24,000 nucleotides of DNA. It comes from Eubacterium saphenum ATCC 49989. Its GTDB lineage: Bacteria; Bacillota; Clostridia; Peptostreptococcales; Anaerovoracaceae. Position 1 is the stretch's first letter. Every line of letters begins with the position of its first letter. The notes below the pieces were generated by a model. It ran no database searches, was not told the origin of the DNA, and saw only the letters and a list, made by a program, of their open reading frames with translations. A program made the translations under genes and the position numbers. This document shows positions 1 through 24,000 of this stretch, in pieces. The DNA lies in contig GG688422.1 in assembly GCA_000161975.1 (NCBI GenBank), positions 950,187-974,186 on the forward strand, read 5' to 3'.

Positions 1-1
1 A

Positions 2-940
2 AACCCGAATTTGGGGCTTAGGTGTTTGCTTAGAGAGCTCGGGATTGCAGATAGAGAAATAAAGTCTGACGATGTGTCTTTTAGGATAGCGCCGTGCATA
101 AATGCTGCAGGAAGGCTTGAAAACGCTTCTATAGGTGTTGAATTATTCATAACTGATGATGAAAAAAGAGCCATGACGCTTGCAAGGGATCTTGTGAATC
201 TCAACACGAAGCGAAAGGAACTGCAGGTGGCTGAGGTGAAGCGTTCCAAAGAAAAGATGGTGGAAACGGGTGCCGATAAGAATGCTATATTGCTCACCCT
301 CGACATCCATAGCGGGGTTGCAGGGATAGTGTCAGGGAAATTAAAGGAAGATTTCGGTAAGGTAGCTATCGTCATGGTGGATACCGGAGACGGATATCTT
401 AAGGCTAGCGGAAGGAGCCCGGATGCAATAGACCTTTATCAATTGCTTTTGAAGTTTCAGGATCTTTATGTAAACTTCGGAGGGCATTCTGCAGCCTGCG
501 GGTTTACAATTAAAAAAAGCGATGAGAATGTCTTTAGAGAGAGGTTTTACAGGGCTGTAGACGATATGGTGGAGGCAGATCCGGGTAGTCTGAAAAAGAA
601 TTATAAGTATGACCTCAAGGTGGATGTATCCGATATGAATTTAGAACTTGCAAGCGAGCTTAAGATGCTTGAGCCATACGGTAAGTTAAATGAGGATATC
701 AGATTTTTAATAGAAGATGTGGTGCCGTTTAACATGATTTATCTGGGAAGGGACAGCAGGCACATAAAGTTCTTCTTAAAGCAGGCGAGGAACACCTTGG
801 AATGCATGTGCTTTAACGCTGCGGCTGAGGTTATAAATATGATAGAAGAGCAAAAACACATTTCCATAATCGGAAAGTTTGGGGCGAATGAGTATAGAGG
901 CAAGCTGAGCCCTCAAATAACGGTTTCGGATATAATTTAA
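2..940 (+). CDS. recJ: Single-stranded-DNA-specific exonuclease RecJ, C-terminal portion (5' end lies upstream of the window)
   Basis: The frame is open from the window edge (nt 2-10 have no stop ahead of the track's TTG at 11). The product carries RecJ-type motifs SFRIAPCINAAGRLE and the DHHA1 GGH motif (NFGGHSAACGF). Stop at 938-940. Confidence 0.85.
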   Translation, partial: NPNLGLRCLLRELGIADREIKSDDVSFRIAPCINAAGRLENASIGVELFITDDEKRAMTLARDLVNLNTKRKELQVAEVKRSKEKMVETGADKNAILLTLDIHSGVAGIVSGKLKEDFGKVAIVMVDTGDGYLKASGRSPDAIDLYQLLLKFQDLYVNFGGHSAACGFTIKKSDENVFRERFYRAVDDMVEADPGSLKKNYKYDLKVDVSDMNLELASELKMLEPYGKLNEDIRFLIEDVVPFNMIYLGRDSRHIKFFLKQARNTLECMCFNAAAEVINMIEEQKHISIIGKFGANEYRGKLSPQITVSDII

Positions 941-960
941 AGCAATTAGGAGTAGGAATT

Positions 961-2088
961 ATGAAGAAGAATAGCATGGTAACGGGATTTATAGCAGGGG
1001 TAGTGGTATCCGTAATTGTTTGTTCGGTATTTACGCTTGTTTATTTTAAGCCTTTTTCACATGGGGGTAAGAGCGACAGCATAAGCGAGAAGCTTGCCTT
1101 GATAGAAAAGGAGATAGATTCCGAGTTTTATAAGAAATACGATAAAACGAAGGTCAAAGATATGCTTGCAAAGGCATATGTAAAGGCTCTTGGCGACAAG
1201 TATTCAAGATATATGACGGAAAAGGAGTATGCGGAGTACCTTGAAGATAACAAGGGGTCATATTCAGGCATAGGTATAGTGTATGAAAAGGCTCCACGTA
1301 ATCTCTATAGAATACGCAGTGTCATGAAGAAGTCGCCGGCAGAGGAAGCGGGGCTTAAAAAGGGAGACGTGATTACAAAAGTAGAAGGCAGGAATGTAGA
1401 TAAGGGAAAGGACGTGTTGAAGCTAATAAAGGGCAAGGCCGGAACCAAGGTTAAGCTCGTGATAAAGAGAGCCGGAAAACTTAAAAGCTATACCATAGTA
1501 AGGCGAGATATCAAGGAAAAGACGGTATATTCAAGGATAGTGAAGAAAAAATTCGTTCAGATAAGAATTACGAGTTTCGGTGTGAATACGGCAACCGAGT
1601 TTAAAAAGGAATATAGAAAATACAAGGACAAGGGATTTAAAAACATAATTTTAGACCTCAGGTATAACGGTGGCGGCTTTTTGGATTCGGCGCTTGCGAT
1701 AGGAAACATGTTTGTAGATAAGGGGACGGCCATCAAGGTTTACAATAAATCAAAGGAAGAAGATTCATACGAATATGGCAAGGGTAAAGAAGATGCAAAG
1801 GTGGTCATCTTAGTGAATAAATATAGCGCCAGCGCTTCTGAAATTCTCGCGGTATCACTTCAGGAAAACGGCGCCGCAAAGCTGGTTGGAGAAAAGACAT
1901 ACGGTAAAGGCGTAATTCAAACTACACTGCCTCTTAAAAGCGGAGGCGCATTGTATTTGACTACTCTTGAATATGTATCGCCTAAGGGAAAGAAGATTCA
2001 CGGCGTAGGCATAACGCCTGATTACATTGTGCATAATAAGTACAGCGATAAACAGCTGAATAGGGCAATATCTTTACTTAATAAGTAA
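961..2088 (+). CDS. S41-family C-terminal processing peptidase (Ctp/Tsp-like) with N-terminal membrane anchor and PDZ domain
   Basis: SD aggag 8 nt upstream of the ATG. N-terminal hydrophobic helix (VTGFIAGVVVSVIVCSVFTLVYF). PDZ-like segment (SPAEEAGLKKGDVITKVEG). S41 catalytic-region motifs DLRYNGGG and SASASEI. Confidence 0.85.
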   Translation: MKKNSMVTGFIAGVVVSVIVCSVFTLVYFKPFSHGGKSDSISEKLALIEKEIDSEFYKKYDKTKVKDMLAKAYVKALGDKYSRYMTEKEYAEYLEDNKGSYSGIGIVYEKAPRNLYRIRSVMKKSPAEEAGLKKGDVITKVEGRNVDKGKDVLKLIKGKAGTKVKLVIKRAGKLKSYTIVRRDIKEKTVYSRIVKKKFVQIRITSFGVNTATEFKKEYRKYKDKGFKNIILDLRYNGGGFLDSALAIGNMFVDKGTAIKVYNKSKEEDSYEYGKGKEDAKVVILVNKYSASASEILAVSLQENGAAKLVGEKTYGKGVIQTTLPLKSGGALYLTTLEYVSPKGKKIHGVGITPDYIVHNKYSDKQLNRAISLLNK

Positions 2089-2090
2089 TA

Positions 2091-3023
2091 CTAACGGATG
2101 TTTATGAATGCAAGGTAGGCTATGTATGTTAGGAAGAGGGCGATTCCAAGTCCTCTTTTTAATTGCTTTTTAAGGAGTAAATACAGAAGTATCACTATAT
2201 TTATAGAGGCGAATATTATCGCATCTTGGATGTTGTGGACGTTTATAGACAGCGGGGAGATTATAGAAGATACCCCGAGTATCAGCAGAATGTTTATTAT
2301 ATTAGACCCTATTGCATTACCTATAGCTATGCCATGTTCGCCTTTCTTTGCGGCGATTATTGAAGTAGTAAGTTCAGGAAGGGAAGTGCCGAGAGCTACT
2401 ATCGTAAGGCCGATTATCGTATCTGATATGTTAAGTATTTTAGCAAGGATGATGCTGTTTTGTACTACGAGTTGCCCTCCCAGTATTACAGCTACTATCC
2501 CGAGCAATATGAGAAGCAGCGATTTTACCAGCGTAAGCTCGTGATCCTCCGTATTTTCATTGTTCTTGCTGTATCTATAGATTATTAATAAATATGCGGC
2601 GAGCATTATCAGCAGGCTGTAGCCGAGCGCTCGCGGTAGTACTTGAGAACCCGCAAAGATCATAAACAGTGAAAGTATGATTGCAGTGAGGGCGGAGGTT
2701 AGGATATCACGTTTTGTGCTTTTGAAAATATCTTCAGGTAGAGCCTTGATAGATGGGAATAAAGCCACCGCACCGAATATTATGCAAAGGTTCAGGATGT
2801 CAGAACCCAGTATATTGCTTATTGAGATTTGACTGTTTCCCTTAAGTGCAGCCGTAAAGCTCACAGCCGCCTCGGGGAGTGAAGTCCCGAGGGATACAAG
2901 CGTGAGACCTATTACTATCGTAGGGATGTTCAGCCTGTTTGCTATATCTTTGCTTCCCTCTACGAGCCAATCGGCTCCGAAGAATAGTAGTATAAATCCG
3001 AGAATGAGTAATATAATAAACAA
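2091..3023 (-). CDS. CaCA-superfamily (YrbG-like) sodium/calcium-type cation exchanger, polytopic membrane protein
   Basis: 310 aa, very hydrophobic, with two copies of the CaCA alpha-repeat signature (GTSLPEAAVS and GTSLPELTTS). TTG start preceded by GGAGGA (reverse complement of 3028-3034). Confidence 0.8.
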   Translation of the reverse strand: MFIILLILGFILLFFGADWLVEGSKDIANRLNIPTIVIGLTLVSLGTSLPEAAVSFTAALKGNSQISISNILGSDILNLCIIFGAVALFPSIKALPEDIFKSTKRDILTSALTAIILSLFMIFAGSQVLPRALGYSLLIMLAAYLLIIYRYSKNNENTEDHELTLVKSLLLILLGIVAVILGGQLVVQNSIILAKILNISDTIIGLTIVALGTSLPELTTSIIAAKKGEHGIAIGNAIGSNIINILLILGVSSIISPLSINVHNIQDAIIFASINIVILLYLLLKKQLKRGLGIALFLTYIAYLAFINIR

Positions 3024-3095
3024 AATTTCCTCCTGAAATTAAAAACCCACCCATTGACATACATCAAAGGGTGAGTAGTTCTTACCATGATCCTA

Positions 3096-3500
3096 TTAAT
3101 ATGAGTCGATGTAGTTCTTTAATTTTTCCGTATTTGAAAAATACTTCTTCAGCGTGTTGAACGTTTCATCGCTGAAATGGTGCTCTAATTTGCAGGCATC
3201 ACTCGTTGCGATATCTTCAGGCACACCTAGAGTTTTGAAAAACTCAGACACCCATTTATGTCTTTCGTACATTTTTTCCGCTATTTCAAGCCCCTTTGGA
3301 GTGAGAGTTATGGTGTTTCTGATTACTTCCACAAAGCCCTTTGCCTTAAGGTTTTTCATAGCGATGCTTACGCTCGGTTTAGAATATCCGAGCTTGTGGA
3401 CTATATCTATAGCCCTTACTCTGTCAAGTGTTTGGCTAAGCATCAAGATAGCCTCTAGATAATCTTCGCCGGATTCGTAAATTTCCTTCTTTTCTATCAT
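3096..3500 (-). CDS. DtxR/MntR-family metal-dependent transcriptional repressor
   Basis: 134 aa. N-terminal EDYLEAI motif, winged-helix segment (IVHKLGYSKPSVSIAMKNLKAKGFV) and C-terminal metal-site region (CKLEHHFS) resemble B. subtilis MntR. SD aaggaagg upstream. Metal specificity cannot be read from the sequence. Confidence 0.75.
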   Translation of the reverse strand: MIEKKEIYESGEDYLEAILMLSQTLDRVRAIDIVHKLGYSKPSVSIAMKNLKAKGFVEVIRNTITLTPKGLEIAEKMYERHKWVSEFFKTLGVPEDIATSDACKLEHHFSDETFNTLKKYFSNTEKLKNYIDSY

Positions 3501-3518
3501 GGGAAACCTTCCTTTCTA

Positions 3519-4235
3519 CTACATAGATGAGATTGTTGAAAGAGCTAATTTGATCATCTTATCAAGCCCGGTTTCTCTTTCACTTACTGATAACTTTTCG
3601 CCGGTTTCAATGTTGTCTGTTATGGTAAGCATGCTCAGAGCCTTTACTCCGTGGTAGGCGGCGTTTATATACAGCGCTGCCGTTTCCATTTCTATTGCAG
3701 ATATCCCTAATCTTTTCCAGTGCTTGTATCTTTCGTGAGAGCTTTTGCTACTATAAAAAGATTCTTCTGTAAGCACGTTCCCGCTCATAAAGTTTAATCC
3801 GTCTTTTTGAGCCACTGCAATTGCTGCAGTTAAAAGTGAGATATCTGCGACAGGTGCCAAATGACCGTCTATTTGAAACTCACTTTGATAATTTGATGTA
3901 GTGGACGCTGAAGTCGCAAATACAATTTGAGACAGCTTTGCATCGCTTTTTATAGATCCTGCCGTACCTATTCTTATCGCATATTTTACATCGTGATCTT
4001 CAAACAGCTCATAAGAGTAAATTCCCATTGATGGAATACCCATACCGCTTGCCTGGACTGTAATTTCAGTGCCTTCATAGAATCCCGTATAACCATACAT
4101 CGCGCGAATATCGTTTATCAGCCTGGCATCATCCAAATAATTTTCCGCTATGTACTTAGCTCTAAGTGGATCGCCGGGCATCAATACTCTTTCCGCAATA
4201 TCGGCATTTTCAGGAACGTGAAGTGATGCGCTCAT
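3519..4235 (-). CDS. deoD: Purine nucleoside phosphorylase, DeoD type
   Basis: Aligns by eye along its length with DeoD (LMPGDPLRAKYIAENYL, GYTGFYEG, VQASGMGIPS, IEMETAALY, SMLTITD). I place the start at the ATG at 4235 (MSASLH...) because GGAGG sits 8 nt upstream. The track's upstream ATG at 4286 has no SD and adds 17 non-homologous residues. Confidence 0.9.
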   Translation of the reverse strand: MSASLHVPENADIAERVLMPGDPLRAKYIAENYLDDARLINDIRAMYGYTGFYEGTEITVQASGMGIPSMGIYSYELFEDHDVKYAIRIGTAGSIKSDAKLSQIVFATSASTTSNYQSEFQIDGHLAPVADISLLTAAIAVAQKDGLNFMSGNVLTEESFYSSKSSHERYKHWKRLGISAIEMETAALYINAAYHGVKALSMLTITDNIETGEKLSVSERETGLDKMIKLALSTISSM

Positions 4236-4351
4236 ATAATTACCTCCATGCAACTTTATTCTATCATTAAGCGTATGTTTTATCAAGGATAACTATTGTT
4301 TTACCATGACATGTTTCTAAAATAGTCAAATATTTTACGATCTAAAGCATA

Positions 4352-4393
4352 ATTTGACCCCTATTTGAGCTTTCACCCAAATAGAGGTCAAAT
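4352..4393 (-). terminator. Long hairpin downstream of uraA (possible bidirectional terminator)
   Basis: Arms 4352-4367 (atttgacccctatttg) and 4378-4393 (caaatagaggtcaaat) pair at 15 of 16 positions around a 10-nt loop. A clean T-run (tattttttatt) follows on the plus strand. On the minus strand the trailing tract is only moderately U-rich. Confidence 0.5.
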
Positions 4394-4425
4394 ATTTTTT
4401 ATTAAAGAGCTTTATTTTAAGTTTG

Positions 4426-5742
4426 CTATTTTTGGAAGTTCTTGAGCTCTATGTCCTTAGGGTCCACGTGGTCATTAGCAAGGTGAAGCTTATCTATTAT
4501 GTACATTATTAGACCGAGCGCCATGCCCACCATTGCAGCCAGCGCCATTCCTGTGAGCTTCACTTCTCCGAGTTGTATGTATGCTCCTGATAGGCCCGTT
4601 ACAAATACTACAGAGGAGAGCGCAAGGTTTCGGGGTCTTGAGTAATCCACCTTTTCGTCCACCAAAAGCCTCAGTCCGGATGCCGCGATCATTCCATATA
4701 GTAAGAAGCTTACGCCACCCATTACGGGTGCAGGTATGGTTTGAATCAAGGCGGACGCCTTGCCTATGAACGCAAGTATTATTGAGAATACTGCAGCTCC
4801 TCCGATTACCCATACGCTATACACCTTAGTGATTGCCATAACGCCGATGTTTTCACCGTAAGTGGTGGTCGGTACCGAGCCGCATAGCCCTGATATGGTT
4901 GTAGATAGACCGTCTGCCAGGATGGATTTGTGAAGTCCGGGATCCTTTAGCAGGTCCTTTCCTACGATTTCGCTGGTTACTACCTGGTGACCGATATGCT
5001 CCGATATTACTACGAGGGTAGCAGGGAGTATTATCAAGATCGCCTGAAGGTTGAACTTAGGCAGCATGAACGTTGGCAAGCTGAATACGCTTGCACTTGA
5101 AATTGCGGAAAAATCCACAACCCCGAAGGCCAGTGCCGATAGATAGCCTACTACTATGGATATCAATATTGCAATTGCGCTTGCAAAACCTCTAAACACC
5201 ACTCCGCCGAATATCGCCACGAGCAAGGTAATGCAGAATATAGCGATTAGTTTCGGATCCAAGGAAGTGTATCCGTTATCAGGGTTTGGCACTATTGCGC
5301 CGGTTTTGGCAGCTGTGCCTGCAAGCTCGAGACCTATGAGGGCTACTACAGGACCCATTGCAGCAGGTGGCAGCACCACGTCTATCCACTTCGTTCCTAC
5401 GAACTTAATGAGTAGAGCGATTACACAGAATATTATGCCTGAGACTATGAAGCCGCCGAGTGCGTATTGATACCCCAGATTCTTATTTGCAATTATTATG
5501 AAGATGGGTGATAGAAACGCAAAACTCGATCCCAGGTAGGCCGGTGCCTTTCCTCTCGTTATGAGGATGAACAGCAACGTTCCGATTCCGTTCATCAGCA
5601 ATACTATCGAAGGATTGATACCTACAAGCCACGGCACCAGTATTGAAGCGCTGAACATAGCGAACGTGTGTTGGATACTGAGCGGTATCCCCTTTGTTAG
5701 CGGCACTCTTTCGTTTACGCCGATGATTTTTGATTTAGACAT
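4426..5742 (-). CDS. uraA: Uracil permease (NCS2/NAT family)
   Basis: 438 aa. The N-terminus aligns closely with E. coli UraA (IGVNERVPL..IPLSIQHTFAMF, NGIGTLLF, GKAPAYLGSSFAFLSP). SD ggagg precedes the ATG on the minus strand. Confidence 0.9.
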   Translation of the reverse strand: MSKSKIIGVNERVPLTKGIPLSIQHTFAMFSASILVPWLVGINPSIVLLMNGIGTLLFILITRGKAPAYLGSSFAFLSPIFIIIANKNLGYQYALGGFIVSGIIFCVIALLIKFVGTKWIDVVLPPAAMGPVVALIGLELAGTAAKTGAIVPNPDNGYTSLDPKLIAIFCITLLVAIFGGVVFRGFASAIAILISIVVGYLSALAFGVVDFSAISSASVFSLPTFMLPKFNLQAILIILPATLVVISEHIGHQVVTSEIVGKDLLKDPGLHKSILADGLSTTISGLCGSVPTTTYGENIGVMAITKVYSVWVIGGAAVFSIILAFIGKASALIQTIPAPVMGGVSFLLYGMIAASGLRLLVDEKVDYSRPRNLALSSVVFVTGLSGAYIQLGEVKLTGMALAAMVGMALGLIMYIIDKLHLANDHVDPKDIELKNFQK

Positions 5743-5928
5743 AAAAAAACCTCCATTCCTTTAAAAAATACCTTTTCGGAAGGGGGGTTCTTATTAATTG
5801 ATTTGGGAAATTATTTCAGGGTTATTTTGAAACCCAAATCCATCATATAACAATGAAACAAAAATAGCAACAGAATTTATAGAAAAAGTATAAGCTGGAA
5901 GAAAATTTAGAAAAATATCAAGATTTGC

Positions 5929-5957
5929 TTGCATTAACCGCTTGTCAATGGTATGCT
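5929..5957 (+). promoter_or_regulatory. Candidate sigma-A promoter for the DUF3793-like gene/flavodoxin
   Basis: TTGCAT (5929-5934), 17-nt spacer, TATGCT (5952-5957), about 40 nt upstream of the ATG at 5997. Both hexamers are imperfect. Confidence 0.35.
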
Positions 5958-5996
5958 GTCTTTAACGTTTGTTACAACTAGCAAAAGAGGTAGTAG

Positions 5997-6560
5997 ATGA
6001 GCGAATCTTTCGAGTATTATTTGCTTGAACATTGTTCTCCGACATTTGCAGGCATTAAGTGTGCGAGTATGGTGAACATTCCGTGTAGCGATCTTAGTGA
6101 TGTCGTATCTGAAATAGATATGGCGAATGCCGAGTTTCAAGCGAAGAAGCTCGCATTTAAGATTCTCAGGGTTAAAAACGGCAGGGTTTTGGTATATGTA
6201 TACAGGCCCGGAAAGCTCGCAGAGAAGTTTAGGGACATCGATACGCAGCGGTTTTTGGTTAGGTACGGTTACGATGCTGCTTCTTGTGATATAAATTCAT
6301 TGCTAAACAGGTTGATAGCCAGGATGAACGTTCAAAACGAATTTCCTCATGAGATAGGAATATTTCTGGATTATCCTCTATGCGATGTCATAGGGTTTAT
6401 AGAAAATTCAGGGGAAAATCACAGAGTTGCCGGACAATGGAAGGTGTACGGGAACATAGAGGAGGCATGCAAGAGGTTTTGTATGCTTAAGAAATGCCGT
6501 AATGTATACCGAAGGTGTCATAGCAGAGGTAAGACTTTGTACGATCTTACGGTCGGTTAA
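5997..6560 (+). CDS. Uncharacterised protein, DUF3793-like
   Basis: 187 aa. The N-terminal pattern LLEHCSPTFAGIKCASMVNI, the size and the position next to flavodoxin match my recollection of the clostridial DUF3793 family. No catalytic motif recognised. Confidence 0.55.
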   Translation: MSESFEYYLLEHCSPTFAGIKCASMVNIPCSDLSDVVSEIDMANAEFQAKKLAFKILRVKNGRVLVYVYRPGKLAEKFRDIDTQRFLVRYGYDAASCDINSLLNRLIARMNVQNEFPHEIGIFLDYPLCDVIGFIENSGENHRVAGQWKVYGNIEEACKRFCMLKKCRNVYRRCHSRGKTLYDLTVG

Positions 6561-6624
6561 TTTTGTATGAAAGCGGTTTCGCTTCATAGATAGATGTTTT
6601 TTGTAGTAAGTAAAGGAGAATACT

Positions 6625-7047
6625 ATGGCAAAAGTAGCAGTAGTTTATTGGAGTGGCACAGGCAACACGGAGTACATGGCAAACAGCATCGTAGAGGGTG
6701 CAAAGGGTGCAGGTGCAGAAGTTGAAACGTTTACGGCGGGAGATTTCAGCCCTGCAAAGGTAGCTGAGTTTGACGTTATAGCGTTCGGTTGCCCTTCAAT
6801 GGGAGAAGAAGTGCTTGAGGAATCTGAATTTGCTCCTATGTGGGATGAGGTTAAAGGAGAGCTTTCAGGTAAGAAGGTCGCGTTGTTCGGCTCATACGGC
6901 TGGGGCGATGGCGAATGGATGAGAAACTGGGTAGCTGAGTGTAATGAAATCGGAGCTACTTTGATAGGAGAAGGTCTTATGATCAATGAAACACCTGATG
7001 ATGAAGGTGTGGAGGAATGTAAGGCTCTCGGCGCATCTTTAGCTTAG
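6625..7047 (+). CDS. Flavodoxin (short-chain)
   Basis: 140 aa. FMN phosphate-binding loop VVYWSGTGNTE at the N-terminus and a GSYGWGDGEWM segment. SD aaaggag 7 nt upstream. Confidence 0.92.
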   Translation: MAKVAVVYWSGTGNTEYMANSIVEGAKGAGAEVETFTAGDFSPAKVAEFDVIAFGCPSMGEEVLEESEFAPMWDEVKGELSGKKVALFGSYGWGDGEWMRNWVAECNEIGATLIGEGLMINETPDDEGVEECKALGASLA

Positions 7048-7074
7048 ATACGACATTTTAATAAATGATGATGT

Positions 7075-7103
7075 AAAGCCCCCCAAAAAGGGGGCTTTTG
7101 CTT
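7075..7103 (+). terminator. Rho-independent terminator after flavodoxin
   Basis: GC stem gccccc/gggggc (7078-7083 with 7090-7095), A-rich loop, then cttttgcttt. Confidence 0.85.
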
Positions 7104-7327
7104 TATAAATTTAAAAAGATAGTTTCAGATTGCTCCTGTGCGGGAGCTTCCGCACTGGTATTAAGTTTTATTGTTTTAGATGAGGCGGCTGTAGTGGTAT
7201 TTTAGCCATTTTAAAAATAAACTTATTTATTAGGAGAGTATTAGTAAACTTTAATTAAAATTTTCTGATTTTCAGTGTTTTGTTTTGATTAAGGCTGTTT
7301 TATCCAGCTTGAGTCATTAGGAGGGAA

Positions 7328-9409
7328 GTGCGCACCGCTGAATTCGCAGGTTGGTCAAGGGAAGCAAATGACCAAGGACAAGATGTAAATGAACACGCTG
7401 CGGTAAAAGGAGACCTTGTCATCTACGCAAAATGGAAGGACATCTATCTGGACGTAAAATACTATAAATACGAGGCAAATTCATCGCCTGCAAAGGTAAA
7501 GAGCCTTAAATATGGAAGCCGGCTCGGCGAGCTACTTCCTGAAAGTGAAACCGCAAAGGAAGGCTATGATTTAGTGGGATACAAGATAGTTGACGACAGT
7601 GGTCATTCGTTCACATACCCTGTTTCCAAAATAGAAGATGTGAAGGATTACGTGGTAAAAAAACCAATTTCCATTTATCCGATGTTTAAGCTACAAACAT
7701 TTAACCTCAAATTCAATGTCAATGGTGGCGAATATAGCGTGAATGGGGATGTTAAGCCACTTGACGATGTTACATATAATTACGGCGATACCGTTAAACT
7801 TACAGATTTACCTGATGAAAATTCTTTGAAGAAGCCAAACCATGTGTTCCTATATTGGGAATACAAAACTGACAGCATGCAAGATTATGAGAAGTTACCT
7901 GATAACTATGTGATAAAGTCAGATACATCGCTACGTGCAAGGTGGGATAGAATCCCTGCTAAGGTGAGTTTCAATCTAAACGGTGGGGATTATATGGTAG
8001 ACGGCAAAGTTGAAACCTTAGAAGACAGGAAGTATACGTATGGAGATATAATAAGGTTGTCAGACCTTCCAACTAAGGCTTCTTTAAAGAAGCCGAACCA
8101 TGAATTCATATGTTGGACATATAAGAGCGATGCTATGAGTAGCTACGAAATATTACCGGACAACTATGTAATAAGTTCAAACATTTCGTTGTTAGCCGCA
8201 TGGAAGAAGGTGGAAGCGCCTAAGCCGGAACCTGAAGAACCGACTAAACCGGTAGATCCGCCAAAACCGCCTGAACCTGAGAAACCTTCAATCCCTAACA
8301 AGTATAAGGTGAGCTTTGATATTGGCGGTGCGGAAGGCGACGTTTCGGCGATTATGGTAAATGCCGGCGAGGCTTTGGGTGATAAGCTACCGACAAATAT
8401 ACATAGAGAAGGCATGCATTTTATGGGCTGGTCCACAAAGAAGGGCGCAGAGTATCAGAATTTCTATAAATCAACAAAGGTAAACAAGAGTATTACGCTA
8501 TATCCTGTATTTAAGACAGGGTTCAGAAAAGCGATAGGAAGGCCGGGGCTCACTGCGGTAAAGGCGAATGGCTATCCGAAGCTTACGATTAAGCATCCGT
8601 CTGCCAATATTCATTCGGCGTTTAAGGTATACAGAAAAGAAAACAGCAGCACCGGTAAGGAAGTGCTTGTAGCCGTGATTCAAAGAAACGATGAACTCAG
8701 CATTTTTGACTTCGAAGCGGAGCCGGGCAAGGAATATGTGTACAGGGCGGTAGCTACAATGGTCGAAGATGGACTTGAATACTATGGCGAATCTGCGATT
8801 TCATATGTTAAGACGCATAAGAGTATAGATCTTTCCGTAAAATTAAACAATACAGGAAAAACACAATTGGTATTCACTCCGGTAGATGGGGCGTATAGGT
8901 ATAAAATCAAGATAAGGAATGTGGATATGTATACCAAGGGTGCGAAGGAAGAGCAGCTTATAGATGCGTCTGAGCTTGAAAAAGACAGCTCCGGTAATTA
9001 CGTATACACCATGAAAGATAATACATCGGGAAAATATTTTGTATATATGGTTGAGGCTATGGATGGTAACGCCGTGCTTTCAACATCAAACGAAGCTTCA
9101 ATCTTTAAACTCGATGCGGTGGAGAGGTTTAAGCTTAAGGTAAAACGCTTTAAGAAAAATAGACAGGTATTGCTTACATTTAACAGGGCAAAAAATGCTG
9201 ATGGCTATATGATCTACAAAAAAACCGGCAAAAAAGGACAGTTTGTGCTTATCAAGAAACTAGCTTCTAAAAAGGCTACAATTAAATATTTGGACAAAAA
9301 ATGCAAGGCGAATAAGCGTTATTACTACAAGGTAGTGGCGTACAAAAAATTATACGGCATAATATATAGAGGCATATACTCAAAAGTTATCGGCATAAGG
9401 GTAAAATAG
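7328..9409 (+). CDS. Large repeat protein with Listeria-Bacteroides (Flg_new/InlB-B-type) repeats, a Pro-rich linker and three FN3-like modules; no signal peptide, possibly 5'-truncated
   Basis: Opens with the second half of a Flg_new-type repeat (FAGWS..GDLVIYAKW). More repeats follow (F.LNGG..Y.YGD...L....KPNH.F..W). Then linker EAPKPEPEEPTKPVDPPKPPEPEKP and C-terminal beta-sandwich-like modules with Y.YRAVA / YYYKVVAY signatures. The in-frame stop TGA at 7310-7312 limits the ORF. The only start is a GTG 3 nt after AGGAGG, which is too close for a normal SD. Confidence 0.65.
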   Translation: MRTAEFAGWSREANDQGQDVNEHAAVKGDLVIYAKWKDIYLDVKYYKYEANSSPAKVKSLKYGSRLGELLPESETAKEGYDLVGYKIVDDSGHSFTYPVSKIEDVKDYVVKKPISIYPMFKLQTFNLKFNVNGGEYSVNGDVKPLDDVTYNYGDTVKLTDLPDENSLKKPNHVFLYWEYKTDSMQDYEKLPDNYVIKSDTSLRARWDRIPAKVSFNLNGGDYMVDGKVETLEDRKYTYGDIIRLSDLPTKASLKKPNHEFICWTYKSDAMSSYEILPDNYVISSNISLLAAWKKVEAPKPEPEEPTKPVDPPKPPEPEKPSIPNKYKVSFDIGGAEGDVSAIMVNAGEALGDKLPTNIHREGMHFMGWSTKKGAEYQNFYKSTKVNKSITLYPVFKTGFRKAIGRPGLTAVKANGYPKLTIKHPSANIHSAFKVYRKENSSTGKEVLVAVIQRNDELSIFDFEAEPGKEYVYRAVATMVEDGLEYYGESAISYVKTHKSIDLSVKLNNTGKTQLVFTPVDGAYRYKIKIRNVDMYTKGAKEEQLIDASELEKDSSGNYVYTMKDNTSGKYFVYMVEAMDGNAVLSTSNEASIFKLDAVERFKLKVKRFKKNRQVLLTFNRAKNADGYMIYKKTGKKGQFVLIKKLASKKATIKYLDKKCKANKRYYYKVVAYKKLYGIIYRGIYSKVIGIRVK
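7700..8215 (+). repeat. Intragenic tandem duplication, 2 x 258 nt (86 aa)
   Basis: FNLKFNVNGGEYSVNGDVKPLDDVTYNYGDTVKLTDLPDENSLKKPNHVFLYWEYKTD...RARW and VSFNLNGGDYMVDGKVETLEDRKYTYGDIIRLSDLPTKASLKKPNHEFICWTYKSD...LAAW. The NGG motifs are offset by exactly 258 nt (7712 and 7970). Confidence 0.85.
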
Positions 9410-9469
9410 CAACATCTAATAGTCGTTGGAAATTTAATTTCAATTTTTGCGCAAAAACCGGTATTGGTG

Positions 9470-9478
9470 TGGTATACT
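9470..9478 (+). promoter_or_regulatory. Extended -10 promoter element (TGgTATACT) for the repeat-RNA/toxin transcript
   Basis: TG at 9470-9471 and TATACT at 9473-9478. The expected transcription start about 7 nt downstream coincides with the first base of repeat copy 1 (9485). There is no good -35; a perfect palindrome occupies that position. Confidence 0.5.
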
Positions 9479-9484
9479 TTAATC

Positions 9485-9628
9485 GTAAAGAGGGCGACCC
9501 GCTGCCGTGGAAACAAAAAGGTGGAACTGTAAAGAGGGCGACCCGCTGCCGTGGAAACAAAAAGGTGGAACTGTAAAGAGGGCGACCCGCTGCCGTGGAA
9601 ACAAAAAGGTGGAACTGTAAAGAAGGGG
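9485..9628 (+). ncRNA. toxI: ToxI-like type III antitoxin RNA precursor: tandem array of a 44-nt unit (3 perfect copies plus a partial fourth)
   Basis: The unit GTAAAGAGGGCGACCCGCTGCCGTGGAAACAAAAAGGTGGAACT occurs at 9485-9528, 9529-9572 and 9573-9616 with no mismatch and no spacer. A fourth copy starts at 9617 (gtaaaga...) and then diverges. The array lies directly upstream of, and on the same strand as, a ToxN/AbiQ-like ORF. Confidence 0.8.
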
Positions 9629-9655
9629 AGGAGCGTATCGCTCCTCTCTATTTAA
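9625..9655 (+). terminator. Intrinsic terminator/attenuator between the repeat array and the toxin gene
   Basis: Perfect 8-bp stem GAGGAGCG (9628-9635) with CGCTCCTC (9639-9646) around loop TAT, extendable by G-C/G-U pairs, followed by tctattt. The position matches the terminator that sets the antitoxin:toxin ratio in described ToxIN loci. Confidence 0.6.
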
Positions 9656-9669
9656 AAGAGGAAGTAAGT

Positions 9670-10251
9670 ATGATTAGTACAGAGGATTATGCGTTATACA
9701 CAATAGATATAAATTATTTAAGGTACCTATATTCAATCGATAAGGAGGTATATTATAATCCGAGTTATAAAACTCGAATAAAACCTTTTGTAGGAATAAT
9801 TACGGGCATTCAGAACAATGAATATTTTATACCGTTAACATCTGCAAAGCCTAAGCATAAAAAATGGAGGAATGTATCTAGTAGTCATTTTTTAGTATAC
9901 GAAACCATAAGAAAAAATATTGACCATATAATTGTTAATGATGATATATACAAGAAGGGTTCAAAAGAAGAAGAAATCATACATGTATTATCTGTATTAG
10001 ATATAAAAAAGATGATCCCGTTAGTTCAGAATTGTTATGAAAAAATAGATATTGAAAATATCAATGACAAGAAATTTCAGTCACTATTGAAAAAAGAATT
10101 GGATTTTTGTAAAAAACACAAAAAGAAAATCTTAAAGAAAGTGGAAAATTTTTATACTACACAGGTAAAAAACAACACTGTTAAGTTTGCAAGCTGTAAT
10201 TTCGCTCTATTGGAAAAAGCGATGGAAGATTACAAAAAAGAAAAAGAATAG
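9670..10251 (+). CDS. toxN: ToxN/AbiQ-family type III toxin (sequence-specific endoribonuclease)
   Basis: 193 aa from ATG 9670, with SD gagga 7 nt upstream. Blocks match ToxN/AbiQ by eye: LYTIDINYLRYL..DKEV (ToxN FYTISSKYIEYL..DDKV), KPFVGIITGIQNNEYFIPLTSAKPKH (KAFIGIVLEIQGHKYLAPLTSPK), DIKKMIPL (NLKFMIPI) and SCNFALLEKA (TCNFSLLEEK). The track's start at 9595 is a GTG inside repeat copy 3 and is rejected. Confidence 0.85.
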   Translation: MISTEDYALYTIDINYLRYLYSIDKEVYYNPSYKTRIKPFVGIITGIQNNEYFIPLTSAKPKHKKWRNVSSSHFLVYETIRKNIDHIIVNDDIYKKGSKEEEIIHVLSVLDIKKMIPLVQNCYEKIDIENINDKKFQSLLKKELDFCKKHKKKILKKVENFYTTQVKNNTVKFASCNFALLEKAMEDYKKEKE

Positions 10252-10301
10252 GACAATATTATTTTTGGTTCAGAAGAATGTTGTAATCGCATGCTGAGCT
10301 G

Positions 10302-10330
10302 TTGACAAGGGCTATGGTTTATAGTACTAT
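10302..10330 (+). promoter_or_regulatory. Candidate sigma-A promoter for tRNA-Thr/tuf
   Basis: TTGACA (10302-10307), 17-nt spacer, TACTAT (10325-10330), about 50 nt upstream of the tRNA. Confidence 0.5.
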
Positions 10331-10381
10331 CAGATATGATTAGGTTTTAATATTGATTATATTATTGCCTTTGTTAAATTT

Positions 10382-10458
10382 GCTGTTGTAGCTCAGTCGG
10401 TAGAGCACTTCCTTGGTAAGGAAGAGGTTCGGCAGTTCAAGTCTGCTCAACAGCTCCA
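10382..10458 (+). tRNA. tRNA-Thr (anticodon GGT)
   Basis: Acceptor gctgttg/caacagc, D arm gctc..gagc, anticodon stem cttcc/ggaag with loop TTGGTAA, T loop ttcaagt, encoded CCA. A tRNA-Thr immediately upstream of tuf is a common arrangement. Confidence 0.9.
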
Positions 10459-10487
10459 TTTGTTAATAAATAAGGAGGAAAGAAGAG

Positions 10488-11681
10488 ATGGCAAAGGAAA
10501 AATTTGAGAGAACCAAACCGCATATCAACATAGGAACGATAGGTCACGTAGACCACGGAAAGACAACACTGACAGCGGCAATCACAAAGACGTTGCAGGA
10601 GAGGTATCAGCTGGGATCATCAGTAGCATTTGATCAGATAGATAAGGCGCCTGAAGAGAAGGAAAGAGGAATCACAATAGCGACCTCACACGTAGAATAC
10701 GAAACACCTAACAGGCACTATGCACACGTAGATTGTCCGGGACACGCAGACTATGTAAAGAACATGATCACAGGAGCAGCGCAGATGGACGGAGCCATCT
10801 TGGTAGTAGCAGCTACAGACGGACCTATGCCACAGACAAGAGAGCACATCCTGCTTTCAAGACAGGTAGGTGTACCGTACATCGTAGTATTCCTAAATAA
10901 GTGCGACATGGTAGACGATGAAGAGCTACTCGATCTAGTGGAGATGGAAGTGAGAGAATTACTCGACCAGTACGACTTCCCGGGAGACGACACTCCGATA
11001 ATAAGAGGGTCAGCGCTTGGCGCATTGGAAGATCCAAGCGGCAAATGGGGAGATAAGATAGTAGAGCTGTTTGAAAAGATAGACGAATACATTCCTGAGC
11101 CTGAAAGAGATAACGACAAGCCGTTCATAATGCCTATAGAGGATATCTTCTCAATCACAGGAAGAGGAACGGTAGCAACAGGAAGAGTAGAGAGAGGAAC
11201 ACTCGAGGTAGGAGCAGAGGTAGAGCTTATAGGTCTTACAGAAGAGAGAAGAAAGGTAGTAGTAACAGGAATAGAGATGTTCAGGAAGCTACTCGACAAG
11301 GCGGAGACAGGAGACAACATAGGAGCGCTACTAAGAGGTGTGCAAAGAGAAGAGATCAAGAGAGGTCAGGTATTGGCAGCAACAGGTACTATCAACCCAC
11401 ACACTAAGTTTAAGGGGGAGGTATACGTGCTAAAGAAGGAAGAAGGCGGAAGACATACGCCGTTCTTTAACGGATACAGACCGCAGTTCTACTTCAGAAC
11501 AACAGACGTAACAGGAGATCTAAAGTTACCTGAAGGTACGGAGATGTGCATGCCGGGAGATAACGTACAGATGGAAATAGAGCTGATCACACCGATAGCG
11601 ATAGAAGAAGGATTAAGATTTGCGATAAGAGAAGGTGGAAGAACGGTAGGTTCCGGAGTAGTAGCAAGTATTATCGAATAG
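10488..11681 (+). CDS. tuf: Translation elongation factor Tu
   Basis: 397 aa with unmistakable EF-Tu sequence ([26 protein letters not shown]). Strong SD aaggagga. Confidence 0.99.
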
Positions 11682-11753
11682 GGCTTTACAGCTACGGTAA
11701 AATTTGTTATACTAAATTTGCAACAGACAATAATTTTTTCATATTTTGACTGC

Positions 11754-11785
11754 AAAACAGGAGGCGAAAGCCTCCTGTTTTGTTT
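11754..11785 (+). terminator. Rho-independent terminator after tuf
   Basis: aaaacaggaggc-gaaa-gcctcctgtttt, a perfect 12-bp stem with a GAAA tetraloop, followed by gttt. Confidence 0.9.
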
Positions 11786-12016
11786 ACGAGGGGCATGCCG
11801 TTAATTGATTAGATATTTAAATGAGATAAGCAGAGGAACTGAGAGAAATAGTAGATACATTGTAAAGGATTTGGAGCAAAAAAAGAAACAAAGATAGAAT
11901 TTGATGAAATTTATCGAGAACAAGAGAACCGTGGATCATATTTTGAAAATTATTTGAATTAAGGCATGGGCGAAAACCGTAGACTTTGATCGGATGAAAA
12001 TATTTTTTGAAATAAC

Positions 12017-12046
12017 TGGTTAAGCGGAGTTTCAGTGTTGTATAAT
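12017..12046 (+). promoter_or_regulatory. Candidate promoter for murC
   Basis: Consensus TATAAT at 12041-12046 with TG immediately upstream. Only a weak -35 (tggtta, 12017-12022). Confidence 0.35.
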
Positions 12047-12115
12047 GTAATGCAGAGAGTTTAGTTTTCAGTGAATATTCTTGGGCTAAACGATTTTATT
12101 TTTTAGGAGCTGATT

Positions 12116-13510
12116 ATGGATGATTTTTCACATTATAAAAATATTCATTGTATAGGCATAGGTGGTATTGGAATGTCTGCGATAGCTGAGATTCTGATAG
12201 ATAGAGGATACAATGTCAGCGGCTCTGATATGAGAGAGAGTGACAGCACGGATAAGCTTATATCGATGGGAGCTAGGGTGGCTTTGGGGCACATGGCAAA
12301 AAATGTGAAAGAGGACATAGACCTGGTTATATATACGGCTGCAATAGCGGATGATAATCCGGAACTTCTAAAGGCAAAGAGCCTTGGAATAAAACTGCTT
12401 ACAAGAGCCGAAGCACTTGGAATGCTGATGAGTGAATATAACACCAGTATAGCGATTTCAGGTACGCACGGGAAAACCACCACTACATCAATGGTTTCAT
12501 TGATATTAAACAACGCAAAGAAAGACCCTACAATTTTGGTAGGCGGGAACTTAAGTGATATCAACGGTAATTTGAAGATAGGCAAGAGTGAGTACTTTGT
12601 CACGGAGGCATGCGAATATATGGACAGTTTTTTAAATCTTCGCCCAAAGGTGGAGCTTATCTTAAATATCGACTCCGACCACCTCGATTACTTCGATGAC
12701 ATTGAACATATAGCAAAATCCTTTAGGGCATTTGCAGAGCTCGTACCGAAGGACGGGCTTGTAATAGGGTATGACGCAAATCCGTTCGTCAAGGCGGCGC
12801 TAAAAAACGTATCCAATGTGGTTACATTTGGGTTTAGCAGGGGCAGCGACTATGTGGCGGAAGACATAGAATTCGACCATCAAGGTCTGCCTTCATTTAA
12901 AATATGCAATGGAGAAAATGTAGTAGCCAACGTGAAACTTAAGATCCCCGGCGAACATAACATCCAAAACGCACTTGCGGCGGCAGCTTGCACGCATACA
13001 TTGGGAGTGGACGGTAGCGATATAGAGAATACGTTAAACGAGTTTAGCGGAATAAACCGAAGATTTGACATAGTCGGTATGATAGGTGGTAGCGTGAAGC
13101 TTGTGGATGACTATGCGCACCATCCTACAGAGATTGAGGCTACTTTAGATGCCGCAAAGAAGATGAAACACAATAGGCTATGGTGTTTATTTCAGCCCCA
13201 TACATACACGAGAACCAAGGCGCTCTTCAGCGATTTTGCGCCTGCACTTTCAAAGGCCGACATCATCGTAATGAATGAAATATATGCAGCACGTGAGATA
13301 AATATAAACAAATTAAGCGCAAAGTCCATAGTAGAGGACATAAAAAAAAGATTTCCTGAGAAGGAAGTTTATTTTTTTGAAGATATGGAAGATATGGCGG
13401 GATTTGTATATGAAAATTTAAAGATAAACGATTTAGTTATAACCATGGGTGCAGGGGATATTTTCAAGGCGGGAGAGCTGCTCATGGAATATGACAGAGA
13501 ATTATTTTAG
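12116..13510 (+). CDS. murC: UDP-N-acetylmuramate--L-alanine ligase
   Basis: 464 aa. N-terminal IHCIGIGGIGMSAIAEIL..GYNVSGSD, ATP-binding ISGTHGKTTTTSM and DDYAHHPTEI are typical of MurC. SD taggag upstream. Confidence 0.95.
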   Translation: MDDFSHYKNIHCIGIGGIGMSAIAEILIDRGYNVSGSDMRESDSTDKLISMGARVALGHMAKNVKEDIDLVIYTAAIADDNPELLKAKSLGIKLLTRAEALGMLMSEYNTSIAISGTHGKTTTTSMVSLILNNAKKDPTILVGGNLSDINGNLKIGKSEYFVTEACEYMDSFLNLRPKVELILNIDSDHLDYFDDIEHIAKSFRAFAELVPKDGLVIGYDANPFVKAALKNVSNVVTFGFSRGSDYVAEDIEFDHQGLPSFKICNGENVVANVKLKIPGEHNIQNALAAAACTHTLGVDGSDIENTLNEFSGINRRFDIVGMIGGSVKLVDDYAHHPTEIEATLDAAKKMKHNRLWCLFQPHTYTRTKALFSDFAPALSKADIIVMNEIYAAREININKLSAKSIVEDIKKRFPEKEVYFFEDMEDMAGFVYENLKINDLVITMGAGDIFKAGELLMEYDRELF

Positions 13511-13513
13511 TGG

Positions 13514-14185
13514 GTGGAGGTAAAAGGCGACATGTACAGCAGAAAAAAGTGTGAACAATTAATTGAGCAAGGAGTAATTATAGACGATGTAGATACAACA
13601 TACATAGATGAAGAAAGTAGCGTAGAAAAGGGAGCAAGGATAAGACCTAACACCATAATTGAAAAGAGCAAGATCTCGGGAAGTGCAGTTATCGGCCCGA
13701 ATTCACGAGTGGAAAATTCAAAGATAACAGGAGCTAGTATAGATAATTCCGTAGTACTCGAAAGTGAAGTTGCGGAAGGCACTAACGTAGGCCCGTTTGC
13801 CTACATAAGGCCGGGCAGCAGCATCGGGAAAAATTGTAAGATAGGCGATTTTGTGGAGATTAAAAATTCCAATATAGGAGAGGGTACCAAAACTTCTCAT
13901 CTTGCGTATATCGGAGACAGTGATGTGGGTGAGAATGTCAACATAGGCTGTGGAGTCGTGTTTGTAAACTATGACGGCGTAAAAAAATATAGGAGCAGAA
14001 TCATGGACGGAGCCTTTGTAGGGTGTAACGTAAATCTGGTTTCGCCTGTAGTAGTGGGCAACAGAGCATATATTGCAGCGGGCTCTACGGTGGTTAAAGA
14101 CGTAAAAGAAGGAGCTTTATATGTGGAGCGTACAAAGGGTACGGTAATCGAAGGTTTTTCGGATAAGAAGGGACTTAAGAAATAA
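13514..14185 (+). CDS. glmU: GlmU-like left-handed beta-helix acetyltransferase domain only (glucosamine-1-phosphate N-acetyltransferase half; uridyltransferase domain absent)
   Basis: The 223-aa ORF aligns with roughly the C-terminal half of bifunctional GlmU, from the linker helix ([20 protein letters not shown]) through the hexapeptide repeats ([48 protein letters not shown]). It sits in the canonical glmU-prs-pth-mfd position. The start is ambiguous: GTG 13514 or ATG 13532, with GGAGG at 13516-13520. Confidence 0.7.
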
Positions 14186-14207
14186 TTTAAAGAGAAAGGG
14201 GCAAATT

Positions 14208-15149
14208 ATGTCTTGCGAAGAATTTAAAGTATTTTCATGTAACGCTAATATGGATCTTTCAAAGGAAGTTGTAGCTTGTCTTGGTAAAACATTGGGTAAG
14301 GGCAGGATTACAAAGTTTAGCGACGGAGAGATACAGGTGGCTTTAGAAGAAGGAGTCAGAGGATATGATTGCTTTGTGGTGCAGTCTACGAGCTCGCCTG
14401 TTAATTCTAATTTAATGGAACTTTTGATAATGATAGACGCAATGAGAAGGGCTTCAGCGGGGAGAATAAACGCCGTTATACCATACTATGGTTATGCAAG
14501 ACAGGATAGAAAGGCAAGGGCCAGAGACCCGATTACAGCTAAGCTCGTAGCAAACCTTATCACAGCAGCGGGAGCGGACAGAGTGGTCACCATGGACCTT
14601 CATGCATCCCAAATACAGGGATTTTTCGATCTTCCCGTAGACCATCTTGAAGGACTTCCCGTGCTTGCGAAACATTTTTTGAACAAGAAAATGGAAAATG
14701 TCGTAGTGGTTTCTCCCGATCACGGCAGCGTAAGAAGGACGAGGAACCTTGCGCAAAAGATTAATGCACCTATAGCGATTATAGATAAACGAAGACCTGA
14801 AGCTAATAAATGCGAAGTTATGAATATAATAGGTGATGTTGCGGGGAAGGATTGCATATTGATAGATGACATGATAGATACCGCGGGTACCATAGTGAGC
14901 GCAATAGATGCACTGAGGGAAAAAGGCTGCAAGAAGGTATATGTATGCGCTACGCATCCGGTGTTATCAGGACCTGCTATAGATAGACTTAGAGGCGCAG
15001 ATATAGAAGAAATCGTAGTTTTAAACACCATAGAACTGCCGGAAGAAAAGATGCTCGATAATTTAACGCAGCTTTCCGTTGCTCCGCTATTTGCAGAGGC
15101 TATAAGCAGGGTGCATAATAATGAATCTTTAAGTGAACTTTTCGAATAA
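14208..15149 (+). CDS. prs: Ribose-phosphate diphosphokinase (PRPP synthetase)
   Basis: 313 aa with motifs [21 protein letters not shown] and the PRPP loop [12 protein letters not shown]. Confidence 0.97.
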
Positions 15150-15152
15150 AAA

Positions 15153-15713
15153 ATGAAGGTAATAGTAGGACTCGGTAATCCCGGTAAGGATTATGAAAAA
15201 ACACGCCATAATGTAGGCTTTATGGTGATAGATGAAATCGCAAATAAACTAGGTATTTCGGGCGGTAAAGAAAAGTTTGATTCGTTATTGCTCGAGGATT
15301 TTGTCGGGCGTGAAAAGGTGGTACTTGTAAAGCCTCTTACGTTTATGAATGATAGTGGTAGGGCTGTTAGGCGCATCATGGATTTTTATAGCTTAGATCC
15401 CGGCGACATCATAGTAATCTACGATGATGTAGACATTGATCTTGGAAAGCTGAGGATAAGAAAAAACGGAAGCGCAGGCACCCATAACGGAATGAAGTCC
15501 ATCATCTATGAGCTTAAGAGCGATGATTTCCCAAGGGTAAGGCTAGGCATCAATAAAGAGAAAAGAGGAGATTTAAAGCGTTTCGTGCTTAAAAATTTTT
15601 CAAAGGATGAAATCCCCATGATCATAGATGTTGTAAAAAGAGCTGCTGATGCAGCGCTCGCAATGGTGGATGATGATATAGACAAAGTAATGAATCAATT
15701 TAATATTAGATAG
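15153..15713 (+). CDS. pth: Peptidyl-tRNA hydrolase
   Basis: 186 aa with VGLGNPG..Y..TRHNVGF at the N-terminus and a GTHNGMKS segment. Confidence 0.95.
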   Translation: MKVIVGLGNPGKDYEKTRHNVGFMVIDEIANKLGISGGKEKFDSLLLEDFVGREKVVLVKPLTFMNDSGRAVRRIMDFYSLDPGDIIVIYDDVDIDLGKLRIRKNGSAGTHNGMKSIIYELKSDDFPRVRLGINKEKRGDLKRFVLKNFSKDEIPMIIDVVKRAADAALAMVDDDIDKVMNQFNIR

Positions 15714-15722
15714 CGAAAAAAT

Positions 15723-18700
15723 ATGAGCACCGCAGAACGTATTGAAGTTATAGGGGTGGAGGCGTCGGCTTCCGCTCGGTACATAAGTGAAAATATAAAG
15801 AATCATGATAGGGTATTTTTAGTTGCAGCTACTGCAGAAGATTGCATGCAACTTGCTGCTGCGCTCGAGTACTTTACAAAAAAAGAAACCATAGTATTGA
15901 GCAAAGATTTGTTTTTCGGGTATGAGAGCAGGGATAGGCAACAGGAGATAAGTTTTTTAAGAGCCGTAAAAAGAATTGCTTCGCAAGAAAGATGCATGGT
16001 AATAGTCACGCCTTTTATGATAAATACCAAGGTGTCGTCAGCTGTATTTAAAAGCGCTTTGACATTAACCATGGGGCAGGACATCTCTAGAGAAGACGTT
16101 GAGGTTCAGCTTTCAGAGCTTGGATATGAAAGAAGACAAAATGCGTACGAAGATGGAGAATATGCCGTAAGAGGTGGCATCATCGATGTTATGCAGGATG
16201 GCGAAAATGGTGTAAGGATAGAATTCTTTGGAGACTGTATAGATGGCATCAGAAAGTTCGATATCAAAACTCAAAGAAGCAGCGAAGCTCTTGAGAGCAT
16301 AGACATTGAACCTGTAAGTTTTGCAAACGGCGATGAGGATTCTAAGATTGATATCATTGATATCGTAAGCCCCGATGTCATTTTTATAGAACAACCTGAT
16401 GTTGTGGCAAAAAGCTGTACAGACGAAGAACAAAAATTTCAAAAGACCATATTAAATCTTAGAGAAAGTAAACAAATCTCGGAAGAAGATATTTTAGATC
16501 ACATGGCTCTTGTGGACATGAAGCGTATGGAACAAAGGTTGGGTATATGGCAAGAATGTGATAAACCGAAAAATAAGGCGATTTACTATATGAGCGCCTT
16601 TGATATTCCAAAGGGTTCGTTTTACTATGGAAAACCTGCTGAAGTCGTCAGGAAAAATGCGGGAGTTATCAGAAATGTCATAGACAGCAAGGAGCTTAAG
16701 AATTTCATAGAGCGCCATGAAGATGAAGGGTTTACCGTAAGGGTAATGGCAAAGGATGAGTATTCAAAAGCTAGGCTGCAGGAGCATTTCGGAATACTCG
16801 GTATTACTGCGGATATTTTTACGTTTGGAAGAGCGGATGAGTTTAGAGGATTTATAGATAACGATGAGCATTCGTGTTTGCTTACTGAAAAGGATATTTT
16901 CGGCGTAAGGGTATATAGAGCTAAGCGTAATACAAACGAAAGTATAGGTGAAAGGCTCAGCGGTTATCAAAATATTGAAGAGGGCGATTACCTTGTGCAT
17001 AAGACAAAGGGAATAGGTAGATATACCGGCATAAAAACCATGAAATTAAGTGGCAGGAGTAAGGACTACATCTGCCTCGTTTATGCGCAGGATGATAAGT
17101 TATATGTGCCGGTTGAGAATGCGAACGTCTTATCTAAATACTCAGGTGTAAGCGATGCGGCTCCGAAGCTAAGCAAGTTATTTACAAACGAATGGAGCGT
17201 TACCAAGAAGAAGGCGTGGTTATCCGTTTTAGAGCTTGCAAAGAAGATACTTGAAGATGAAGCCAAGCGTAAGGCTAAAAAAGGGTATGCTTTTTTACCG
17301 GATGATGAGGAGAGCAAGAAATTTGATGCGGATTTCAGTTATATTCCGACAGACGATCAGCTCAGAGCCATAGATGAGGTCAAGGCGGATATGGAAAGCC
17401 ATTCGCCTATGGACAGATTGTTGTGCGGAGATGTAGGTTATGGTAAAACAGAGGTTGCCGCAAGGGCGATGTATAAGTGTGTAGCTGCTGGTAAGCAGGT
17501 GGCATTCCTTGCTCCTACGACCATTCTTGTAAACCAGCATTATAAAACATTGGTGAAGAGATTTGAAAAAACGGCAGCGATAATAGGGGAATTATCGAGG
17601 TTCAGAACCGATGTGCAGCAGAAAAAAATCATAGAGGATGCGAAGGCGGGGAAGGTAGATATTTTAATAGGTACGCATAGGATGCTTTCTCAGGATATAG
17701 GATTTCAGGATTTAGGGCTTCTTATCATAGATGAAGAACAAAGGTTTGGCGTTGTTCAGAAGGAAAAAATCCGAAGGCTTCGCCAAAATGTGGATGTACT
17801 TACGCTCAGCGCCACTCCTATACCTCGTACAATGCATATGGCGATATCAGGAGCCAGGGATTTGAGCTTGATAACGCATCCGCCGCTTGAGAGGATGCCT
17901 GTCAATACTTTTGTATATATAAAGAGTGATGAAATTATGAGAGAGGCAATTGAAAGAGAAGTCGCAAGGAAGGGGCAGGTGTATGTGGTTTGCAGGCGAA
18001 TTTCGCATATGCAGGATGTAAAGGAAAAGATTGAAAGGCTTGTAAAAGGCATCAGAGTGGATACCGTGAACGGGCAGATGAACGAAAAATATATTGAGGA
18101 TACTCTGTCTTCATTTATAGCGGGCGAGATAGATGTTTTGGTATGTACCAAGATAATAGAGACGGGCATAGACATTAAAAATGCGAACACTATTATTATT
18201 TTAGATGCCGACATGATGGGAATAGCCGAGCTATACCAGCTCAGAGGAAGAGTAGGAAGGGGCAACAGATCATCGTTTGCCTATCTTTTGCATAATGATT
18301 ATAAAAAGCTTTCGGATGAACAAAAGAGCAGACTCACTGCGATAAAGGAGTTTGCGAAGTTCGGATCGTCGCTCACGCTCGCTATGAAGGATATGCAGAT
18401 AAGGGGCGCCGGAGATATAATAGGCAAACAACAGCACGGACATATGATAAGCATTGGCTATGAAATGTATATAAAGCTTATAGAGGATGCGGTTAAAGCT
18501 TTAAATGAAGGGCGGGAGATTGAGATAGAGGATGAAGTCGAGTGCGAGATGAGCCTTGATATAGAGGCATATATACCGAAATCATACATTCATGACACAC
18601 AGTCAAAGCTTATGGTATATAGAAAGATAGCCGGTATACAGACAAATGAGGAATTTCAAGACGTGAAGGAATATATAGAGGATATGTTCGGTAGAAGTCC

Positions 18701-19001
18701 TGAGAACGTAAGAAAGCTAATGGAATTGTCGTTTGTGAAAAACAAAGCGGCAAGGTGCGGCATATCAAAGGTAAGGAGCAATGAATTCGATATAATTGTG
18801 GAATATATAAGCGCAAAAAGTCTTCAGCCGCATGACTATTCTGCGCTTGCCGGTAAGTTTAAAGACGTACTTAAGATCGGTGGATACAAGCATCCAATAT
18901 TGAGGTTTAATAAGGCGCAGTATTTATATAAGTACAATATAGACCTGAATGAAGAACCCTTAGATGTAGTCGAGAGGATAATATCAATGCACACCGCTTA
19001 A
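15723..19001 (+). CDS. mfd: Transcription-repair coupling factor
   Basis: 1092 aa. CarD-like RNAP-interaction segment (GDYLVHKTKGIGRY), superfamily-2 helicase motifs (GDVGYGKTEVA, DEEQRFG, LSATPIPRT, QLRGRVGR) and a TRG-type region. Follows pth as in other Firmicutes. Confidence 0.97.
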   Translation: MSTAERIEVIGVEASASARYISENIKNHDRVFLVAATAEDCMQLAAALEYFTKKETIVLSKDLFFGYESRDRQQEISFLRAVKRIASQERCMVIVTPFMINTKVSSAVFKSALTLTMGQDISREDVEVQLSELGYERRQNAYEDGEYAVRGGIIDVMQDGENGVRIEFFGDCIDGIRKFDIKTQRSSEALESIDIEPVSFANGDEDSKIDIIDIVSPDVIFIEQPDVVAKSCTDEEQKFQKTILNLRESKQISEEDILDHMALVDMKRMEQRLGIWQECDKPKNKAIYYMSAFDIPKGSFYYGKPAEVVRKNAGVIRNVIDSKELKNFIERHEDEGFTVRVMAKDEYSKARLQEHFGILGITADIFTFGRADEFRGFIDNDEHSCLLTEKDIFGVRVYRAKRNTNESIGERLSGYQNIEEGDYLVHKTKGIGRYTGIKTMKLSGRSKDYICLVYAQDDKLYVPVENANVLSKYSGVSDAAPKLSKLFTNEWSVTKKKAWLSVLELAKKILEDEAKRKAKKGYAFLPDDEESKKFDADFSYIPTDDQLRAIDEVKADMESHSPMDRLLCGDVGYGKTEVAARAMYKCVAAGKQVAFLAPTTILVNQHYKTLVKRFEKTAAIIGELSRFRTDVQQKKIIEDAKAGKVDILIGTHRMLSQDIGFQDLGLLIIDEEQRFGVVQKEKIRRLRQNVDVLTLSATPIPRTMHMAISGARDLSLITHPPLERMPVNTFVYIKSDEIMREAIEREVARKGQVYVVCRRISHMQDVKEKIERLVKGIRVDTVNGQMNEKYIEDTLSSFIAGEIDVLVCTKIIETGIDIKNANTIIILDADMMGIAELYQLRGRVGRGNRSSFAYLLHNDYKKLSDEQKSRLTAIKEFAKFGSSLTLAMKDMQIRGAGDIIGKQQHGHMISIGYEMYIKLIEDAVKALNEGREIEIEDEVECEMSLDIEAYIPKSYIHDTQSKLMVYRKIAGIQTNEEFQDVKEYIEDMFGRSPENVRKLMELSFVKNKAARCGISKVRSNEFDIIVEYISAKSLQPHDYSALAGKFKDVLKIGGYKHPILRFNKAQYLYKYNIDLNEEPLDVVERIISMHTA

Positions 19002-19100
19002 CAAAGGGACTAATGTTAAGTTGGGGAATTTTCATTTGTGGTATGCTAAGACATTATCATTTTTGGTTCAGAAAATAACATGGTTGTATTGGGCAAATAA

Positions 19101-19129
19101 TTGACATGAGTATAAATTATTGTTATACT
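19101..19129 (+). promoter_or_regulatory. Candidate sigma-A promoter for the lipoprotein PPIase gene
   Basis: TTGACA (19101-19106), 17-nt spacer, TATACT (19124-19129), 60 nt upstream of the ATG. Confidence 0.6.
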
Positions 19130-19188
19130 AGCATGGTATTTTTGAAAGTTAGCTATTGCAGAGGGCATAGCACGGAAGGAGAAATGAC

Positions 19189-20298
19189 ATGTTAAAAAAG
19201 ATGGGAGCCGTGAGTATTGCATTGGTGTTATCAGTAGCAGTGCTATTCACAGGATGCGGTGGTAAAAAGGCATCGGATGCGGTTGATGTACCGGGTTACA
19301 AGGGCATTGAAGTAGAGAAGGAAAAGGTAGAGAAGGTTACAGACAAGGCGCTTAATGATGCAGTGCAAAATAGAATTAAAGGACAGATGCAATACAAAGA
19401 AGTAAAGGGCGCTGTTAAGGATAACTATAGAGTAAATATAGACTATGCAGGCAAGAAGGACGGCAAGAGCTTTGCCGGAGGTACTGCGAAGGGATATACG
19501 CTAACGTTAGGTTCCAACCAGTTTATTAAAGATCTTGAAAACGGTATAGTTGGGATGAAAAAAGGTCAGAAGAAGACTATCAATGCGACCTTCCCTAAAA
19601 CATATCATTCAAAGGAACTTGCGGGTAAAAAGGTTACATTTGATGTAAAGGTAAACAGAGTGGAAGAGCCTGTAAAGTCTAAGAACGATGCGGCATATTA
19701 CAAAAAATTATCTCAAAACAAAGCTAAAAATATGGATGAGCTTAAGAAGGTAATTAAGAAGGAATTGGAAAAGGCAAATGAAAATCGTGCAGAAGAAATG
19801 ATGAAATCAAATGCATGGTCAAAGGTAATGGCAAAGGTAAAGGTAAAGAAGTTACCTGAGGATGATGTTAAGGCGGCAGAAGACATAATCAAAGGCAGAA
19901 ACGAACAGCTTCGTAAGCAGCAAAAACAATCTATGGCGCAGTACTTAAAGCAAAGAGGCATAGATGAAAAGGCATATAATAAGGAAGTAACTACTCAGGC
20001 GGAAAACGAAGTGAAGACTAAGATGGCGTATATGTTCGTTTGTGAAGCTGAAAAAATTGAACCTAGTTCCGATGACATCAAGAAGAGGGTTGAAGAATAC
20101 AAGAAGATGGGTTATGACGATAAGTCCATCAAGAAGTACACAGGAAAGAACCTCGAAGATACCGTAAAGGATGAGCTTTACCAAAAGGCTGCTAAGGACT
20201 TCGTTTACAAGCACGCTAAGAAGGTAGAGAAGAAGAAGCCAACACCTAAGAAAAACGAAAAGAAGAAGGACAGTTCAAAGAAAAAAGGCGATAAATAG
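19189..20298 (+). CDS. Lipoprotein with trigger-factor-type FKBP peptidyl-prolyl isomerase domain and Lys-rich C-terminal tail
   Basis: Signal peptide plus lipobox (VAVLFTGC). The central segment DYAGKKDGKSFAGGTAKGYTLTLGSNQFIKDLENGIVGMKKGQKKTINATFPKTYHSKELAGKKVTFDVKV parallels the trigger-factor PPIase domain (G..F.GG......L.LGS..FI.....Q.VGMK.G.......FP..YH...LAGK...F.V.V). The tail is KKVEKKKPTPKKNEKKKDSSKKKGDK. Confidence 0.8.
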   Translation: MLKKMGAVSIALVLSVAVLFTGCGGKKASDAVDVPGYKGIEVEKEKVEKVTDKALNDAVQNRIKGQMQYKEVKGAVKDNYRVNIDYAGKKDGKSFAGGTAKGYTLTLGSNQFIKDLENGIVGMKKGQKKTINATFPKTYHSKELAGKKVTFDVKVNRVEEPVKSKNDAAYYKKLSQNKAKNMDELKKVIKKELEKANENRAEEMMKSNAWSKVMAKVKVKKLPEDDVKAAEDIIKGRNEQLRKQQKQSMAQYLKQRGIDEKAYNKEVTTQAENEVKTKMAYMFVCEAEKIEPSSDDIKKRVEEYKKMGYDDKSIKKYTGKNLEDTVKDELYQKAAKDFVYKHAKKVEKKKPTPKKNEKKKDSSKKKGDK

Positions 20299-20315
20299 AG
20301 GCAATTCGATATTAA

Positions 20316-20349
20316 AGCATAGGGGCCAACGTACTTAAGCCCCTATGCT
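20316..20349 (+). terminator. Hairpin after the lipoprotein gene (terminator-like, no canonical U-tract)
   Basis: Perfect 10-bp stem agcatagggg (20316-20325) with cccctatgct (20340-20349) around a 14-nt loop. It is followed by aaactttaaaa rather than a T-run. Confidence 0.4.
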
Positions 20350-20560
20350 AAACTTTAAAAGTTCAGCCGGAAATTTACAGCAATAGAAAAAATTTGCGCA
20401 TGCTGTGAAATCTTGTATAGAGTTTTAAAAGTTTAGCAGGAAGTTTGCAGGAAAAACTGCAGCAAATTTGGAAACGTGAGCTATAGGCTATTGATTTGGG
20501 TACAGGTAGAAAAAGATTTTTTAAAATGGCTTATGGACTGTTTAATAATTACGAACATTT

Positions 20561-20611
20561 ACAAAAAAACTAAAAAAGGCTATTGACAATAAGTGAAGCA
20601 ATAGATATAAT
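20561..20611 (+). promoter_or_regulatory. Strong consensus sigma-A promoter with A-tract UP element for the tRNA operon
   Basis: TTGACA (20583-20588), 17-nt spacer, TATAAT (20606-20611), preceded by acaaaaaaactaaaaaagg (20561-20579). The first tRNA starts 42 nt downstream. Confidence 0.85.
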
Positions 20612-20652
20612 GTTTAGGCATGCTGGAAACAGCATCCACGAGAGAAGATTGT

Positions 20653-20728
20653 GGGCGCATAGCTCAGCTGGGAGAGCACCTGCCTTACAAGCAGGGGGTC
20701 ATAGGTTCGAGCCCTATTGCGCCCACCA
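20653..20728 (+). tRNA. tRNA-Val (anticodon TAC)
   Basis: Manual cloverleaf: acceptor gggcgca/tgcgccc, anticodon stem cctgc/gcagg, loop CTTACAA, T loop ttcgagc, CCA encoded. Confidence 0.92.
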
Positions 20729-20732
20729 TTTT

Positions 20733-20809
20733 GGTCCGGTAGTTCAGTTGGTTAGAATGCCAGCCTGTCACGCTGGAGGTCGTCGGTTCGAACCCGATCC
20801 GGATCGCCA
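20733..20809 (+). tRNA. tRNA-Asp (anticodon GTC)
   Basis: Acceptor ggtccgg/ccggatc (one G-U), anticodon stem ccagc/gctgg, loop CTGTCAC, T loop ttcgaac, CCA encoded. Confidence 0.92.
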
Positions 20810-20818
20810 TTTTCTTTC

Positions 20819-20893
20819 GCTGGCGTGGCTCAATGGTAGAGCAGCTGATTTGTAATCAGCAGGTTGTGGGTTCGATTCCCTCCGCCAGCTCCA
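20819..20893 (+). tRNA. tRNA-Thr (anticodon TGT)
   Basis: Acceptor gctggcg/cgccagc, anticodon stem gctga/tcagc, loop TTTGTAA, T loop ttcgatt, CCA encoded. Confidence 0.92.
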
Positions 20894-20896
20894 TCT

Positions 20897-20982
20897 GGAG
20901 GAGTTCCCGAGTTGGCCAAAGGGGACGGACTGTAACTCCGTTAGCTTAGCTTTCAGTGGTTCGAATCCACTCTCCTCCACCA
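20897..20982 (+). tRNA. tRNA-Tyr (anticodon GTA), class II with long variable arm
   Basis: Acceptor ggaggag/ctcctcc, anticodon stem acgga/tccgt, loop CTGTAAC, long variable arm, T loop ttcgaat, CCA encoded. Confidence 0.9.
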
Positions 20983-21043
20983 GTTTTTGTTTAGGGATTG
21001 ATTTTTGACAACGTTTTAGCCATTAGGCTAACCTCGATATTTT

Positions 21044-21118
21044 GCGGAAGTGGCTCAGGGGTAGAGCATCGCCTTGCCAAGGCGAGGGTCGCGAGTTCGA
21101 ATCTCGTCTTCCGCTCCA
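21044..21118 (+). tRNA. tRNA-Gly (anticodon GCC)
   Basis: Acceptor gcggaag/cttccgc, anticodon stem tcgcc/ggcga, loop TTGCCAA, T loop ttcgaat, CCA encoded. Confidence 0.92.
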
Positions 21119-21122
21119 TTGT

Positions 21123-21196
21123 GCGGATGTAGTTCAATGGTAGAACTCCAGCCTTCCAAGCTGGTAGCGTGAGTTCGATTCTCATCATCCGCTCCA
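21123..21196 (+). tRNA. tRNA-Gly (anticodon TCC)
   Basis: Acceptor gcggatg/catccgc, anticodon stem ccagc/gctgg, loop CTTCCAA, T loop ttcgatt, CCA encoded. Confidence 0.92.
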
Positions 21197-21202
21197 CTAT
21201 TT

Positions 21203-21279
21203 GGGCCCATAGCTCAGTAGGATAGAGCAACGGCCTTCTAAGCCGTGCGTCCGGGGTTCGAATCCCTGTGGGCTCACCA
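21203..21279 (+). tRNA. tRNA-Arg (anticodon TCT)
   Basis: Acceptor gggccca/tgggctc (one G-U), anticodon stem acggc/gccgt, loop CTTCTAA, T loop ttcgaat, CCA encoded. Confidence 0.9.
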
Positions 21280-21282
21280 CAT

Positions 21283-21357
21283 TGGGGTATAGCCAAGTGG
21301 TAAGGCAACGGACTTTGACTCCGTTATTCGTAGGTTCGAGTCCTGCTACCCCAGCCA
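21283..21357 (+). tRNA. tRNA-Gln (anticodon TTG)
   Basis: Acceptor tggggta/tacccca, anticodon stem acgga/tccgt, loop CTTTGAC, T loop ttcgagt, CCA encoded. Confidence 0.9.
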
Positions 21358-21361
21358 CTAT

Positions 21362-21437
21362 GACCCATTAGCTCAGTCGGCAGAGCACTTGACTTTTAAT
21401 CAAGGTGTCCCGCGTTCGAATCGCGGATGGGTCACCA
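21362..21437 (+). tRNA. tRNA-Lys (anticodon TTT)
   Basis: Acceptor gacccat/atgggtc, anticodon stem cttga/tcaag, loop CTTTTAA, T loop ttcgaat, CCA encoded. Confidence 0.92.
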
Positions 21438-21441
21438 TTTT

Positions 21442-21530
21442 GGAAAGGTGTCCGAGTGGTTTAAGGAGCTGGTCTTGAAAACCAGTGATTCCGAAAGGGA
21501 CCGTGGGTTCGAATCCCACCCTTTCCGCCA
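21442..21530 (+). tRNA. tRNA-Ser (anticodon TGA), class II
   Basis: Acceptor ggaaagg/cctttcc, anticodon stem ctggt/accag, loop CTTGAAA, long variable arm, T loop ttcgaat, CCA encoded. Confidence 0.9.
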
Positions 21531-21543
21531 TTTAGAGTAATGG

Positions 21544-21638
21544 GGAGAAGTACTCAAGTAGGCTTAAGAGGACGGTTTGCTAAACCGTTAGGGTCTTGTT
21601 TAGGGGCCGCATGGGTTCGAATCCCATCTTCTCCGCCA
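21544..21638 (+). tRNA. tRNA-Ser (anticodon GCT), class II
   Basis: Acceptor ggagaag/cttctcc, anticodon stem acggt/accgt, loop TTGCTAA, long variable arm, T loop ttcgaat, CCA encoded. At 95 nt it is slightly long for a tRNA-Ser. Confidence 0.85.
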
Positions 21639-21642
21639 ATGT

Positions 21643-21718
21643 AGGGGTATAGCTCAGCTGGTAGAGCAATGGTCTCCAAAACCATGTGTCGTGGGTTCAA
21701 GTCCTACTGCCCCTGCCA
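21643..21718 (+). tRNA. tRNA-Trp (anticodon CCA)
   Basis: Acceptor aggggta/tgcccct (one U-G), anticodon stem atggt/accat, loop CTCCAAA, T loop ttcaagt, CCA encoded. Confidence 0.9.
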
Positions 21719-21733
21719 CATAATTAACATCAT

Positions 21734-21810
21734 CGGGGTGTAGCGCAGTTTGGTAGCGCAACTGGTTTGGGACCAGTGGGTCGCGGGTTCAAATCCTGCC
21801 ACCCCGACCA
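21734..21810 (+). tRNA. tRNA-Pro (anticodon TGG)
   Basis: Acceptor cggggtg/caccccg, anticodon stem actgg/ccagt, loop TTTGGGA, T loop ttcaaat, CCA encoded. Confidence 0.92.
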
Positions 21811-21815
21811 AGTAA

Positions 21816-21840
21816 AGATCTGTCGGGCAGGTCTTTTTTT
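21816..21840 (+). terminator. Rho-independent terminator closing the tRNA operon
   Basis: Stem agatctg (21816-21822) with caggtct (21828-21834, one G-U), a 5-nt loop, then a run of seven T (21834-21840). Confidence 0.8.
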
Positions 21841-22081
21841 ATTACAAGCATCAGATTATAGCTGTTTGTTTAGAGGTTTTACCAGCATTTCCAATTTATA
21901 TAGTGTATTTAAAGTTGGAGATACTATATAGCTGAAATGCCGAAAATTTCATCAGAAAAAAAGTATTATTAAATGATTTTTTTACTTGTTTTTCATTGAC
22001 AAATAGCCGTTTTAATGAGAAAATGTTTCCAGTCGTTAATTTACGTAGTAAAAGATATATGAAGTTAGGGAGGTTTCGTTT

Positions 22082-22360
22082 ATGAATAAGGCGGATCTAG
22101 TTGCGGTAATCGCAGAGAAGACAGGTTTTACTAAGAAGGATGCTGAAGCAACAATCAATGCATTTGTTAGCACAGTAGAAGAGGCTCTTATCAAGGGGGA
22201 GAAAGTTCAGCTAATCGGATTTGGTACTTTTGAAGCTAGAGACAGAAAAGCTAGAAAAGGTAGAAACCCAAGGAATCCTGGTGAAGTTATTAAGATTCCT
22301 GCATCAAAGGCACCTGTATTTAAGGCCGGCAAGGCACTTAAGGCAGCTGTAAATAAATAG
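22082..22360 (+). CDS. hup: Nucleoid-associated DNA-binding protein HU
   Basis: 92 aa with classic HU sequence (MNKADLV..., [25 protein letters not shown]). SD gggagg upstream. Confidence 0.97.
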
Positions 22361-22378
22361 GTTTTGTTTTAGAATTTT

Positions 22379-22414
22379 ACGGACATTTCCTTGCGGGGAG
22401 GTGTCCGTTTTTTA
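22379..22414 (+). terminator. Rho-independent terminator after hup
   Basis: acggaca (22379-22385) pairs with tgtccgt (22402-22408) with further internal pairing (cc..gg), followed by tttttt. Confidence 0.8.
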
Positions 22415-22435
22415 TTGCATGAAATAAGGTGAGGT

Positions 22436-22675
22436 ATGAGAATAGATAAATTCTTGAAAAATTCAAGGATTATAAAGCGAAGAACTTTGGCTAAAGAGGC
22501 CTGTGAAAAGCATAGGATATTGCTGAATGACAGGATAGCAAAGCCGGGAACCGAGGTGAATGTCGGTGATATCATAACGCTTAAGTTTGCCGCCGGCGAA
22601 AAGCGTATAAAAGTACTTGATGTGAGTGAACATGTATCGAAGGCATCGAGTCTTGATATTTATGAAGAGCTATAA
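22436..22675 (+). CDS. S4-domain RNA-binding protein (YabO/Hsp15-like)
   Basis: 79 aa. MRIDKFLKNSRIIKRRTLAKEACE....LLND..AKPG..V..GD is the S4 alpha-L RNA-binding motif. Its position downstream of mfd/hup resembles Firmicute yabO. Confidence 0.8.
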   Translation: MRIDKFLKNSRIIKRRTLAKEACEKHRILLNDRIAKPGTEVNVGDIITLKFAAGEKRIKVLDVSEHVSKASSLDIYEEL

Positions 22676-22726
22676 ACAGGCATGAGCTGTAAGCGCCTTT
22701 GATGTATGCCTATATAATAATAAAGC

Positions 22727-22763
22727 GCCGAATTTTAAATATAAAAGTCGGCTGTGGTTTTTT
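22727..22763 (+). terminator. Probable terminator after the S4-domain gene
   Basis: gccgaatttt (22727-22736) pairs with aaaagtcggc (22743-22752) at 9 of 10 positions around loop aaatat. The T-run tttttt at 22758-22763 follows a 5-nt gap. Confidence 0.5.
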
Positions 22764-22834
22764 GCAGGTGGATTTAATTAATTGTTTATTAAATGGTAAT
22801 ATGGAATAAATGTCGTACAGTTGTAATCAACGGC

Positions 22835-23368
22835 TTATGAAAAATGCTGCTGATATATACTGTTGTTTATTTTAAGCAATAACTTTTTAGTTACGGCATA
22901 CAGCATTATAGATTGCAAAGGTATGAGAATTGCCAGTTTTATAAGCCTTGACGTTATGAATGGAATGAATGGTGGCTTGTTCATAAAGAAAAAATATAGC
23001 CACGTTGAATTGAGTAAAAGGTCTATCACAAGGCTCAGCGCAGCAGATAACATGATGGAACGCTTTATTGATACGGGCTTATCGTGCAAAAATTTACCGC
23101 ATATATATCCTCCGAAGATTGCGGAAATCGTAAACCCTACAAAGAAGGTACCGTGAGGTAAAATCAGTGCTCCCATGATATCGCTGATCCCCGATGTCAA
23201 AGCAGATTTATTAGCTCCGAAGATCATGCCCATAGCTGCTGCTGATATAAATCCGAAGTCGAATTGCATACCGGCTATGGGGATTGCCAGTACATCGGCA
23301 AATAAGATGTTAAGGACTATGAGAATTGCGAGTCCTACAATTTCTCGGGTAGACATTGCAGTTTTCAT
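22835..23368 (-). CDS. folT: ECF-transporter substrate-specific (S) component, folate-family-like
   Basis: 177 aa with about 5-6 predicted TM helices. The pattern IVLNIL....L.IP......FGFI..A..GM.FG.......G..D..G....P.G.FF.GFT.SA...G...G.FL resembles FolT-type S components. The substrate assignment is tentative. Confidence 0.55.
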   Translation of the reverse strand: MKTAMSTREIVGLAILIVLNILFADVLAIPIAGMQFDFGFISAAAMGMIFGANKSALTSGISDIMGALILPHGTFFVGFTISAIFGGYICGKFLHDKPVSIKRSIMLSAALSLVIDLLLNSTWLYFFFMNKPPFIPFITSRLIKLAILIPLQSIMLYAVTKKLLLKINNSIYQQHFS

Positions 23369-23444
23369 TTTACTTCCTTTCCTCTTTTATGCATTTAAAA
23401 AACATGATAACATAATCAAAAGCAATTTTTCAAAGGAGCAGTAT

Positions 23445-24000
23445 ATGAAGGTGGGCTTTCTCACGCTTGGATGCAAGGTAAATCAATACGAAACTAGGGC
23501 TGTAGCGGAGAAATTTTCAAGCAGGGGCTATGAAGTTACAAGCGGTACAAAGGATGTTGACATAGCCATAATAAACAGCTGTAGCGTTACAAGTATGGCG
23601 GAAAAGAAGGTAAGACAGGCTATCAGAAAAATGAGGCGTGAAAATCCTGATTCCGTAATTGCGGTGATGGGCTGCTATCCTCAAAGGGACGGGGGAGCTG
23701 CGTTGAAAAGCTTAGGATGCAATGTAATCATAGGAAATGAATCAAAACTTGGCATAGTGGAAAAAGTTGAAAAATTTTTAAAAGAACAATCTGTGATTAT
23801 AGATGTTACCGACATAAACAGGTGCAAAACGTTTGAAAATATACAGGCTACCTGCGATATAGACGGCAGGAAGAGGGCATATATTAAAATCCAGGATGGC
23901 TGCGACAGGTATTGCACCTACTGCATAATTGCACATGTAAGGGGGCAGGTGAGAAGCAAAAAGGTAGATGATATATATGAAGAAGCTAAGAAGCTTGTAG
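23445..24000 (+). CDS. mtaB: tRNA (N6-threonylcarbamoyladenosine) methylthiotransferase MtaB-like radical-SAM enzyme, 5' part (continues past the window end)
   Basis: Absent from the ORF track because there is no stop inside the window. ATG 23445 has SD aaaggag upstream. Hand translation gives MKVGFLTLGCKVNQYETRAVAEKF..GYEV...DVDIAIINSCSVTS (MTTase N-terminal Cys triad), VMGCYPQ and the radical-SAM motif IQDGCDRYCTYC. Confidence 0.8.
   Translation, partial: MKVGFLTLGCKVNQYETRAVAEKFSSRGYEVTSGTKDVDIAIINSCSVTSMAEKKVRQAIRKMRRENPDSVIAVMGCYPQRDGGAALKSLGCNVIIGNESKLGIVEKVEKFLKEQSVIIDVTDINRCKTFENIQATCDIDGRKRAYIKIQDGCDRYCTYCIIAHVRGQVRSKKVDDIYEEAKKLV

Follow-up and report, generated by a model that had tools for sequence, protein, structure and literature searches.

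A probable toxIN-family type III toxin-antitoxin operon in Eubacterium saphenum and the predicted pseudoknot of its antitoxin repeats

A stretch of 24,000 nucleotides from the chromosome of the oral bacterium Eubacterium saphenum ATCC 49989 (the window) contains a perfect tandem repeat upstream of an open reading frame for 193 amino acids. The question is whether the two form a type III toxin-antitoxin module and, if so, whether the repeat is a new antitoxin RNA. The type III system type has been textbook knowledge since 2009-2012. Our analysis indicates that the region is very probably a complete toxIN-family operon, including the mechanism set out below, and the module is a genuine, ordinary and previously known member of type III. 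The features of the locus are collected in Table 1.

Table 1. Elements of the E. saphenum toxIN locus, in window coordinates.
Feature	Position	Strand	Remarks
Candidate promoter TGTG-G-TATACT	9468-9478	+	Gram-positive TRTGn extended -10, read from sequence
toxI antitoxin RNA gene	9485-9623	+	3.2 perfect tandem copies, 44-nt unit
Unit 1	9486-9529	+	units 2 and 3 at +44 and +88
UAAAG linker/processing motif, unit 1	9486-9490	+	putative cleavage role
Stem 1a GGCG, unit 1	9493-9496	+	
Stem 2a CCGC, unit 1	9499-9502	+	
Stem 1b UGCC, unit 1	9503-9506	+	
Loop 3 GUGGAAACAAAAAG, unit 1	9507-9520	+	14 nt
Stem 2b GUGG, unit 1	9521-9524	+	
3' tail AACUG, unit 1	9525-9529	+	
Terminal UAAAG	9618-9622	+	partial fourth copy; candidate 3' processing site for unit 3
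Inter-genic hairpin GGGGAGGAGCG-UAU-CGCUCCUCUCU	9625-9649	+	11 bp; read as attenuating terminator of type III loci
Shine-Dalgarno core GAGG	9658-9661	+	8 nt before ATG
toxN, ToxN/AbiQ-family endoribonuclease toxin	9670-10251	+	193 aa; profile, PDB sequence and fold matches

Tandem Repeats Finder reported a single array of 3.2 copies with a 44-nt period and 100% matches (9485-9623; score 278), and no other array across the 24-kb window scored above 59. Among E. saphenum strains there may be a variation between 1.2, 2.2 and 3.2 copies. The consensus is identical to that of an earlier, sequence-only reading of this DNA, which had noted three perfect head-to-tail 44-nt copies at 9485-9616; three such copies are far beyond chance expectation. 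The decaying fourth copy of that reading is present, but it amounts to GTAAAGA (9617-9623), only 7 nt, before the sequence diverges. Covariance model R1 matches the array at 9486-9529, 9530-9573 and 9574-9617 (42.8 bits, E = 2.4e-8), with no further match elsewhere in the 24-kb window. The array ends 46 nt before the ATG of toxN, on the same strand; an upstream tandem array of this kind is one of the features by which Blower et al. (2012) recognise toxIN systems.

Could the array instead be a protein repeat? This would require the 218-aa ORF starting at GTG 9595 to be real, or else the ORFs that read the repeats in antisense at 9325-9604; GenBank entry EEU03595.1 is indeed annotated from GTG 9595, and antisense ORFs of 41-63 aa cross the array. 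However, a period of 44 nt is not divisible by 3, homologous toxins start with the Met encoded at 9670 (an almost invariant M1), and an N-terminal extension from GTG 9595 would be translated through the hairpin. Substitutions between homologous units, moreover, keep base pairs rather than codons. We regard a coding array as almost inconceivable. An RNA gene at this position agrees with the earlier remark that this half of the module is invisible to ORF calling: gene callers do miss toxI.

The ORF that follows clearly encodes a toxin of the ToxN/AbiQ family. A profile search, proposed as a check by the sequence-only reading, matched positions 3-159 of the 159 in Pfam PF13958 (E = 1.4e-39; 136.2 bits, where the cut-off is 25) and the PADLOC AbiQ model (E = 4.7e-28, 96.5 bits). 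NCBIfam gave no family match for the toxin, just noise (ribosomal protein L3 at 16 bits). In the PDB, phmmer found ToxN_Pa (2xd0, 1.5e-15), E. coli ToxN (7d8o) and ToxN_Bt (4ato). According to an AlphaFold model (pLDDT 88.7), the 193-aa protein has the ToxN fold, a twisted β-core with flanking helices related to Kid/MazF; at E <= 0.001, Foldseek retrieved from the PDB solely 2xd0, 7d8o, 4ato and 4glk (TM to target 0.72-0.76), with MazF next at E of about 0.05-1. The active site of ToxN_Pa consists of Tyr29, Lys33, Thr52, Ser53 and Lys55 (PMC5086642). These residues align with Y33, K38, T57, S58 and K60, of which Y33, K38, S58 and K60 are invariant among 33 homologues (alignment A1). The ToxN/AbiQ motif blocks picked out earlier by eye are likewise present, and their columns are invariant among the homologues.

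The earlier reading had left the sub-family undecided and considered the repeat length closer to that of CptI. A cptIN-family or otherwise non-toxIN system would be compatible with the 44-nt unit, given that CptI repeats average 44.8 nt (range 40-48) in Table 2 of Blower et al. (PMC3401426), but the same table lists toxIN repeats of 31-62 nt, and the length does not discriminate. The toxin scores five-fold over the gathering score of the Pfam ToxN_toxin family, no CptN chain (4RMO) appeared among PDB matches by phmmer at E <= 1 or Foldseek at E <= 0.001, and the RNA has the ToxI core described below. We give such a system practically no chance. By its sequence matches and predicted fold, the 193-aa protein belongs unambiguously to the toxIN family and not to CptN, and a chromosomal type III module, as first proposed, is borne out by the pairing of a ToxN-family toxin with a tandem-repeat RNA gene.

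An exact protein look-up returned EEU03595.1 (E. saphenum ATCC 49989) as identical to the 218-aa ORF from GTG 9595. For this strain, Blower et al. (2012, NAR 40:6158; PMC3401426) give one toxIN-family locus, 'Esap', in their Table 1. Because the ORF is EEU03595.1 and the strain has this single toxIN entry, we equate our locus with 'Esap', and the suggestion that the locus is novel falls away. The 'Esap' entry in that paper stands as a census item, without experiment, covariation analysis or processing site for the locus. In GenBank, EEU03595.1 is a 'hypothetical protein' whose start is mis-called within the array, and there is no annotation for the RNA gene. A protein identical to the E. saphenum toxin is present on 73 contigs, which we counted, under selection, in favour of a toxIN operon.

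If the array is a ToxI antitoxin, its units should have relatives in other genomes, and a search for homologous toxins preceded by repeats had also been proposed. It was positive: of 80 homologous toxin genes in other genomes, 74 have homologous units of 36-44 nt immediately before them in the same orientation, and the order promoter, units, UAAAG, hairpin, Shine-Dalgarno sequence and ATG is common to the homologous loci. Tandem Repeats Finder alone missed the arrays of the closest homologues, because these consist of two units, 36 and 42 nt long, that have diverged; they were recovered using upstream DNA and the covariance model. The resulting UAAAG-type ToxI group lies upstream of at least 74 ToxN homologues in Firmicutes, Fusobacteria and Mollicutes of the mouth and gut; carriers include Lachnoanaerobaculum [Eubacterium] saburreum DSM 3986, Anaerococcus, Peptoniphilus, Fusobacterium necrophorum and E. 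faecalis pGTC3. The toxins of this group are 42-56% identical to that of E. saphenum, and its units (consensus TAAAGAAGGTGTCCCRCTACCTATATCCCAAAGGTGGAACAT) are homologous, with the same predicted pseudoknot and the same UAAAG linkers. The units differ in being 36-43 nt long, often two diverged rather than perfect copies, with a loop 3 of 7-13 nt and a stem 1 that is mostly GGUG/UACC. A 44-nt unit with GGCG/UGCC is confined to the clade of E. saphenum, whose toxins P0003-P0005 are 65-69% identical.

The search thus supplied the covariation needed to examine the RNA fold. We counted base pairs in 78 distinct homologous units from >70 loci, and also in 28 consensus units. Stem 1 is paired in 99.7% of cases over the 78 distinct units, and its third pair exchanges between UA and CG. 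Stem 2 was absent from the model used to build the unit alignment. Its pair 14:53 is CG in 43 units and UA in 35, and pair 16:51 is AU in 37, GU in 20, GC in 16 and UA in 5; neither position is unpaired in any of the 78 units. Overall, 91% of the pseudoknot cells are paired, compared with <=56% when the partners are slid, and none of 500 shuffles reached the observed covariation score. The covariation strongly supports a predicted ToxI-type H pseudoknot (order 1a-2a-1b-2b) formed by stem 1 (GGCG/UGCC) and stem 2 (CCGC/GUGG). The 14-nt loop between 1b and 2b corresponds to 'Group II' as defined in PMC3401426. A longer stem 2 that takes in pairs 13:54 and 12:55 was discarded for the window, where both are mismatched; pair 13:54 is unpaired in 56 of the 78 units. 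An alternative hairpin of CCGC with a proximal GUGG (9507-9510) was also rejected: in the sister clade, this site reads GAGG or GGGG.

The second conserved element is the UAAAG motif in the linker between pseudoknots, which opens 71 of the 78 distinct units; TAAAG also directly follows the last aligned unit in 71 of 80 homologous-locus arrays. In the classical ToxI of pECA1039 and in ToxI_Bt, cleavage occurs in an A-run 5 nt upstream of GGUG (PMC8860590, PMC5086642), and UAAAG sits where this cleavage site does. By this analogy, the near-invariant UAAAG is the likely processing site. The sequence-only reading had favoured the A-run ACAAAAAGG (9514-9521, +44 and +88), in which case the mature RNA would span the DNA repeat boundary. 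The unit has no A-tract longer than this one, ToxN_Bt cleaves within an A5 run and AbiQ at A/AAA (PMC5086642), and Blower et al. state that mature units may depart from the DNA repeat register (PMC3401426). But ACAAAAAGG lies between stems 1b and 2b, inside loop 3, where just 11 of the 78 distinct units have AAAA and 21 lack even AAA. If the RNA were cut there, stems 2a and 1b would adjoin directly and a loop of 0 nt would have to cross a 4-bp helix, which we infer to be sterically impossible for an H-type pseudoknot. In ToxIN complexes of known structure, the sequence that is cleaved belongs to single-stranded overhangs lying outside the pseudoknot (PMC8860590). Cleavage in the loop 3 A-run is improbable, and UAAAG is retained as the candidate.

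How does the unit compare with characterised antitoxins? The sequence-only reading saw no similarity to Pectobacterium ToxI and spoke of an unrecognised repeat, perhaps a new antitoxin RNA variant. Neither statement survives comparison: the unit shares a pseudoknot core of (A/G)GGYG-N6-YRCC with the ToxI of pECA1039, of B. thuringiensis and of a lactococcal plasmid, and it falls within the large conserved group described above. Judged by its GGYG-N6-YRCC core, as in classical ToxI, the E. saphenum repeat does not represent a novel antitoxin type, the link being one of core motif and architecture rather than a statistical RNA match, as model R1 does not reach the pECA1039 or Bt ToxI. ToxIN of Pectobacterium atrosepticum pECA1039 (PDB 2XD0/2XDD) has the same order of promoter, tandem repeats, hairpin and toxN, the same toxin fold (TM 0.76 to target) and active-site residues, and an AGGUG-N6-UACC core; a 2b stem lies downstream of this core, and an AAA cleavage motif precedes stem 1a by about 5 nt. 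The proteins are only 26-28% identical, and the RNAs differ in unit length and copy number (36 nt x 5.6 in pECA1039, 44 nt x 3.2 in E. saphenum), loop 3 (7 versus 14 nt), stem 1 (GGUG/UACC versus GGCG/UGCC) and linker motif (GAAAU versus UAAAG). The pECA1039 system is also plasmid-borne, in a Gram-negative host, and has a terminator with a strong T-tract. Bacillus thuringiensis ToxIN (PDB 4ATO; Rfam ToxI RF02519) shares the toxin family and fold, GGUG-N6-UACC and an A-run linker, but its unit is 34 nt with a loop 3 of 5 nt. AbiQ/antiQ of Lactococcus lactis (PDB 4GLK) has the same toxin family and fold, with weak sequence similarity (E = 0.014).

Rfam RF02519 (gathering threshold 50 bits) did not match the repeats even at E <= 10. 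This silence carries little weight, because the model covers one narrow subgroup: in a control it matched just the 34-nt Bt-type units (59.4 bits) and missed the pECA1039 ToxI. The UAAAG-type ToxI group is absent from Rfam. The chance-level matches to RsaOG, HOXA11-AS and a CRISPR-DR fragment, from searches of the window at the gathering threshold and of the repeats at E <= 10, were rejected.

The candidate promoter TGTGgTATACT lies 7 nt before the first UAAAG, and transcription is predicted to start at about 9485-9486, at this UAAAG. A consensus promoter scan found no convincing -35 element (TTGCGC at 9447-9452 is 20 nt away), and the poor -35 is the reason why the scan did not call the promoter. 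For toxIN systems, Blower et al. (2012) prefer, but do not demand, a promoter at the start of the array. The homologous loci have TTGACA-N17-TGTTATACT at an equal distance from their first TAAAG, and pECA1039 has GGTATACT 7 nt ahead of its first ToxI unit. Of the hairpin and T-tract noted earlier between repeats and toxin, the 11-bp hairpin stands (MFE -18.9 kcal/mol, z = -3.13 relative to shuffles), but it is followed by a weak U-tract (AUUUAAAA if counted from the 11-bp stem, UCUAUUUA from the 8-bp core), making the efficiency of termination uncertain; a terminator scan called the hairpin on the minus strand alone. At the equivalent place, the homologous loci have a hairpin followed by T7. 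A palindromic repeat between array and toxin gene, serving as Rho-independent terminator, is among the toxIN features of Blower et al. (2012), and a role of such a hairpin in setting the toxI:toxN ratio is established for ToxIN (PMC3401426). The reported Shine-Dalgarno sequence and ATG were found as described, with the stop codon of the 193-aa ORF ending at 10251.

By analogy with known ToxIN systems, we infer the following sequence of processing, ring assembly, toxicity and neutralisation. The extended -10 promoter would start a transcript bearing three identical 44-nt ToxI units, and the hairpin would halt most transcripts, so that antitoxin RNA exceeds toxin mRNA; read-through transcripts would encode the 193-aa ToxN endoribonuclease. 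Each unit would adopt the H-type pseudoknot, its loop 3 being A-rich and 14 nt long. ToxN may then cut inside the AAA of the UAAAG linkers (9486-9490, 9530-9534, 9574-9578 and 9618-9622), releasing 44-nt pseudoknots whose single-stranded tails would fill the active sites of neighbouring ToxN monomers in a closed, inactive RNA-protein ring. If the supply or stability of the antitoxin dropped, for instance upon phage infection, free ToxN would cleave A-rich RNA and arrest the cell.

An anti-phage function has been demonstrated for ToxIN_Pa, AbiQ and E. coli ToxIN (PMC3401426, PMC8860590), and analogy with ToxIN_Pa and AbiQ suggests that the E. saphenum module may also act in phage defence by abortive infection. 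Such a role cannot be assumed, because abortive infection is not seen with ToxIN_Bt in the host it comes from, nor with the tested CptIN systems (PMC5086642). The module could be a working type III system of another kind, either a selfish addiction or stabilisation element or a stress-response element, lodged beside tRNA-Thr and tuf. Its neighbours are housekeeping genes (flavodoxin, surface protein, tRNA-Thr, tuf, Mur ligase, prs, pth and mfd), a defence-island context was looked for around the module and not found, and a search of 50,697 phage records found no phage-borne pseudo-ToxI mimic of the repeats. Set against this are the strong match of the toxin to the PADLOC AbiQ model and the situation in close relatives, where the module is accompanied by other toxin-antitoxin or defence-type genes, RelB/YoeB and Fic. 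We consider a module devoid of a defence role possible but rather unlikely. The GC content of toxN (0.27-0.30) contrasts with that of the flanks (0.40-0.48), which fits horizontal acquisition.

The 78-unit alignment could seed a broader Rfam family and so allow such loci to be annotated automatically. The conserved UAAAG amounts to a prediction of the cleavage specificity of this clade. Tentatively, the partner of the UAAAG-type ToxI group may be a ToxN clade with a cleavage specificity of its own (UA/AAG or UAA/AG), and the longer 44-nt unit and 14-nt loop 3 of the E. saphenum clade could alter the geometry of the ring compared with the triangular hexamers formed with 34-36-nt units.

By its sequence and predicted fold, the 193-residue protein is clearly a toxin of the ToxN/AbiQ family. 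A profile-HMM comparison, proposed in the sequence-only reading, bore this out: the protein covers the whole of Pfam PF13958 (ToxN_toxin) with 136.2 bits (cut-off, 25) and matches the PADLOC AbiQ model at 4.7e-28. A sequence search of the PDB ranked highest the ToxN proteins of P. atrosepticum (1.5e-15), E. coli and B. thuringiensis; AbiQ was matched weakly, and no CptN chain was found among the matches. An AlphaFold model (33 homologues as input; pLDDT 88.7) retrieved only the four ToxN/AbiQ structures at E ≤ 0.001 (TM to target, 0.72-0.76), with MazF far behind. The active site of ToxN_Pa comprises Tyr29, Lys33, Thr52, Ser53 and Lys55 (PMC5086642); Y33, K38, T57, S58 and K60 align to these residues, and all but T57 are invariant in the homologue alignment. 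The ToxN matches, the fold, the active-site alignment and the lack of a CptN chain settle the sub-family, previously left undecided, as toxIN and not cptIN; the 44-nt unit falls within the 31-62 nt spanned by toxIN repeats (PMC3401426, Table 2). The Pfam match, the ToxN fold and the tandem ToxI-type units upstream confirm a type III toxin-antitoxin module.

Features of the toxIN module and its downstream neighbours (window coordinates)
Feature	Position	Details
Candidate extended -10 (Gram-positive type)	9468-9478	TGTGgTATACT; 7 nt 5' of first UAAAG
toxI repeat array	9485-9623	period 44, 3.2 copies, 100% identity, score 278 (Tandem Repeats Finder)
Stem 1, unit 1	9493-9496 : 9503-9506	1a GGCG : 1b UGCC
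Stem 2, unit 1	9499-9502 : 9521-9524	2a CCGC : 2b GUGG
Loop 3, unit 1	9507-9520	GUGGAAACAAAAAG
Hairpin, 11-bp	9625-9649	-18.9 kcal/mol, z = -3.1
GAGG	9658-9661	5' of ATG 9670
toxN ORF	9670-10251	ATG start, 193 aa
tRNA-Thr(GGU)	10382-10458	
tuf	10488-11681	

The exact protein is present on 73 contigs. Read from GTG 9595 instead, the frame gives 218 residues identical to those of EEU03595.1 ('hypothetical protein GCWU000322_00879', E. saphenum ATCC 49989); this annotated start sits inside repeat 3, so that translation from it would cross the terminator hairpin. The N-termini of homologues point to ATG 9670 as the true start. The toxI RNA gene carries no annotation in the window; pECA1039 similarly has a CDS labelled 'hypothetical protein' across its ToxI (L095, 201-422). 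One ToxN-domain protein, P0104 (312 residues), also matches WLM/SprT-like metallopeptidase-type families (PF08325, PF10263, PF01863); the combination reflects either an unusual fusion or mis-joining in gene calling.

The three 44-nt repeats, the hairpin and the 193-residue reading frame are all as first described; a single array stands out in Tandem Repeats Finder (TRF), and its consensus, also read from the sequence, is GTAAAGAGGGCGACCCGCTGCCGTGGAAACAAAAAGGTGGAACT. Of the hairpin and T-tract noted behind the array, the hairpin stands, but its U-tract is weak and a terminator scan of the + strand did not call it. The spacing between the candidate -10 and the first UAAAG is identical in the window, its homologues and pECA1039; no good -35 was found near this -10. 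Contigs encoding the identical toxin (L089-L094, about 3816-3954 in each) carry 3.2, 2.2 or 1.2 copies of the unit, with a few SNPs within it (GATCC for GACCC, AAATAAAAAG). The variation in copy number may be a real polymorphism, or the 132-nt array may have collapsed in short-read (k141) assemblies.

A survey that took one genome for each species gave 80 loci encoding toxin homologues of 37-56% identity, in Anaerococcus, Peptoniphilus, Fusobacterium, Lachnospiraceae, Gemella, Veillonella, Mollicutes and others. By TRF, many have 40-43-nt arrays upstream of the toxin that are obviously related to the window unit. The closest genome homologues are preceded by a pair of diverged units, 36 and 42 nt long, missed by TRF but plain by eye; the nearest relatives overall, from oral metagenomes (toxins 65-69% identical), have the 44-nt unit TAAAGAGGGCGACCCACTGCCGAGGAAACTAAAAGGTGGAGTTT. 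A covariance model that drew on 28 consensus units and encoded no structure but stem 1 found units immediately 5' of the toxin and on its strand in 74 of the 80 loci, three of the other six having no upstream DNA; in the window it matched only the three units (9486-9617). Individual loci vary. The closest relatives (L084, L086) have the module in tandem duplicate: L086 (2046-3648) has two ToxN genes of 215 residues each, and L084 (1-3648) has a 75-residue ToxN fragment and an additional ToxN gene (179 residues) that is cut off by the start of the locus. The modules adjoin RelB/YoeB and a Fic-domain gene, a small toxin-antitoxin cluster absent from the window. One unit in L033 (225-279) reaches 55 nt through an internal duplication of 14 nt (CTACCTATATCCG...) located between its stems 2a and 1b. 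In L039 (1-84) and L042 (1889-2014) a stretch of 0.8-1 kb separates the units from the toxin match downstream, like the long gaps known for some Roseburia and Actinobacillus loci (Blower et al.).

With its strands in the ToxI order (1a-2a-1b-2b), an H-type pseudoknot fits the units, and the repeats upstream of homologous toxins supplied the covariation sought for it, in both stems. Among 78 distinct units, stem 1 is 99.7% paired, its third pair exchanging UA and CG (CG in the window). In an alignment of these units built without stem 2, stem-2 pair 14:53 is CG in 43 and UA in 35, and pair 16:51 is AU in 37, GU in 20, GC in 16 and UA in 5, with none unpaired at either. Of all cells, 91% are paired; sliding the partners brings this to 56% at most, and none of 500 shuffles reached the observed covariation score. 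A MAFFT-only alignment of the 28 consensus units gave the same pairing picture. Two extra stem-2 pairs were considered and rejected, being neither conserved nor matched in the window.

The pECA1039 36-nt ToxI unit was confirmed on NC_011767.1, and units were also read from a B. thuringiensis plasmid, a lactococcal plasmid and E. faecalis pGTC3. All share (A/G)GGUG-N6-UACC, then a loop, then a stem whose sequence complements the N6 segment. The window unit is built on the same scaffold, its stem 1 being GGCG/UGCC and its loop 3 long, which places it in 'Group II' as PMC3401426 uses the term. The proposal of a novel antitoxin RNA without similarity to ToxI is not supported, given this common core and the related units at 74 of 80 loci. 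The Rfam ToxI family RF02519 did not match the window. In a control run (L095, L097) it recognised only the 34-nt Bacillus (B. thuringiensis) type, missing the founding pECA1039 ToxI and all units with UAAAG linkers upstream of ToxN homologues in oral and gut Firmicutes and Fusobacteria; this UAAAG-type group is thus without an Rfam family.

In solved ToxIN complexes the cleavage sequence lies in single-stranded overhangs outside the pseudoknot, and reported ToxN-family specificities are AA/AU, GAA/AU, AAA/AA (written A/AAAA in PMC5086642) and A/AAA (PMC8860590, PMC5086642). Both pECA1039 and ToxI_Bt (Rfam register) are cut 5 nt upstream of stem 1a, a position within the AAA of UAAAG in the window. 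UAAAG opens 71 of the 78 distinct units and, in 71 of 80 arrays, also stands directly after the last aligned unit, which accounts for arrays with '.1-.3' extra copies, including GTAAAGA, all that remains of a fourth copy in the window. The A5 run ACAAAAAGG, earlier put forward as a candidate processing site, is not supported: it sits in loop 3, where AAAA occurs in only 11 of 78 units, and cutting there would leave a pseudoknot with a zero-length loop across a helix. On the basis of the overhang position, the conservation of UAAAG and these objections, the predicted products are 44 nt long, with the cut at UA/AAG or UAA/AG.

Within 9600-10400 the toxN gene has a GC content of 0.27-0.30, against 0.40-0.48 in flanking genes, which suggests horizontal acquisition beside tRNA-Thr(GGU) and tuf. 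Housekeeping genes surround it: upstream lie those for DUF3793, flavodoxin and a Listeria-Bacteroides-repeat surface protein, and downstream those for tRNA-Thr(GGU), tuf, a Mur ligase, prs, pth and mfd. The module appears to be a lone insertion acquired horizontally, outside any defence island. The surface-protein gene immediately 5' of it (7328-9409) varies by strain: the window version encodes 693 residues, including a Flg_new repeat, and the versions in L089, L091, L092 and L094 (1-3740/3828) encode 1458-1531 residues and have an added Peptidase_S8 domain. Thirteen tRNA genes (Val, Asp, Thr, Tyr, Gly x2, Arg, Gln, Lys, Ser x2, Trp, Pro) are densely clustered on the + strand at 20653-21810.

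For E. saphenum ATCC 49989 (Esap), one toxIN locus appears in Table 1 of Blower et al. 2012 (PMC3401426), so the locus is already catalogued, though not individually studied before; our literature search found saphenum and ToxN named together only there. The module is a known kind of system at a previously listed locus. It belongs to the toxIN family, its antitoxin RNA has the structure described here, and it is best explained as a functional toxIN operon working like ToxIN_Pa, Ec and Bt. ToxN would cut the precursor RNA at the linkers, and the freed pseudoknots would bridge toxin monomers into an inactive ring, neutralising them; loss of the antitoxin would free the RNase, which may serve abortive infection, the least certain of these functions.
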